IMG/VR virus record: IMGVR_UViG_3300020049_002596
Location: 1 to 64,000 of that record
DNA: 64,000 nt
From: a virus
Lineage: Duplodnaviria; Caudoviricetes
Strand: one strand, 5' to 3'
The notes under the pieces: generated by a model
Database searches by the model: none
Told to the model about the DNA's origin: nothing
Seen by the model: the letters and a program-made list of their open reading frames with translations, nothing else
Shown here: in pieces, positions 1 to 64,000 of the stretch
How the letters are laid out: each line of letters starts with the position of its first letter
Position numbering within the stretch: position 1 is the stretch's first letter
Position numbers and translations under genes: made by a program

Positions 1-338
1 ACAGTGGCACTACCACCTTTCTTAATCTTGCTTTCATATTGTTTTACAAGCTTTTGTAATTGAATTACAGTGCTATCTGCAGTATTCCAGTTAGTAAAGT
101 ACTGAGAATTCTCATTCTCTAGAAGAGTTATGTTGGCTTTTAAATTACCTTCTTTATCTCTCCAAGTTTTCATACTATCTTTCAAAGCTGTATTCATAGT
201 ATCATTTGAGGCTAACTGTCTTTCAGCTTGACAACCTCTCATTAAAAGGAAAATGATTACAATCACTCCTATTACCAGTAAGACATTCTTGAACCTATTC
301 CAAGTGTCTACTATCTCTTGTTTATCTAATTCAGTCAT
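1..338 (-). CDS. Partial membrane-anchored coiled-coil protein (spanin-like candidate), runs off the window
   Basis: Hand translation from ATG at 338: MTELDKQEIVDTWNRFKNVLLVIGVIVIISFLMRGCQAERQ...; a TM helix followed by Cys and a coiled coil; open to position 1; absent from the ORF track. Confidence 0.55.
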   Translation of the reverse strand, partial: MTELDKQEIVDTWNRFKNVLLVIGVIVIIFLLMRGCQAERQLASNDTMNTALKDSMKTWRDKEGNLKANITLLENENSQYFTNWNTADSTVIQLQKLVKQYESKIKKGGSAT

Positions 339-351
339 GATAGATTGATTT

Positions 352-389
352 AAAATGTCAAGTTTTCTGTGTAAAAAACTTGACATTTT
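352..389. terminator. Long inverted repeat, possible bidirectional terminator
   Basis: AAAATGTCAAGTTTT ... AAAACTTGACATTTT, intergenic. Confidence 0.6.
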
Positions 390-395
390 GGTTAA

Positions 396-977
396 TTATT
401 TTTTTTCTAGCTCAGCTCTTTCAGCTTCTAAATCTCTGTTTTGAGCAGCTTCTTCAGTGAACTTTTCAGGGTATCTTACTTTTAACTTTTCAATGTTGTT
501 AGTAAGACATTGGAAGAAGTCCAAATCAAACCAAGAAGCAATATGATGTAACATAGCTAATTGGACAATTGGTGCACTAAACATGTTGTTTGTAGGAGCA
601 CAGTAAGGAACTAAAATTAAAGTCAAAATAGCTTCAGCTTTAAGTTCTGCAGGTAAGTCTGCTTTAGTAAACATTCTTTCTTCAACTAATTCCTTAGTCT
701 CAGCAAGTACTTCATCAAAATTATCATCTAAGATAAGTTCTTCAAATCTGCATTTGTTTACAATATACCAAGCCATGTCAGCAAGTTCTTCACCTAGATT
801 CACCAAGTCCATTGGTTTTTTGTAAGCTAAGAACTTTTTAAAAATGTCCATAGCTTCTCCAATTTCAGTGATAACACCTAAATTCATGTGTCTCTCATTT
901 ACTCCTTCTCCTTCTAATGTTGGGCAGGTTCTGGCTGCCAGTCCTTGATATTCAAGGATGTCTTTGATTTTACTCAT
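396..977 (-). CDS. MazG-like NTP pyrophosphohydrolase
   Basis: EIGEAMD...EELADMAWY acidic motifs; C-terminal NIEKLKVRYPEKF typical of phage MazG. Confidence 0.8.
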   Translation of the reverse strand: MSKIKDILEYQGLAARTCPTLEGEGVNERHMNLGVITEIGEAMDIFKKFLAYKKPMDLVNLGEELADMAWYIVNKCRFEELILDDNFDEVLAETKELVEERMFTKADLPAELKAEAILTLILVPYCAPTNNMFSAPIVQLAMLHHIASWFDLDFFQCLTNNIEKLKVRYPEKFTEEAAQNRDLEAERAELEKK

Positions 978-991
978 AATACAAATTTAAG

Positions 992-2083
992 TTATTTATC
1001 TAATCTAAATCCTACACACACAGGAAATCTTGGGATTCCACCTTCAGTGTATTCAAAGAATCTTACCTCAGCAGTCTGGCCAATGTATTCATGCTTCATA
1101 GCAAGCATCATTTTTCTTTCAAAATGAGAGAATTTCATACCACAATTAAAGTTTTGAACCCAAACATTTTCTCCAGCTTGCTCCATAACTTTAGAACAAA
1201 CTATAACACCTTGATCAGGTCTACTTTCAGAAGGTACAATATCCACTACTTTAAATGTAGCATCAATAAAGTCTTTATACTTAAGTAATTGAGAACTTCT
1301 CTTATTTACAGCATAACTTTCATCAGAGTGTCTTATCATAGTTCCTTCATATCCTTGAGATACAAATTGAATATGATAGTCTTTTATCTCTTGTTCATTG
1401 TTTACTCTATAAGTAGGTACCAATTCTATTTGATCATCATTTAAGCTAGACCTTAAGTTTTCTAGAACAGCAGTTCTTTCACTGAAAGGAGCATCCATAA
1501 CTATATCATAGACATTGTACTTAACTCTTTCTGTAGCTCCTTTTCTGTACTTTTTAATAAGCCTCATGTTCTCTTGAAAAGAACTTCCATGAGCATAAAG
1601 CTCTCCATCTAAGATAAGGTCCTCAAAAGGAGATAAGTCTATGTGTCCAAGAGTATCAATCATCTTTCCTGTTCTAGACATAAATCCTTCTTCAGTAGCT
1701 AAAGATCTCATACCATCTAGTTTAGGTTGTACATAACAAGGAAAAGTAACCTTCTTAAGTTCTTTCTTATAATCCTTTGCTAACATAGGAAGTAAAAAAT
1801 CTTTACCTCCTTTTTCCTGAGCCTCTGCTATTGTAATGAAATAACCTAATCTCATCTTCTCAGTGATTTTAGCTTGAGCTTCAATTATAGCTTGACTTTC
1901 AGGTGTTGTAGCATTGATTTTACCTACATTTTTTGCTTCACAAACACTTCTGTTAATCACAGGGCTGTTGGTTCCAACAACTCCTGATTCTTGTACTACA
2001 AAGTGTCCTTCATTACTTATTTCTAAGTATCTGATTTTACCTGATGAATCTTTTTTATAGATTCTTCTACAAATTCCTGACAT
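992..2083 (-). CDS. ATP-dependent DNA ligase
   Basis: QPKLDG adenylation motif, LDGELY, EGTMIR, LLKYK, PRFP. Confidence 0.93.
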   Translation of the reverse strand: MSGICRRIYKKDSSGKIRYLEISNEGHFVVQESGVVGTNSPVINRSVCEAKNVGKINATTPESQAIIEAQAKITEKMRLGYFITIAEAQEKGGKDFLLPMLAKDYKKELKKVTFPCYVQPKLDGMRSLATEEGFMSRTGKMIDTLGHIDLSPFEDLILDGELYAHGSSFQENMRLIKKYRKGATERVKYNVYDIVMDAPFSERTAVLENLRSSLNDDQIELVPTYRVNNEQEIKDYHIQFVSQGYEGTMIRHSDESYAVNKRSSQLLKYKDFIDATFKVVDIVPSESRPDQGVIVCSKVMEQAGENVWVQNFNCGMKFSHFERKMMLAMKHEYIGQTAEVRFFEYTEGGIPRFPVCVGFRLDK

Positions 2084-2085
2084 AA

Positions 2086-2394
2086 TTAGTCGTTTTCTGT
2101 AGCAATGATATCATCATAGTACACAATTGTGTGAGCTATAAGCTTAAGAACTTCTCCATTAGGAGCTTTTTCTACACTTATAGTCTTATGACCACTGAAG
2201 CTTACACTTTCGCTAAAGATAGGAATATCTCCTACTTTTACATAACCTTCTCCTGTTGGACACTCATTACCTAACTGAAGAACTTTAAAGGTGATTATTA
2301 AATCAGACCCTTTGTTCTTCTCAGTCATAATAATTTTTGTCTCTTTTTTAATACTTGTTTGTTCTACAAGTACTCTGTTTCCAATGATTTTCAT
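2086..2394 (-). CDS. groES: GroES/Cpn10-like co-chaperonin
   Basis: MKIIGNRVLVE start, VKVGD, DDIIA end; ~100 aa. Confidence 0.7.
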   Translation of the reverse strand: MKIIGNRVLVEQTSIKKETKIIMTEKNKGSDLIITFKVLQLGNECPTGEGYVKVGDIPIFSESVSFSGHKTISVEKAPNGEVLKLIAHTIVYYDDIIATEND

Positions 2395-2415
2395 CTTTTT
2401 AAATTTAAATGTTTA

Positions 2416-2423
2416 CAAATATA
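2416..2423 (-). promoter_or_regulatory. Bacteroidota-type -7 promoter element (TATATTTG)
   Basis: Matches TAnnTTTG, intergenic upstream of GroES-ligase; a similar TAAATTTG lies at 982-989 before MazG. Confidence 0.55.
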
Positions 2424-2439
2424 AAGAAAATTCTTTACT

Positions 2440-3285
2440 TTAGAAAATGTACCTAATACTTTCAATAGGAAAATATTTTATGTATAAAGCTACAAACTGA
2501 TTAATCAAACCTTGTTTGAAATGTCTTTCATATCTGATATTGTCAGCTGCATATTCAGAATCTTTAGACTCTTGAATAGTAGGTTGCCACAGATAATAAT
2601 TGACATCAGAATTGTTTCTCTCAGCTTGCATCCTGTTGTAAGTCACAAAGATACACTCTGATTTAAAGTCCAGTCCTTGAAGTTGTTTGAATAATTCTTC
2701 ATAGTCTTCTAACCAAGTAGGGTAGTAAACTATAGGACTAAAATTTAAATGGACTTCCATTTTCTTTTGAAGTACAGGTATCATAGCAATCCTGTCTGAT
2801 ATAGTATCAGTATTAGGTTCTAAGATACTTGAGATCTTTTGAGGCATAAGACTAATTCTTATCCTGTGTTTACCTGGAGCCAAGTTATACTCATCTAGCT
2901 TAAATCTAGTAGGGTACTTGGTGGCAAAAGTAGTTTTAACTTTGTACTGTGTATTGAAGAAATCAAATACTTGCTGCCAATTATAGTGTTTACTATGTAA
3001 AGCAACATCAGTACTACATCCTATATCCACACAATAGTAAGTATCATCAACTTGATTGGGAACTTTAGGCCAAGGCTTAGAGTCTACCCATGAATAAATA
3101 GAAGCTAAAATTTGCTCTGTATTCTCATTGATATATACTTTGTCAAAGTTATACCTTCCAACATAACAATATGACTTCATACAACCTCCTAGACAGCCAT
3201 AGATAAAGTTAGGAGCAATGGCATCACTGCTCCTACTATTATCTCTGGTTTTAAGGGTCTTAGTCTTTTGCTTCTTTATTTCCAT
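2440..3285 (-). CDS. Spore photoproduct lyase family radical SAM protein
   Basis: RSSDAIAPN, GCLGGCMKSYCYV cluster motif, DIGCSTD, FATKY, RIRISLMP, HLNFSPI. Confidence 0.75.
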   Translation of the reverse strand: MEIKKQKTKTLKTRDNSRSSDAIAPNFIYGCLGGCMKSYCYVGRYNFDKVYINENTEQILASIYSWVDSKPWPKVPNQVDDTYYCVDIGCSTDVALHSKHYNWQQVFDFFNTQYKVKTTFATKYPTRFKLDEYNLAPGKHRIRISLMPQKISSILEPNTDTISDRIAMIPVLQKKMEVHLNFSPIVYYPTWLEDYEELFKQLQGLDFKSECIFVTYNRMQAERNNSDVNYYLWQPTIQESKDSEYAADNIRYERHFKQGLINQFVALYIKYFPIESIRYIF

Positions 3286-3505
3286 AAGGGAGATAAACTG
3301 CTAAAATTTCTTTACAAGCCTTACTATAATCAAAAGGTATAAACTCATGGTCTGTTGTAAACTCCACTATAACAGCAGGTTGAGCAGCATTTGCAGATTC
3401 TTCTACAGTTAGGTCAAAACTATAACCAATACCGTTGTGTGTATACATTCCCCTGTAAAAAATGTGTTTTGCATAAGGGTGTCTTTCAAGATTTACTTGT
3501 GTCAT
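3260..3505 (-). CDS. Hypothetical protein
   Basis: ORF in a tightly packed operon. Confidence 0.55.
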   Translation of the reverse strand: MTQVNLERHPYAKHIFYRGMYTHNGIGYSFDLTVEESANAAQPAVIVEFTTDHEFIPFDYSKACKEILAVYLPYGNKEAKD

Positions 3506-3705
3506 AATAGTTTCTTTTGTTTAGGTACTAAATTTAATTCTCTACTTCTATCATCCCACTTAGATAAGATTTCTTGTACTTTATGCTTAATAAAGGCAAT
3601 TTCATCTTGCTCATCTAAGGTTAAACCTTCTCTAGGAAAGTTGGCTCCCATTAACCTATACTTAGACCAATTTCTTATTTTGGCTAATCTAGCTAACTCA
3701 CTCAT
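3502..3705 (-). CDS. Hypothetical protein
   Basis: ORF with overlapping start/stop coupling. Confidence 0.6.
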   Translation of the reverse strand: MSELARLAKIRNWSKYRLMGANFPREGLTLDEQDEIAFIKHKVQEILSKWDDRSRELNLVPKQKKLL

Positions 3706-3895
3706 CTTCTCCTACTAGTTGAAGAATGCTTGACTTGCAAAGCTCTATTTCATGGGTTTCAGAGCCTCCTTCTTCTATCTCATCTTGACACAGAGAAATG
3801 AAGTCCCAAATTTCCCACTTATGCTTAGGATGATCTTTAGCAATTCCTTTAGCCCATTGGACTAATTGGTCCATGTTAGTCATCTTCTTCAGCAT
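3698..3895 (-). CDS. Hypothetical protein
   Basis: ORF in operon. Confidence 0.55.
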   Translation of the reverse strand: MLKKMTNMDQLVQWAKGIAKDHPKHKWEIWDFISLCQDEIEEGGSETHEIELCKSSILQLVGEDE

Positions 3896-4109
3896 TTATG
3901 ACATTAAACATACCTGTGATTTCAATATCATCAGTCTCATGTCTATAGAACTCTCCAAAGTCAGTATCATCAAGACCTCTGTCAATAGCCATTCTATCTT
4001 GTCTAGTTAGTTCATGCCCAGGAATTTGCTTTCTAGTCTTAAGATTCTTGTCATACTCATTGAAAAAACAATCAACAGTAAGGTTTCCAATTTTAATTTT
4101 CTGATTCAT
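3876..4109 (-). CDS. Hypothetical protein
   Basis: ORF in operon. Confidence 0.55.
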   Translation of the reverse strand: MNQKIKIGNLTVDCFFNEYDKNLKTRKQIPGHELTRQDRMAIDRGLDDTDFGEFYRHETDDIEITGMFNVINAEEDD

Positions 4110-4113
4110 AATC

Positions 4114-4719
4114 TTATGCTTTAGGTGGAAACAAATCTGTAATGTGAAGCTCTAAAGCTTCTGCAATAGCTTCCAAAGAACTTAGAATTGGATTTGTAAC
4201 AGCACTTTCAATTTGACTGACACTGTTTCCTGAAATTCTATTATTAGTCATGATTGCAAGTTGAGCTTGAGATATTCCTTTAGCTTTTCTTGTAGCATAT
4301 ATCACACCTCCAACATACTCATTAAGAGAAACTTCTTTCTCTTCAATAACAGTAGTTACTACAGGAGTTTTGATTACATACTTTCTACCTCTTTTCTCTA
4401 TTGTAGATTCAACAACAGGAGATTCTACTGTCTCCTCAGTTCTCTCTTTAATAGGAGTACCTTTCCATGTATAGTAGAAAAGAAAATAGGTATTCCCTGG
4501 TTTAAATTGATCAGGGTGAGGCCCACTTGTTGGCACTGAGGCTGTTAGATCACTAACACTTAAGATACACTCTTCTCCAGGAAAATCTGTACAAGTTACT
4601 CTAATAGGGCAATTGTATAATTTCACTGCTGTCTCTACTAATGTATTAGACAATGCTACTCTTCCTTCTCTAGACACTGTACAGTGTTTTTCTAGAATTT
4701 TTATTTTATGTTCTGACAT
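4114..4719 (-). CDS. Protein with C-terminal XRE-family HTH domain
   Basis: RKAKGISQAQLA...VSQIESAVTNPILSSLEAIAEALE. Confidence 0.8.
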   Translation of the reverse strand: MSEHKIKILEKHCTVSREGRVALSNTLVETAVKLYNCPIRVTCTDFPGEECILSVSDLTASVPTSGPHPDQFKPGNTYFLFYYTWKGTPIKERTEETVESPVVESTIEKRGRKYVIKTPVVTTVIEEKEVSLNEYVGGVIYATRKAKGISQAQLAIMTNNRISGNSVSQIESAVTNPILSSLEAIAEALELHITDLFPPKA

Positions 4720-4727
4720 AGTTATAG

Positions 4728-5078
4728 TTATTTATTATTTGTTATCTTTTCCTTGATACTTGCTTCACATAAGATTAGATAGTTTATCAAGTCTCCTATC
4801 TTCTCATCAACATACTGAAAGTCAGGTAAATTACCTTGCTCCACATCATTTAACATATCTAAGAAAGATACATAATGCTTAGTAGCAAATCCCCAAAGGG
4901 CTTTCTCTTCAGTAGTATTACCAACTTTAGCAGCTACTCTAAAATTGTGTAATGGGTCATTGTTCCTTCTGTACTCTTTAGCTTTAACTGACAGAGTATT
5001 CTTAATTTGCATACACCTTGTATCTACAAGAGTATCAAACTGTTCTTCAGTAATCAAGTGTTTAGTTTTTCCTCCCAT
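4728..5078 (-). CDS. DUF1599/Nmad1-like alpha-helical protein
   Basis: KAKEY...DPLHNF...K...EKIGDLINYLIL pattern. Confidence 0.55.
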   Translation of the reverse strand: MGGKTKHLITEEQFDTLVDTRCMQIKNTLSVKAKEYRRNNDPLHNFRVAAKVGNTTEEKALWGFATKHYVSFLDMLNDVEQGNLPDFQYVDEKIGDLINYLILCEASIKEKITNNK

Positions 5079-5373
5079 ACCACCAAATTTTTAAGTTATT
5101 TATTAATTTTTGAAACCAACTAAATTTTCTAGCTGCATTTCCATAGATCTCTTGGTAAAGAGTTCTTTTTCCTGGAGGATTGTATTCTCTACACTCTTCA
5201 GCTTTAACCCATTTTTCAAATACTCCACCTCTATGGGTAAGATTAGTCCAAGTTAAAAGTAAGTAGAGCTTCTTTCCTCTTTTTTCTGCTGCTATAATTC
5301 TAGCAGGTTTGTAGTCCCTGTAAAGAACAAAGTCTTTTTCTTCAGGTAAACTTCTTTTTTTAAAATTCCACAT
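5062..5373 (-). CDS. Hypothetical protein
   Basis: ORF in operon. Confidence 0.55.
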   Translation of the reverse strand: MWNFKKRSLPEEKDFVLYRDYKPARIIAAEKRGKKLYLLLTWTNLTHRGGVFEKWVKAEECREYNPPGKRTLYQEIYGNAARKFSWFQKLINNLKIWWYGRKN

Positions 5374-5581
5374 ACTCTACATTTTCATATTGTAATTGAG
5401 TGATAATAACACTGTCTTCCAAAGAAAGTACAGGAGCCTCTGCAAGAATCATATCTAAGAAATAAGACTTCTCATCATCTTGTGGATTTACCATAGAAGG
5501 AGAGATGTTCTGTTTAATCCAAGACTTTAATTCAGGACTAAAATCAGGCTGATAAGCAGTTATAATTAATTTATGTGCCAT
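5360..5581 (-). CDS. Hypothetical protein
   Basis: ORF in operon. Confidence 0.55.
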   Translation of the reverse strand: MAHKLIITAYQPDFSPELKSWIKQNISPSMVNPQDDEKSYFLDMILAEAPVLSLEDSVIITQLQYENVEYVEF

Positions 5582-5611
5582 GGCTATAGTATTATGAAAA
5601 CTTAGGGGAGA

Positions 5612-6247
5612 TTAACTCCCCATAGGTTTCCAGGTATTAAAAAATTCTTCCTCCTGATTAGGTGGAAGATCATACTCCCAAGACCCTTCTAAGAAGTCTT
5701 GTTCTTCTAATTGAGTATCAAAAGTTGCTTTTACTAAAGAGATAAATCTGTGCTTAGCATGGGAGGTTTTAACCAACACTTGCCTTGTCTCCATTTTACT
5801 TTCTTCTGCAAAATAACTTGTGATTTCTTTCTTAGTGTACATCTTGCTATACTTACCTAAAAGGAATTTATCATAGCAATCCCCCATTGAAGGGGGATAA
5901 GCTAACACAATCATGTGCTTTCTACTATGAGGTTCCATTATTGCATCATAAGCATAGTCAGTAACAAAATACTCTTGATGTTTTACCCAATCCATAAAGT
6001 TTTGGAATAATTCAGGTCTCACAAGTTTGTCCACAAGAATAAAAATATTCTTTTGTCCTTCTAAATGAGTACCTTCCAACAGAGAATCATGTATGCCAAA
6101 AGCCAATTTAAAAACTAGATTTAACTTAGTCTTCAAAGTAGGCCCATAGAAAGCAAGACCAGGTACTAAATATCTAACAGTTCTGTTAGAATATAATTTC
6201 CCAATCTCAATTTCCATACCTCTATCTACAACTTTAGATAACACCAT
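5612..6247 (-). CDS. Hypothetical protein
   Basis: 211-aa ORF. Confidence 0.7.
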   Translation of the reverse strand: MVLSKVVDRGMEIEIGKLYSNRTVRYLVPGLAFYGPTLKTKLNLVFKLAFGIHDSLLEGTHLEGQKNIFILVDKLVRPELFQNFMDWVKHQEYFVTDYAYDAIMEPHSRKHMIVLAYPPSMGDCYDKFLLGKYSKMYTKKEITSYFAEESKMETRQVLVKTSHAKHRFISLVKATFDTQLEEQDFLEGSWEYDLPPNQEEEFFNTWKPMGS

Positions 6248-7400
6248 CCCAGTTGATTACCAATGGAGTTAAACCTGCTTCTTGGATTTGTCTCTCTTCA
6301 GTAAAACCATTCTCAGAATGATAAATATAAAGGTCTAACAAATCTTCAAATCCTTGTATACTATGTTGCAATGTAGCATTCTCTGCTCCTTGTGTAAATA
6401 GATTAGTATCTACAAGAGTGAGAGCTTTTCTACCAAATCTTCCCATGTTTAGGAGAGATTTGTCAACAATAAAATTTAAAGGTTTTCCTTGAAATGAAGT
6501 AGATTCTACTACAAATTGGAAAGGTTTAATTACATCAGAACCTTCAGGAACTGCAAAATGTTTATGAAGAGCAAGAGTATACCAAGCAGCTTGAATATCA
6601 TATCTTCTTGCTCTAACACTACTAGGGAAATAGAATGTATTTCCATTCATAGTCTTCAAATCTACTCCAGTAATAGATAAGATTCTTCCTTCTTCATCTC
6701 TATAAACAAACACCATATCCAACAAAGCTTTACAGTTTACTCCTCTATACTCAAAGTAAATAGGAAACTGATAAAACACTGTAGGGTCTGGCATATCTGT
6801 ATAGAAATCTCTGTCAAAGAAACTTGCTGTTCTTGGATTAGATTGTAAAGAGATGACAATCTTTTTGATGGTATCATCTTGGTTTTGACTTAATACAGTC
6901 TTACCAAAAGCTTTGCATAAATCCATAAAATATGCAGAACCTGGTTCTACAATATTCTTTAGTTTAGCATCAGCACCCCATCTAGGTTGCCATCCTGTTT
7001 TTTCACAAGCATCTAGAATGTAAGCTCCCCAATTTCCAAGCTCTCCTACAAACTCATGAAATGGGGTAACAGGTAAAGGCTCATCTTGACCTGTGATTAC
7101 TTCTAAATGCTCAGCATAGTCTTGCAATATATCTTCATGAACTAACTTTAGAATTTCTATCACAGCTTCAGAAGGTAATTTATCCACTTCTGAAATGTAA
7201 TATTCCTCTTTAAAGGCTTCTAATGAGTTAGTCAAGATACAATCTACTGCAGAACCTATTGTAAAATGTTCTGCTGAAGAGTCAAACTCTTTGTGAAAGG
7301 AACCTAAGTCCCCTAATAATAATTTTAATTTGGACTGACCTAAAGCATCAGACCCATAGTACTCTTGTACTTCTTCTTTTGTGGCTACAATTACGGACAT
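6234..7400 (-). CDS. PD-(D/E)XK exonuclease (RecE/ExoVIII-like)
   Basis: GSAVD, CKALLD...DLKT, YDIQAAWY. Confidence 0.8.
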   Translation of the reverse strand: MSVIVATKEEVQEYYGSDALGQSKLKLLLGDLGSFHKEFDSSAEHFTIGSAVDCILTNSLEAFKEEYYISEVDKLPSEAVIEILKLVHEDILQDYAEHLEVITGQDEPLPVTPFHEFVGELGNWGAYILDACEKTGWQPRWGADAKLKNIVEPGSAYFMDLCKAFGKTVLSQNQDDTIKKIVISLQSNPRTASFFDRDFYTDMPDPTVFYQFPIYFEYRGVNCKALLDMVFVYRDEEGRILSITGVDLKTMNGNTFYFPSSVRARRYDIQAAWYTLALHKHFAVPEGSDVIKPFQFVVESTSFQGKPLNFIVDKSLLNMGRFGRKALTLVDTNLFTQGAENATLQHSIQGFEDLLDLYIYHSENGFTEERQIQEAGLTPLVINWDGVI

Positions 7401-7903
7401 GTTACATATTGTTTTAAGATTACTTCACTTTTAAAATGGTCAAGTGTCATACCTACAACAGTTTTAAACTCAGACTGTAAATCAAACTTAAAGTCTTTCA
7501 TAAAAGAATACTCTAAATTTGGACTTTTACTTCTGAATACATCAAACTGTATCATAGACATATACACCATTTCCATATCTGGAGTCCTTCTGGACCCAGG
7601 TTTACCTTGTTTGTAGTGAAACAGTATACAAGGTCTATTATGAACATCATCTTCAAGGGGAAACATGCTTGCAATAGAGGTAGCCATCATAAATAATTCC
7701 TTCCCAGGATTCATATTCTTTTGGATACCTGCCTTAATTTGTAGATTAAAAGGAATATACATTAAGTCTATTTTAGCATTGTCATGCTTTTTGCTCACAA
7801 ATCTAGAGGTCTCACAGAAAGTAAAGCCTAATTCTCTAAAGAACTTGGCATAATATCTTTCTGCAGTGCTCCCCTTTCTTTTGTTAGTTGCTCCAATTCC
7901 CAT
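7391..7903 (-). CDS. Holliday junction resolvase-like PD-(D/E)XK nuclease
   Basis: KRKGSTAER, TSR, IDL...QIK. Confidence 0.7.
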   Translation of the reverse strand: MGIGATNKRKGSTAERYYAKFFRELGFTFCETSRFVSKKHDNAKIDLMYIPFNLQIKAGIQKNMNPGKELFMMATSIASMFPLEDDVHNRPCILFHYKQGKPGSRRTPDMEMVYMSMIQFDVFRSKSPNLEYSFMKDFKFDLQSEFKTVVGMTLDHFKSEVILKQYVTCP

Positions 7904-7951
7904 ATAAGATTTTTAAGGATTAATAAATAAAAAACTTAAATACCTTTGGAA

Positions 7952-9109
7952 CTATTCCGTATCATCAACAACTTCTATTATTGACTGCCATGCTCTTACA
8001 TGTACCATTTCTGCATTTAATTGAGTAGCTTGTTGTGCTCTTAACATTTGCAAATCATAAGTCTCTTGTAAAGGTCTTATCCTTTCAACTAAAGATTGTG
8101 CAGTTTGAGGAGAGACACTATCAACAATATTACCATTAGCATCTATGAAAGAATTTAAAGCTGTATAAGGATAAACTGTATGGGCAGTTTCTTCTTCATT
8201 ACTGTCTTCAAAGTCTTCATCTAACCAATCTTCATCATCTTGATCATCTTCATTAGACAATTCAGGTTGATGGTCAAATAAAGCAGCTTCAGCTTGTATT
8301 TCAGCCAATTCTCTAGCTTCTGCTGAGAGTTGTGCAATGCTACCAGTCACATTGTGGGTAACATACAGATTTTCTACAACAGGAGTAGCTTCATTGTCAA
8401 ACAGCATAGCTTCTTCTTCTACGGAAAGTTCTTCTCTATGAATTACTACAGGTTCAAATTCTTGCTCAACAAAGATGTCCTCTCCTCCATTGTGCAAAAA
8501 GTCTGGTAGTACTTGATTCATATAGGCTTCTAATTGTGTCAAAGACTTAGTCTTTTTGACTTCAAATAATCTTGCAAAGGTATTCTTCTCAATTTCTGAT
8601 GAGGGAATCACTCTTACCTCTATACCTTTTTCATAGCAAGATTGTAATATTTCTTTTTGAAGTCTCCTATTTAAAGGAGTTAGACCAGGGTCAGTGAAAA
8701 AAGAAGTGGAATAAAATAAAACGTAATTATTGTAGGAGAATGTTCCTTCATTGTATAAGTCAGAGAACTTAGCAACTTCAGGACTAAAGTAAGCTTCCTT
8801 TTTCATAGCACATACCATTAAAGGTACTCTCTGCTCTGAAAAGAAAACTCCTTTTGCTATAAAAAACTTTCTGTTGTTAATGGCTATTTCTCTAGCAGTA
8901 TGCCCATACTGAAAACCATCTTTAATGTTTTTAAGAGTATTGGGCTTTCTGATAACAATTTCAAAACTAGGTTTAGAATACATTTGGATATCTTCTATAC
9001 TAAAACTATTTTGTACAGAAACTAGAGGAATAAATTCATTAGCAATAAAAGCAGTCATATCAAAATTAGAAGGTTCAAACCTTCCCAGATTGTTACAGCT
9101 AATTATCAT
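7952..9109 (-). CDS. Hypothetical protein with acidic C-terminal region, coupled to the E1 gene
   Basis: 385 aa; 4-nt overlap with the ThiF gene; EDDQDDEDWLDEDFED tract. Confidence 0.7.
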   Translation of the reverse strand: MIISCNNLGRFEPSNFDMTAFIANEFIPLVSVQNSFSIEDIQMYSKPSFEIVIRKPNTLKNIKDGFQYGHTAREIAINNRKFFIAKGVFFSEQRVPLMVCAMKKEAYFSPEVAKFSDLYNEGTFSYNNYVLFYSTSFFTDPGLTPLNRRLQKEILQSCYEKGIEVRVIPSSEIEKNTFARLFEVKKTKSLTQLEAYMNQVLPDFLHNGGEDIFVEQEFEPVVIHREELSVEEEAMLFDNEATPVVENLYVTHNVTGSIAQLSAEARELAEIQAEAALFDHQPELSNEDDQDDEDWLDEDFEDSNEEETAHTVYPYTALNSFIDANGNIVDSVSPQTAQSLVERIRPLQETYDLQMLRAQQATQLNAEMVHVRAWQSIIEVVDDTE

Positions 9110-9804
9110 AATTCTGATTGTGTGAAATTCATAGGAACCACAAATTCATAATAAAAAGGGACCTCTCTGATAGTCTCTCCTGCATAGACATTAGCAATGT
9201 GATTGGTAAAGAAAGCAGACATAATAGAACCTATCATACCTGCAGTATGAGAAGTCTGTTTCATAGTACAAGGAGCTTCATTCACAACATTGTCATGAAA
9301 CAAATGCTCTCTTTCATACTTATCTGCATTCTCAGGAGTAACACAGAATATCTGTAATTGCTCTAACTCTAATCTACCATCTATAAAGATAGGCATATTC
9401 ATAGAGGGAGCAGAACCCCAAGATTCTTTCCAATTATGGAATAAAGTATTTCTAGCTTCCATATTATCAAAAGCAGAAAAACTGTAATAATGATGAGGAG
9501 TTACTCTAGTAACTCTCTCATTAAAAGTAGATATTCTTCCTCCACAAAACATATTAACTACAGCTTCAATAGCAGTTACTTTGGGAATTCCTAGGTCTTG
9601 TTGTCTAAATAACTGTCCACCTAAATTATGGTCTTCAACAAGGTCAAAATCATAAAGATTAACCTTAAAACCAATTTTAGTTAGAAAGAATACTAACCAA
9701 GAACCAATACCACCAGCTCCTCCTACTAAACAAATCTCATTGTTTCTAGGGAACCATGGTGCATCTTTAAATCTACTTTGCTGGTTGTTGCTTTCTTGCC
9801 TCAT
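9106..9804 (-). CDS. ThiF/E1-family ubiquitin-like activating enzyme
   Basis: GAGGIG, DFDLVEDHNLGGQ, AFDN, IDGR, candidate catalytic Cys in EAPCT. Confidence 0.9.
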   Translation of the reverse strand: MRQESNNQQSRFKDAPWFPRNNEICLVGGAGGIGSWLVFFLTKIGFKVNLYDFDLVEDHNLGGQLFRQQDLGIPKVTAIEAVVNMFCGGRISTFNERVTRVTPHHYYSFSAFDNMEARNTLFHNWKESWGSAPSMNMPIFIDGRLELEQLQIFCVTPENADKYEREHLFHDNVVNEAPCTMKQTSHTAGMIGSIMSAFFTNHIANVYAGETIREVPFYYEFVVPMNFTQSEL

Positions 9805-10951
9805 TTTCTAAGAATTTATTAATCATTGAACTAATAGTTGAAATAGACAATCTGATTTCAGGGTATTGTAAAACCATGTCTTCTAACAAGTCTGTAACTT
9901 CATGAGTGTACTGAACAAAATCAACAGAAGATGCTTTTGGAAAATGTTTAGCAAAAGTAGGGGCATAATCATTGATTACACTTTTAGCTATCTCTTGAGG
10001 GCTAAGGTTATACTCAGCTAAATCATCTAGCACATCTTCTAGGTATTGTTCTTCATCTTGAGGTCCTGTGGCATAAGTAAACAAACTTTTTGCAAACTCA
10101 TAGATCTCAATTGCATGTAAGTCAACATCTTGCAAGTCTTCAAAGTCTGTAAACAGAGCTTGAGCAGGTTCTTGCCAATCATCAAACCATCTTTTGATAG
10201 GTTTTTCAGGTTGTGGAGTAGTAGTGGTTCTAGACCAACCTTGTCCTGCAGTCCCTGTGTGGTTTGCACCCCAACCTCCTTGATTAACAACATTACTGGG
10301 TTTCACAGGTTTAGGCTCCATAATCTTAGCTACTTGAGCTGCAAATGATTCAGAAACTACCTCTTGAACTAGAGGAGTAATCATCTCACAGTCATAGATA
10401 AACAACTTTTGAGTGTTAACTTCAAAGTCTTGTTTTTCAATAACATAATCATGGCCTTGTACATTTTTAGCTGTATAAGGAACCTGTTTAATATCTCTTT
10501 TAGCTTCTCCTATAAAAGCAACTTTAGCTAGGAAGTCCATAGCATTATTTACAATTAAAGATAAGTAAAAGTTATGTGCTGGAGCATTATCATTTAGCTC
10601 AGCCATGTCTGTACCTGAAAAGAAAACTGCCATACTGTTATGACTATGGATATGACCTAGTTTCCAAGTGCATCTTTCTTCAAAATCTTCTTCAATAAAA
10701 TCCATAAATCTATCATCAAGACTATACTCAGTGTAAGCTTGAGAACCCATATCTAATGGAAGGATTGTTTTTAAAGTTATTTTGAAAGTTTCAGGATTTT
10801 CAATACTACCTTCAGTAGTATAAAATAAAGCACCTGACCACTCTACTTTTGATATCTTTTTACAAAGATACTGTATCTGATGTAACACCTCTTTGGGCAT
10901 TGTTACTGGTATGATAGAGCCTAGCTGCACTCTTGACAACTGCTTTCTCAT
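9773..10951 (-). CDS. JAB/MPN+ metallo-isopeptidase
   Basis: EWSG plus exact JAMM motif HSH-x7-S-x2-D (HSHNSMAVFFSGTD); start taken at MRKQL 10951, the track starts at 10981. Confidence 0.88.
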   Translation of the reverse strand: MRKQLSRVQLGSIIPVTMPKEVLHQIQYLCKKISKVEWSGALFYTTEGSIENPETFKITLKTILPLDMGSQAYTEYSLDDRFMDFIEEDFEERCTWKLGHIHSHNSMAVFFSGTDMAELNDNAPAHNFYLSLIVNNAMDFLAKVAFIGEAKRDIKQVPYTAKNVQGHDYVIEKQDFEVNTQKLFIYDCEMITPLVQEVVSESFAAQVAKIMEPKPVKPSNVVNQGGWGANHTGTAGQGWSRTTTTPQPEKPIKRWFDDWQEPAQALFTDFEDLQDVDLHAIEIYEFAKSLFTYATGPQDEEQYLEDVLDDLAEYNLSPQEIAKSVINDYAPTFAKHFPKASSVDFVQYTHEVTDLLEDMVLQYPEIRLSISTISSMINKFLENEARKQQPAK

Positions 10952-12053
10952 AGATTCTTGACTCAAGTTCTCTAATGACATAATCTAAAAAATTAGGATA
11001 AATAATATGATCTTCTATTGATACAGGTTTTGATAACCTAGTATCTTCTTTAATAATTTTAGGGTAAAGTTTTCTACCTCTAAAAAGTGTGTAATCTTCT
11101 GTGGCCTGGATTTTAACTCCAACAGTGCCAACAGCATTTTCAGCTTTCATTTGTAGAAAGTGATTATAAGTATTTGGTACTCTACTTACAAGAATAGTTT
11201 GATATTCACTAAAAGTTAAGCAAGTTAAAGCTACTCTTTTAATAAATTCAGATGCTCTGACATTAGGGTGTATTTTATAAAGACCTTCTGATATGTAAAA
11301 ATCTACATCTAAAGGAATTTTTTGGTCCATAATTGTCTTTAAAATTTTGTTAGCATATCTTGAGTTTATACTACTAACTCTAACAGAGTCAGCATTTTTA
11401 ACTGTTTCCATTCTAATAAAAGGTACCCCTTCTAAAGATTCCCAAGTAATCATACTATCTACACAGAATAAGAATAGTTCATATCTATCCATATCCATAT
11501 CTACACTAAATTCAGCCATCATTCTGCTCACATCAGTGTCTCCACCAACACAGAAATAGCTACAATACAAAGGCTCTAATTGCCAACCTCTGTGAGTACC
11601 TAAATGACTTTGTTGATACCCTGAAAGAATTTCTAATTTTGTTTTAGACAATCTTCCACCCTCTAATTTAGAAGGATAAAGTGCTTCTCCATTCCATTTA
11701 AATAAATGAATTACAAATAGATCTTTTATCTCATGAGTTTTTCCTTGACTATTAGTAATAATGTACTTAGGATAAAAAACTTTAAAGTAAGGTATAAATT
11801 CTATTCCATTATAAAAGAAGTCTAAGTCAGCTTGATCTTTGTATTTAGCTTCAAACAAATCTAATATTGCAAAGAAGTCTTCAGATAATTTAGTGACATC
11901 ACTAATACCTTCAGCTCCTTCAAAAACAATATGAAATTTTTCAATCAGCTTTTTTAAGAACTTCTTGTTCTTATGTTGACTGGTTAAAACAGCATTATGG
12001 AGGATTCTAGCAATATTGCCACCTCCTGTATTAGCTTTTATTGATCTTGACAT
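10860..12053 (-). CDS. Putative prokaryotic E2-like conjugating protein
   Basis: SHLG...YFCVGG resembles the E2 His...Cys-x-Gly signature; lies between the Ubl and JAB genes. Confidence 0.55.
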   Translation of the reverse strand: MSRSIKANTGGGNIARILHNAVLTSQHKNKKFLKKLIEKFHIVFEGAEGISDVTKLSEDFFAILDLFEAKYKDQADLDFFYNGIEFIPYFKVFYPKYIITNSQGKTHEIKDLFVIHLFKWNGEALYPSKLEGGRLSKTKLEILSGYQQSHLGTHRGWQLEPLYCSYFCVGGDTDVSRMMAEFSVDMDMDRYELFLFCVDSMITWESLEGVPFIRMETVKNADSVRVSSINSRYANKILKTIMDQKIPLDVDFYISEGLYKIHPNVRASEFIKRVALTCLTFSEYQTILVSRVPNTYNHFLQMKAENAVGTVGVKIQATEDYTLFRGRKLYPKIIKEDTRLSKPVSIEDHIIYPNFLDYVIRELESRIYEKAVVKSAARLYHTSNNAQRGVTSDTVSL

Positions 12054-12056
12054 AAT

Positions 12057-12095
12057 AAAAAAATTAAAGGGCTTACATTAAATAAGCCCTTAATT
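12057..12095 (-). terminator. Intrinsic terminator after the Ubl gene
   Basis: AGGGCTTA/TAAGCCCT stem (12068-12090) followed by a T-run on the minus strand. Confidence 0.7.
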
Positions 12096-12099
12096 AATA

Positions 12100-12762
12100 C
12101 TAGTAACCTAATTCTCTAGCTTCTTTAGCTAAGTCACTTTCTTCAGAGTCAGAGTCAGAAAAACTAACTTCTTGTAAAAGTCTGTTCAAGTGCTTGTTAG
12201 CTTTGTAGTGAGAATCATAGCTATCCAAAGAAGAGATTAAGGCAATAGCCTCTTCTACTTTCTCAACATCAGTCAAGTCAGTATCATCTACTGCTGGAAG
12301 AGTTCCAACAACTTCTCTAACTGATTCATTCACACTTCTGCTGTTAGCAGTAGTAGCTTTAACACAATACTTAGCAACTAAGTCTTGTACTGTTGCAGTA
12401 GGTAACTGAGTTACATTTCTACCATTGATGCTAAACTTAGCCTTGTCTTCAGGATGGTTTAACAAATGTACTTTGATTGCAGCAAAACATTCTTTTCTGT
12501 CAAGAGCACCTGACTTAGTTTGTTTTGGTCTTAAGAACAATCTGAAAGCAGATGTTGGTAACACAGCTAAATCATTTACTAAGTCTGTCTTAGTAATGTT
12601 CTCAGCTGCTAATAATGATGACAAATCAAACCCTGCATTTCTTACAAGAGGTTGTAATTCTCCCCAAGTAGTTACATCAGTAGTTATTTTTTGCATTTGG
12701 CCACCTCTTGTGGCATAAATTGTGATCTCTCTAGAGATACCTGGAGCTTGTACTTCACTCAT
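12100..12762 (-). CDS. Putative ubiquitin-like (beta-grasp) precursor with C-terminal extension
   Basis: Residues ~11-85 show a beta-beta-alpha (TTWGELQPLV)-beta pattern ending FRLFLRPKQTKSG85, followed by a helical domain; first gene of the E2/JAB/E1 cluster. Confidence 0.55.
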   Translation of the reverse strand: MSEVQAPGISREITIYATRGGQMQKITTDVTTWGELQPLVRNAGFDLSSLLAAENITKTDLVNDLAVLPTSAFRLFLRPKQTKSGALDRKECFAAIKVHLLNHPEDKAKFSINGRNVTQLPTATVQDLVAKYCVKATTANSRSVNESVREVVGTLPAVDDTDLTDVEKVEEAIALISSLDSYDSHYKANKHLNRLLQEVSFSDSDSEESDLAKEARELGY

Positions 12763-12773
12763 GGTTTTAAATT

Positions 12774-13307
12774 TTAAAGATTAATTAATTCTTTTTGTCC
12801 TTTCTTTTTCAAGAGGATGTTTATGTGTTTAAGGTTGATATACAATCCTTTGAACACATAATTATAATCTACATTTATAGGAATTTGATGAATTGTTTCA
12901 TCATCATAATTGATCACATTAAATATGGTCTTAGCAGGTAGATTAGCTGTATAACCCTGTGATTTTGTTGTTGGCAATAGCCAAATGCAAGGATTACTCC
13001 TCGCAATAAAATAGATAACTTTCTTAATGAATGAAGCCCAATACTCACTATGGTCTGCATTAGCCCCATAAGTTAGAGACATTCTCAGAAAAAATAGGCC
13101 TTCTTGTACTATAGGAGAAGCTTCTTCTCTAGCTATTAGCACAACCTTAATTTCTGATACAGGCATAGAAAAAACCCTGAATACTTCATCAGCTTCAGGG
13201 TAATATTTTTCTTGGGGTAATATTTCATTCTTGAAATGAAGGAAAGCATCTGTGTTAAACTCACTCAGGAGTGGCCTCCAAGAGTAATGAATTAAACTAA
13301 AATTCAT
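12774..13307 (-). CDS. Degenerate uracil-DNA glycosylase (family 1) homolog
   Basis: HYSW...YP...VFRVF...IKVVL matches the UNG N-terminus, but GQDPY and HPSP are absent. Confidence 0.6.
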   Translation of the reverse strand: MNFSLIHYSWRPLLSEFNTDAFLHFKNEILPQEKYYPEADEVFRVFSMPVSEIKVVLIAREEASPIVQEGLFFLRMSLTYGANADHSEYWASFIKKVIYFIARSNPCIWLLPTTKSQGYTANLPAKTIFNVINYDDETIHQIPINVDYNYVFKGLYINLKHINILLKKKGQKELINL

Positions 13308-14332
13308 TCTGTAAAATCTTTTAAAAATTGATTAAATAAAGATTTGTCTTTAGCTATACAATCAGATGGGTCTTTTATACCCTGTTCTAAGCTTCTTTCA
13401 GGAAGCCAAAGATTTCTTGCTTTACCTGGAATAAGGTTGTTGATGTGGTTTTTGACTTTCTCAGAGGCTATTATACCAGGTTGATCATTATCAAACCATA
13501 CAAGTACACTAACAAAAGGTTTAATTAGCAGGTTTAAAGTTTCCTCACTAGGTATCATACCTTCATTTTGAAACCAAACCACATTTTTACCATTATTCTT
13601 CAGTACTCTATAATCCTTATAAGACTTAGCAATGATTAATTCTTTACCAGAATGTAACAGAGAATTGATGCCACCTACATCATTTTTGGTACAATTGGTC
13701 AAGAATCTTCTTTTGCCTTCCCTCATAGGGAAATAGATTTTCTTCCTAGATTCAGGGAAATCATTGTAACTGTATGCAATATCTTTGCAATCAATTATGT
13801 GACTTCCTGATTTGGTGTTCAAAGCAAATAACTTTTGAACAGGAAAAACCCTGTCTTCAACTAGATGTTTCTTTCTAATCTCATATTGAGACCAAAATTG
13901 AGCATCTGCAGCATTAAACAGTCTTGCTTCAATTAGTAATTTAACCTTTTCTTTGACTATCTTTTTAGTCTCTTCCTGATTTTTAATAGGCTCTAGACCA
14001 GTCTTCCCTTGTATAAGAGTTTTGTGGATATATTCTAGAGTCAAGTAGAAATTTGGGAATTTGAAAAAGTCTTGTACCATATTGAAACAATCACTATGGG
14101 TTCTGCTATGAGCAAAATCAATAAAATAAAGAACTCCATTAGTATGGTAACTAAACCAACATCCTGCAGTTCTATCATATCTTAAAGGAGATACTACATA
14201 GTCAAACTCTTGCGGAATATAATTGAACACTAACGCAAATATTTCTTCTTGAGTGACTAAACTAAGAATGCTTTCCTTGCAAATAAAACCTCTTCTATTT
14301 AAGTTATCTGAATTATAGTGATATGTGCTCAT
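13304..14332 (-). CDS. DNA primase (TOPRIM)
   Basis: SPLRYD N-terminal domain, KSYKD, FDNDQPG, KDPSD. Confidence 0.85.
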   Translation of the reverse strand: MSTYHYNSDNLNRRGFICKESILSLVTQEEIFALVFNYIPQEFDYVVSPLRYDRTAGCWFSYHTNGVLYFIDFAHSRTHSDCFNMVQDFFKFPNFYLTLEYIHKTLIQGKTGLEPIKNQEETKKIVKEKVKLLIEARLFNAADAQFWSQYEIRKKHLVEDRVFPVQKLFALNTKSGSHIIDCKDIAYSYNDFPESRKKIYFPMREGKRRFLTNCTKNDVGGINSLLHSGKELIIAKSYKDYRVLKNNGKNVVWFQNEGMIPSEETLNLLIKPFVSVLVWFDNDQPGIIASEKVKNHINNLIPGKARNLWLPERSLEQGIKDPSDCIAKDKSLFNQFLKDFTE

Positions 14333-14360
14333 ATAAAAGAGGTTAAATTTTAATTAATTA

Positions 14361-15143
14361 TTACCAGTTTCCACCAGGTTTACCAGCTATAGCACCAGCA
14401 GGTGCAGCAGCCATAGCTCCTCCTGTTGATGGAGCTCCACCAAGAACTTGTTGAGTACCTTTGTTACCTGTCATGAAGTTAGCATCTCTTTCAAAAGGAT
14501 GTTTCTGTCCATTAGAGTTTTTGTAACAAAGAGAGTTGTCTTCAGCTCTTTCCTCAACCCATACTCCAGGTTGTGCAGGTACAATAAAGTAACCACCTTT
14601 CATATTCTTAGGTAAAGTTGGATAAGTCTTATCATTAAGACCACCATCTTGTTTTTTACCAAAATTCCATTGGTATTCTAAGAATAAATCAAGAGGTCTT
14701 TTGTCATACCCAATAGGTAATAAAGAACAAACTCTTGCAGCATAATCAGCAAAGCTCATTACAGGAGTTGCAAATGCAGCTCTCAAAGAATCTTCAGTTA
14801 CACCTACTGCTTTCAAGTAGTGAGTTACTGTAGCATTTTGTTGAACCATCAAAGTGTTGAATCCAGCAATATACTCAGCAGAAGTCTTGTCTGTAATTTC
14901 AGTGTTGTTTTTATCAACAACTCTATCTACAGGGTTTAACCACTCTTTGTAAGATCTCTCTCCAACTTTTACTTCAATCTCAATAGCTTCTCTAGCAGGT
15001 TGACCTTCTTTGGCAACATTTGGAGAGTAAGCAAATTTTGCTAATGTAGCAACACCAAAGTTTCCACCAAATTTAGCTCCACCTTTAGTTTTTAATGATT
15101 CATCTGAATCTGATACAAATCCGTATCCTAATACTTGTGACAT
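14361..15143 (-). CDS. Hypothetical replication protein (possible SSB)
   Basis: Between the AAA ATPase and primase; flexible Gly/Ala tail ending in W. Confidence 0.45.
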   Translation of the reverse strand: MSQVLGYGFVSDSDESLKTKGGAKFGGNFGVATLAKFAYSPNVAKEGQPAREAIEIEVKVGERSYKEWLNPVDRVVDKNNTEITDKTSAEYIAGFNTLMVQQNATVTHYLKAVGVTEDSLRAAFATPVMSFADYAARVCSLLPIGYDKRPLDLFLEYQWNFGKKQDGGLNDKTYPTLPKNMKGGYFIVPAQPGVWVEERAEDNSLCYKNSNGQKHPFERDANFMTGNKGTQQVLGGAPSTGGAMAAAPAGAIAGKPGGNW

Positions 15144-15174
15144 AATAAGTCTTTTTTAATAATTAAACAATTTT

Positions 15175-15537
15175 TTAGTTCCAATCTGAAGTGTCAGTTG
15201 AAGTTGATTCTGCAGCAAAAGCTTGTACAGCTTCAGGTGCAGGTACATGTGCTACTTCTTGAGTAACAGCATCAGTAATCTGATCATTTACTTCAGCAAC
15301 ATCATTGATGTCTTCAGTATCATCCTCAAGCTCAATACCTGTGTATTGTTTCTTAGCTTTTCTGTTTTTCAACTTAGGATGACCCCAAACCATCTTGTTC
15401 ATATCTGACTGAGTTCTGCCATAGTGTTCAGCAATTTCTTTTCTGCTTTTACCTTGGGCTAACAAACCTAAAACATCACTTACTGTGATTCTTAATACTT
15501 CTACTGGAGCTGTTTGAACAGCATTCTCTTGTGACAT
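15175..15537 (-). CDS. HTH-like protein with acidic tail
   Basis: LAQGKSRKEIAEHYG. Confidence 0.55.
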   Translation of the reverse strand: MSQENAVQTAPVEVLRITVSDVLGLLAQGKSRKEIAEHYGRTQSDMNKMVWGHPKLKNRKAKKQYTGIELEDDTEDINDVAEVNDQITDAVTQEVAHVPAPEAVQAFAAESTSTDTSDWN

Positions 15538-15557
15538 AATGTATGAATTTAAATTAT

Positions 15558-15788
15558 TTATGAATTTGCTTTGGGTTTTCTTGGCTTATAAACCCTCTTT
15601 TTCTTGATAGGTTTAGGCTCTTCTACAGGTAGAATTTCCACAGCTGTAGGTTCTTCTTTGACTTCTTTTACCTCTTCTGAAGAATTGCCTCTTACTAATG
15701 CCAAAGCAACAATAGCAACAACACAACCCCCAATAAAAGAAAGGCCTAATAACAATAGATTATCCATAGTATTCTGCAATTTTATCAA
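15558..15788 (-). CDS. Small membrane protein with basic tail
   Basis: One TM segment, KKKRVYKPRKPK. Confidence 0.55.
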   Translation of the reverse strand: MIKLQNTMDNLLLLGLSFIGGCVVAIVALALVRGNSSEEVKEVKEEPTAVEILPVEEPKPIKKKRVYKPRKPKANS

Positions 15789-16470
15789 CTACATATCCTA
15801 AATCATTAGGAATGAATTGTTTGTCAAACATACCCACTGGAGATTTTGCAGATGAATACATCTCATTCTCATTAGTTAAGAATTCTTTAACAGCTTTCTT
15901 TTCAGTAGCATCATATCTACTAATACCAATAAGAGTAACATCTACTTTACCCTCTACAGTTAAATACTCATCTACCATCTTACCTGTAGCTTTGTATTTC
16001 ATGTAGATTCTACCATCAGGTCCAGGAGTACTATCTCCATGAGCCAAAATGATAACATTTTTACCTGCAGCATCTAATTTCTCTATGGCATCAAAGATTT
16101 TACCCATAAAGTAACCAATTTGCTTAGGTGCATCCCAACCTTTAGCCAAGGCATTAGCCATGTACCAATTTTGCATTACATAGTTTGAATCATCCCATAC
16201 AATGTTCTTGAATGGACTGTTCACTAAGTTTAAGAATATAGCTTCTATATCTTTTGCATTATCAGTAATAACTCTTCTCCCTGTTTTTAAGTCAGGCATT
16301 GTAGTAATTGGGTATGCTGAACCACTTCCTCTAAAAGGTAGAGGCTTTGAAGTAACTGATATTAAATAAGTTTCTTCAGGAACAAGTCCTTTAATACCTA
16401 ATTCAGGTATCTGTCCAATACTTGTGGACTTTCCAAATCCTGACGGAGCCAGGACTAAAATTTTTGGCAT
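15760..16470 (-). CDS. AAA_24/Sak4-like P-loop ATPase
   Basis: Walker A APSGFGKST, IVWDD, LAH, AKSP. Confidence 0.8.
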   Translation of the reverse strand: MPKILVLAPSGFGKSTSIGQIPELGIKGLVPEETYLISVTSKPLPFRGSGSAYPITTMPDLKTGRRVITDNAKDIEAIFLNLVNSPFKNIVWDDSNYVMQNWYMANALAKGWDAPKQIGYFMGKIFDAIEKLDAAGKNVIILAHGDSTPGPDGRIYMKYKATGKMVDEYLTVEGKVDVTLIGISRYDATEKKAVKEFLTNENEMYSSAKSPVGMFDKQFIPNDLGYVVDKIAEYYG

Positions 16471-16494
16471 AATGTAATTTTTTAATTAATCATT

Positions 16495-17046
16495 TTACGA
16501 ATTGCAATAAGTAACTTTAAATCCTTTACAAGTTTTTTGTTTTCCTCTTAACACTCTTTTTACATTAGACAAGTCTGCTTTAATGTCTTTTGAACATTTT
16601 GTAATACTATCATAAGTCTTTATGTATTCTCCTGAAGCTGTATAAAGATTTACTTTTTTTTCACAATTATTACTTAATCCTTCCTTGTATCTTTTCTTTA
16701 AAGAATTAGATATTTGAAGCTTTGTCTCTAATGAAAAATCTCTTCTTTCTACTTGCAACATAAGATTATAAAAAGGATTATACAAATCTATATAGTGTTG
16801 TTCCAATCTAGTTAAATCTTCTTTTGAAGAAAGTTGGACTACATAAAAAATAAAATCTTTTTCATTGTGTTTATTATAAGAGTTTTGCAACTTCTTATTA
16901 GGATGGCTATTACCTCTCAACTGGGCTCTGTGTTTAAGGCCTCTTTGATAAATATTAGTTGAACTACCTATGTACCTTTTACCAGTTAACGTGTTTTGAA
17001 GACAGTAAATACCTATTAGTGTCTTTAGTTGTGTATCTATTTTCAT
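16495..17046 (-). mobile_element. Free-standing GIY-YIG homing endonuclease with NUMOD-like C-terminus
   Basis: GIY...YIGSS..R..H, HPNKKLQNSYNKH, E...YN; likely start MKIDTQ at 17046; own TATCTTTG promoter at 17051-17058. Confidence 0.88.
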
Positions 17047-17077
17047 AACACAAAGATACACAATTTTTAGAAAATAA

Positions 17078-17110
17078 CCCACTTGGGGCAAGAACTAAAA
17101 TCTTAGCCAT
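17078..17110 (-). pseudogene. Orphaned original 5' end of the AAA ATPase gene (MAKILVLAPSG)
   Basis: Matches the current start MPKILVLAPSG (16470-16438) at 10 of 11 residues but with different codons. Confidence 0.85.
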
Positions 17111-17119
17111 ACTTTTTCT

Positions 17120-18382
17120 TTAAATAGTTAAAGGTTCAAATTTCTTTATGTCCCCATACATGTTTACTCTAAAGTGTTGAGGACAAACACTGTGTCTAGA
17201 TTCTACTAAATGTATGGTTCTCATATTTGGATATAAAAGAGATTTATCAGGTCTTCTAATTGCAGTACCAAAATGCTTAGTAAGATTAAACTTATCATCA
17301 TTTGGGTTAAACATTGTGAAGATATAATTACTATCCTCACTTAAATTACCTGTCTCTTTAATATCATCAGACTGTGGAAACAATCTGTCATCATCATACT
17401 GCCTTCTTCCAATGTCACTCAATGCTCTATTAAGGTGGATAATATGAACAAATGTAAAATTGCAAGTGTTTCTAAACTCTACAGCATATTCTGAGAATTT
17501 ATCTACAGTTTCTTTCATCTTGAAACCTCTTTCAGGTAGTAGCTTTCTTAAGTGGTCAGTTATTACAATGACATACTTAGCAGGATTGTTAGGTTTATAA
17601 CCTATCATCCTGTTAAATGTTTGTCCATCTTTGACTGTAGTTCTATACAAGAACTCACCATTTTCTTTAGCATAACTTAAAAGATAGTTTCTGACTCCAG
17701 TAGGGTTATCCTTGATTTCCAAGAATTTAATCAACCCTTTAGAAACTTTTTCCCCTTTTTCATTATATTCTCCAAGTAAAGGAATTACTCTAGACCTATA
17801 GATAACCTTTATTTTAGAAACAAGGTCTTCAGGTACTTTGATAATTTCTTTGGGAGAGTCTGGGGTTGCAGTATCATATTCTAACTCGCCTTTCAAAAAG
17901 GCAGAAGATAAAGATACAACATTTTTTCCTTTGTACAACTTTCCAGGGGGTAAATTTATCAAATATATACCATAATCTGCATTGAGAAAATGGGCTACAA
18001 AATCAAATTCTTTACTTACTCTGTCAATCTCAAAAGAGTTGTAGATAAACTCAACATCAAGCATCTCACCATTTAACCTCTCATACTCATTGTTAAGAGT
18101 AGTCCTAGTTTCAGGGTCAGATGTTGTTTCAAGTCTAGTAGCAAGAGCTTCTAAAGAAGCCCTAATTTTGGCATTATGGTCCAATACATAGACAGCAGGT
18201 TCTATACAAAAACCTACATCTACAAAAGTTGACTTCCCTCCCTTTGGGGCAGCTCCAACAGTGTAGATTCTTCCTCTTTGGATACCATTAATTGCCTGTG
18301 AGATAGTCTTCAAACCTTCCCCCATAGGAAGGCCTTTATTACTACCTTTTTGGCCTGCTTCAAATGCTGCTCTAAAATTCAT
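17120..18382 (-). CDS. DnaB-like replicative helicase
   Basis: GAAPKGGKST, ITDH, HLNR, DIKETGNLSED. Confidence 0.85.
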   Translation of the reverse strand: MNFRAAFEAGQKGSNKGLPMGEGLKTISQAINGIQRGRIYTVGAAPKGGKSTFVDVGFCIEPAVYVLDHNAKIRASLEALATRLETTSDPETRTTLNNEYERLNGEMLDVEFIYNSFEIDRVSKEFDFVAHFLNADYGIYLINLPPGKLYKGKNVVSLSSAFLKGELEYDTATPDSPKEIIKVPEDLVSKIKVIYRSRVIPLLGEYNEKGEKVSKGLIKFLEIKDNPTGVRNYLLSYAKENGEFLYRTTVKDGQTFNRMIGYKPNNPAKYVIVITDHLRKLLPERGFKMKETVDKFSEYAVEFRNTCNFTFVHIIHLNRALSDIGRRQYDDDRLFPQSDDIKETGNLSEDSNYIFTMFNPNDDKFNLTKHFGTAIRRPDKSLLYPNMRTIHLVESRHSVCPQHFRVNMYGDIKKFEPLTI

Positions 18383-18924
18383 TATTGCATTCTTGAAGTT
18401 ATGTCAACACTATCATTAGTTGAGGTATCAGATATAGCTTCTCTATATTTCTCTACCCAACCTTCAAGTGCTGAAGTTCTGTCTCTACCTACACCTTTAC
18501 TTATAAAGTAGTGAGATGAGGTTAAATATTCAGCACTACTAAGAGTTCTGAAATACATTTTAGTTGCTCCAATAACATCTTCTTTTCTTACATCAGGATT
18601 GTCAGCAAAAAATGCTTTCATTCTGGTAATACAATCTTTGTCTGGTGCCTTTCTTTTCTTGTTGACATTACCAAACTCTGCATTCCATTCTTTAACCCAA
18701 TCCCATTTGGTTTGGCTTTCTCCTTCAAATAAAGGAATATGCCAAATAACTTCTCTGTTAGCATCAATACCTAGAATGTTTGTAACATTCATTCTTTGAA
18801 CTAGAAGAGTAGGAGTATAAGAAGGTCTGCAATTAAAGAAGATAGATAAAAGATAAGCTACACCATCTTCTACAGGTATCCCATATTGAGATAATACTGT
18901 TCTAATCTGAGGATTTATTTTCAT
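18382..18924 (-). CDS. Hypothetical replication-associated protein
   Basis: Coupled to the helicase gene; likely start MKINPQ. Confidence 0.6.
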   Translation of the reverse strand: MKINPQIRTVLSQYGIPVEDGVAYLLSIFFNCRPSYTPTLLVQRMNVTNILGIDANREVIWHIPLFEGESQTKWDWVKEWNAEFGNVNKKRKAPDKDCITRMKAFFADNPDVRKEDVIGATKMYFRTLSSAEYLTSSHYFISKGVGRDRTSALEGWVEKYREAISDTSTNDSVDITSRMQ

Positions 18925-19123
18925 CTTTTTCAATTTTTTTAACAATGAATTCAACAATCTCTTTAACTTCTTCTAAAGTAAAGGTCTTGTCAAAACTATT
19001 AATTACCATGTGTCTGTCTATTGTACAGATAGCTCCAGGATTTTTCAATGCTCTGATTGTATCTATATCTACAGGTCTAATTTTACCTTTACCTAAGTAT
19101 TGGTAATAACTTAATAAGCTCAT
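18902..19123 (-). CDS. Hypothetical protein
   Basis: ORF in operon. Confidence 0.55.
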   Translation of the reverse strand: MSLLSYYQYLGKGKIRPVDIDTIRALKNPGAICTIDRHMVINSFDKTFTLEEVKEIVEFIVKKIEKDENKSSD

Positions 19124-20391
19124 ACAAACCTTTCTTTAAAATTAGTAAATCTTACATACTCTATCTTAGATTGATCTAAGTTTTCAATAGCAGTCTCTAA
19201 CCACTTCTCATCTTGAGTTGATTCTGAAATTACTATGTATAAATGGGCTTCATGGCCAGGTCTAAACCTAATCAATCTCCCAATTCTTTGTACCAAGTCT
19301 TTCTCCTTAGAGTTTAACTGACCTATAATACCTGAATCTACACCAGGAAAATTATGACCTTCATTGATTGCTTTTACACAAGATAATCTATTGATTGTCT
19401 CACTTTTAAAAGCATCATAAAATGCATTACCTGATTTAGAGTGATAAAATGTAGGACAAACTTCTTCAGCTTGCTGTATATTACCACAAAATACTATAGT
19501 TCTGTCCTCTTTAGGGATTACTTTATCCAACAGATACTTAATGACTTGAGTCTTAGAAGGTATCTTATAAATGAACTGCATTCTACCTAATATTGCAAAT
19601 TTCAACTTACCTCTTCCTTGTGGAGTTTGGTCATTCATACAGGATTGTACTCTTTTATTCCAATAGGAGTAAGTAGCAGATTCTGTAGTCATGAAAGGGT
19701 TAGTTTTATTTCCTCCAGGTATGTTCTTTGTAACATTATCCAAAGGCACTGTAATAACAGTAATCTTATATGGTGCTACAAATCCTAACCTAACAGCTTG
19801 ATCTAAAGTTAGTTCATAGACAAGTTCAATGCCTAACCTTCTAAGTATCTCTACTTTAACAAGGTCATTAGGTGGTGTTGCAGTAAGTAACACAGCTCTC
19901 TCTATTTCATTACTCATAAAGAATTCAGATGCCAACTCTGTAATATTATGGCCTTCATCTAAAATGGCTATAGGAAATTCCATACCCTTAACCTTAGATG
20001 CAGAAGCATAACAAAGTCTTTCAGTGTGTTTCCACACATTTCTTGCATCCCATTTTTCAAATTCTTCCTTCCAATTCTCATCCCTAAGCTTTTCAGTAGG
20101 TACTAAAAGTGCTGCATGATAATCATTTTCAGGTTTAAAATAATATTTAGCTAGTTCTACTGCTACTCTAGACTTACCTGAACCTGTGGCCATAGCTACC
20201 ATTCCACCATTATTAGCAATAACTGCTTGTATGGCTTCAGCTTGGACCTTCTCCCTAATCAAATTTACAAAATGACTAACTTCTTCAGGCTCTGTAATTT
20301 TCTCTCTTAGAGCTTCTATTTTGTCAATATAGGTTAAAACTGACTGAGGTGTTTTGAAGAGTACCTCTAACTCTCTGAAATACTTTTTCAT
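19120..20391 (-). CDS. Superfamily 2 helicase
   Basis: ATGSGKS, DEGH, TAT, NEG, QRIGR. Confidence 0.92.
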   Translation of the reverse strand: MKKYFRELEVLFKTPQSVLTYIDKIEALREKITEPEEVSHFVNLIREKVQAEAIQAVIANNGGMVAMATGSGKSRVAVELAKYYFKPENDYHAALLVPTEKLRDENWKEEFEKWDARNVWKHTERLCYASASKVKGMEFPIAILDEGHNITELASEFFMSNEIERAVLLTATPPNDLVKVEILRRLGIELVYELTLDQAVRLGFVAPYKITVITVPLDNVTKNIPGGNKTNPFMTTESATYSYWNKRVQSCMNDQTPQGRGKLKFAILGRMQFIYKIPSKTQVIKYLLDKVIPKEDRTIVFCGNIQQAEEVCPTFYHSKSGNAFYDAFKSETINRLSCVKAINEGHNFPGVDSGIIGQLNSKEKDLVQRIGRLIRFRPGHEAHLYIVISESTQDEKWLETAIENLDQSKIEYVRFTNFKERFV

Positions 20392-20645
20392 GCAAAAAAC
20401 TGTTTAGTATACCCTATAGGTATGATAATTAATTTTACTTTCTGTGTAACTCCTTGAGCTCTTAAGTCTTCTTCTGTTCTCAAGAAGAAAGGGTGATTTT
20501 TATCACTGATAAAAGTTAAAGGAAACAAAGAATGATTTTCTAACTCTTCAAGGACTTCTTCTTTTGTAAGTCCTCCTTTTAATACTGCTATAGGTTGTGA
20601 CAAATAGAAAGTAAACATGTCTGTGTAATTAGTGGCTCTCTGCAT
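20388..20645 (-). CDS. Hypothetical protein
   Basis: ORF in operon. Confidence 0.5.
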   Translation of the reverse strand: MQRATNYTDMFTFYLSQPIAVLKGGLTKEEVLEELENHSLFPLTFISDKNHPFFLRTEEDLRAQGVTQKVKLIIIPIGYTKQFFA

Positions 20646-22515
20646 AATTCTTTCCTATGTCTATACTTATTCCTAATGGTACATTGAGTTTCAATATCTC
20701 ATTAGTAACAGCTATAGCTCTGTTAAGTTTGTCTTTTACCTGTTGTTCCTCTGTCTTTAGAAATGTAAATCCAATTTCATCATGATATTGAAGACTAATC
20801 TTAATACCTTCTTTTCTTACATTTCTAATGTGTGTGTCAAAACAAAATACACCTGTGCCTTGATTTAGAGTACTAAATCTGTCTTTAGGTTGTCTCAAAG
20901 AATACCAGAATCCACTAACAGGGTTATACAACCACATTTGTTTTCCTACTTCTTTATAGACTGCATCATTAGTAATTTGCTTCACAGCTTTATTTCTTTC
21001 CCAATAGGTTTTATGCAGAGCTGTGGCTTCTTCCAATGACATACCTGTAGTTAAGGCTATTTTTGGTGGTCCTGCTCCGTAAACACCTGAGAAGTTTACT
21101 ACTTTTGCTTTTGTTCTAACTTTCTTATAAGAAGTCCCTTCTTTACCTCCTGTGCTCTCATACAATTTATGGTCAGCTACCTGTTCAGGTGTTAACATAC
21201 CTGATAGTACAGCAATATCAAGATGGGGATCAAATCCTGGTATCCTCATTTGTGTTACATATTCAGGGTCATAAAAATACATGTAGTGTTGTTTAGTAGT
21301 ATCCTCCAATGAAGACATATCAGAACCACAGAATAAATGGTCAGTATCAGGGGCTATAATAGCACCTCTAATTTCCTTACCATAAGGTTTATCTACAGAA
21401 GGCAGATTGGCAACAGGTTTCTTATGTTTAAATCTAAGAGTGTTGGTAAATCCTGCCACTTGAGATACCATTTTACCTTGCTCATTAGAGCATTCAAGAA
21501 ATCCTTCTAGTACACCTACTCTATGCTGAAGCATAAATAAGCCTTTAAGGTTTTCAAGAACAGGATGAGTCTCTGCCAATAGAATAATGTTTGCACATAA
21601 TCTTTTGTCATTGTCCTGTAGTTGAGGTATTGCTCTGATTTCTCCTGCTTTATTAGGAGTATGTTTGAAGACAGTTGGTTTCCAACCCAAATTGAATAGC
21701 CAATCTTTAAGCTGAGATATTGAAGTAGGATTAGGTTCTTCTACAGATTTAACTGTAGACACCTCTCCTTCATAATCAGCCTCTAATCCATTGTCAGATA
21801 AGAGTTCTAACCAACCTATTCCAGCTTTGGTTAATTCTCCTTTGACTGTAAGCATTTTACTTGGTTTAGTCTTAATAGCATACTTGATTTGCTTTGGCAT
21901 TGCTGCTATCAAAGCAAGTTTTCTTTCTTCTACAAGACCATTCAAAGTTTGTAATGTTGCTTTACAGTATTCTCTGTCAATAGTTAATGGATATTCTTCT
22001 TGTTCTGCAGCACAGTCTAATTTCCAAGTGAGATAATACATTATTCTTTCTATAGATTCTCCAGCATAAATATCTTTAAGATAGCTGATGAAATTTCCAA
22101 AGATAATAGAATTGATTACCACATCTGTAGAACATCTGTGTACATAATCTTCAGTTGCTAGATTTTCCCAATCAGCAATATGAGGCTTAGCTACTCCTAT
22201 AGTCTCTCCCCATGACTCTAGTCCATGTTCTTTTCTTTCTGGATACAAGTACCAAGAAAGAGCTAAAGTGTCAATTATAGTGCCTGTATGCACATATCCT
22301 GTGAGCTTTCTAATAGCAGGGAAATCATACCTAACAACATTGTGGCCTATTAAGACCTCTTGGTTAGATAAAAAGTTTGCTAGCTCAAAAGTATTGGTGA
22401 TTACAGTCTCACCTATTAATTGATTACCTTCATAAGTATGGGCTACAAGACAGTGAAAAGTAGTAAGAGTTTCTAATAAGCCATCAGTTTCTATATCAAA
22501 AATAGTGTATCTCAT
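20629..22515 (-). CDS. polA: Family A DNA polymerase with 3'-5' exonuclease
   Basis: DIETDG, HN..YD, DMSSLE (A), RTKAKVVNFSGVYG (B), YHDE (C). Confidence 0.95.
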   Translation of the reverse strand: MRYTIFDIETDGLLETLTTFHCLVAHTYEGNQLIGETVITNTFELANFLSNQEVLIGHNVVRYDFPAIRKLTGYVHTGTIIDTLALSWYLYPERKEHGLESWGETIGVAKPHIADWENLATEDYVHRCSTDVVINSIIFGNFISYLKDIYAGESIERIMYYLTWKLDCAAEQEEYPLTIDREYCKATLQTLNGLVEERKLALIAAMPKQIKYAIKTKPSKMLTVKGELTKAGIGWLELLSDNGLEADYEGEVSTVKSVEEPNPTSISQLKDWLFNLGWKPTVFKHTPNKAGEIRAIPQLQDNDKRLCANIILLAETHPVLENLKGLFMLQHRVGVLEGFLECSNEQGKMVSQVAGFTNTLRFKHKKPVANLPSVDKPYGKEIRGAIIAPDTDHLFCGSDMSSLEDTTKQHYMYFYDPEYVTQMRIPGFDPHLDIAVLSGMLTPEQVADHKLYESTGGKEGTSYKKVRTKAKVVNFSGVYGAGPPKIALTTGMSLEEATALHKTYWERNKAVKQITNDAVYKEVGKQMWLYNPVSGFWYSLRQPKDRFSTLNQGTGVFCFDTHIRNVRKEGIKISLQYHDEIGFTFLKTEEQQVKDKLNRAIAVTNEILKLNVPLGISIDIGKNYAESH

Positions 22516-22518
22516 AAC

Positions 22519-22920
22519 TTAATAATCTAAAATACCTGAGTCTCTTATAGATTCATACAATGCATCTTTTTGAGCAGGAAATAAAACTGTGTCTTTTATA
22601 ATCTCTTTTAGTATTTCTTTTCTTGAAGAAATATCTAATACATTAGTTCCTTGAAGTGCATTCTCAATTCTCAAACACAATTCAGAAACTACTGTGGCTC
22701 CTTTTTTCATGTGGTCTTCTTCATCAGCTTCTTTTGGAGTGATTAGTTTAGACACATACTCTTCTAAGTGAGGTAATACAGTGTTTAAAGATTGTCTAGC
22801 TTTTTGTACTAACAATCCATTGGCTTTCATTGTTTCAAATCTGTCAAGTAATGCTACAGACAAAGAAAGACTTTCTATTACTACATCACTAAGCTCTTGT
22901 GAACTTAATTTAGTTGACAT
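22519..22920 (-). CDS. Hypothetical protein
   Basis: 133-aa ORF. Confidence 0.65.
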   Translation of the reverse strand: MSTKLSSQELSDVVIESLSLSVALLDRFETMKANGLLVQKARQSLNTVLPHLEEYVSKLITPKEADEEDHMKKGATVVSELCLRIENALQGTNVLDISSRKEILKEIIKDTVLFPAQKDALYESIRDSGILDY

Positions 22921-23200
22921 AGTCTATCTCATTGATAAACAGATTATTATAAGTTCTTCCATTCTTTTCAGAACCTATAAATACAAAACCAATTTCAACT
23001 TGATCTCCAGGTCTAATACCTAATTTATCAATTCTTGAAATGATTACATCTCTAATCTCAAAGAAAGCTTTTTGACCATCTTCTGTGGTAATAGTTACTA
23101 CAGCTCTTTTCTTAGGTGCTCTTCCTTCAACTACAATAGCTTCAGGAGTGGTCATTTTTTCAAAATACCCTATAAAAGGGGTTAACAATTTCTTGTTCAT
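22910..23200 (-). CDS. DUF3127-like OB-fold ssDNA-binding protein
   Basis: GDQVEIGF..G....GRTYNNL pattern. Confidence 0.6.
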   Translation of the reverse strand: MNKKLLTPFIGYFEKMTTPEAIVVEGRAPKKRAVVTITTEDGQKAFFEIRDVIISRIDKLGIRPGDQVEIGFVFIGSEKNGRTYNNLFINEIDYVN

Positions 23201-23202
23201 AA

Positions 23203-24474
23203 TTAAACATTGTATAAAATTAATAAATCACTTGCTCTAGTTACTCCAGTATAGAATAACCTTTGCTTTTCTTTCTCATTTTGATTGTAACTCACATCTC
23301 TGATGTTTAAGACTGTGGTTTTGTAGGTACTACCTTGACTTTTGTGTATAGTAAGTGCATGATTATACTTGAAACTTGCAAAAGTAGCTAAAAAACTATT
23401 TCTTTCCTCAAATGTTAATAAGTTTTGCTTACAATTCTTGTTCATTATTGCAGCATACCTTTTAAATAAAGCAAGAGAAGAGTCATCTAGCACTAAAATA
23501 TCTTTGTTAATAGAATATACTACAAAGTTTGCTTCTTCAGATACTTTTTGCTTAACAGTGTTACTTAATACAACTTCAAGAGTGAGGTTATGCTTATGCA
23601 AATCCTCAACTTTGACAGTCTCATTAGTATGGTATTTCTTGTAAGGTGCATCAAACACAATAGTCTCTCCTAACTCTATTTTAGCAGGATAATCACCATA
23701 TATTCTATGCCTTACTAAAGCATTAACTTTGTCAACTTCTCTGTTACTCCAAGCAAGATACTTGAATTCATCAGTTCCATTAACTTTAGCCAATTCCTCA
23801 ATAACTTTTGCTAAGTTTTGAGTATGCAGATAACCAATATCATTTCCTTCATCATCTGATAACAGATTAGATTTCTTATCCCAAATTTTAGGTAGATCTC
23901 TACTAAGAGTAATGATAGGATTGCCATTGCCTTGCCTAATAATTTCAGTAAGCTCTACTTCAGCATAATCTTGATGAAATATTGGGCTATCATCTTCTCC
24001 TACAGGATTAATTTGCTTCTCATCTCCTACAAATATTACTACAGTATTTTGAGCTGTAGCACATTCTTCTATGGTCTTAACCATTTCAGAATCTACCATT
24101 GAAGCTTCATCAATTACCCAGTAATCTATGTTTTTTAATGGTGGCCAATTAGCATTAGGACTTGACCTAAATATTCTCTCTCCTGTTTTCTTGTCAGTGA
24201 TACTCCTATAATGCAAAGCACTGTGTATTGTAGTGAATTTAACTTCATCAACTTGTACTTTGGTTCTGATTACAGATAGTGCTTTATGTGTAGGAGCTGA
24301 ACACATAATTCTTTTAGCTTTTGTTCTTGTAGTAAGGTGCTTGACTATTGTGTGTACTAGCCATGTTTTACCTACTCCAGCAGAACCTTTTAAGAGAATT
24401 CTATCTTCTCTTGCTTCAATTAGTCCTATGACATCATTGAACTTTTCTCTTTGATGGGTTGTTAAACTACTCAT
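23203..24474 (-). CDS. Dda/RecD-like SF1B helicase
   Basis: GSAGVGKT, APTHKA, DEASM, GD..Q, TIHKSQGST, YTGVTRA. Confidence 0.93.
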   Translation of the reverse strand: MSSLTTHQREKFNDVIGLIEAREDRILLKGSAGVGKTWLVHTIVKHLTTRTKAKRIMCSAPTHKALSVIRTKVQVDEVKFTTIHSALHYRSITDKKTGERIFRSSPNANWPPLKNIDYWVIDEASMVDSEMVKTIEECATAQNTVVIFVGDEKQINPVGEDDSPIFHQDYAEVELTEIIRQGNGNPIITLSRDLPKIWDKKSNLLSDDEGNDIGYLHTQNLAKVIEELAKVNGTDEFKYLAWSNREVDKVNALVRHRIYGDYPAKIELGETIVFDAPYKKYHTNETVKVEDLHKHNLTLEVVLSNTVKQKVSEEANFVVYSINKDILVLDDSSLALFKRYAAIMNKNCKQNLLTFEERNSFLATFASFKYNHALTIHKSQGSTYKTTVLNIRDVSYNQNEKEKQRLFYTGVTRASDLLILYNV

Positions 24475-24489
24475 TTATCTACTAATGGT

Positions 24490-24532
24490 AAAAAAAAGAT
24501 AAAGTGAAGGAAAATCCCTCACTCTATCTTTT
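24490..24532 (-). terminator. Intrinsic terminator
   Basis: AAAGATA.AGTGA / TCACT.TATCTTT stem plus T-run on the minus strand. Confidence 0.6.
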
Positions 24533-24543
24533 GGTTAATAATA

Positions 24544-25233
24544 CTATAGAACTTCTTGTCCTACAGATACTGAATTCATAACTCCAGCTAATTCTGCTCT
24601 CATAGAAGCAGAAGCATAGAAGTCTGCAGGATCTTCAGTTCTTAAATCTTGGTCAGCAGTAGCAGTAGATTTAAAGAAATCTGCTTTGTACTGTGGTTTA
24701 CCATTTTTCAAGATTAACTGACCTGCTTGTGGGTCACCTTCTCCATAACGGATTGCTTGCTTATCAGCAATTGCATCCATTGTAGTCAAACCTGCATTGA
24801 TTGCATAGTTTTGATTATCAGAGATGATTGGTTTGTTTGCATAGATTCTGTAAACAGTAGCTTCAGGTAATGCAGCCAATTTAGCAGATACAGATTCAAC
24901 TGTAGATCCTACTGGCACATCAACCCATACCACTCTTTTAGATTCTGATGCATATTCTTTTTCAGAGAAACCAAATTCAGATGTACTGAACGGGTTATCT
25001 TGAAAATTGTTACTTACAGACTTTGATGGGTAAAATGACTTTGTAGTCACAGTCTGTTTAATTTCAGCTGTAAGAGTTCCCTCTTTTTGATAAGCTGTTG
25101 CGTGTACTCTTGAAATTTCTAAAGCTCCTTTAGACATTTCAGTTCTTTTTCCTTGTTCTTGTGTGCTTGCAATTGTGTTCATAATAATTTGATTTTGTTT
25201 TCTAATTGCTTCATAGTAAAGGTAATAACCCAT
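24544..25233 (-). CDS. Hypothetical protein
   Basis: 229-aa ORF; may start at internal MNTIAS. Confidence 0.7.
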   Translation of the reverse strand: MGYYLYYEAIRKQNQIIMNTIASTQEQGKRTEMSKGALEISRVHATAYQKEGTLTAEIKQTVTTKSFYPSKSVSNNFQDNPFSTSEFGFSEKEYASESKRVVWVDVPVGSTVESVSAKLAALPEATVYRIYANKPIISDNQNYAINAGLTTMDAIADKQAIRYGEGDPQAGQLILKNGKPQYKADFFKSTATADQDLRTEDPADFYASASMRAELAGVMNSVSVGQEVL

Positions 25234-25466
25234 TCCACTCTTAGATTAATGATTTGATTTTTATCTATATTATACCTTTGGTTAATTAAAAAGTCAGAGA
25301 GATTTTATTAAAGATCATGGCAAGGCCAAACACTTTCTATTACTCTGACCCAAACCTCTGTACTACAGCTTGTCTGTGACCAGATTACTACAATATTCAG
25401 AGCTTAAAAAGCACATATTGTTTGAATACAATGGGATGAAGGACCTCGTGTTGACAATGTTTGTAG

Positions 25467-25561
25467 TGGAAAGTACAGGATTTGAACCTGTGTACCTATT
25501 TTTCAAGGATCTTAGCCTAAGATTATGAGAACCTCCCTCATAATTCCAAAATGAACTTCCC
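25467..25561 (-). tRNA. Atypical tRNA-like element (acceptor and T arm intact, D/anticodon region non-canonical)
   Basis: GGGAAGT pairs with ACTTTCC plus discriminator A (G3.U70); T arm ACAGG-TTCAAAT-CCTGT; 95 nt. Confidence 0.55.
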
Positions 25562-25565
25562 TTTG

Positions 25566-25969
25566 TGGACCCGCTGGGAGTTGAACCCAGGTCTTAAATA
25601 CTTCAATATTAGAAATTTATACAGCTTGTTTTACCAATGTGTCTTTTAATTCTGCTTTGGCAATGCAAGAATAGGGTCAACTGTTAAGAAGACCTCCACC
25701 ATCCAGTTTTCTATCCTGGCAAACTGAGTATTAATCTACCTATTTTTGGTTAGGCAACCATCGCCAACTCTTCTCTTGAAGAGAATAAGTTAATAACACC
25801 ATTGATGATGCTATCTACTACATTCATATTAGCTGCTATTTGTGCGTTGTCTTCTAAAGATACTACACTGTTGTTTGTGTTTCCAATTACTTGATTCACC
25901 TTAGTTTACAGTTATCTCTCTGGCTGATTTCTAACACATAACATACCTAATCAAAGCCAAGTCGGGCCC
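25566..25969 (-). ncRNA. ssrA: tmRNA
   Basis: 5' GGGCCCGAC.TTGGCTTTGA; 3' GACCTGGG-TTCAACT-CCCAG-CGGGTCCA; 7-bp acceptor with G3.U; internal tag ORF 25884-25750; 404 nt. Confidence 0.92.
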
Positions 25970-26203
25970 ATATTATAAAGTCTTAACCTTGTTTATACTC
26001 TACTTAAAGGAATAGGTAACCTTAATTCAGAGACCAGGAATAATATGATTCAATTCCGTTGTCATTTTGGAGGATTCCTGAAGCTTCTCCTATCCTGATT
26101 AAGACTTTAAGAGTTTTGTTGGATAAATAAGAGTGAAAGGGATACTTCCATAGAAGCTTTACTCCCTTTTCAATCTCATCGTTAAATTTAATCCAACCTA
26201 AAT

Positions 26204-26464
26204 TTAATTTAAGGCTATTCTATGCTTAAGAATATTGTTACTCTCTTGCAAATTAGCATAATCTTTTTCCATCTGTGCTAAATCCTCATCTCTAAGTTTA
26301 GCCAGTTTTGTGACAACAGCCACTAAGATTTCATTTTGTTCTTTAGAGCTAAAATCTCTTCTTAACAAATACACTACCTTATCTACATACTCACTTTGTA
26401 CTTCAGGTACAGGATTTAGTAATAAAGATAACTGTGTTCTCAATTGATTTAAAAACTTCTTCAT
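26204..26464 (-). CDS. Hypothetical protein
   Basis: 86-aa ORF downstream of a motif copy. Confidence 0.6.
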   Translation of the reverse strand: MKKFLNQLRTQLSLLLNPVPEVQSEYVDKVVYLLRRDFSSKEQNEILVAVVTKLAKLRDEDLAQMEKDYANLQESNNILKHRIALN

Positions 26465-26594
26465 AATATTATTTATTTTGATTGGACAAATGTATTAAGG
26501 GCTATCTCTAGCCCTCTAATACTTTTAGTATTGGATGTAAATTAAACTCCGTAATGTTAATTTATGAGCATTACATTCTTAAAGAATGGCTGTA

Positions 26595-26622
26595 TTTATG
26601 CTACAAATTAGTGAGGGTTTTG
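26595..26622 (-). promoter_or_regulatory. Phage early-promoter-like motif, copy 1
   Basis: CAAAACCCTCAC-N8-AGCATAAA. Confidence 0.65.
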
Positions 26623-26656
26623 AGAGGAGGTTAAAAAACAAAAAAGAAAAGAGGAA

Positions 26657-26977
26657 TTAATTCCCCTTATCTTTACTTGCATCACCTGGTTTGGTAGCTT
26701 CAGCTTTAGCTACAGTCTCTAGAAAATCTAAAAGACTTTCTAATCCACTTTTAGGACCTGAAACTCTTCTTTCTTCTATAAGATCTAATGCTTTTGAAGT
26801 AGCTAAATAAAGAATTTCTTCTTTTGTAAACTGGTCTTTCAACAATCTAGCTACATTACTAGATTTAACTTTGTGGATAGCTAGACTAAGATGTAAAGCT
26901 TTCATCTTTGCATTTAAGTCTCTAACATCTACTCTTAATGCCTCATGTAAGGACTTTGCTTTGTGATTAATCTTCAT
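26657..26977 (-). CDS. Hypothetical protein
   Basis: 106-aa ORF. Confidence 0.6.
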   Translation of the reverse strand: MKINHKAKSLHEALRVDVRDLNAKMKALHLSLAIHKVKSSNVARLLKDQFTKEEILYLATSKALDLIEERRVSGPKSGLESLLDFLETVAKAEATKPGDASKDKGN

Positions 26978-26995
26978 GATTACTTGTTTTTAAAT

Positions 26996-27466
26996 TTATA
27001 TTAGTTTACTAAATTCTGTTGGTGTGTAATTTATTACTTCAGCACATACGTTGATGTATCTAGGGTCATCCAGACTATTTTCATGAACATGCCCATGAAT
27101 ATTGAATGAATATCTAAAGTCAAGTTGTGATGGATGTATTGGACAATGTGTAAGAATGACTGTCTTCTTGTAGTCAATCATTCCTGCCACTTTGTTTACA
27201 TATTTAAGAAGCTCTTTAACATGTTGAGGTTCATCATGGTTACCAAGAACCACTGTTTTATTACCTTTTAACTGACTTAATATAGGATAGTCTCTCACTT
27301 TTTCCATAGTGACATCACCAAGTATAAATACTAGGTCATGCTTACTAATAACTGAGTTCCAACATTTAATGATATGAGTATTCATATCATCTGCACAGGT
27401 AAATCCTCTTCTTATGGCCATGTTTTCATGTCCTAAATGTAAATCAGATATAAAAAATGTACTCAT
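26996..27466 (-). CDS. Calcineurin-like metallophosphoesterase
   Basis: SDLHLGH, LGD, GNHD, TH, HGHVH. Confidence 0.92.
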   Translation of the reverse strand: MSTFFISDLHLGHENMAIRRGFTCADDMNTHIIKCWNSVISKHDLVFILGDVTMEKVRDYPILSQLKGNKTVVLGNHDEPQHVKELLKYVNKVAGMIDYKKTVILTHCPIHPSQLDFRYSFNIHGHVHENSLDDPRYINVCAEVINYTPTEFSKLI

Positions 27467-27468
27467 GA

Positions 27469-27681
27469 TTAGCTTTCTTGATAATGTTCGCCATCATTTC
27501 CATTCTGACCTACTATGTCCATTCTTTTGTTGCCTTCCTCTTCATTGTATAAATTAAGAGGACTAGTCTTCTCTGCTAAATACTTTTCATATTCAGGTAC
27601 ATAAGTGACTAATTCTTCAAGGTTTATCTTAGTAATACCTTTGGTTTCTTTCAACCATTTACATAGACCATCTATATTCAT
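27469..27681 (-). CDS. Hypothetical protein
   Basis: Ends with RMDIVGQNGNDGEHY. Confidence 0.6.
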   Translation of the reverse strand: MNIDGLCKWLKETKGITKINLEELVTYVPEYEKYLAEKTSPLNLYNEEEGNKRMDIVGQNGNDGEHYQES

Positions 27682-27685
27682 GATA

Positions 27686-27970
27686 TTATTTTGAATTAAA
27701 TTGGTTAAACTTTCTTATTGCATTTTTGCTATTTAAAGCAAAGCAAGAAAATACACACTCTGATTTAAGCATAGGCTCTTGAGTTCTATCAGTGGTAAAT
27801 GTACCATCTGCCCTAAAAGAGAAGTATTTATGGTTACTTGGAATTTTAGGTCCAAAACTTCTACTAAGATTAGGTTTTACTTTTCCTTGATTAGGGTTAT
27901 AACTGAGGTTTTCCATAGCTGATGCCATTGCACTCATACCTATGAAAGCTAGTATTGAGGATTTCTTCAT
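27686..27970 (-). CDS. Hypothetical protein
   Basis: 94-aa ORF. Confidence 0.6.
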   Translation of the reverse strand: MKKSSILAFIGMSAMASAMENLSYNPNQGKVKPNLSRSFGPKIPSNHKYFSFRADGTFTTDRTQEPMLKSECVFSCFALNSKNAIRKFNQFNSK

Positions 27971-28302
27971 TATTTCTTTACTTTTAAAAAGTTCTCTACT
28001 AAGGTTTTGATGATTATTTCATCAGCATGACAATCTTCATAGCCTGTCCACACTAAAGAACTTGTAATAGCATCAGCTAATTCTTTATATGTTTTAGGAG
28101 TGTGAGATAAGAAAGCATCAATGCCTTCTTCCATGTCTTTAATTGCTTCTTTAGATGTATTCCAACCTCTATTGATATGTGAAGGATTTCCTTTAGAAGA
28201 TATACCATTACAAGATGTGGCAAAGTAGAATTCATCATGCATTTCATGAGTATAAAGCTCAAACTCTATACCCTTATAATTTATTTTCTTTAATGTGTTC
28301 AT
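27970..28302 (-). CDS. Hypothetical protein
   Basis: 110-aa ORF. Confidence 0.6.
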   Translation of the reverse strand: MNTLKKINYKGIEFELYTHEMHDEFYFATSCNGISSKGNPSHINRGWNTSKEAIKDMEEGIDAFLSHTPKTYKELADAITSSLVWTGYEDCHADEIIIKTLVENFLKVKK

Positions 28303-28510
28303 AATTATTAGGTTAGATTGTGGATTAAATTGTTAATAACTTTATTACTTAAGAGTTAAAATAACTTGATTGTTAAATTTATTTCTTATAACTTTGCCTC
28401 TCTGAGTTTCTCAGTCCATAGCATGGACAAGAGTAAATTCAGGACCACCTTCAGGTGGACTTGGATATAGTAATGAGTTTCTTTCTTTGGTACTTTCTTT
28501 CTTTGTAGTA

Positions 28511-28550
28511 TAAAAAGTAATCCTCTAGTCTTATGGCTAGAGGATTCTTT
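28511..28550. terminator. Terminator hairpin
   Basis: AATCCTCTAG / CTAGAGGATT flanked by A and T runs. Confidence 0.65.
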
Positions 28551-28554
28551 GTTA

Positions 28555-28644
28555 TTACTTACAGATTGTTAGCATTGATACTAATAGTACAATGTAGATT
28601 GTATATACAGAGTATATAGCAAAAGATTTTAATTGCTCTTTCAT
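28555..28644 (-). CDS. 29-aa membrane peptide
   Basis: Hand translation MKEQLKSFAIYSVYTIYIVLLVSMLTICK*, directly after the 28649-28861 gene. Confidence 0.5.
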   Translation of the reverse strand: MKEQLKSFAIYSVYTIYIVLLVSMLTICK

Positions 28645-28648
28645 TGTT

Positions 28649-28861
28649 TTATTGTTTAGGGGTTATACATCCTTTGTAAATGCAAATGATTAGGTTAACA
28701 CATGCTATTAACATGAATGGTAACCAATTAGGTAAAAAGTCTCTACTTCCTTCTAATGTGCCTACAAAGAAGTAAGCTAAGAAAATAATTACTGAAGCAA
28801 CAAACCATATTTCCCACATAGTTTGTCTTGATTCTTCTGATTGTGTACTTGATTTTTTCAT
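28649..28861 (-). CDS. Small 2-TM membrane protein
   Basis: Two hydrophobic segments. Confidence 0.6.
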   Translation of the reverse strand: MKKSSTQSEESRQTMWEIWFVASVIIFLAYFFVGTLEGSRDFLPNWLPFMLIACVNLIICIYKGCITPKQ

Positions 28862-28999
28862 TGTGTTGGATTAAATGATTGGGATTAATAATTGGGTTAA
28901 ATAAACTAATGGCTACCTGTATATGTGACAGCTTGCTTTTGAGTACCTTGTTAACTTAGGTGCATTCTTCATCTCCATTAGTTGTATTATAAAATAAAG

Positions 29000-29233
29000 C
29001 TATTTATTAGGCTCTTCTATTGCACCTAGATAAATGGTATCTCCTTCAGTGTATTGTAACATAACTGGTGTGCCATCTACTGGCATAGACTCAAGGTCAT
29101 CATTCCAGATAAATACTGGAGGATGTTCTTCAGATATTTCTAATTGTTCTTTAGTGTCTAAATACATGTAAATGTTTAGGCCTATTAAGAAGACAATTAG
29201 GATAGCTAATAAAGGGTAATAATTTGATTTCAT
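29000..29233 (-). CDS. Small membrane-anchored protein
   Basis: N-terminal TM segment. Confidence 0.6.
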   Translation of the reverse strand: MKSNYYPLLAILIVFLIGLNIYMYLDTKEQLEISEEHPPVFIWNDDLESMPVDGTPVMLQYTEGDTIYLGAIEEPNK

Positions 29234-29304
29234 GATATGTTGGATTAAAGGGTTATTTTAAAATAAAGCCATTATAATATATAAGGCTAATTGTTAGGGT
29301 AATA

Positions 29305-29356
29305 AAAAAGTGCAAATAAAGGTGGAATGAGGTTTCTCACACATCTTTATTTGCAC
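29305..29356 (-). terminator. Intrinsic terminator
   Basis: GTGCAAATAAAG / CTTTATTTGCAC stem plus T-run. Confidence 0.7.
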
Positions 29357-29372
29357 ATTATCAAGCAGTTAA

Positions 29373-29648
29373 CTATAAAGTTTGTTCTGCTGGATTGTAG
29401 ATTACAATGGTCTTTGCAACATACTCACCTTGTGCACCAAGTTTAGTTTGAGTATTCAAACCTAATGTGCTAATTGATTTATCAGCTGTAATTAAAGCTA
29501 ATGTATCTTTGTGAACAAGTATTGCCACTCTGTGGGTATTATCCCAATGCTTTAACCAAGGTGTTTTATCACCACTTTCTGTAACCACTGTATTCAAGTT
29601 AATAACTTCAACACCTAATTCTCTTTTAATTTCAGCTAAATTTGCCAT
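29373..29648 (-). CDS. Early protein, paralog A
   Basis: Shares AEIK..LG..NLNT, W..HWDNT.RVA..HKDTL, TK.GAQG.Y with 30013-30288. Confidence 0.8.
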   Translation of the reverse strand: MANLAEIKRELGVEVINLNTVVTESGDKTPWLKHWDNTHRVAILVHKDTLALITADKSISTLGLNTQTKLGAQGEYVAKTIVIYNPAEQTL

Positions 29649-29668
29649 GTCCTATCTATTTTAAAGGA

Positions 29669-29696
29669 TTAATACTCCAACTTAGTGAGGGTTTTG
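29669..29696 (-). promoter_or_regulatory. Phage early-promoter-like motif, copy 2
   Basis: CAAAACCCTCAC-N8-AGTATTAA. Confidence 0.7.
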
Positions 29697-29829
29697 AGCT
29701 GGGGATTTATACCAAAAGAGATATGACCTTTTCTCTACCATTTCTTTCTCTACTTCACCTAGGGTTTTGAAAAATAAACAGAGGTCAAGATGCTCTACTT
29801 CACTCAAAGGGCTAAAAAAAGTAGAAGAG

Positions 29830-29907
29830 CTAGTAAAGCTCTTCTTCTGCTGTAGCTATAATATCTATCAAGATATCAGAGTAGCCATCATTTATCATGT
29901 CTTGCAT
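29830..29907 (-). CDS. 25-aa acidic peptide
   Basis: MQDMINDGYSDILIDIIATAEEELY*, between a motif copy and a hairpin/T-run at 29814-29850. Confidence 0.45.
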   Translation of the reverse strand: MQDMINDGYSDILIDIIATAEEELY

Positions 29908-29925
29908 GTTGTTAGATTTAATTGG

Positions 29926-29953
29926 TTAATACTAGTAATATGTGAGGGTTTTG
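29926..29953 (-). promoter_or_regulatory. Phage early-promoter-like motif, copy 3
   Basis: CAAAACCCTCAC-N8-AGTATTAA. Confidence 0.7.
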
Positions 29954-29970
29954 GGATTAGGTTGACAGAT

Positions 29971-30007
29971 AAAAAATAACACCAACAGATTTCTCTATTG
30001 GTGTTAT
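29971..30007 (-). terminator. Intrinsic terminator
   Basis: ATAACACCAA / TTGGTGTTAT stem plus T-run. Confidence 0.7.
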
Positions 30008-30012
30008 GATTA

Positions 30013-30288
30013 CTACAAGCTAACTTCAGCCTCAGATACAGCAACTATTCTCACAGCTGTGTAGTCTCCTTGAGCTCCAGTCTTTGTCTCTAACTGTGTA
30101 GCAAGATTAGGCATTGAAGGATTAGCTTGGATTTTAGCCAATGTGTCTTTGTGTAAAGATACAGCTACTCTATTGGTATTATCCCAATGTCTCATCCACT
30201 CTGTAGGTTGATTGTCTTTGTCAAGAGCAGTATTTAAGTTTAATACTGAGTAACCTAATTGTCCTTTGATTTCAGCAATTGTTGCCAT
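30013..30288 (-). CDS. Early protein, paralog B
   Basis: Paralog of 29373-29648; start MATIAE by alignment. Confidence 0.8.
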   Translation of the reverse strand: MATIAEIKGQLGYSVLNLNTALDKDNQPTEWMRHWDNTNRVAVSLHKDTLAKIQANPSMPNLATQLETKTGAQGDYTAVRIVAVSEAEVSL

Positions 30289-30340
30289 GATGTTTAGTAA
30301 CACGTATTTAATGTCCTTGTAATTAGACTGTTAGATAGAA

Positions 30341-30368
30341 TTAATACTCGTAATCAGTGAGGGTTTTG
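30341..30368 (-). promoter_or_regulatory. Phage early-promoter-like motif, copy 4
   Basis: CAAAACCCTCAC-N8-AGTATTAA. Confidence 0.7.
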
Positions 30369-30757
30369 GTGCGTAAGCACCAAGTCACAAGCCTATTGTT
30401 TTGATACATATAACATTACATTATATATACTAACACAAGGTAGTAGACACCCAAGCCTGAGCCCAGCAGGACACAGACAAGAACAACAAGACAAAGAAAC
30501 TTTCAGTAGCCTCCAAGTCAGAACAGACCTAGACCTGTAGACTTGCTTCCCTTTTCTATAATAATATAGGCTGGGAAAATTACTGCTTTAGATTTCACCC
30601 AGGGGGGCCTTGTAATCCTAATTATTGGTGGGGGTCTTGACTGAGGGAAGATCACACATCCATAAATTTTAAAAATTTTTTTGTTTACAATTTAAGGGTA
30701 ACCCCTGATTTTTAAAAAAAATTATCAGGTTATAAGCTGATTATTAAATTTAATTAT

Positions 30758-30765
30758 TAACTTTG
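30758..30765 (+). promoter_or_regulatory. Bacteroidota-type -7 element at the start of the late arm
   Basis: TAACTTTG; further copies just upstream of late genes at 37595, 40108, 45693, 54800, 55237, 55854. Confidence 0.6.
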
Positions 30766-30786
30766 CTAAATATTAATCTGAACAAT

Positions 30787-31125
30787 ATGTCAAACAATTC
30801 CTTTCCTATAGGTGCTATTAAAAAGAGAAAGAAAGAGCTAGAGCTTGAAACCCCAGAAGGATTAAAGAAGATATACCCTTTATATCCTACTGTCAGAAGA
30901 GAAGAAAAAGAGGGTAAAGTATTCTTTAGCACTTTAGTAAGAAAAAGGTATGATGGCCAGTATCATTTGATACCTATGGAGTACTCAGGAGAGACTGAAG
31001 CTAAGACCATTCATGGAATTCATGCTATGGTTCATAGATATCTTATGTTAGGAGTATTGACTAAGCAGGATGTGATAGACAATGATCAGGTTAATGAAGC
31101 AATTAGACTAAAGAACATTAAATAA
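30787..31125 (+). CDS. Hypothetical protein
   Basis: First plus-strand ORF, ATG at 30787. Confidence 0.6.
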   Translation: MSNNSFPIGAIKKRKKELELETPEGLKKIYPLYPTVRREEKEGKVFFSTLVRKRYDGQYHLIPMEYSGETEAKTIHGIHAMVHRYLMLGVLTKQDVIDNDQVNEAIRLKNIK

Positions 31126-31131
31126 TAAGTT

Positions 31132-31917
31132 ATGGCTGAGATAAATACTGCAGTTAGTTTTAGACCTGAGATAGATGGTCCTTCTATCCCTACTTATATG
31201 GTACTGACAGGAGACTACTTGAGAAAATTACACATATCTAAGAAGTATGGTACTCAGGTTGTTAATTGGGTAGCAGCAGGGACAGACCCTTTATGTGTAC
31301 CTGAGCAAGAAATGGCTGATCTTTTAGAGCAGTGGACTAAGGAAGCCGAAAGTATGTATCCTGGAGAAGGTGATCATAGGGTGAGACTGTTAGATGAAGA
31401 AGGAAACAGAATACCTATTGGGTCTGAAGTAGAATTTATCATTGAAGAGTTCCAAGTAGGTGTAGAAAGTTGTGAGACTCCAGTACCTACATGCCCAGAT
31501 AGAGTAGTTGTATTCCAAATTTGTAATGAAAACAGTGTTACAGATGACAACTTTGATATCTTTTTGAATGGTACATTCATTGGAGCTGTAGATTTAAGTG
31601 CTAATGCACAGGTAGGTTCTGTATTTATTGCTAGTACTAACCCTGCATTAACTATAACTTCGTCTGATTTTGCCTGTCCTATATCAGGAATGCAAGTGTA
31701 CTTCTTTAATCCTAATTTATTGCAAACAAGCAATACTATAGAGATGAGAAATACTCAAGATAATGGGTCAGGAAATCAAGGTACCGTTGGAATTAGAAAT
31801 TATTTATTAGCAGGGACTAACTTAAGTGCTCCTTGTGTTATAGCTGACTTAGCTTATAGTCCACCATCAGGTGGAGATGCAATCTTAAACTTTGACTACA
31901 CAGAGTGTTGTCCATAA
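31132..31917 (+). CDS. Cys-rich beta-strand protein (putative virion protein)
   Basis: 261 aa, ends ECCP. Confidence 0.6.
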   Translation: MAEINTAVSFRPEIDGPSIPTYMVLTGDYLRKLHISKKYGTQVVNWVAAGTDPLCVPEQEMADLLEQWTKEAESMYPGEGDHRVRLLDEEGNRIPIGSEVEFIIEEFQVGVESCETPVPTCPDRVVVFQICNENSVTDDNFDIFLNGTFIGAVDLSANAQVGSVFIASTNPALTITSSDFACPISGMQVYFFNPNLLQTSNTIEMRNTQDNGSGNQGTVGIRNYLLAGTNLSAPCVIADLAYSPPSGGDAILNFDYTECCP

Positions 31918-31928
31918 AACTTTAAAAT

Positions 31929-32285
31929 ATGAAGATAATACAAAAAGGTATTGTTGGGCTAAAAGATGCCCAGTACTACATTTATCATCTAAGCATTATT
32001 AACCCTTTTTTACCTATTGAATTGACTCCAAAAGAAAGAGAAGTTCTTGGTACATTCATGTCATTTAAGGGTGACCTTGCAGAAAAAGATAGATTTGGCA
32101 CTACGTTTAGAAAGGAAGTAAAGAAAATGCTATCAATCTCAGATGGAGGCCTAAGTAATCACCTTTCTGCTCTTAAGAGTAAAGGTGCAATTAGAGAAGA
32201 GTTGGGTGGTCTTATACAGATTGCGTCAATATTGCTTCCTGAAGAAAAGCAACAGTTCTATCAATTTAAAATAGTAAAAGAGTAA
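31929..32285 (+). CDS. Winged-HTH DNA-binding protein
   Basis: LTPKEREVL...LSISDGGLSNHLSALKSKGAI. Confidence 0.65.
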   Translation: MKIIQKGIVGLKDAQYYIYHLSIINPFLPIELTPKEREVLGTFMSFKGDLAEKDRFGTTFRKEVKKMLSISDGGLSNHLSALKSKGAIREELGGLIQIASILLPEEKQQFYQFKIVKE

Positions 32286-32614
32286 TGAAGCTGCTACATC
32301 CTGATTTAATTGAAGAGTATTACGAGTCTATCAAAGACAAATACCCAGGTCTTACAAAAGAACAATGTAATCAAATTTGTAGTGCCCCATTTGTAGAGGT
32401 TAGAAAAGGTATCGAATCAGGAGAATTCTTAACCATTAGGTTAAAGTTTTTTGGTACTTTTGTTGTCTACCCTAAAAGAATGATTTACTATTTGAAGGTG
32501 TACAGTAAGATGTTTAAAGAACAGAGAATTACACCTGCGAATTATTTCAAAAAGAAAGAGCAATTAGAATCAGCACTTAAAAGAAAAGAAGATGAAAGCA
32601 AAAGTAACCTTTAG
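32285..32614 (+). CDS. IHF/HU-like protein
   Basis: IRLKFFGTF motif. Confidence 0.55.
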   Translation: MKLLHPDLIEEYYESIKDKYPGLTKEQCNQICSAPFVEVRKGIESGEFLTIRLKFFGTFVVYPKRMIYYLKVYSKMFKEQRITPANYFKKKEQLESALKRKEDESKSNL

Positions 32615-32954
32615 TAACATTGTAGCTTATATTCAAGGGAATGTAAGAGAGAAACTATTTTATAGCAAAAGATTCAATTGGTTATTACCTTTGCACATCT
32701 TTGAACAAATCAATTACAGACTCTTTGTGATGAATAAAGAGTGCTATTCAAATGGAGAATGTGTTGAGTGTGGTTGTTCTACTCCTGCATTACAGATGGC
32801 AAACAAGACTTGTGAAGGTCTTTGCTATCCTATGATGCTAGATGCAACTGATTGGCACATATATAAAAGAGAGTACAATATTGATTTTAGATATTGGAAC
32901 TCTTCTAAACCTAGAGAGTTTGAACTAAGAATAACCCACAAAACAAAAAGATAA
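32592..32954 (+). CDS. Cys-rich putative Zn-binding protein
   Basis: C...CVECGC...C..CYP. Confidence 0.6.
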   Translation: MKAKVTFSNIVAYIQGNVREKLFYSKRFNWLLPLHIFEQINYRLFVMNKECYSNGECVECGCSTPALQMANKTCEGLCYPMMLDATDWHIYKREYNIDFRYWNSSKPREFELRITHKTKR

Positions 32955-33247
32955 TGAGTCACTGGAAAAACCCTGAGATAAATTTAGGAATAATAAAAGC
33001 AGGTTCACCTAAAAAAATGATCTTTACTGCATTAGAAAGTGTACCTACAATTAAAGCAATTACTCCTTATTGTGGTTGTACTGCTACTGACTACAACCCT
33101 GTTACAAGAGAGTTGAAGATTACTTACAGCAATGGAGAAATTCCTGCTCAAGTACAAGGGGCTCAAGCAACTACAAAACGAATTGATATCACTTATGAAG
33201 ATGATACAGTTGATATACTAATAATTAAAGCAACAAGAATTAGATAA
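32954..33247 (+). CDS. DUF1573-like Ig-fold protein
   Basis: PYCGCT motif. Confidence 0.65.
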   Translation: MSHWKNPEINLGIIKAGSPKKMIFTALESVPTIKAITPYCGCTATDYNPVTRELKITYSNGEIPAQVQGAQATTKRIDITYEDDTVDILIIKATRIR

Positions 33248-33825
33248 TGACAAATAAACTTACCATAACAGATTACTTAAGGTTAGCAAAAGCTAATCCC
33301 ACAGTAGAAAAAGAATTTGAGTATTTTAAAGAACACATCTTTAATAGAACCTTAGTTTGGGAAGGTGTTAAAAATCCTAAAGCTGGAGGTAGCCTACACA
33401 ATGTGGCTGGAGACTCAGGAGGTTGGACTCTTTGGGGTATTGCCTACAATCATAATAAAGAGCTATTTAAGAACTTTGATGATTTTAAAGACACTACTTA
33501 TGAAGAAGCTGCAGCTATAGCTTACACTAAATACTATAGAGCAATCAATGCTTTTATCCTTCCTCTTGAGGCTAGGTTAATGTATTTTGATACAGCCTAT
33601 AACATGGGTAATGCTAGAGCAATCAAGTTAATGCAGAGATGTGCTAAGGTACCAGATGATGGAATTATTGGGCCTGCAACTAGGGAGAAAATGCAATATG
33701 TAACAGAAGAGTGTCTTTACAATGCAAGAAACACAGCTTATAATAATTTAGTAAAAGCAAATAAAGCTTTAGGTAAATTTTTAAAAGGTTGGTTAAACAG
33801 ATCAATTGCAATATTCAAAGCATGA
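33247..33825 (+). CDS. Endolysin, glycoside hydrolase family 108
   Basis: WEG...DSGGWTLWGI, FDTAYNMG, DGIIGPAT, FLKGWLNR. Confidence 0.88.
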   Translation: MTNKLTITDYLRLAKANPTVEKEFEYFKEHIFNRTLVWEGVKNPKAGGSLHNVAGDSGGWTLWGIAYNHNKELFKNFDDFKDTTYEEAAAIAYTKYYRAINAFILPLEARLMYFDTAYNMGNARAIKLMQRCAKVPDDGIIGPATREKMQYVTEECLYNARNTAYNNLVKANKALGKFLKGWLNRSIAIFKA

Positions 33826-34232
33826 TGCTAACTAAAGCTGTAGATGTCAATCCTTATGGAAGACTACTACATATTATTATTACAGGTAACTTTAGTGAAG
33901 ATTATCCTGCAATCAATAAGAAATACAAGCAAAACCTAGATGAAGATGACAATGTGTTAGGTATGTCTCAAATGAGAGGTCAACATCACATGATTGTTAT
34001 TAACTTAGGTAAGCACAGATCAATTTTTAAAGGGATAGAAATTGAATGTGAATTAGCAGATACTATTGCTCATGAAGCATATCACTTATGTAATCAGCTT
34101 TTTAAAAGTATGGGGGCCACAGTAGATGTGAATAATGATGAACCACATGCCTATCTTTTAGGCTGGTTAGTGCAGCAGATTACCAGAGTTTACTTAAAAT
34201 TTAAAGAGAAAGAAAATGGCAAAATGGTTTAG
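33822..34232 (+). CDS. Zincin-like metalloprotein
   Basis: HEAYH ... DEPHAYL. Confidence 0.7.
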   Translation: MMLTKAVDVNPYGRLLHIIITGNFSEDYPAINKKYKQNLDEDDNVLGMSQMRGQHHMIVINLGKHRSIFKGIEIECELADTIAHEAYHLCNQLFKSMGATVDVNNDEPHAYLLGWLVQQITRVYLKFKEKENGKMV

Positions 34233-34362
34233 ATTATACATTACCACTGTTTTTATTGATTTTCAAGTGGGAGTTAATGTAATTGGATTACCTGAGTATC
34301 ATACTCATGGATTAATCATTTCAAAAAGAATCAAAGAAACAGATATTCACAAATACCAATAA
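34216..34362 (+). CDS. 48-aa hypothetical protein
   Basis: Hand translation MAKWFRLYITTVFIDFQVG...; fills the gap between flanking genes. Confidence 0.45.
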   Translation: MAKWFRLYITTVFIDFQVGVNVIGLPEYHTHGLIISKRIKETDIHKYQ

Positions 34363-34363
34363 C

Positions 34364-34939
34364 ATGAGTTTATTATTTACAGTAGAGAGCAAAGTAGTCT
34401 CTCCTACAACAGAGACTCTTCTTATTCCAGTTTTCAAAGAGATATGGAATAGAGATGAATCTGCAGATAAAAGGTATGCTATAGAAGACTTTTCTTATAT
34501 TGAGTTTATGGGGTCTATTCAAAAAAGTAACCCATACTCTGGATATCCTGAAGATCAGAGAGCAGAAAAAATTATTAAGGACATCATTACAAGAGCTGAA
34601 TGGGACCAAAATGATAGACTGTTGTTGCAAGGAATTGACAAGTTAAAAGAGTTTCAAGCAGAGGCTTCAGTAACTTACAATTACTACATGGCTGCTAAAT
34701 CTGCAGCTGAAAAGATGCAACAATTCTTTATTGGATTTAGCATGAATGATGTAAACCTGAGAACAGGGGCACCAATTTTTAAACCTAAAGATATTACCTC
34801 AGCTTTAAATGATACTTCTAGAGTACTTGAAAACCTCAACACTCTTAGAGAAAAAGTTGATAATGAGATATTTGAAGAAGTTAAAAAGAAAGGACAGAAA
34901 ATAGTAAGTCCTTTTGCAGACCCAAACAGTTTAAAATAA
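34364..34939 (+). CDS. Putative terminase small subunit
   Basis: Helical protein upstream of TerL; call based on position only. Confidence 0.45.
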   Translation: MSLLFTVESKVVSPTTETLLIPVFKEIWNRDESADKRYAIEDFSYIEFMGSIQKSNPYSGYPEDQRAEKIIKDIITRAEWDQNDRLLLQGIDKLKEFQAEASVTYNYYMAAKSAAEKMQQFFIGFSMNDVNLRTGAPIFKPKDITSALNDTSRVLENLNTLREKVDNEIFEEVKKKGQKIVSPFADPNSLK

Positions 34940-34974
34940 TTCAGTATATTTACACACTAATTAAAACAAATATT

Positions 34975-35388
34975 ATGGCAGATTTAGATAAAATATTAGG
35001 GAGCAAAAATGCTAATGTTAAAGGTACAGGTAGAGTTGTTATAGCAGCTTTGTTACTTAAAGCTAGAACAGATGCACATTTAACTCACTTAAAACAAGCT
35101 GATAAAACTTTGGCTAGACATAATGCTATGTCAATGTTTTATGATGGAGTATTAGATTTAGTGGATGGTTACATAGAATCTTCTATGGGAATTGTTCCTG
35201 GATTTACTGTAGATTCAGTACCTGCTTCTGCAATTATTGCTGACCCTGTAGCTTATTTTAAAGATTTATACAATCAAATTGAGACTAGTAGAACAGACAT
35301 TAAAGAATCTTTTTTACAGAATCAAGTAGATACTGTGCAAGAACTTATTGCCAACACATTGTATAAATTACAATTCATTACTCAATAA
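34975..35388 (+). CDS. Dps/ferritin-like (DUF5856) protein
   Basis: H..H...ARHNAM..FYD..LDLVD..IE...LQN..D....TLYKL. Confidence 0.7.
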   Translation: MADLDKILGSKNANVKGTGRVVIAALLLKARTDAHLTHLKQADKTLARHNAMSMFYDGVLDLVDGYIESSMGIVPGFTVDSVPASAIIADPVAYFKDLYNQIETSRTDIKESFLQNQVDTVQELIANTLYKLQFITQ

Positions 35389-35391
35389 TTC

Positions 35392-37590
35392 ATGAGTCAA
35401 CTAGGAGCAATTAGAAATCCTGATGGGATTTGGATAAACACAGAAGTGTTCAGAGAAGAAGCAAGGAAGTTTCAGAAGTATAATGCATACTGTCTGGACC
35501 CTTGGGGATCTCCTGATTGGTTCTCCTATTGGCAAGAGCAAAGAAATAGAATCATAAATGGTTACTCTGTAGGTGGAGTAAAGGTTACAGGTGACCATTA
35601 TTTTTATTTAAACTTCTGTCCTATCCTTAAAGTAGAGGACATGAATGCTAAAAAATCTGCTAAAATTACTGACTTCCCTGACTTTTGGGATGGTGACTAC
35701 AACTATTTTTGGGCTAGAGAAATTGCCTTTAATGGTATAGTAGATGGTTTAGGAGTGCAAACAAAATTTGAAGAAACTTGCAGAGTCTCTGCCAAATCTT
35801 TACCTGAAGCAGAAGCTCAGAAAAAAGCTTTAGAAGATTTATTTAAGGGACTTCATTTAGAAGTTAAAATAGAAGCTGATTACCTAAAAGGAGGTTATAA
35901 TCTTATTGTAGGAAAATCTAGACGTAAAGGATACTCCTATAAGAATGCAGCTATTGCTGTTAAGAATTATCTATGTTATCCTAAAGCTCTAACTATATTT
36001 GCTGCCTATGAAAAGAAATTCCTTTATCCTAAAGGTATCTATACCATGGCATCTAACTACCTCAACTTTATTAATGCTAACACTGCTTGGGTTTACCCTA
36101 AAGATGTTGTTGATAAAATGGACCACGTTAAGGCTTCTACTATTGAATACAGAAATGGTGTAAAAATTGAGACAGGTTTCTTATCAGAAATCATGGCATT
36201 GACTTTTAAAGATAATGCAGATGCCGCAAGGGGTAAAGATGCTAGAGACGTAATCTTTGAGGAATCAGGAGCTTTTGGTACCCCAGGTTTGCTTAAAGAT
36301 TCTTATGTAGCAACTCAAGACTGTGTAATGGCAGGGTCTATTAAAACAGGTATGATTACTATCTTTGGTACATCTGGAGATATGGAAGGTGGTACTGCAG
36401 ATTACTCTGAGATGCATTCTAATCCTTTGAGATTTGGAATGATGCCTTTCCAAAATATATGGGATGAAGATTCTGCTGATATGAAGTGTGGATTCTTCCA
36501 CCCTATCAATTGGAATATGGAAGGTTACTATGATGACCAAGGAAACTCTGATGTAGAAGGAGCTAAAACTTTAGAACTTGCTCAGAGAAAGGTATTGCTT
36601 GATAATGGGGCAACATCTGCTGATATTCAGAAAAGGATGCAGGAAAAACCTTTGGGCCCATTTGAAGCCTTTGGTATGGTCTCTACAAATAACTTTCCAA
36701 TCTTAGAATTAAAGAGACAACTTGAAATAGTTAAAGCAAAAAATCTACACATGATAATGGGAACTCCTGTTAAGATGTATTATGATTATGAATCTAAAAA
36801 AGTTAAAGCAGAACCTATATTAGATGGTACTGCTAATGTAATTTACAGACAAAAACCAGATAACACTTCTCTGGAAGGTTGTCCTGTTATTTATGAATAT
36901 CCTCCTGAAGTTCCTATGAGAGGAGCTTTCAAAATAGGATATGACCCTTATAGACAAGATAAAGGTTCCTCTCTTGCAGCTGTCTATGTGTACAAGAGTG
37001 TGATTATAGGGGACAGAACTAAAAGAATAATTGTTGCTGAATATGTGGGAAGACCTGGAGAAGCAGATGATGTAAACTACATTTGTAGGTTATTTGCTGA
37101 ACTGTACAATACCACTATTATGCATGAGAATGAGGTTACCCATGTTAAAGATTACTTTAGAAGAAGAAAACAATTACACTATTTAGCTTACCAACCTGAT
37201 GAGGTTATAAAGAAAAATGTGAAGAATTCTAAAGTAAATAGGGTATATGGTTGCCACATGATAGACCAGCTTAAAGATGCAGGTGAAAAGTATATCAAAT
37301 CTTGGTTACTAGAGACACTAGATTTTGATGATGATGGTATGCCTATTAGAGCTTTAGATCAAATCTATTCTATTGGATTGTTGGAAGAATTAATTGGTTA
37401 TAACAGAAAAGGAAACTTTGATAGGGTCATGGCTCTTATGCAAGTGATGTTTCAAGACCAAGAAGATTTACATGGTAAAGAATACCAGCCAAAATCTAAA
37501 GGAAATGCTAAAGCAAAACAACTTTTAGAAATGATGGATACTGCCTATATGAAAAATAATGGTAGAAATGCATTACAATCATTAAAATAA
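35392..37590 (+). CDS. terL: Terminase large subunit
   Basis: KSRRKGYSY, FEESG, FGTSG, GYDPY nuclease domain, NFDRVMA. Confidence 0.93.
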   Translation: MSQLGAIRNPDGIWINTEVFREEARKFQKYNAYCLDPWGSPDWFSYWQEQRNRIINGYSVGGVKVTGDHYFYLNFCPILKVEDMNAKKSAKITDFPDFWDGDYNYFWAREIAFNGIVDGLGVQTKFEETCRVSAKSLPEAEAQKKALEDLFKGLHLEVKIEADYLKGGYNLIVGKSRRKGYSYKNAAIAVKNYLCYPKALTIFAAYEKKFLYPKGIYTMASNYLNFINANTAWVYPKDVVDKMDHVKASTIEYRNGVKIETGFLSEIMALTFKDNADAARGKDARDVIFEESGAFGTPGLLKDSYVATQDCVMAGSIKTGMITIFGTSGDMEGGTADYSEMHSNPLRFGMMPFQNIWDEDSADMKCGFFHPINWNMEGYYDDQGNSDVEGAKTLELAQRKVLLDNGATSADIQKRMQEKPLGPFEAFGMVSTNNFPILELKRQLEIVKAKNLHMIMGTPVKMYYDYESKKVKAEPILDGTANVIYRQKPDNTSLEGCPVIYEYPPEVPMRGAFKIGYDPYRQDKGSSLAAVYVYKSVIIGDRTKRIIVAEYVGRPGEADDVNYICRLFAELYNTTIMHENEVTHVKDYFRRRKQLHYLAYQPDEVIKKNVKNSKVNRVYGCHMIDQLKDAGEKYIKSWLLETLDFDDDGMPIRALDQIYSIGLLEELIGYNRKGNFDRVMALMQVMFQDQEDLHGKEYQPKSKGNAKAKQLLEMMDTAYMKNNGRNALQSLK

Positions 37591-37624
37591 TTATTACTTT
37601 TGTAGATACTTATCCTTTAAGCAA

Positions 37625-40039
37625 ATGAATCAACCAGTTACACAACCCAAGTCATATTCTACTGAAAGACTCAGTAGAAGAGAAAAGGAGTCTCAGAACT
37701 TCCTTTGGTACAGAGAAAAGATTGACATGTATGATACCAAAGCCAACTTCTTATCTATAGGATATGGAGGGGTGAATGAGTATAAAAGAATGAGAGTTAA
37801 CTATGACTTGTTTAATAACATCATAGACCTTTCAGACTTTGCTTATGTGGCTACACCTTATGGTGCTGACCAAGGAGAGATGCCAGCTCAAATGGCAAAT
37901 AGAGATATTTGTTCTTATAGAATAAAAGCTCTTATTGGGATGGAAATGAAAAGACCTTTTGGGTACAGGGTAATTGCAACTAACAAAGAAGCTTCAAATA
38001 GGAAAGTAGAAGAAGAGACCAAGAGAATTACAGACTTTGTAGTTAACTCTATTATGGCTCCTATACAACAACAAAAAGAAGCTGAGTATCAAGCTCAAAT
38101 AAAAGGGAGAGAATTAACTCCACAAGAAACTCAAGAACTTCAAGAAAAGATGGCTGCAGAAATTGAAGCAGCTACTCCAGACAAAGTCAGAGCTTATATG
38201 AGAAGAGATCATAGAGACCCTGCTGAAGTTCAAGGACAACAAATTCTTAACTACTTGATTAAGAAGTTAGATGCTAAAAAGAAATTCAATAATGGTTGGA
38301 AACATGGTTTGATTTCAGCTTATGAAGTTTATTGGCTAGGGATAATTAATGGAGAACCAGCTTTAAAAGTTGTGAACCCTGTTAGATTTTCTTGTGATAA
38401 AGCTTCAGATTTAGATTATATTGAACAAGGAGAATGGGCTGCAGCTGAATACAGAATGCATCCTTCTCAAATTGTACAGACTTTTGAACTTGATGACAAA
38501 GAGATAGATACTCTTTGGAGAAATTATAATCACCATGTTACTCAAAGGGTGCATGACAACTTATTTAACTTTGATGAATACCTTACTTATGAGGATAAGA
38601 ATGCTGTAAGAGTATTACACTGTGTATTCAAAGGGTTAAGAAAAATAGGTTGGTTAGATTATATTGACCAAGATGGTGTTCTTCAAACTAAGTTTATGGT
38701 AGATGAAACCTACAAATTAAACAAAGACAATGGAGATGTAAAAATCAAGTGGGAGTGGATTCCTGAAGTATATGAAGGATATAAAATTGGTTCTCATATC
38801 TATAAAGAAATGAGACCTATTCCAGGACAGTTTAAAGATATGGACAATATCTATAAATGTAACTTACCTTATTATGGAGCTATTTATGATAATGTAAACT
38901 CTCAACCTACTTCTGTAATGGACAGAATGAAAGTTTATCAGTACTACTATAACATAGTAATGTATAGATTAGAACTTCTTTTAGCTTCAGATAAAGGTAA
39001 AAAAATCTTAATGAATATTAATGCTATTCCAACTGACTCTGGAATTGACCTTAAGAAATGGCAGTACTTCTTTGAATCTACTCCATTTATGTGGTACAAC
39101 CCTGATGAAGAAGGAATGAATCAATCTGATGTAAACACTATTGCTAAAACTTTAGACCTTTCATTAGCTTCTGATATTCAAAAATATATTCAACTTGCTG
39201 ACTACTTAGAACAAAAATGTGGTAAGTCTGTAGGTATTACTGACCCTGTATTAGGGCAAACTTCTGTATCTGAAAGAGTTGGTAACAACCAACAAAATTT
39301 AGTTCAGACTTCTCACATGCTAGAACCTTACTTTGATTTACATAACTGTATTAAGAGAAATGTATTACAAGGTTTAATTGATTTAGCTAAGGTAGCTTAT
39401 GCTTCTTCTGATAAGAAGAATATTACTTACATCTTAGATGATATGTCTGTAGAAATGTTACAGATGGATATTAACTTACTTGATGAAAGTACTTTAGGTT
39501 TGTTTATGGAAGACTCTTCTATGTCAGAAGAAATTAAACAAACTATTCAACAATTGGCACATGCTGCTATGCAGAATCAAAAAATTGAATTGTCAGATGT
39601 TCTTAAAGTTATCAAACAAGATTCTATTCAAGAAGCTGAAGAGGCTTTACTTGTATCTGAAGAACTTAGAAGTAACAGAGAACAAGCTAATGCAAAAGCT
39701 CAAGAGAAAGCTAAAGCAGAATTGGAAGCTAAACAACAACAACATGAGAAAGAACAATGGTCTCATGAAGCTGATATGATTGTTCTAAAAGAAGAAGAAA
39801 GAAGAAAAACTGAAATACAAAAACAAGCTATGTTGTCTATGGGATTTGATACTAACAAAGATCAAGACAATGATGGTATTCCAGATGTTCTTGAAGTTGC
39901 TAAACATGGTGTTGATGCTGAAATAAAAAGAGCACAGATAGCCAATGAGGGCAGAATGATAAGTCATACTATAGAGAATGACAAAGAAAAGAATAGGCTT
40001 AAAGCCAAAGAAATTGCCCAAAAGGGGGCAGGAAAATAA
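37625..40039 (+). CDS. Portal protein
   Basis: 804 aa directly after TerL, crAss-like gene order. Confidence 0.88.
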   Translation: MNQPVTQPKSYSTERLSRREKESQNFLWYREKIDMYDTKANFLSIGYGGVNEYKRMRVNYDLFNNIIDLSDFAYVATPYGADQGEMPAQMANRDICSYRIKALIGMEMKRPFGYRVIATNKEASNRKVEEETKRITDFVVNSIMAPIQQQKEAEYQAQIKGRELTPQETQELQEKMAAEIEAATPDKVRAYMRRDHRDPAEVQGQQILNYLIKKLDAKKKFNNGWKHGLISAYEVYWLGIINGEPALKVVNPVRFSCDKASDLDYIEQGEWAAAEYRMHPSQIVQTFELDDKEIDTLWRNYNHHVTQRVHDNLFNFDEYLTYEDKNAVRVLHCVFKGLRKIGWLDYIDQDGVLQTKFMVDETYKLNKDNGDVKIKWEWIPEVYEGYKIGSHIYKEMRPIPGQFKDMDNIYKCNLPYYGAIYDNVNSQPTSVMDRMKVYQYYYNIVMYRLELLLASDKGKKILMNINAIPTDSGIDLKKWQYFFESTPFMWYNPDEEGMNQSDVNTIAKTLDLSLASDIQKYIQLADYLEQKCGKSVGITDPVLGQTSVSERVGNNQQNLVQTSHMLEPYFDLHNCIKRNVLQGLIDLAKVAYASSDKKNITYILDDMSVEMLQMDINLLDESTLGLFMEDSSMSEEIKQTIQQLAHAAMQNQKIELSDVLKVIKQDSIQEAEEALLVSEELRSNREQANAKAQEKAKAELEAKQQQHEKEQWSHEADMIVLKEEERRKTEIQKQAMLSMGFDTNKDQDNDGIPDVLEVAKHGVDAEIKRAQIANEGRMISHTIENDKEKNRLKAKEIAQKGAGK

Positions 40040-40123
40040 AATAAAGCTATTATAGTTTAAATATAATAACTTCATTTTGAATATGTAATTAATTAAATAA
40101 TTAAACTTAAATTTGTCACAATT

Positions 40124-41278
40124 ATGAGTGGAACAGAGAAAACCATTGAACAATTTGCAGGCTGGGAAGATACATCACAACAGCATGATTTTTTTGGAGA
40201 AACTAATCTAGAAGTAGATGTAGTAGAAGCAGCAATCAAAGATGATATCACATTAGAGCAAGAAGCTGCAAAAGAGAAGGAAGAGAAAGCAGAACAAGAA
40301 TTGATTGATGATCAATTTAGTTCTTTTGAAAAGACTCCTTCTAAAGAAGAAAAAGAAGAAGGTAAAGAGACTCCTTCAGATAAAAAAGAGCCTGCTACTA
40401 ATGTAAACAATAAACAGACCTTAGAATTCTTAAAAGAAAAAGGTTTAGTTGATTATGAATTAGAAGATGGTAAAGAACTTACTGAAGAAGAAGCTGAGCA
40501 TTTAATTGAAGACTCTTGGGAGAAAGCATTAGAAGCTGAAGTAGAATCTACAATAAAAGATTTACCTCAAGATATTAAAGACTTGATTAAGTTTGCTTCT
40601 AAAGGAGGAAATGTTGGAGAGCTTTTAGGTAAGATGGTTCAACATGCTACTTCAGGTATCAGTAAAAGTAGTGATATCACCAATGAAGATGTACAAGTTC
40701 TTGCAGTGACTTTGGATTTAAAAAACCAAGGATATGACCAAGAGTACATAAATGACCAGATTGAGTTTTTAAAAGAAAAGGATAAGCTAGAAGGCATAGC
40801 TAAAAAATCTTATGATAAGATTATAGCTGAGCAAGAAGCTGAAACTGCAGGACAAGTTGAAAGACAAAAAGAAACTGCTGAATTAAGAAAGAAACAAGCA
40901 AGAGAATATAAGAGTAATATTACTACTCATATTAATGCTTTATCTGAGACAAATGGGTTACCTTTATCTAAACAAGATAAATTGAGTCTCCCAACTTATA
41001 TTTCAGAACCTAATGTAGAATTACAGGATGGTAGATTTGTAAGTGAAATGCAAGCAGATTTATTCAAGGTTATGGCTGACAAAGACAAGATAGTTCTTTT
41101 AGCTAAACTATTAAAGACAGATTTTGATTTTAGTGCTATTGAGAGAAAGAAACAATCTCAAGCTGCAAGAGGAGTCAGAGAAGCTGTTGAAAGAGTAGAC
41201 AGAAAAGAATTATCAAATTCAGAAAGTGGAGGTCACAAATCCAATAAAAAAGCCCTCTGGGATATGCTAGAGGATTAA
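40124..41278 (+). CDS. Putative scaffolding protein
   Basis: Acidic coiled-coil protein between portal and MCP. Confidence 0.65.
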   Translation: MSGTEKTIEQFAGWEDTSQQHDFFGETNLEVDVVEAAIKDDITLEQEAAKEKEEKAEQELIDDQFSSFEKTPSKEEKEEGKETPSDKKEPATNVNNKQTLEFLKEKGLVDYELEDGKELTEEEAEHLIEDSWEKALEAEVESTIKDLPQDIKDLIKFASKGGNVGELLGKMVQHATSGISKSSDITNEDVQVLAVTLDLKNQGYDQEYINDQIEFLKEKDKLEGIAKKSYDKIIAEQEAETAGQVERQKETAELRKKQAREYKSNITTHINALSETNGLPLSKQDKLSLPTYISEPNVELQDGRFVSEMQADLFKVMADKDKIVLLAKLLKTDFDFSAIERKKQSQAARGVREAVERVDRKELSNSESGGHKSNKKALWDMLED

Positions 41279-41310
41279 TAATTAATTACTAACTTTAAAT
41301 TTAAAACAAA

Positions 41311-42768
41311 ATGGCTACATTAGGAAGCAAGCTTCTTGTTAAAGAGATGGAGTGGAATGCAAATATGACTGAGCAGTCTCACTTAGGGGCAGCTTTGATT
41401 GCAAAACCACACCGTATCTTAGGAGAAATGGACAAGCTGTTCTCAGCACAAAACTATTATTCTGATAACCCAATGTCATCTTTATTGATGGGTAACTCTA
41501 AAACAGAGGAAACTATTGGAAACACAGAATGGGAATGGGAATTAAAAGGTGCAAACACTAGACCTCTAGTTGTTGTAGAAAATGTTGAAGTTTCTTCAAA
41601 CTTGACACCTGGAAAATTCAAAAAGACTTTCAAGATTAAACTTGATGAAAACTGGTACTTACCAGGAGATGTTATTATGCCAGGTACTTCTAACAAGAAA
41701 TACCAAGTGCGTATTCAAAACCAAGGTGTTAAGCATGGTGATGGTACAGTTTATACTGTAAGAATGAACTCAGATGACCCACAAGCATTTATGCCTGTGA
41801 AATATTTGAAGCCAGGACAACAATGGGGTAAATTATTCTCTCAATATGAGGAAGCTGCTGAGCAATCAGGTTCAACTGTATTCAGTTTACCAATTGCATT
41901 CAGAAACAGAATGTCTAAATATAGAAAAGAATACAGAATTACTGACTATGCTTCAACTGAAGTTTTAGCTGTAGCTATCCCTGATTCAAAAGGTGCTTAC
42001 CATAATTCATGGATGCGTTATGCTGAAGTTGAATATTGGCAACAATGGTACAGAGAAGTAGAACGTGGATATTGGTATTCAAGATCTGCAGACACTGTAT
42101 TAGGAGCTAATGGTAGACCAGTAAGAATGGGTCCTGGAATTCAAGAGCAATTAGAAGATTCTCATCAACACAGATATTCTCACTTAACTGCTAAGTTAAT
42201 TGAAGAGTACTTACAAGATATCTTCTATTCAAGAGTTAAGCCAGGTCAAGGTCGTCAAATTAAAGGTTTCACTGGAGAGTATGGTATGTTACAATTCCAC
42301 AGAGCTATCCAAGATTGGCAAAACAAATCAGGTTTCATTAAGAACATTGAAGTATATACTAATAAAGTAGCTAGTTCAGTTCACACTAATGCACTTGAAG
42401 CAGGTTACCAATTTGTGAAATACAACATGGCAAATGGTGCATCTCTTGAGTTAATTCACAATCCTCTTTATGATGATAGAGAAATTAACTTTGAAATTGA
42501 TGAGGTTACAGGTTTCCCAATTGAGTCTCAAAGAATTACATTCTTAGATTTCTCAGGAGAATCTAAAAACTCTAACATCAAAATCATGAACAAGAAAGAT
42601 GGTTTTGCCTTTACTTATGTTGAAGGTATGTATGGTCCTTATGGTCCTAAAAATGGTGGTTCTTCTGCACACTCTGGTTCTTACTATGAAATGCACGTTG
42701 AAAAATCATGTGGTATCCATATCCATGACATCACTAAATGTGGTGAGTTGATCTTATCTCGTAACTAA
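41311..42768 (+). CDS. Major capsid protein
   Basis: 485 aa, crAss-like MCP character (WEWEL, GPGIQEQL, HNPLYDD); followed by a terminator. Confidence 0.88.
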   Translation: MATLGSKLLVKEMEWNANMTEQSHLGAALIAKPHRILGEMDKLFSAQNYYSDNPMSSLLMGNSKTEETIGNTEWEWELKGANTRPLVVVENVEVSSNLTPGKFKKTFKIKLDENWYLPGDVIMPGTSNKKYQVRIQNQGVKHGDGTVYTVRMNSDDPQAFMPVKYLKPGQQWGKLFSQYEEAAEQSGSTVFSLPIAFRNRMSKYRKEYRITDYASTEVLAVAIPDSKGAYHNSWMRYAEVEYWQQWYREVERGYWYSRSADTVLGANGRPVRMGPGIQEQLEDSHQHRYSHLTAKLIEEYLQDIFYSRVKPGQGRQIKGFTGEYGMLQFHRAIQDWQNKSGFIKNIEVYTNKVASSVHTNALEAGYQFVKYNMANGASLELIHNPLYDDREINFEIDEVTGFPIESQRITFLDFSGESKNSNIKIMNKKDGFAFTYVEGMYGPYGPKNGGSSAHSGSYYEMHVEKSCGIHIHDITKCGELILSRN

Positions 42769-42789
42769 GATCCTTTATATAACCCCAAT

Positions 42790-42814
42790 AAGCTCCTCTA
42801 ACACAGGAGCTTTT
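42790..42814 (+). terminator. Terminator after MCP
   Basis: AGCTCCT-N7-AGGAGCT-TTT. Confidence 0.7.
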
Positions 42815-42877
42815 GGTGGTATAAGGAGAAAGGTTTCCTTAAAAATAAGTTCATTAATTTAAAAAAGAAAATTAATT

Positions 42878-43678
42878 ATGTCAGTAAAAGTAGAAGTAAG
42901 ACCTATTGAGTCAAAAAGATGGCACAATAAAACAGGTCAAGAGTCTTTCACAAGACCAAAGAAAATCCAAGCTTTAGTAGATGGTAGCACAATGAAGTAT
43001 GCTACAGGCCTAACAGAAGAGGATATTAAGGTATTAGCCAAGAAAGGTGTTAACTATGATTTGTCAGCAAATTATAACTCTGAGGCACCACACCCATTTT
43101 GGGACTCAGGTATGGCAATTATTAAATTAGAGAACAATACAATGTTCTTTGATTCAGACAATGCTCTAGACTACATTAAAGTTAGAGTAATGAAAGCAAG
43201 TAAATATGTTGCTAATTCAATGGCAGAGTATGATTTAGGTATGTGGCCAGAAGCAACTCATGTTATCTTTGATGAAGCAGAACAAGCTCAAGTATTAGCT
43301 AGTAAAGTAGAAACTAAAAATACTGCTATTATTGAAGCTTCTAAATTATCACTAGATAGAAAAGTACAACTTATTCTTGTATTAGGTGGTAAGAATATGA
43401 AGAACCAATCTGCAGACTTTGTGGCTGTAGAGTTAGATAAGATCATCACTAAAGATGCAGGAGAATTCTTAAGATTCTTGAAGATGGATAAGAAACAAAC
43501 AGCAGCACATGCTCTTGTTTTAGAAGCTCTTCAAAAATCAGTATTAAGAAGAGAAGGTCAAAGAATCTTCCACATGGACTCTCCTTTAGGTATTGATGAA
43601 ATTGAAGTTGCTGAGTATCTTTCAAAAGAAGAAAATCAGGACATTAAAATGTTAATATTGTCTAAGATTAATAACTAG
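42878..43678 (+). CDS. Conserved crAss-like protein downstream of MCP
   Basis: Position and HPFW motif. Confidence 0.6.
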   Translation: MSVKVEVRPIESKRWHNKTGQESFTRPKKIQALVDGSTMKYATGLTEEDIKVLAKKGVNYDLSANYNSEAPHPFWDSGMAIIKLENNTMFFDSDNALDYIKVRVMKASKYVANSMAEYDLGMWPEATHVIFDEAEQAQVLASKVETKNTAIIEASKLSLDRKVQLILVLGGKNMKNQSADFVAVELDKIITKDAGEFLRFLKMDKKQTAAHALVLEALQKSVLRREGQRIFHMDSPLGIDEIEVAEYLSKEENQDIKMLILSKINN

Positions 43679-43683
43679 GAGTT

Positions 43684-44388
43684 ATGACAACCAGGGAAAT
43701 GCATTATGACTTCAAACAGAAGTTCAACAAAATAGATAGCCAAAAAAATAAAGGACTTTTAGTTCCTGAAATTGATTGGTTATTAAATGAAGCTGCAGAG
43801 TTATTTGTAAAAAGAGTAGCTCAGCCTAAAGCTGATAATGGCCTTGGTTTTGAAATGTCTCAAAGAATAATTGATGATATTAAATCTATTGTTGTTGGGG
43901 GTGTTTGGACTCCTGTAGGTGCAAATAACGTTATTGCTCTACCTGCTGACTACTTATATTTTGTAAGATGCAGAGTAAAATTATCAAAAAGAAATTGTAA
44001 AGGAAAAGAAGGAGTTCTTTACATTAGAGAGCACAATGATCTTTTTGAAGAGAGTGAATTCTATAGCAGCTCTTTTGAATGGAGAGAAGTAAATGGAGTT
44101 TATGAAACTCAAGGTATCCAAGCTTTTACAGATGGGACCTTTACAATTGATGAAGCAAAATTGTCTTATATACGCAAAATGGCTTATATGCACAATGCCC
44201 AAGATTTTGGTGCAGGGTCTTATAACCATCCTTCAGGTGTCACCTTAACAGGTACTGTGAATTGTGATCTCCCAGACCACACCCATAGGGAAGTTGTGGA
44301 TATAGCAGTTATGCTTGCTGCAAGTGAAGTGCAAACTTCAGACTTACAAAGTAAAATTGGTAAGTTAGGTTTTAATCAGATTGTTTAA
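43684..44388 (+). CDS. Tail ring/adaptor protein
   Basis: EIDWLLNEA, LPADYLY, CDLPDHTHREVVDIAV. Confidence 0.65.
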   Translation: MTTREMHYDFKQKFNKIDSQKNKGLLVPEIDWLLNEAAELFVKRVAQPKADNGLGFEMSQRIIDDIKSIVVGGVWTPVGANNVIALPADYLYFVRCRVKLSKRNCKGKEGVLYIREHNDLFEESEFYSSSFEWREVNGVYETQGIQAFTDGTFTIDEAKLSYIRKMAYMHNAQDFGAGSYNHPSGVTLTGTVNCDLPDHTHREVVDIAVMLAASEVQTSDLQSKIGKLGFNQIV

Positions 44389-44405
44389 TTAAAAAACTAG
44401 AAATT

Positions 44406-45626
44406 ATGAGTAATCGTAACAATGACGTTTTTCAAGTATTACCTACAAAAGGTAATCAAGCTTTGGCTGCAACAGGGTCTACTGTAGATTCTTTATTGCC
44501 AGGGCAATTAGGAGTTTTTGATGCTAGCACAGGTTTAGCTTATGCTACTGCAGTACCTGCAGGAACTAAAGCAATTACTTTAGCTGTTGGTGTTGGTAAT
44601 GGTTCTGTATTAACAGATATCAGAACTTCTGCTGGTCAATTCATCCAGACTAAAGGTATTACAGATTTAACTTTTAAACCTCATACTGCAGGTAGACCTA
44701 TGAAGGTTACTGTTGGAAGTTTTAAAGCTGAGTGTGATACTGAGTATGGAGTAAGAGTTGAATTCCGTAATGCAAAAATCAACAGAATCCAAGGATTTAA
44801 CCAATTCAGCAAAGCTTATATGGTTACAACTCCTTGTTGTGATGATTGTGCAGGAGGATGTGGTTCTTTAGATGCTAACGTATTAACTCAGTTATTCGTA
44901 GCTAATATCAATGCTGATGAGTCAGGTTTAGTTTTAGCTCAAGCTGTTGCAAGACAAGCTTTAGTTGCTGCTACTCATGGTACTGCTTCAGATTATGCTG
45001 CTGGAGATGTTCTTACTGATGCAGATGTTGCTGCTTTAGTAAACTTCAACTTGACTGCTGTAGATGCTGATAAAGTATTTGCTGACTTTCAATTAGTAAG
45101 TCAACCTTTAGCAATTGGAAACTACTGCTCTATCAACTTACATTACTACAAATTATTAGAAACAGTTTTAGTTGTTTCTTTAATTGAAGGTTTTGGATGT
45201 TCAGGAGCAACTACCATCAATCAATACCCAGTATTTGAAGAAGGTAGTGGAGTTAATATCCAACAAAAAGAGTACCATGCTTCAGGATGGGCAGGTTCAG
45301 GACCTTACAAATTGTCTCAAGTAACAGGTATGGGGTATGAAAATATCAACTATCTTTCTGTAAAAGGAACTACTTATGACCAATTTATTGTTCAGTATAA
45401 CCAAACTTCTGAATCAGGATGGCAAGAATACAGTAATGTACTAAGCACTGTAATTGCAATTCCAGAAGCTGACACAGTAACTAGACAAGCTGTTGCAACT
45501 ATCTTTAATTCTTTCTTATCTTCTTTAGGATTTGAAAGCTTAATTGATGATGCTGCTGCTGCTAGTACTAATGCTGCAGTTGTAGAGCCAGAAGTTACTT
45601 CTGCTGCTACTGATGGTATAGCATAA
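44406..45626 (+). CDS. Structural protein (auxiliary capsid-like)
   Basis: Ala/Thr-rich 406 aa; position; followed by a terminator. Confidence 0.55.
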   Translation: MSNRNNDVFQVLPTKGNQALAATGSTVDSLLPGQLGVFDASTGLAYATAVPAGTKAITLAVGVGNGSVLTDIRTSAGQFIQTKGITDLTFKPHTAGRPMKVTVGSFKAECDTEYGVRVEFRNAKINRIQGFNQFSKAYMVTTPCCDDCAGGCGSLDANVLTQLFVANINADESGLVLAQAVARQALVAATHGTASDYAAGDVLTDADVAALVNFNLTAVDADKVFADFQLVSQPLAIGNYCSINLHYYKLLETVLVVSLIEGFGCSGATTINQYPVFEEGSGVNIQQKEYHASGWAGSGPYKLSQVTGMGYENINYLSVKGTTYDQFIVQYNQTSESGWQEYSNVLSTVIAIPEADTVTRQAVATIFNSFLSSLGFESLIDDAAAASTNAAVVEPEVTSAATDGIA

Positions 45627-45652
45627 GGAAACTTAAAATAAAGCTATTAGAT

Positions 45653-45690
45653 AAAACATCTCTATTTTTATAGAGATGTTTTTTTTATTT
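45653..45690 (+). terminator. Intrinsic terminator
   Basis: AAAACATCTCTA / TAGAGATGTTTT plus T-run. Confidence 0.75.
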
Positions 45691-45719
45691 TGTATATTTG
45701 ACACTTAAAACACTTTCCC

Positions 45720-46943
45720 ATGGCCTTGAATTACACATACTTAAAATACAAAGATACATACACACTTGAAAATACAGGTACTGTGAATCTTACTTACCAC
45801 ATAAGTAAAGTAACTTGTGAAGCAACTACAGAGATAAAAACAGCTGTAATGGTGCCTGGACAGATATCTACTTTAAGTTTTCCTGTGGATGGAAACTACT
45901 CTGTGTATTTAGAATCTAGTACTCAAGTAGGTATGCCTTTTGTCATTAAACATTATAATCATTTACTTACTTCTTTTATCAGCATGGTAGAAGGAATTGT
46001 ATGTGGATGTAGTAAATGTGATGAATGTGAAGAGTGTAATAAATGTGAAGATTATCTTGGAACACTTTTAAAAGCTCAAGCTTTTAATACTTTAAACTAT
46101 CCTGTATACCAAAACTATGTGAATCAGATTACTCAAGATTCTCTTTGTGTGTTCAGTGAGACTGTATTATGTAATTTATTACATGAAAAAGTGTATGGAA
46201 ATGCAGAAGTAAAAGATGCTATGTTGAGACTAATTAGTTTCTACTATTTAGCTTTTTATTATCAAGACAAATTCTTAGCTGTAGATGCTGAAGAAAAAGC
46301 TTATGTTACAGAGAAGTACAAGTTTGATAAGATAGCAGCATGTATGAGAAAGTTAGGTATTATACCTACTGACCCTTTATTCATGACTACTACAACTACT
46401 ACTCTTCCTATTACAACAAGTACTACCACAGTTGCCCCTAGTAGCACAACAACTACTACAGTGCCACCAAGCAGTACTACAACAACTAGTAGTAGCACAA
46501 CCACTACCACTACTGCACCTACAAGTAGTACAAGTACAACAACTACTACAACACCTCCATGTGCTTTAGCAGGATATGCAGTAGAGACTACAGGTAGTAC
46601 AACTACCTCAACTAGTAGCACAACCACTGTACCAACAACAAGTACAACTAGCACTTCTACTACAAGTACAAGTACTAGCACAACTACAACCACTGCTCCT
46701 ACTACTTCTACTAGTACAACAACAAGTACTACTAGTACTACTACAGAGCCTCCATTACCATGTCTTTCTTATACTCTAAGTGCACCTGGTGTTTCAGGTG
46801 AGTACAATGTAGCAGAATATATAGATTGTGGTGGATTACCCCAAGTTATAGAAGCTCATGGGTATGTTAATGCATCTTTTTGTGCAAGTAGCATAGTCTT
46901 TGGAGAAGGTATGGTTATTAGTACAGGAGAGTGCAACGAATAG
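45720..46943 (+). CDS. Putative virion protein with mucin-like Thr/Ser/Pro region
   Basis: ~120-aa T/S/P tract (46385-46745) between Cys-rich domains. Confidence 0.75.
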   Translation: MALNYTYLKYKDTYTLENTGTVNLTYHISKVTCEATTEIKTAVMVPGQISTLSFPVDGNYSVYLESSTQVGMPFVIKHYNHLLTSFISMVEGIVCGCSKCDECEECNKCEDYLGTLLKAQAFNTLNYPVYQNYVNQITQDSLCVFSETVLCNLLHEKVYGNAEVKDAMLRLISFYYLAFYYQDKFLAVDAEEKAYVTEKYKFDKIAACMRKLGIIPTDPLFMTTTTTTLPITTSTTTVAPSSTTTTTVPPSSTTTTSSSTTTTTTAPTSSTSTTTTTTPPCALAGYAVETTGSTTTSTSSTTTVPTTSTTSTSTTSTSTSTTTTTAPTTSTSTTTSTTSTTTEPPLPCLSYTLSAPGVSGEYNVAEYIDCGGLPQVIEAHGYVNASFCASSIVFGEGMVISTGECNE

Positions 46944-47329
46944 AAAAACTAGTAAAAGAGATTACTAGTTCTAAAAAAGATGTAGTATTTATAGGAAGTG
47001 TTTCTTTGTGGCATTTAAACTTAGTGACTAATCCTCATGATATAGATATAGTTGTCAATAATTTAGATGGCTTAGAAGTTTTTGGAAATATAGAATCTTG
47101 GGAATCAAATTCTCCTATGAGTATAAGTAAAAAAAGAGCTTGTATTAAAAGAGAAGATTACACTATAGATATTTTTATTGAAGAAACTTTACCTGAACAC
47201 AATATTGAAAACAATATTAAGTTTCAAACTCTAGATAATTTAAAAGCTCATATTGAGTTAGTAATTGAATCTTCAGAAGGAAAACTTAAAGAAATAATGA
47301 TTGAAAAAAAGAAACAGTATAAATTCTAA
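46931..47329 (+). CDS. Nucleotidyltransferase-fold protein
   Basis: IGSVSL...HDIDIVV...IDIF. Confidence 0.65.
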   Translation: MQRIEKLVKEITSSKKDVVFIGSVSLWHLNLVTNPHDIDIVVNNLDGLEVFGNIESWESNSPMSISKKRACIKREDYTIDIFIEETLPEHNIENNIKFQTLDNLKAHIELVIESSEGKLKEIMIEKKKQYKF

Positions 47330-47341
47330 AATCTACAAGAT

Positions 47342-47887
47342 ATGACAGTCTTAATAGCACTAACAACAGCAGGAACTTCAACAGGACCTTTTAATCTGTA
47401 TTCTAATACAGACAACTATGCAACTCCTTTTGAAACTAATGTACCTAAAGCAAGTTTAGTGGCAGGATATCTTAGTGTAGTGGTTCCAGCAGGAACTACC
47501 ACAGTACAAGTAAGATCTTTAGGAACTTGTACCAATAGTATTAATATTCCTATTGATTTGTTAACTACAAGCACTAGCAGTACTAGTACAACAAGTACCA
47601 CTACTACTACAGTGCCTACAACTACAACCACTACTGTAGCTCCTGCTACAAACTACAGATTTTACCGTTGTGGAGGAGATGGCATAGCTAGTGTAGTTGT
47701 AAGTGAAGCAGCTTTAATTAATGCAGGTATGGCACCAGGTGCTACTCTTACAGTTGCTAACACTATAGAAGTATCAGGTTCAGGTAATTTGACAAGCTGT
47801 TATGCTTTTGATGATATGGTATCTCTTCCTGTGACAGGGCAAGCTGTAATAAGCTTTGACCAATGTGATTGTTTAATGCCAGCATAA
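47342..47887 (+). CDS. Small protein with mucin-like Thr tract
   Basis: TTSTSSTSTTSTTTTTVPTTTTTTVAP between two small Cys-containing domains. Confidence 0.75.
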   Translation: MTVLIALTTAGTSTGPFNLYSNTDNYATPFETNVPKASLVAGYLSVVVPAGTTTVQVRSLGTCTNSINIPIDLLTTSTSSTSTTSTTTTTVPTTTTTTVAPATNYRFYRCGGDGIASVVVSEAALINAGMAPGATLTVANTIEVSGSGNLTSCYAFDDMVSLPVTGQAVISFDQCDCLMPA

Positions 47888-47888
47888 T

Positions 47889-48815
47889 ATGAGGTATATA
47901 TGTGCACAACCTGCTTCTAATTTCTACACATGGCAAGTAGAAGTGGTCATAAATAATTTTAAAAAACAGGGTGTCAATCCTAATAAAATTGACATCCTTT
48001 GTGCAATAAATGATAATGTAGTTCCTGAAGAATGGAGAAAATTACAAAATCATTACAATACAGTTAGGTTCTTTTTTTACAATGATACTAGAGCAGATAA
48101 AAGTTACATACCTTCTATCTACTTTAATCTTATGAGTAGCCACATGAAAGCTAACCCAGACTTAATAGGTCAAAGGTTATTTTTACATGATAGTGATATA
48201 ATTTTCACAAGGCCTCCAGAACTTAATTGGGCAATGTTAGGACAAGTTTGGTATCTAAGTGATACTAACTCTTACATCAATTATGATTACATACAACAAA
48301 AAGGTAATCATGTTTATGAAGATATGTGTAGCATTGTAGGTATAGATAAACTAATACCTAAATTAATGAACAGTCATTCAGGAGGTGCCCAGTATATTAC
48401 TATTGGAGAATCTTCTGAGTTTTGGGATAAAGTGGAGAGTGATAGTGTCAAACTTTATTCTTACTTTTGTAAAACAGAACATCTGTATATTAAAAAACAT
48501 GGAGGAGATTATCCAATACAAAAATGGACAGCAGGAATGTGGTCCCTTCTTTGGAATATCTGGTTAAGAGGATATGAAACAAGAGTAGACTCTAGACTTG
48601 ATTTTGGATGGAGTACTGATCATATTTCTTCAGTAGAAAAATATTGGATACTACACAATGCAGGTGTAGCTCCAACAGATTTAGGTTTATTCTTTAAAGG
48701 TAATTATACACAGGAGTTACCCTATAATAAAGAGTTAAATCTTAATGAACAAAGAGCCAGTTTCTATTATTGGAAAGAGGTGCAAGAAACAAGTAAACAA
48801 ACAATACTAATATAG
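47889..48815 (+). CDS. GT-A glycosyltransferase resembling plant peptide O-glycosyltransferases (HPAT/SGT1-like)
   Basis: YTWQVEV near the N-terminus, DSD (DxD) motif, GGAQY, KWTAGMW, late ILH. Confidence 0.7.
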   Translation: MRYICAQPASNFYTWQVEVVINNFKKQGVNPNKIDILCAINDNVVPEEWRKLQNHYNTVRFFFYNDTRADKSYIPSIYFNLMSSHMKANPDLIGQRLFLHDSDIIFTRPPELNWAMLGQVWYLSDTNSYINYDYIQQKGNHVYEDMCSIVGIDKLIPKLMNSHSGGAQYITIGESSEFWDKVESDSVKLYSYFCKTEHLYIKKHGGDYPIQKWTAGMWSLLWNIWLRGYETRVDSRLDFGWSTDHISSVEKYWILHNAGVAPTDLGLFFKGNYTQELPYNKELNLNEQRASFYYWKEVQETSKQTILI

Positions 48816-48828
48816 TAAGACTGAGACC

Positions 48829-49356
48829 ATGCAAGAATTACAAAAAATTAAGAGAGACATTGCTTGGCTTATTGAGCAAACTAAATGTCTTACCCAAGAG
48901 AGTAACTTAGAGTCTCCTTTGGTAGCTACTGAGTGGTCTCCTAATCATTCTGTAGGTACAGGTAATCCTTACATCTTAGATTGTTTTGTGTGGTATCAGG
49001 GTAATGTTTATAAGAGTCTTATGGATGATAATATTTATCCTCCTACTAATGACTGTTATTGGACAAATTTAGGTCCAGGACATTTACTATTAGAAGAGCA
49101 ATCTGATTGGAATGCTACTACTGGTAGACCTTTTATTAGAAACAAACCACTAATCATTAATGATAAAACTTATGTTCACAACCAAGTTGTAGCATCTAGT
49201 ACTTGGTTAGTAACACATAATCTAAACAAATATCCTTCAGTTTCTATAGTGGATTCTGGAGAAAACTTAGTTGTAGGAGATATACACTATATTGATTTAA
49301 ACAATATTTTAATTACCTTTACATCTACTTTTTCAGGGAAAGCATACTTTAACTAA
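48829..49356 (+). CDS. Tail-associated protein with CBM5/12-like motif
   Basis: W...VWYQGNVYKS...PP...W; C-terminal HNLNKYPSV domain. Confidence 0.6.
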   Translation: MQELQKIKRDIAWLIEQTKCLTQESNLESPLVATEWSPNHSVGTGNPYILDCFVWYQGNVYKSLMDDNIYPPTNDCYWTNLGPGHLLLEEQSDWNATTGRPFIRNKPLIINDKTYVHNQVVASSTWLVTHNLNKYPSVSIVDSGENLVVGDIHYIDLNNILITFTSTFSGKAYFN

Positions 49357-49370
49357 AAAACAACACTATC

Positions 49371-50762
49371 ATGATTTATTTAAGTAATCTTAATCTAAGC
49401 AAGAACCAATTACAGAATGCTGTAATTCATCCTTTAGGGACAGCACCAGCTAGTCCAGTAGAAGGGCAACTTTATTACAACTCTACTGCAGGAGTGAAAA
49501 TGCTATATGTCTATAATGGAACTGCTTGGGTACCTGTGGGAGACATAACAACTATCTCTTCTACAGAGTCTAGATTAATTGTAACTAATGGTACTACAGG
49601 AGATGTATCTTTATCTTTAGACATTGCAACAGTAGTGGCTAATGGAGGTACAGGACTTGTTACTGCAGATTTATTGTATGACTATGTAGCTGGATTAGAT
49701 GCTGTCTATTCTATCACTGCAGGTCCTGGTATATCTATTACAGGTACAAGTACAGATCCTATTATTAACAATACTGATTTAGGTTCTTCTCAAGCTATCT
49801 TTAAAAATGTGGCAGTAGCAGGACAAACTACAGTTGTTGCAGATAGTAATAATGATACTCTTACAATAGCAGCAGGAGGTAATGTAACTATTACAACTAA
49901 TGCTACTACAGATACTGTTACCATCTCTTCAACAGATACTAATACTACTTATGATTTAGTTGCTGATGTAACTGCTGGAGGAGCTGTTATTCTTTTAAAT
50001 GGTAGTGACTCATCTCAAGATGCAGTAAAAATACTTGGTACTTCTAATGAGGTAGAAGTAACTAGATCAGGAAATGATATCACAGTAGGTTTACCAAACA
50101 ATGTTGTAATTGCAGGTAACTTAACAGTTATTGGGACAACTACTACAAACAATGTAGAAACTGTATCTACATCTAATGGTGTTATTTTTGAAGGAAATGC
50201 TGCTGATGCTAATGAGTTAACTTTGATAGCAGGTACTTTAACTGCTGATCAAACTATTACTTTACCAGATGCAACAGGTACAATAGCCTTATTGACTAAC
50301 ATTGGTAATGGTACTCTTACTGTTACTGCAGGTACTTTAATGTCAGGTGGAGGTTCTTTTACAGCTAACCAAGCAGGTAACAGTTCTGTAACAATTAACC
50401 ATGCTGCTGTATCAAGAACAAATAATACTAGTTCTGCTTCTCCAGGAGTTGGAGGTAGTTTCACAGTTATTGACACTGTAACAACTTCAGCTGAAGGACA
50501 CATCACAGCAGTTAATACTAAAACAGTTACTTTACCAGCTAATAGTGCTACTTCTTATGCTACTACAATTTCTGTATCAGGAACTATCACACATAGTTTA
50601 AGTACAAAAGATGTCATAGTACAATTATATGACACAGTAACAAATGAAACAGTTTATGCTGATGTAGTGAGAGTAAATACAGCTCCTTACAATACAGTAA
50701 CAGTTACTTTTGGAAATGCACCAGCAAATCCAATTAGAGTTTTAGTTTCTAAAATAGGATAA
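49371..50762 (+). CDS. Tail fibre/structural protein
   Basis: T/G/A/N-rich beta repeats, EGQLYYNST, C-terminal HSLSTKDV domain. Confidence 0.7.
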   Translation: MIYLSNLNLSKNQLQNAVIHPLGTAPASPVEGQLYYNSTAGVKMLYVYNGTAWVPVGDITTISSTESRLIVTNGTTGDVSLSLDIATVVANGGTGLVTADLLYDYVAGLDAVYSITAGPGISITGTSTDPIINNTDLGSSQAIFKNVAVAGQTTVVADSNNDTLTIAAGGNVTITTNATTDTVTISSTDTNTTYDLVADVTAGGAVILLNGSDSSQDAVKILGTSNEVEVTRSGNDITVGLPNNVVIAGNLTVIGTTTTNNVETVSTSNGVIFEGNAADANELTLIAGTLTADQTITLPDATGTIALLTNIGNGTLTVTAGTLMSGGGSFTANQAGNSSVTINHAAVSRTNNTSSASPGVGGSFTVIDTVTTSAEGHITAVNTKTVTLPANSATSYATTISVSGTITHSLSTKDVIVQLYDTVTNETVYADVVRVNTAPYNTVTVTFGNAPANPIRVLVSKIG

Positions 50763-50787
50763 TACATCCTTAAATTAATAGATTGAT

Positions 50788-53700
50788 ATGTCTCAAAAAT
50801 TTAAAAGTGAAGTAGAACTTCAAGCTTTAAATGCTGCTACCACAGATACTGATAAATTCTTAGTATCTGATGGTGGCATCATTAAGTTTAGAACAGGGGC
50901 TGAGATGTTATCTGACTTAGGTGTGGCACCTGGAGTAGCCTCTAATATTCAACATCAAGTAAAAGCAGGAGTAGCAATAAATAAAGGACAAGCAGTATAT
51001 GTATCTTCAGCAGATGGTACTAATATGATTGTGTCTTTGGCATCTAATGCTGCAGAAGCAACCTCATCAAAAACAATGGGGTTATTGGCATCTACTGTTG
51101 CTATAAATGGTTTTGCTAATGTTATAGTTGAAGGTTTACTTGCAGGACTAAACACATCTACTGCTACAGCAGGAGACCCTGTTTGGTTAGGTACTGGAGG
51201 TAATCTTATTTATGGTTTAGTAAACAAACCTTATGCACCAGCTCACTTAGTTTTTATTGGTATTGTTACCAGAGTTAATGCCAACAATGGAGAAATCTTT
51301 GTAAAAGTTCAGAATGGATTTGAACTTGATGAATTACATGATGTAGACTTAAAAAGTCTAACTCCTGTTAGTGGACATATCTTAGGGTTTAATGGGAACC
51401 TGTGGGTTAATAAAACTATTGCAGCTTGGTTAGGATATACACCACAAGTTCAACTTAATGGGACTGGATTTGTAAAAGCATCTGGAACTACAATTACTTA
51501 TGATAATACATCTTATTATCCATCTTCAAACCCTAATGGGTATATATCTTCTTATTCAGAGACAGATACTTTACAAAGTGTAGTCAATAGAGGAGCAAGT
51601 AGCTCAACACAAATAACTTTGTCAGGAGCTGGAAATAATTCTACAACCTATTCTTCTTTAAGATTTGCAGGATACAACCAAGGAGGAGGAGTTGGATACC
51701 ATGGTTTCTTTGAGATTCAAAACACTTATGGTTCTGTAACTAATGGTAAAAAGTTTTTTAGAATAGATGGAAGTGGTACTTTACAAATTATCAACAGTGC
51801 TTATACAAATAACATCTTTAATCTTACTGATGCTGGAGATTTAACAACAACTAAGTTTATAAAATCAGGAGGAACTGCTGCTCAAATATTAGCTGCAGAT
51901 GGTTCTGTAATTACAGCAGGTTCAAATATTACTATAAGTGGAGGAGTAATATCTTCTACAGGAGGTGCAGCTTATACTCATCCTGCTTACACAGCAAGAA
52001 ATATAGATACATCAGGAGCACAAGTAATTGATATAATTACATCAGATGCCATAGGTAGTATAACAAATATTACAACAAGGAATTTAACTCCAGGTGACAT
52101 AGGTGCTCAACCAGCAGGAAGTTATTTGACTTCTGAAACAGATACATTACAAAGTGTAACTAATAGGGGGGCTACGACTAATTTAGCCATAACTTCTCCT
52201 AACTATGTATTTACTGGAGCTAGTAGTGGTGCGGTTGGATTGGTAACATCGACAAGTTCTTTTGGAACACGAAGCTCAGATGGTACAACATACGGATATG
52301 GTATTAGTACAAATATAAATGGAGGATTAGATATAATGGCTAATCAGTCAGGCCAGCCTATAAGATTTTGGGCAGGTACAACAAATGTTAGCCCTATACA
52401 ACGTATGATTATATCTGCTGGTGATGTTACAGCAACAGATTCATTTAGATCTCCTATATTCTATGATTCAAATAATACTGGTTACTATGTAGACCCTAAT
52501 AATACAAGTAATTTAAATATAGTTAGAGCTGCAAATAGACTAACTGGGGCTTGGATTGGTGTAGATAATACAAGTGCAACTAGTGGTAATGGTATTTCAT
52601 TATATAATGGCTCTGCTGCTGGTCAACCTACTTATGGGATAATGTTTGCAGGGACTGCTACTTTTGGAACTCATGGTTCTGTAACCTCAGATTGGGCTAC
52701 TTATTTAACTATGAGTGACACTACAACTAGAGGTTGGATATTTAAAAGAGGTACAACTAATGTTGCTTCTATTTCAGGTACAGGAATACTTACAGTAAAT
52801 GGAGATGTAAGAGCTCCAATTTTTTATGACTCAAATAACACAGGTTATTATTGTGACCCTACTAGTACTTCTAACTTAGTTGGATTAACAGTAGCTAATA
52901 CTATTTCAGGTAACATAACAGGTAACTCAGGCACTGTATCAAGTATAACTGGCAATACAGGATTGATGGTAAATTCTTTAGCGGCTCCTGCACTAATTGA
53001 TGGTTTAACTACTGCTAATTTTAGAAGTACTTTATTTGGGACTACGTCTAATGGTTACCAAATATCAACTGCTAGATGGAATAATGTACCAGCACCTTTA
53101 GGAGGTCTAGGGGCTTATGGTACTATGCTTTCTTGGTCAGGTAGTGATACACATGGTTTTATAGCTATGGACTATTCTGCAGCTGCCCTTAGAGTTGGAG
53201 GAGGAAATGCAAACAATATTAACTGGACTAGACAAGTAATTATAGAAGATGCTTGGGTAAATAGTAAGTATCTTGCATCAGATGGAAGAATTTACGGCAC
53301 TATATTTTATGATGCAAATGATTCTACATATTGGGTAGATCCTGCTGGTTCAACAACTTCTGCAAATTTTCTTTCTAAGATAACTATACAAGGAGGTTCT
53401 AATAGTGCAACAACTATGATGCAAGTTGTCAATAATTATGGAAATCCTTCTTTAAGTTCTTATTATGGTATTTTACATAGCTCTAGTGCTTTTTATGCTG
53501 GAAACCCTACAGGTACAGCTTATGCTGTATATGGTTCTGATGCTCAGTTTTATACTTACTATGATAGAAATAATACTGCTTATTACTTTGATGGTAGTAA
53601 CACAGGAGATTCTATTAGAGTTGCAGGAGACATTGTAGCTTACTATTCTGATGATAGATTAAAAGATAGAAAAGGAAACATTGAAAATGCATTAGAAAAA

Positions 53701-53961
53701 GTTTTATCTTTGAATGGTTTTTACTATGAGGCAAATCAAAAAGCTCAAGAGTTAGGCTACAAAAAGAAAATGGAAGTAGGGGTATCTGCTCAAGAAGTAG
53801 AAGCTATTCTTCCTGAGTTAATTAAGGATGCTCCAATAGGACAGGGGTATAAAACTCTTGACTATGGTAGATTAACTCCTTTGTTGATTGAAGCTATTAA
53901 AGACCAACAAAAACAAATTGAAGAATTAAAAGAATTAGTAAATAAATTAACCACTAAATAA
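50788..53961 (+). CDS. Tail fibre with C-terminal peptidase S74 autocleaving chaperone
   Basis: YSDDRLK...GVSAQEV...LIEAIKDQQKQIEELK; internal repeats. Confidence 0.88.
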   Translation: MSQKFKSEVELQALNAATTDTDKFLVSDGGIIKFRTGAEMLSDLGVAPGVASNIQHQVKAGVAINKGQAVYVSSADGTNMIVSLASNAAEATSSKTMGLLASTVAINGFANVIVEGLLAGLNTSTATAGDPVWLGTGGNLIYGLVNKPYAPAHLVFIGIVTRVNANNGEIFVKVQNGFELDELHDVDLKSLTPVSGHILGFNGNLWVNKTIAAWLGYTPQVQLNGTGFVKASGTTITYDNTSYYPSSNPNGYISSYSETDTLQSVVNRGASSSTQITLSGAGNNSTTYSSLRFAGYNQGGGVGYHGFFEIQNTYGSVTNGKKFFRIDGSGTLQIINSAYTNNIFNLTDAGDLTTTKFIKSGGTAAQILAADGSVITAGSNITISGGVISSTGGAAYTHPAYTARNIDTSGAQVIDIITSDAIGSITNITTRNLTPGDIGAQPAGSYLTSETDTLQSVTNRGATTNLAITSPNYVFTGASSGAVGLVTSTSSFGTRSSDGTTYGYGISTNINGGLDIMANQSGQPIRFWAGTTNVSPIQRMIISAGDVTATDSFRSPIFYDSNNTGYYVDPNNTSNLNIVRAANRLTGAWIGVDNTSATSGNGISLYNGSAAGQPTYGIMFAGTATFGTHGSVTSDWATYLTMSDTTTRGWIFKRGTTNVASISGTGILTVNGDVRAPIFYDSNNTGYYCDPTSTSNLVGLTVANTISGNITGNSGTVSSITGNTGLMVNSLAAPALIDGLTTANFRSTLFGTTSNGYQISTARWNNVPAPLGGLGAYGTMLSWSGSDTHGFIAMDYSAAALRVGGGNANNINWTRQVIIEDAWVNSKYLASDGRIYGTIFYDANDSTYWVDPAGSTTSANFLSKITIQGGSNSATTMMQVVNNYGNPSLSSYYGILHSSSAFYAGNPTGTAYAVYGSDAQFYTYYDRNNTAYYFDGSNTGDSIRVAGDIVAYYSDDRLKDRKGNIENALEKVLSLNGFYYEANQKAQELGYKKKMEVGVSAQEVEAILPELIKDAPIGQGYKTLDYGRLTPLLIEAIKDQQKQIEELKELVNKLTTK

Positions 53962-53968
53962 AAACAAG

Positions 53969-54331
53969 ATGGAATATACTTGGAAAATTACAGGAATGAA
54001 AACAGTTGACGCTAATGATGTCAAAGATGCTGTAGTCCAAACTTATTGGACAAAAACAGGAGTTGATAAAGAAGGTAATGAAGGTACTTTTACTGGAGCT
54101 ACACCTTTTACTCCAGCTTCTATAAATACTGAAAACTTTATCCCTTTTGAAAAACTAACAGAAGAGATAGTTTTAGGTTGGATTAAAGCTGTTGTAGTAG
54201 GTTCTTATGAAGAGCATGTTAATGCACAAATCCAAAAACAAATTGATCTTAAAGTTGTCAAAGAAGCTACTATGCCTTGGGCACCTGAAGTAGTAGAACC
54301 TATTGAGCCTACTGAACCTATAGTACAATAA
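53969..54331 (+). CDS. Tail-fibre-associated protein
   Basis: YTWKI...FIPFEKLTEEIVLGW...MPW; follows the fibre gene. Confidence 0.55.
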   Translation: MEYTWKITGMKTVDANDVKDAVVQTYWTKTGVDKEGNEGTFTGATPFTPASINTENFIPFEKLTEEIVLGWIKAVVVGSYEEHVNAQIQKQIDLKVVKEATMPWAPEVVEPIEPTEPIVQ

Positions 54332-54337
54332 TAAGTC

Positions 54338-54760
54338 ATGGCAATCCCTTCAGATGGTTTAATAAATCTTACTATGATAGCTTTAGAGTTAGGTTATGCA
54401 CAACCTTATTCTTTAGCTTCTATGTCAATTTCTGCAGGCTTTTCTTCTCCTTACAGTATGAGTGCTTTTAGAGGCTACTCTGCTGGAGGAGGGGGAGGAT
54501 ATGAACTAATTTACCCTATGGTAATATTAGGAGATCCTTGTAGAGAAGGAAGGTTTGTAGATATCTTTAGGGGACCAGATAATTATTGGTATTACTCTAC
54601 AGATGGAGGAGCTAACATGAATCTGCTTACAGGAGAAATTGTATATTTTTTCCAGTATGAGGATAGAGACACAGGAATGTTTTTGTATGAACTACATAGT
54701 TTTAGTAAAGAACTTGAAAGAGTCTTAGGTTCAGATTGGTCTTATTGTGGCATGTATTAG
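54338..54760 (+). CDS. Tail-fibre-associated protein
   Basis: MAIPSDG...MSAFRGYS N-terminal module. Confidence 0.5.
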   Translation: MAIPSDGLINLTMIALELGYAQPYSLASMSISAGFSSPYSMSAFRGYSAGGGGGYELIYPMVILGDPCREGRFVDIFRGPDNYWYYSTDGGANMNLLTGEIVYFFQYEDRDTGMFLYELHSFSKELERVLGSDWSYCGMY

Positions 54761-54835
54761 TATTCTATAAAAAACTTGTTTAAAATAAAACAAAATTTGT
54801 ACATTTGTAAATCATTTAACATAAAAAAAGAAAAT

Positions 54836-55102
54836 ATGGAAAGTCAAATTCAAGAAGTAAACAAAATCTCAGAAGAAGAATTGGAAAATGCAAGAGCATT
54901 GCAGAATATTATTGCTTCTACTCATCAGAAGATTGGAGATTTAGAATTAGCTAAAATGGATTTATTGTATGAAGCTAATACTCACAGAGAGAGTTTAAAA
55001 AAGTTAGGTGCAGATTTAGAGGCTAAGTATGGTAGGATATCAGTTAACTTGGGTACAGGAGAGTACTCTTTAATTCAAGAAGGAGATGGCAGTAAAATCT
55101 AA
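54836..55102 (+). CDS. Small coiled-coil protein
   Basis: Likely start MESQ; LEAKYGRISVNLGTGE. Confidence 0.6.
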   Translation: MESQIQEVNKISEEELENARALQNIIASTHQKIGDLELAKMDLLYEANTHRESLKKLGADLEAKYGRISVNLGTGEYSLIQEGDGSKI

Positions 55103-55223
55103 CTCAACAACTTTTGAGCCAAGACCAAAAGTAAAAAGACCAGGAGTACATGCTAAAAGCAAGACCTCTAAATTAAAAACCTCAAAAAGTTATAAAAAAC
55201 TTTATAAAGGACAAGGAAGATAA
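55086..55223 (+). CDS. 45-aa highly basic protein
   Basis: Hand translation MAVKSNSTTFEPRPKVKRPGVHAKSKTSKLKTSKSYKKLYKGQGR*. Confidence 0.65.
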   Translation: MAVKSNSTTFEPRPKVKRPGVHAKSKTSKLKTSKSYKKLYKGQGR

Positions 55224-55258
55224 GTTATTTTTTAACTATTTTTGTAAGGACTTATGTT

Positions 55259-55843
55259 ATGGAAAAGTCAGTGAAGATTATATTAATATTAAAAGCAAGT
55301 GTTATGGAGTGGATAACCCTATACAGTAAGTATTTTTTTAAGCTAGGGCTTAGTTTAAAGACAATGGGATCTAGTCCCGCAGGCATTGTTACAGGCACCT
55401 CTTTGGTGGCTATCTCTGTTTTATCCTCAGTCCAGAAGGCACTGCTATTATTACTTTTATTTTTCATCCTGGATTTCATCACAGGTATCTTAGCTTCTTG
55501 GAAAGAGAAAAAAGAAAAAGAAAAAACCAAACCAGAACTTAAAGAAGAGTCCTTAATCTCTTCAGAAAAACTTAAACTTTCTGCTGTAAAAGCTTTTACC
55601 TATGCTAGTGCTATATTAGGAGTATGGGGAATAGAGAAAGTGTTTTTTATTAGAACTTTTAAGTTTGACAATGTCAGTACAGAAGGGTTAACTATCACTT
55701 TAATATTTGTTGGGTTTTGTTGTGCTATTGAGTTCTACTCAATTGTCTTTGAGAACTTTAAAAGAATGGGCTTTGATATAGCTAAGAGTTTTATCAACGT
55801 AGTTAAGAATGTAAAAAAGATTATCTTTCAAGTAGAAAAATAA
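55259..55843 (+). CDS. Holin (phage holin 4-like)
   Basis: Multiple TM segments, DFITGILAS, EFYSIVFENFKRMG; true start may be downstream. Confidence 0.7.
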   Translation: MEKSVKIILILKASVMEWITLYSKYFFKLGLSLKTMGSSPAGIVTGTSLVAISVLSSVQKALLLLLLFFILDFITGILASWKEKKEKEKTKPELKEESLISSEKLKLSAVKAFTYASAILGVWGIEKVFFIRTFKFDNVSTEGLTITLIFVGFCCAIEFYSIVFENFKRMGFDIAKSFINVVKNVKKIIFQVEK

Positions 55844-55865
55844 AATAATTCCATATCTTTGTGAT

Positions 55866-56576
55866 ATGGAATTATTAAATAAATTGACACAACCTTTTAG
55901 TAACTTGACTTTTGAAGAGAAAAAGCACAAGTACTTTGTAGAAGGTAAACCTATCAAGACTTCAGTCTCAGGTTTAATTTCAGAATTTTATGAGCACTTT
56001 GATGCTCAGTCAGTAGCTCCCTTCTCAGCTAGAAAGCTAGGAATAACTACAGAAGAAGTCCTAAAACAATGGGCTGACATAAATCAAGAATCTAGAGATA
56101 GAGGGCACAGAGTACATAACTTTGGAGAACTTTATCAATTTGACAGAAGCTTAAAACCTTCATGCCCACAAGAGGAAGCTATTGTTGCCTTCTGGAAAAG
56201 TTTACCAGAGCACATTATTCCAGTAGCTGCTGAACTCAGGATGTATCACTTCAAATATCTATTTGCAGGTACAGCAGACATCATCTTATTTGACACTAAA
56301 ACTCAGACATATATAATAGCAGATTACAAGACTAACAAAGACTTGTTTAAGAATTTCAAAGGTAAAACTATGTTGGCACCTTTTTCTGCTTTATTAGATT
56401 GTCCTTTGAATCACTATGTGGTACAACTCTCTTATTATCAAATACTTCTAGAGCAAATAGGAGTAAGGGTAAATAAGAGGGTCATTATATGGTTAGGGTT
56501 AGATGGTAAGTTCACCTGTATTAATACAGATGATGTAACAAGTATTCTAAAAGAAACTTTAAAACAACAACAATGA
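55866..56576 (+). CDS. PD-(D/E)XK nuclease
   Basis: GHRVH, E...AGTADI...DYKTN, QLSYY. Confidence 0.85.
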   Translation: MELLNKLTQPFSNLTFEEKKHKYFVEGKPIKTSVSGLISEFYEHFDAQSVAPFSARKLGITTEEVLKQWADINQESRDRGHRVHNFGELYQFDRSLKPSCPQEEAIVAFWKSLPEHIIPVAAELRMYHFKYLFAGTADIILFDTKTQTYIIADYKTNKDLFKNFKGKTMLAPFSALLDCPLNHYVVQLSYYQILLEQIGVRVNKRVIIWLGLDGKFTCINTDDVTSILKETLKQQQ

Positions 56577-57280
56577 GAATATCTGAAGTAATAGAAAGAA
56601 TTCAGTCTCTTTATTCTAGAGGGGTTTCTAGTGATGAGTCTAGGCTATCTGACAGACATGTTTATAACAAAGCATTATCTGTAAGAATGCAACTTCTTTC
56701 TCAGCAATTAAAAAAGAAACAAAGATTAAGTGATTGGAACTATACAGTTATGCCTTGTGTAGAATTGATAAAAGTTCCAAATCATGAGTGTCCTTGTCTA
56801 GGAGATTTAGGTTGTGATGTTTACAGAACTAAATTTAAGATTCCTAGAATAATGACAGACTCTAATAGACACTACATTGAATATGTTATGTCTGTAGAAA
56901 ATGGAATGAGAATAGAAGAAATCACAAGACAAGGTGTTCTATATTTAAAAGGTAACAAGTACACAGGGCTTAAGCCTAAATACTTATTTGAGAATGGTTA
57001 TTTATACTTTCCTTTAAAGAAAAATCCAGGAATAGTAAAGATTAAACTTCTTGCTGAAGATCCCTTAGAAGCACATCATTACCCTTCTATTTGTGAAGAG
57101 TGTCCTGAGTGTTTAGATTGTTTAGCAACTCCTGATCATTCTTTTGATATTGATGGAGACTTAATTGAGCCTTTAATTGATATCTGTGTTCAAGAAATTA
57201 TTGTTATCTTTGGGCAAAAGAAAGAAGATAGAGTTAGTAACTCAAGAGACATTCAAAGACCTGAAGGAAGTAATAGATAA
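56573..57280 (+). CDS. Tail ring-like structural protein
   Basis: Position in the crAss-like tail block; Cys clusters. Confidence 0.55.
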   Translation: MRISEVIERIQSLYSRGVSSDESRLSDRHVYNKALSVRMQLLSQQLKKKQRLSDWNYTVMPCVELIKVPNHECPCLGDLGCDVYRTKFKIPRIMTDSNRHYIEYVMSVENGMRIEEITRQGVLYLKGNKYTGLKPKYLFENGYLYFPLKKNPGIVKIKLLAEDPLEAHHYPSICEECPECLDCLATPDHSFDIDGDLIEPLIDICVQEIIVIFGQKKEDRVSNSRDIQRPEGSNR

Positions 57281-57753
57281 TGCAAAAGACTAATTTAAAC
57301 ATAAGAAGTTCTTACAAGAGGTATTCCAAAGAAAGTGAAAACCCTATAGAACTGAATCCTTTTCTTGAAATAGCTAATGGCTATATGGAATTTTTGATGA
57401 AGAAAGTAGTTGAGGGAGAGGAAGTAACTATGCCAGTAAAACTAGGAACTCTTTTTATACAAGGAGTAAAAAAGAAATTGGCATTTAATAAAGATGGTGT
57501 ACCATTGCTTCCACCTAATTGGGGTGAGACTAAAAAGCTGTGGGATAGAAACCCTGAAGCAAAGGCTACAAAGAAAATAGTCTATTGCCTTAATGAAGAA
57601 ACTGATGGAGTAGTTTATAAGCTGCATTGGTCTAAGAATAGAGTCCCAATAGAGAATAAACTTTATTACAATTTTATCTTAACCAGAGATAATAAAAGGA
57701 CTATCAACAAGCAAATAAAACAAGGTAAAGAATATTTAATTAAATCCCAATAA
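57280..57753 (+). CDS. IHF-like protein (crAss-type)
   Basis: MPVKLGTLFI, PNWGETKKLW. Confidence 0.6.
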   Translation: MQKTNLNIRSSYKRYSKESENPIELNPFLEIANGYMEFLMKKVVEGEEVTMPVKLGTLFIQGVKKKLAFNKDGVPLLPPNWGETKKLWDRNPEAKATKKIVYCLNEETDGVVYKLHWSKNRVPIENKLYYNFILTRDNKRTINKQIKQGKEYLIKSQ

Positions 57754-57754
57754 T

Positions 57755-58030
57755 ATGGCAACAGAATTATTAAAATCAGCAAGTCTTGAAAAGAAAAAAG
57801 ACTTTGTTCTTCCTAAAGGAGGAACTATTATTAGTAAAGAAGTAAGATTAAATGTAGAAGAAATTGAAAATGGTTTCCTACTTAGAAAGTCTTATGACAT
57901 TAAATGGACTAATGCAGAATCTGAAAATAGCAATTATGAATACTTTACAAGAACTTGGTTCTCTAAAGATAATCCAATTGAAATTAATATGCCTGAAGAT
58001 TCAAAATCATTAGCAGACAAATTAGACTAA
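57755..58030 (+). CDS. Hypothetical protein
   Basis: VEEIENGFLL. Confidence 0.6.
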   Translation: MATELLKSASLEKKKDFVLPKGGTIISKEVRLNVEEIENGFLLRKSYDIKWTNAESENSNYEYFTRTWFSKDNPIEINMPEDSKSLADKLD

Positions 58031-58050
58031 CCAATTAAAAATAGAATAAG

Positions 58051-58560
58051 ATGAACCCACAAATATTAGGGGCTATAGATAGCCTAGAAAAAAAAGTTGC
58101 AGACTTATATCATAAACTTAAGTCAAATACAGGGACAGTACCAACTCAAGTAGGGATTTTAAAAAGTGCTCAAATTACAATCACTTCTTCTGAAATCTTA
58201 AGTTCTTCAGGTTTTTCAAAACTATTAGTAAGTTCTGTACCTGGTAAAGTGTTAATACCTGTTTCTGTTAATGCTTATAGAAAAGCAGGAGGGACAGCTT
58301 ATTCTATTTCAAATTCAGTAAGACTATTTAGTAGTAGTAGTGCTGGCTCTTCATCAATTGGAAATGGGACATTAGATTCTGTTTTTCAAAGTCCTTCACC
58401 ACAAACAACTATTGCTCCAGTATCTACTTCTAATTTTTCTCTTATAGTAGGGAATAGTTTATATGTAGCTTCTAATAGTTTAGTAATGCCAAGTGTAATA
58501 ACTGGAGGAACTGGAGATTTAATTGTGTGTGTTACATACACAGAAGTTGATGCTGCTTAA
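58051..58560 (+). CDS. Ser-rich hypothetical protein
   Basis: 169-aa ORF. Confidence 0.6.
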   Translation: MNPQILGAIDSLEKKVADLYHKLKSNTGTVPTQVGILKSAQITITSSEILSSSGFSKLLVSSVPGKVLIPVSVNAYRKAGGTAYSISNSVRLFSSSSAGSSSIGNGTLDSVFQSPSPQTTIAPVSTSNFSLIVGNSLYVASNSLVMPSVITGGTGDLIVCVTYTEVDAA

Positions 58561-58601
58561 TTATTTAAGTGTCTTCTTTATAATATTTAAACTAAACTAA
58601 G

Positions 58602-59624
58602 ATGAACCAAAGATTTCAATATGTTACAGTAGATACTATCCTATCCAAGTATCTAAGAGACTTCAGGGGTGTAGAACTTAATGAAGATGAAGCTATTGAG
58701 TGGATAGGAGAAGCATTAGGATTCATGCAAATGGCATCTGCTTCTGAAGAGGCTATAGCTTTCCTTGAAGTTAAAAACTATCAAGCAGCTTTGCCTAATG
58801 GTTTACATTATATTATCCAAGTTGCAAAAAGTAACTCTTGGGCTCCTACAGAGCCTGAGACTTGTACTCCAGAAGTTATAGTTCAGGACTTAGTTCCTGT
58901 AACAGACCCAGACCCACTAGCTTGCTATGGGGGTTGGACTTCTAACTTAGTTGCTGTAGATGCTAAAGGAGATTTAATTGGGGATCAAGAAATAGCTTAC
59001 TACAGACCTTACTTTGACTTACAGTATGAATACTTAGGTTGGGCTCAATCTAAATTGTTTAGAACAAAGTTTACTCCTGTTAGGTTAGCTAATCATACTT
59101 TCTTTAATACTTTAGTTTGTCAGACAGATGAAAATGCAGGGTTGTATGGAGAAAGCAATACTACAGGAAAAGATGAGTACACTATTGTAGGTGACCAACT
59201 TAGATTTAGTTTTCAAGAAGGGTATGTAGCAGTAGCTTATTTAAGACAAAGAGTAGATCATGAAACTGGATATCCTATGGTTCCAGATGATGAGTCTGCT
59301 AAAGCTGCTATTACTTATTACTTAGGTTGGAAAACTAAAGAAAGAGAAGCTTGGAATCACAGAGAAGGTGCTATGCAATTAGCTCAAGTAGCTGAAGCAA
59401 GATGGTTAAAATATATTAAGCAGTTCAAGAACAAAGCTAAGATGCCTTGGGGAACTGATGACTATGAAGACCTTATGGAGCAATCCAATTACTTAATACC
59501 AAGAACTAAAAGATACTATGGTTTCTTTGGTAAACTTGGTCAAGCTGAAGATAGGATTTTTAATGACCCTAACTTTACAAACAAATACAGATACACATCA
59601 GGTAACTCAGCTTATATGAGATAA
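58602..59624 (+). CDS. Tail tubular protein (P22 gp4-like ring)
   Basis: IEWIGEAL, GYPMVPDD; directly before the muzzle gene. Confidence 0.7.
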   Translation: MNQRFQYVTVDTILSKYLRDFRGVELNEDEAIEWIGEALGFMQMASASEEAIAFLEVKNYQAALPNGLHYIIQVAKSNSWAPTEPETCTPEVIVQDLVPVTDPDPLACYGGWTSNLVAVDAKGDLIGDQEIAYYRPYFDLQYEYLGWAQSKLFRTKFTPVRLANHTFFNTLVCQTDENAGLYGESNTTGKDEYTIVGDQLRFSFQEGYVAVAYLRQRVDHETGYPMVPDDESAKAAITYYLGWKTKEREAWNHREGAMQLAQVAEARWLKYIKQFKNKAKMPWGTDDYEDLMEQSNYLIPRTKRYYGFFGKLGQAEDRIFNDPNFTNKYRYTSGNSAYMR

Positions 59625-59626
59625 TT

Positions 59627-62600
59627 ATGGCTCAAGAAAAACAACAAGGAGGAATTAGTGTAAACATTCCTGGAGGATTAAATACAGACTCCTCTTTAGT
59701 AAATCAACCTGAAGGAACAACTAGATTTGTTTTTACAGGAGTAAATGAAACTAAAGAAGGAGACTATGGTTTTATTGCAAATGAAGAGTCTAACCAAGAA
59801 TGTTATGATCTTGCTGCTAATAATTTACTAGGCCCTGGGTATATACCTATGGGTAAAGTTTATATTGGAGATGAGAACAATGCTATTCTTTTAGCTAATC
59901 CTAATGGTGATTCTGCTATTATTATAGTAGATAAAAACTGTAAGACAACTGTTGCTTTTAGTGACAAGAATCAAACAGAGAAAATGGGTTTCAAAATAAA
60001 TCAACAAATTGATGCAACTTTCAGATTAAGAAGAGGTTGTGAAAGAGTTATTTATTGGGTAGACCCTAAACCTAGAATGTTCATCTTTGATAAAGAAGAA
60101 GAATTCAAAGACCCTGTTACAGGGAAATGGGATATCTCTAAATTTGGTTTGTTTAAAACTTACAAAAAAATTCCTGTTGTTACTGATATAGAAGTTGTAG
60201 ATGGTGCTGGAGTATTACCTCCAGGTTCTTATAACTTTTCTATTCAATACCTTGATGAAGACTTTAATCCTACAGAATTTGTTACAAGTACTGAGACTGT
60301 TGTGATTTACAATACTCCTTCCACTTCTTCTTATAGAGAAAAGAGAGGAGCTACAATGGAAAAGAATGACTCTTATCTAAATTTTGAAAACAGTAACAAA
60401 GCTATTAAGATAGTTTTTGATGCTGCTTCTTTAGATACTACATTCCCTTTCTATAGATTAGCAATTACAGAAGCTAACACTGGGCAAGGCTCTGTTAGTG
60501 ATACTAAATATACTTCTGAACTATCTACAAGAAATACTACTTTCTATTACACAGGGCTTAATTATGAAAGCACAGGTACTCAAGCTGAGGTTACTATGTT
60601 CAATAACATAATTGAAAGAGCTCAAAGTATAGAGCAAATAGAAAATAGATTAGTTCTTGGAAATGTAGAAGGTAAGCAAATTAACTTTTGTAAACTTCAA
60701 AAGTATGCAAGTAAAATCAATACGGATTTAATTACTAAAACAGTTGTAGTCTCTACTACTGATAAGAGTAATGCTAAAGATCCTGCTGCTCACTTTAATG
60801 GAATTGGGTACATGCCAGGAGAGATTTACTCTCTTGCTATTGTGTATATCTTTGCAGATAACACAACTTCTCCAGCTTTCCATATACCAGGAAAAAGTCA
60901 CAATGTACCTAATAACTATATGTTCTCATCAGGTGCTTCTGTCTATCCTATGAGCAATATTGACAATGCTTGTACTGATACAAGATACATTGACAATAAT
61001 ACTTGTGGTACAGATACTTTTTGGGGAGTAGATTCTCAAGGAGATTCATTGACTAACCAAGCTGTAAGACATCACAGATTTCCTCTAAGAACAGATTACA
61101 ATATTCCTTTTGTTACAAAAGTTCCAGCTGCTGCTGCACTTACTTTTGTAAAAAATCTTAATATAACTGTAAGTAAGACAGGGGCTATTTGTCCTGCAGA
61201 ATGTCCTACCACAAATCCTCCTGCAGGTTGTACTCCTACTCTAGGAAACTTTGGTTCTCCAGGAGATTTTGGTCCTTATACTTATACTGTAAACTACACT
61301 GAAGATTCTACTTCAGGAGTTTTATCTAGTGTAATAGACCCTCAACTATATGTAGTAACAGTAGGAGATAACACTACTCAAAATGTTAACTACTATGCTA
61401 ACTCTGGAAACTTGTATGGTGCTTCCATTGTAATTACAGATATTGAAGAAAGCTTTGATTATCCTACTACTCCTAATACAGTTTCTATGACAGGACCTAC
61501 TTTAGATTCTATCACAGGAATGTATAAGTACACAGGTACTTCTACTGTAACAGGTATGACTTATTCTATTGTAATAGGAATAGGTACACAAGATGCTTCA
61601 GATCCTTTATATTCAGCTGAGATATTTGGACTTAACTTTTCTAATATTCACAAACCTTCTTTAGCAGATACTAATGGGGAAGAAATTGTAGGATACTATA
61701 TTGTAAGACAAGAAAGAAAAGAATCAGATAGAACTATTGTAGATAGTGCTGTATTGACTTCAACTACTAAAGAGAAAAACTTTGTAGCACAAGGACTTTT
61801 GTTTCCACAATATGCTAATCCTGGAGAACAAGTTGCAAAAATTAAAAAAGATACTGTAGGTTTAATTTATCCTGAACACAAATTTAATGACAGAAAGTAT
61901 TCTACATTTAGTAAGATTGTGCAACAAGGTAAATTTACTAAAATAAAAGCCATAGCTAGTAGAACTAAAATTAATGATGTTGCTGATGGTAGTGGATATG
62001 TAAGTGGAAAACATAAAGACGGAGAAAGTGATGATGATGGTTTTAGCATACAAATTAAAACCAGAGATAACATAACTAACTTTGTTGGTCAGAACACTTT
62101 TACTTTAGACAGTACTAACATTAAAGAGTTGTATTATCTTTCTGCATTAGAAGATAAATTAACTGAAGACAGTACTAATACAGGTATAGATGTTTTTAAT
62201 TTGGCTTGTGATAACAAAGTAGGTATTGTACAATTAAAACAAAACTATACTTTTAATACTGTGTCAAGTTTACCTTATGTGTATTTATACAGAGATATTC
62301 TAGAACCTTATTCTAACTTTAGATTAACTCCTTATTATAAAGAAAGTAGAAACCCTGAGACTTTTGACCCTCTTACAAATACTAGCACTGTAGCTATTTG
62401 GAATGGAGATAGTTACATTAGTTCTATTAGATATGTAAATAGTATTTACTTTGACACTAGAATGAAAAAGAGAGCAGGTAAAACTTCTGTTTGGAATTAT
62501 ATTATTGCTGCTGTATTAGTAGTAGTAGCTGTAGTGGTAACAATTTTTAGTGCAGGATTAGGTACAGCTGTTGGAGTAGGTTTAGTAAGTTTAGCTGTAG

Positions 62601-64000
62601 GTCTTGTAGGAGTTGCAACTACTTTAGTTATTTCAGGTATTCAACAAGATGCTTGGAATAAAGCTTACAATATATTATATGATCAAGGGCTTAGAGAAAC
62701 TATTACAGATTCTTACATGCAAGATGATGTAGATCCTATTAGTGGAAGACCAAGAGGATTTAGAAAAAATCCTTCTGATGATGAGATTCAATGGTTAGGA
62801 GATTGTGCAAACCTTTGGTTTGAATCTTCAGTTAATATGGGATTAAGACATGGTGCCACTGACAATACTCCTGACTTCTTAAATGCTCCTGGGTTAGTTG
62901 AATCAGGAACTACTTATGGAGAATGGGATAGAGAATATTTTGGTATACACTCAGTTGGTTCTCAAGATGTTCCTCCTACTACTGCTTTAGATTTCCACAT
63001 GGTTAAGAAATTGACTTACTTAGATGCAAATAGAAAAGCTGGTAGAGCTTACATTGGTTTAGCTGCTGCTGAAGTATATGCTTTAAATCCTGACTACACA
63101 AGAAGAAATAAACAAAAGGCTTATGAGCATTTAGGTTTAGAGTATGACTGTTGTACAGACTGTGTTGAAACTTTTCCACATAGATTCCATTGGTCAGAGC
63201 AAGCTTTTCAAGAAGAGATTACAGATAACTTTAGAATGTTCTTACCTAACAACTACAAAGATCTTGAAGCTGAGACAGGTAAGTTAACAGATATGTTTAG
63301 AATGCAAAACAATCTTTATGTTCACACTGAAGAAGGTCTTTGGCATTGTCCTCAGACTTTCCAAGAAAGGGTGACTAGTGATATTATCTCTTTCATAGGT
63401 ACTGGAGAATATTTCTCTGTGCCTCCTAGAAAGATAGTAGATGATGCAAACTCTTCTGCAGGTAATATGCACAAGTGGGCAAGAACTAAAACTAAGCATG
63501 GAGTATTGTTTCCTTCTTGGAAAGAAAAGAAATGGTATTTATTTGATGGTCAACAATTGAAACCAATTAGTGATAATGGTAACAGCAACTACTTTAAAAC
63601 TCACATGGACTTTTTAGTAGAGCAACAATACTATGCTACTAATTCTGCAGAATACCCATATAGAAATAATCCTTCAAATGCTTTAGGAGTAGGGTTCTTA
63701 TCTACTTATGATAGTAACAAAGAAAGACTTATTGTTACTAAAAAAGATATGAAGATTACTAATCTTCCTACAGCTCCTTATGAGATTTGCAGTGAAGGAC
63801 CTCAACCTATTATTTTTACTAATATGGCTCAAACTATTGCAACAAGACTTGCAGCAGGTTGGACTTATATTGGAATAGAGAATTGTAAAATGAAGTTTGA
63901 AAAAACAACTTATGAGACAGTTACTAGTATAGCTAATCAATATGTTTCTGTAGCTAATGATATGGACATCTGGGCTTTCTTTGATACTTCTGGTTCTTTT
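59627..64000 (+). CDS. Tail stabilization/muzzle protein (P22 gp10-like), partial
   Basis: ATG 59627 MAQEKQQGG...GGLNTDSSLVNQPEG; frame spot-checked as open; absent from the track because it runs off the window end. Confidence 0.75.
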   Translation, partial: MAQEKQQGGISVNIPGGLNTDSSLVNQPEGTTRFVFTGVNETKEGDYGFIANEESNQECYDLAANNLLGPGYIPMGKVYIGDENNAILLANPNGDSAIIIVDKNCKTTVAFSDKNQTEKMGFKINQQIDATFRLRRGCERVIYWVDPKPRMFIFDKEEEFKDPVTGKWDISKFGLFKTYKKIPVVTDIEVVDGAGVLPPGSYNFSIQYLDEDFNPTEFVTSTETVVIYNTPSTSSYREKRGATMEKNDSYLNFENSNKAIKIVFDAASLDTTFPFYRLAITEANTGQGSVSDTKYTSELSTRNTTFYYTGLNYESTGTQAEVTMFNNIIERAQSIEQIENRLVLGNVEGKQINFCKLQKYASKINTDLITKTVVVSTTDKSNAKDPAAHFNGIGYMPGEIYSLAIVYIFADNTTSPAFHIPGKSHNVPNNYMFSSGASVYPMSNIDNACTDTRYIDNNTCGTDTFWGVDSQGDSLTNQAVRHHRFPLRTDYNIPFVTKVPAAAALTFVKNLNITVSKTGAICPAECPTTNPPAGCTPTLGNFGSPGDFGPYTYTVNYTEDSTSGVLSSVIDPQLYVVTVGDNTTQNVNYYANSGNLYGASIVITDIEESFDYPTTPNTVSMTGPTLDSITGMYKYTGTSTVTGMTYSIVIGIGTQDASDPLYSAEIFGLNFSNIHKPSLADTNGEEIVGYYIVRQERKESDRTIVDSAVLTSTTKEKNFVAQGLLFPQYANPGEQVAKIKKDTVGLIYPEHKFNDRKYSTFSKIVQQGKFTKIKAIASRTKINDVADGSGYVSGKHKDGESDDDGFSIQIKTRDNITNFVGQNTFTLDSTNIKELYYLSALEDKLTEDSTNTGIDVFNLACDNKVGIVQLKQNYTFNTVSSLPYVYLYRDILEPYSNFRLTPYYKESRNPETFDPLTNTSTVAIWNGDSYISSIRYVNSIYFDTRMKKRAGKTSVWNYIIAAVLVVVAVVVTIFSAGLGTAVGVGLVSLAVGLVGVATTLVISGIQQDAWNKAYNILYDQGLRETITDSYMQDDVDPISGRPRGFRKNPSDDEIQWLGDCANLWFESSVNMGLRHGATDNTPDFLNAPGLVESGTTYGEWDREYFGIHSVGSQDVPPTTALDFHMVKKLTYLDANRKAGRAYIGLAAAEVYALNPDYTRRNKQKAYEHLGLEYDCCTDCVETFPHRFHWSEQAFQEEITDNFRMFLPNNYKDLEAETGKLTDMFRMQNNLYVHTEEGLWHCPQTFQERVTSDIISFIGTGEYFSVPPRKIVDDANSSAGNMHKWARTKTKHGVLFPSWKEKKWYLFDGQQLKPISDNGNSNYFKTHMDFLVEQQYYATNSAEYPYRNNPSNALGVGFLSTYDSNKERLIVTKKDMKITNLPTAPYEICSEGPQPIIFTNMAQTIATRLAAGWTYIGIENCKMKFEKTTYETVTSIANQYVSVANDMDIWAFFDTSGSF

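Follow-up and report, generated by a model that had tools for sequence, protein, structure and literature searches.

Can a phage O-glycosylate proteins of its own with an enzyme encoded beside them? The question is raised by a gene block in the 64,000-nucleotide window analysed here, part of the 95.5-kb genome of a crAss-like phage with a Flavobacterium-type host that carries crass-type virion genes (Crass_capsid, E = 1e-161; CrAss_Ring_1, E = 5e-57; crAss_MUZ, E = 5e-28). Two genes with poly-Thr tracts lie upstream of a gene whose 308-residue product matches phrog_4417, a phage protein family annotated as of unknown function (Table 1). To our knowledge, a few mycobacteriophages are the only phages for which glycosylation of their own particles has been demonstrated. 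From sequence comparison across hundreds of phages, we consider it likely that this block encodes an enzyme that O-glycosylates Thr in proteins, together with acceptor tracts genetically coupled to it.

Table 1 Features of the carrier–glycosyltransferase block (positions in the window)
Feature	Position	Strand	Basis or description
Intrinsic-terminator-like hairpin and T-run	45653..45682	+	13-bp stem, 4-nt loop; closes upstream gene 44406-45626
TATATTTG, candidate promoter element	45693..45700	+	Fits Bacteroidota -7 consensus TAnnTTTG
407-aa carrier protein ORF	45720..46943	+	ORF call, phrog_15330, comparison with crAss-like relatives
Poly-Thr/Ser/Pro tract of 407-aa carrier	46383..46754	+	Residues 222-345, predicted disordered, proposed acceptor
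Intervening 132-aa ORF	46931..47329	+	GTG start overlaps preceding stop; nucleotidyltransferase-like GS...DxD motif
181-aa carrier protein ORF	47342..47887	+	N-domain of about 70 aa, poly-Thr tract, Cys-containing C-domain
Poly-Thr tract of 181-aa carrier	47561..47653	+	Residues 74-104, proposed acceptor
308-aa GT-A glycosyltransferase (phrog_4417), by predicted fold	47889..48815	+	Profile match, motifs, fold
DxD metal/nucleotide-sugar motif codons, D101-S102-D103	48189..48197	+	Family alignment

Architecture of the locus

The original prediction described two genes with Thr/Ser/Pro tracts and flanking Cys domains, the second followed after 1 nt by a DxD glycosyltransferase gene, and both features are present at the positions in Table 1, with a TAA-T-ATG junction that couples the start of the enzyme gene to the gene of the 181-aa carrier. 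It left unmentioned the 132-aa ORF between the Thr-rich genes, which is not kept in the cassette elsewhere and probably lies outside the glycosylation function. The terminator and separate promoter that it placed ahead of the block fared unequally: the hairpin with its T-run and TATATTTG are present, but TAnnTTTG, the -7 promoter consensus of Bacteroidota, is non-specific because 79 copies lie on the + strand of the genome, which leaves TATATTTG a plausible but not specific promoter and the claim of an own promoter weak. No terminator was found downstream of the enzyme gene and the next gene starts 14 nt on, so that the block continues into the tail-fibre genes; a self-contained operon is rejected, the terminator after the enzyme gene being absent.

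The 407-aa carrier comprises an N-terminal β-sandwich (residues 1–78), a helical domain (80–211), the tract and a small C-terminal domain with four Cys; the first two domains are kept in crAss-like relatives, with the Cys cluster of the helical domain invariant. Its tract contains 68 Thr, 25 Ser and 11 Pro among 124 residues, with Cys at positions 95, 97, 100, 103, 106 and 109 before it, 281 within it and 348, 370, 388 and 405 after it. The shorter tract of the 181-aa carrier contains 18 Thr and 5 Ser among 31 residues, preceded by Cys63 and followed by Cys110, Cys153, Cys175 and Cys177. Besides these two carriers, no ORF of the phage genome is poly-Thr, and their tracts exceed chance. The tracts are not a simple DNA microsatellite, because their Thr codons (ACT 32, ACA 30, ACC 6) are mixed like those of the rest of the genome; together with matches of only 59–79% by TRF in the tract DNA, this rules out a microsatellite origin.

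Fold searches with the 407-aa carrier returned only generic β-sandwich matches (E = 5e-3 or worse) and no crAss001 or other virion protein. The Thr-rich proteins, called virion proteins in the original prediction, are putative ones by their position in the structural module, and the N-domain fold matches no solved virion protein. A tblastn search of 50,697 phage records gave no match to the N-domains of either carrier and no isolate phage with these domains; about 11 other viral loci have that of the 181-aa carrier encoded ahead of the enzyme gene. A Cys-containing end domain of about 60 aa was seen by eye after the tracts in many loci. Iterated HMMER searches from the end domain in the window and from a clear copy in another locus (L036) did not connect the copies, and we do not claim an end domain shared across loci.

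The enzyme has a predicted GT-A fold

The phrog_4417 profile matches the 308-aa protein with E = 2.3e-68, residues 1–301 aligning with profile positions 1–291 of 293. The anticipated motifs YxWQ, DxD and WxxxM(W/Y) are found as YTWQ (13–16), DSD (101–103) and WTAGMW (213–218), conserved family-wide. Across 63 family members, down to 31% identity, D101, D103, Q168, H256 and K270 are invariant or near-invariant, D103 without exception and D101 with at least 90% conservation. The AF2 model (pLDDT 96.3) is a single Rossmann-like α/β/α domain, most of which can be matched to GT-A enzymes of solved structure, with the DxD after the fourth β-strand, as in the GT-A fold; by this modelled fold, which is of the retaining type and GT8/GT24/GT77-like, the protein is a DxD GT-A glycosyltransferase. 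Its closest structural neighbours are AgtA, GlyE, LgtC and UGGT, with glycogenin also among them.

Searches of Pfam, NCBIfam and PDB sequences with the enzyme returned nothing, and Pfam Glyco_transf_8 (CAZy GT8) matched neither the enzyme nor its 63 relatives at E up to 1. When the family was compared by hhalign with the E. coli GT8 enzymes WaaJ and WaaO, its DSD aligned with their DAD in an alignment that is not significant (probability 9.9%). As for the resemblance to plant GT95/GT96 enzymes that had first been proposed, the HPAT model (PF23452; cut-off 23.9 bits) matched neither the enzyme nor its phage genome at E up to 10 and gave nothing above cut-off in five Bacteroidota genomes with homologues, and 2 of the 63 relatives show weak matches (best E = 1.3e-4). 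HPAT-labelled members make up 10% of one Atlas cluster. A GT8-like character has been described for HPATs and would agree with the fold of the 308-aa enzyme. Membership of GT95/GT96 is not demonstrated, and a remote relationship would remain compatible with these searches. Full-text searches of literature mostly outside subscription journals found no paper that deals with phrog_4417 or with the glycosylation of poly-Thr tracts in such phages, and no biochemical characterization of any family member.

Linkage and co-variation of enzyme and tract

Counting a gene as poly-Thr when at least six of eight consecutive residues are Thr, we found the gene directly before that of the enzyme (−1) to be poly-Thr in 64 of 84 viral loci versus 62 of 785 other nearby genes (P = 1e-43), and in 37 of 76 species genomes versus 43 of 650 other genes (P = 2e-19), P values that overstate independence since many of the loci compared are mutually related. 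The carrier is always upstream of the enzyme, the gene at +1 being poly-Thr in none of the two sets (0/82 viral loci, and 0/78). About a quarter of the viral loci and about half of the genome loci fail the criterion at −1, among them several that belong to non-phage clusters or whose tails are shorter. The backbone of this phage is found in only 2 of the 84 viral loci, and the carriers fall into 12 sequence clusters; the same carrier–enzyme adjacency occurs in the isolates phiFL1A, PLE3, 1706, MA9V-3, Iacchus, PMBT8 and phiCTP1, and in other phages the partners of the enzyme are tail-tube and capsid proteins that end in short poly-Thr tails. The co-occurrence check suggested with the original prediction thus yielded a tight and repeated linkage of the enzyme to Thr-rich genes across phages.

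Tract and enzyme are jointly present or absent in two unrelated lineages, crAss-like phages and the tail-tube proteins of Enterococcus siphoviruses. Crass-like relatives with the enzyme have two or three poly-Thr ORFs directly upstream of it. Seven syntenic crAss-like loci without the enzyme have structural regions without a poly-Thr tract, with one exception, and their orthologues of the 407-aa carrier are only 229–335 aa long and lack the tract. The exception is an eight-residue Thr-rich stretch in a portal protein. Among the Enterococcus siphovirus tail-tube orthologues, a poly-Thr tail is present in 9/9 with the enzyme and 0/11 without it. The cassette is clearly accessory and mobile and, as judged from these comparisons, enzyme and putative acceptor tract are gained and lost as one genetic unit.

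The searches recovered more than 1,800 clusters of the family at 90% identity and 810 representatives at 50% identity; members occur in 128 bacterial species genomes and in phages whose hosts include at least Bacteroidota and Firmicutes. Its domain is often also fused to GT6, GT2, GT32, GT25, methyltransferase and radical SAM domains, coming first in most of the fused forms scanned, with extra transferase domains after it, and chromosomal forms accompany radical SAM, LanC-like and C39-ABC exporter genes in clusters for peptide maturation.

Proposed mechanism and alternatives

Building on the established fold, conserved catalytic-type residues, linkage and co-variation, we propose that the enzyme would act in the cytoplasm late in infection as a metal-dependent GT-A glycosyltransferase, taking a nucleotide-sugar of the host, perhaps a UDP-sugar, and placing sugars directly on Thr (and Ser) hydroxyls of the tracts of both carriers, presumably with retention of the anomeric configuration. 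The glycosylated tracts may then serve as mucin-like, extended, protease-resistant stalks bearing small Cys-containing end domains. Shielding, rigid spacing, adhesion or baiting of the host's glycan-binding proteins, the functions put forward in the original prediction, would be candidate roles. As this phage has only one such enzyme, each site is expected to receive one sugar or a short chain; its genome has no genes for another GT2/GT4 enzyme, an epimerase or a sugar nucleotidyltransferase. In other phages, the fused glycosyltransferases or methyltransferases would extend the glycan.

That the phage enzyme might elongate, adding the second sugar to Thr tracts on which a host transferase has placed the first, seems unlikely. 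Elongation would agree with the top structural neighbours, AgtA, GlyE, LgtC and UGGT, all of which take glycan acceptors, GlyE on serine-rich repeat adhesins and AgtA on Skp1; that they extend existing glycans rather than act on peptide hydroxyls counts against direct transfer, glycogenin being the sole close neighbour that modifies a protein side chain. However, the phage has no second glycosyltransferase, the hosts of phages that carry the family (Firmicutes, Bacteroidota and others) are unlikely all to provide a cytoplasmic Thr-initiating enzyme, and the leading position of the enzyme domain in most scanned fusions also speaks against elongation.

Less likely still is that the enzyme has a different target, for instance bases of the phage DNA or glycans on the host surface, and travels with Thr-rich fibre genes only as part of the same mobile accessory cassette. 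Phages commonly encode glycosyltransferases that modify DNA or O-antigen, and the accessory, mobile nature of the cassette would suit such co-travel. In Firmicutes phages, however, the tract does not belong to a mobile fibre gene but forms a short tail on a tail-tube protein that is conserved in other respects, and it still shows exact co-variation with the enzyme. Encoded in late structural operons, downstream of and start-coupled to the carrier gene, the enzyme has neither membrane segments nor Gtr-type partners; in keeping with the original prediction, its context does not group it with DNA- or LPS-modifying enzymes. Least probable of all is that the tracts, predicted to be disordered, are unmodified flexible linkers, as are the poly-Thr/Pro linkers without known modification in many phage fibres, beside an inactive, structural or non-transferase protein, given that the (near-)invariant DxD, His, Lys and Gln argue for a conserved active site and that exact tract–enzyme co-variation is unexpected for such linkers.

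Comparison with known glycosylation systems

Direct glycosylation of coupled Thr tracts would have both likenesses to and differences from described systems. Two reports (PMC12363180 and PMC12582341, citing Freeman et al. 2023) describe the mycobacteriophages Che8, Corndog and Myrna as modifying their own structural proteins with phage glycosyltransferases. Shared with these are a phage-encoded glycosyltransferase with Ser/Thr-rich acceptor segments on structural proteins, methyltransferase partners and, for Che8, the tail-tube and capsid proteins concerned, which in relatives of this cassette bear Thr-rich C-terminal tails. In contrast, Che8 gp108–110 are GT2/GT25 enzymes with a methyltransferase, unrelated to phrog_4417 (hhalign of the family with gp108 and gp110, probability <1%), and Che8-type glycosylation genes lie at the genome end, whereas here the enzyme adjoins the acceptor gene. 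The carriers of this phage are accessory proteins with tracts of more than 100 residues, not capsid or tail-tube proteins, and the hosts of phages with this enzyme family are Bacteroidota and Firmicutes.

The retaining GT-A enzymes of GT8/GT24/GT77 (glycogenin, LgtC, UGGT, AgtA, GlyE) show no significant sequence similarity to the phage enzyme, which differs from them in its proposed acceptor and in a helical insert of about 50 residues (176–226). The plant and algal enzymes of GT95/GT96 (HPAT, PF23452) likewise modify hydroxyls directly, in peptides that are repetitive and extended, but the phage enzyme is cytoplasmic, without a membrane anchor, and has Thr as its proposed acceptor in place of their Hyp or Ser. 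Animal mucin-type O-glycosylation and the fibre and capsid glycosylation of giant viruses (for example PBCV-1 A64R) take place in the secretory pathway or eukaryotic virus factories with different enzyme families, and there is no sign of common descent of the tracts.

Discussion

Mycobacteriophage virion glycosylation alters antibody recognition. If our reading holds, phages that infect lactic acid bacteria, enterococci, staphylococci, clostridia and Bacteroidota, the crAss-like phages included, would commonly have virions decorated with glycans. This would matter for phage therapy (immunogenicity and clearance), for the way phages adhere to mucus and biofilm matrices, and for the biology of dairy phages. 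Testing the prediction would cost little, as the pair is carried by several cultured isolate phages and prophages. A poly-Thr tag and one soluble enzyme would also make a compact tool for cytoplasmic O-glycosylation of recombinant proteins. More broadly, and with somewhat less assurance, we favour the view that phrog_4417 is a large family of polypeptide threonine O-glycosyltransferases, in which a portable tag–enzyme pair would build mucin-like stalks or glycan coats on phage capsids, tail tubes and fibres, those of crAss-like phages among them, and from which bacteria would have recruited the domain into peptide natural-product clusters. A phage family now without annotation would thereby acquire a function.

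The cassette and its genomic setting

The 95.5-kb virus record, whose first 64 kb make up the window, is rated complete by CheckV and has a GC content of 33%. The phage encodes a Crass-type major capsid protein (in the window; E = 1e-161), ring protein 1 and a muzzle protein, with large terminase and portal genes upstream, and at the DNA level its closest relatives, phages of Flavobacterium psychrophilum, share just 67% identity across 500 bp. The cassette lies inside the late structural block on the + strand and comprises two proteins with poly-Thr tracts (the carriers, 407 and 181 aa) and a 308-aa putative glycosyltransferase (the enzyme). A crAss-like relative without the cassette (L169) has an Acb2/Tad1-hairpin gene, resembling anti-CBASS/Thoeris sponges, after its capsid gene (7007-7219) and a protein bearing an ice-binding domain in its tail region (17877-19001).

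Features of the cassette and its flanks
Feature	Position	Strand	Remark
Capsid-proximal gene set	42878-45626	+	one flank of cassette
Terminator hairpin	45653-45682	+	upstream of 407-aa gene
Promoter-like motif TATATTTG	45693-45700	+	sequence match
407-aa carrier gene	45720-46943		
Six-cysteine cluster, 407-aa carrier	46002-46046		residues 95-109
132-aa ORF	46931-47329	+	GTG start; 13-nt overlap with preceding gene's stop
181-aa carrier gene	47342-47887		
Enzyme gene	47889-48815	+	
Tail-fibre-like gene	49371-50762	+	other flank of cassette
Tail-fibre-like gene with S74 chaperone domain	50788-53961	+	other flank of cassette

All three ORFs named in the original prediction are present as described, with the enzyme gene starting 1 base past the stop of the 181-aa gene. 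Residues 222-345 of the 407-aa protein contain 68 Thr, 25 Ser and 11 Pro, residues 74-104 of the 181-aa protein contain 18 Thr and 5 Ser, and cysteines lie on either side of both tracts, as had been claimed. The Thr codons of the tracts are mixed in the same proportions as in the remaining genes, and a whole-genome scan returned the carriers as the only poly-Thr or Ser/Thr-rich ORFs. The block does follow a terminator hairpin and the proposed promoter motif is in place, but the motif is non-specific, with 79 occurrences along that strand genome-wide; no terminator was found 3′ of the enzyme gene, so nothing closes the unit there. Overlooked between the two Thr-rich genes was the 132-aa ORF, which bears a GS...DIDIV motif characteristic of small Pol-beta-type nucleotidyltransferases, matches Pox_polyA_pol weakly (E = 0.027) and groups with viral hypothetical proteins of 130-144 aa in a protein-atlas search. 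Having a homologue at just 1 of the 84 related loci, it seems to be inserted in the cassette.

The 407-aa protein is predicted to form a β-sandwich (residues 1-78), a helical domain (80-211), a disordered region (225-343) and a small end domain that is modelled poorly. The helical domain holds six cysteines (CGCSKCDECEECNKC) that are invariant or nearly so among 43 orthologues and may form a metal-binding site; it has no structural match, and the whole carrier matches only generic β-sandwiches among solved structures. The N-domain of the 181-aa protein occurs beside the enzyme in about 11 other loci, and the N-domains of both carriers are absent from the isolate phages searched. As neither structures nor isolate phages place the carriers, it is gene position that suggests they are virion proteins. 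Many carriers (L021, L030, L036, L063, L073, L080; window 46758-46940) alternate tracts with small modules (50-65 aa, 3-4 Cys) and end in such a module, with the rough pattern C..Y...Y..C.G...CA...G.C recognized by eye; HMMER iteration left the modules of different carriers unlinked.

The enzyme family is linked to poly-Thr genes

The predicted co-occurrence with Thr-rich ORFs extends across phages. In four isolates of different genera (Enterococcus phiFL1A, Lactobacillus PLE3, Lactococcus 1706 and Chryseobacterium MA9V-3), the gene directly upstream of the enzyme homologue (−1) contains or ends in a poly-Thr tract; it encodes the major tail protein in phiFL1A and is annotated 'major structural protein' in 1706. 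The same adjacency is seen in L. plantarum myovirus Iacchus, Staphylococcus phage PMBT8 and Clostridium phage phiCTP1. In a set made up of 80 IMG/VR loci, the window and the four isolate records named first, the −1 gene held at least 6 Thr within 8 residues at 64 of 84 loci, versus 62 of 785 other genes at least two positions away (Fisher p = 1e-43) and none of 82 genes directly downstream; among 76 bacterial species genomes the −1 gene scored in 37, versus 43 of 650 other genes (p = 2e-19), both p-values being upper bounds on significance because the loci are not fully independent. Many loci that fall short of a more demanding cut-off, 10 Ser/Thr in 12 residues, still show 6-9 Thr at the C terminus of a tail-tube-sized protein. 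The backbone of this phage recurs in just two of the 84 viral loci, and with tracts masked the adjacent carriers fall into 12 sequence clusters.

In the bacterial genomes a second poly-Thr peak lies 5-6 genes upstream, equivalent to a capsid-position gene in phiFL1A. Among Firmicutes prophages (L002:960-1955; GTDB loci L094-L155), 30 of 102 genes at this distance end in poly-Thr, and the tags there may mark the capsid as well as the tail tube. The major capsid and enzyme genes of Enterococcus phage Planchet are separated by 229 unannotated nucleotides (L199:4773-5000); the capsid protein has no Thr tail and the tail-tube protein ends Thr-rich.

Tract and enzyme also co-vary within lineages. 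Residues 1-220 of the 407-aa carrier define a protein that is conserved among crAss-like relatives and ranges there from 229 to 664 aa. When the syntenic region was taken from nine places, the seven without enzyme had orthologues of 229-335 aa, and their sole Thr-rich match was an 8-residue stretch in one portal protein; the two with enzyme had 2 or 3 poly-Thr ORFs immediately 5′ of it. Another lineage, unrelated to the first, was sampled through 20 orthologues of phiFL1A's major tail protein: the poly-Thr tail is present in 9/9 that are followed by the enzyme, and 11/11 that are not followed by it are tailless, stopping a few residues past a conserved ...PGETTG(D/N)(Y/F).

Family, putative active site and predicted fold of the enzyme

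The enzyme has no match in Pfam, NCBIfam or PDB sequences and belongs over its full length to phrog_4417, a family of unknown function that a full-text literature search found nowhere described, comprising 1,824 clusters at 90% identity (E up to 1e-5) and 810 representatives at 50%. In an alignment of 63 sequences, with identity down to 31%, W15, Y73, D103, Y129, Y134, G166, M217, F239, H256 and K270 are invariant and D101, Q168 and several Trp nearly so; the AlphaFold2 model built on it has a pLDDT of 96.3. The order and spacing of the DxD, Gln, His and Lys appear to resemble the GT8 catalytic set, with no significant kinship to GT8 at the sequence level. The proposed relationship to plant GT95/GT96 enzymes is tentative: their Pfam model (HPAT) matched 2 of 63 relatives weakly, labels 10% of members in one Atlas cluster, and found nothing in the phage genome or in five genomes with homologues.

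Long family forms fuse this domain, usually N-terminally, to GT6, GT2, GT32-type, GT25, methyltransferase or radical SAM/SPASM domains. A form of about 580 aa with a second, Glyco_transf_7C-type domain is encoded on Chitinophaga and Hanamia chromosomes (L097:2577-10101, L149:2408-8812) beside radical SAM, LanC-like, C39-peptidase ABC exporter and HlyD genes, a gene content characteristic of peptide natural-product clusters; these are candidate glycosylated-peptide clusters. Such fusions and setting are consistent with an enzyme initiating glycans on peptides. A methyltransferase-like gene lies just 3′ of the enzyme in one of the two enzyme-bearing crAss-like loci. In close relatives such a gene follows the enzyme gene immediately (L171:13563-14159), or a methyltransferase is fused onto the enzyme (P0006, 481 aa). 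These partners hint at methylated sugars and recall the GT2-methyltransferase fusion Che8 gp108.

A model for carrier glycosylation

Self-glycosylation is established in mycobacteriophages Che8, Corndog and Myrna, with GT2/GT25 enzymes plus methyltransferase (Freeman et al. 2023, as relayed in PMC12363180). We found no relation between those enzymes and phrog_4417, and, unlike in the mycobacteriophages, the acceptor here would be a genetically adjacent poly-Thr tag on accessory proteins, exceeding 100 residues in places. Dense sugars are known to stiffen and protect mucins and glycosylated cellulase linkers.

Comparative genomics and the predicted fold together give good support to a peptide O-glycosyltransferase coupled to Thr-rich proteins. 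That the enzyme glycosylates the tracts is likely; that it initiates directly on Thr is a little less so, and any particular sugar or biological role is far more tentative. No further GT2/GT4 enzyme, and no epimerase or sugar nucleotidyltransferase, was found in this phage, so the donor must come from the host; the glycan is probably short. Late in infection, a single transcript would yield carriers and enzyme; the enzyme would take a host UDP-sugar and metal through D101, D103 and H256 and pass the sugar, with retention, onto Thr hydroxyls of the disordered tract. As in mucins and cellulase linkers, a dense sugar layer would make the tract stiffer and shield it, and the Cys-containing end domain would thereby be held out from the particle.
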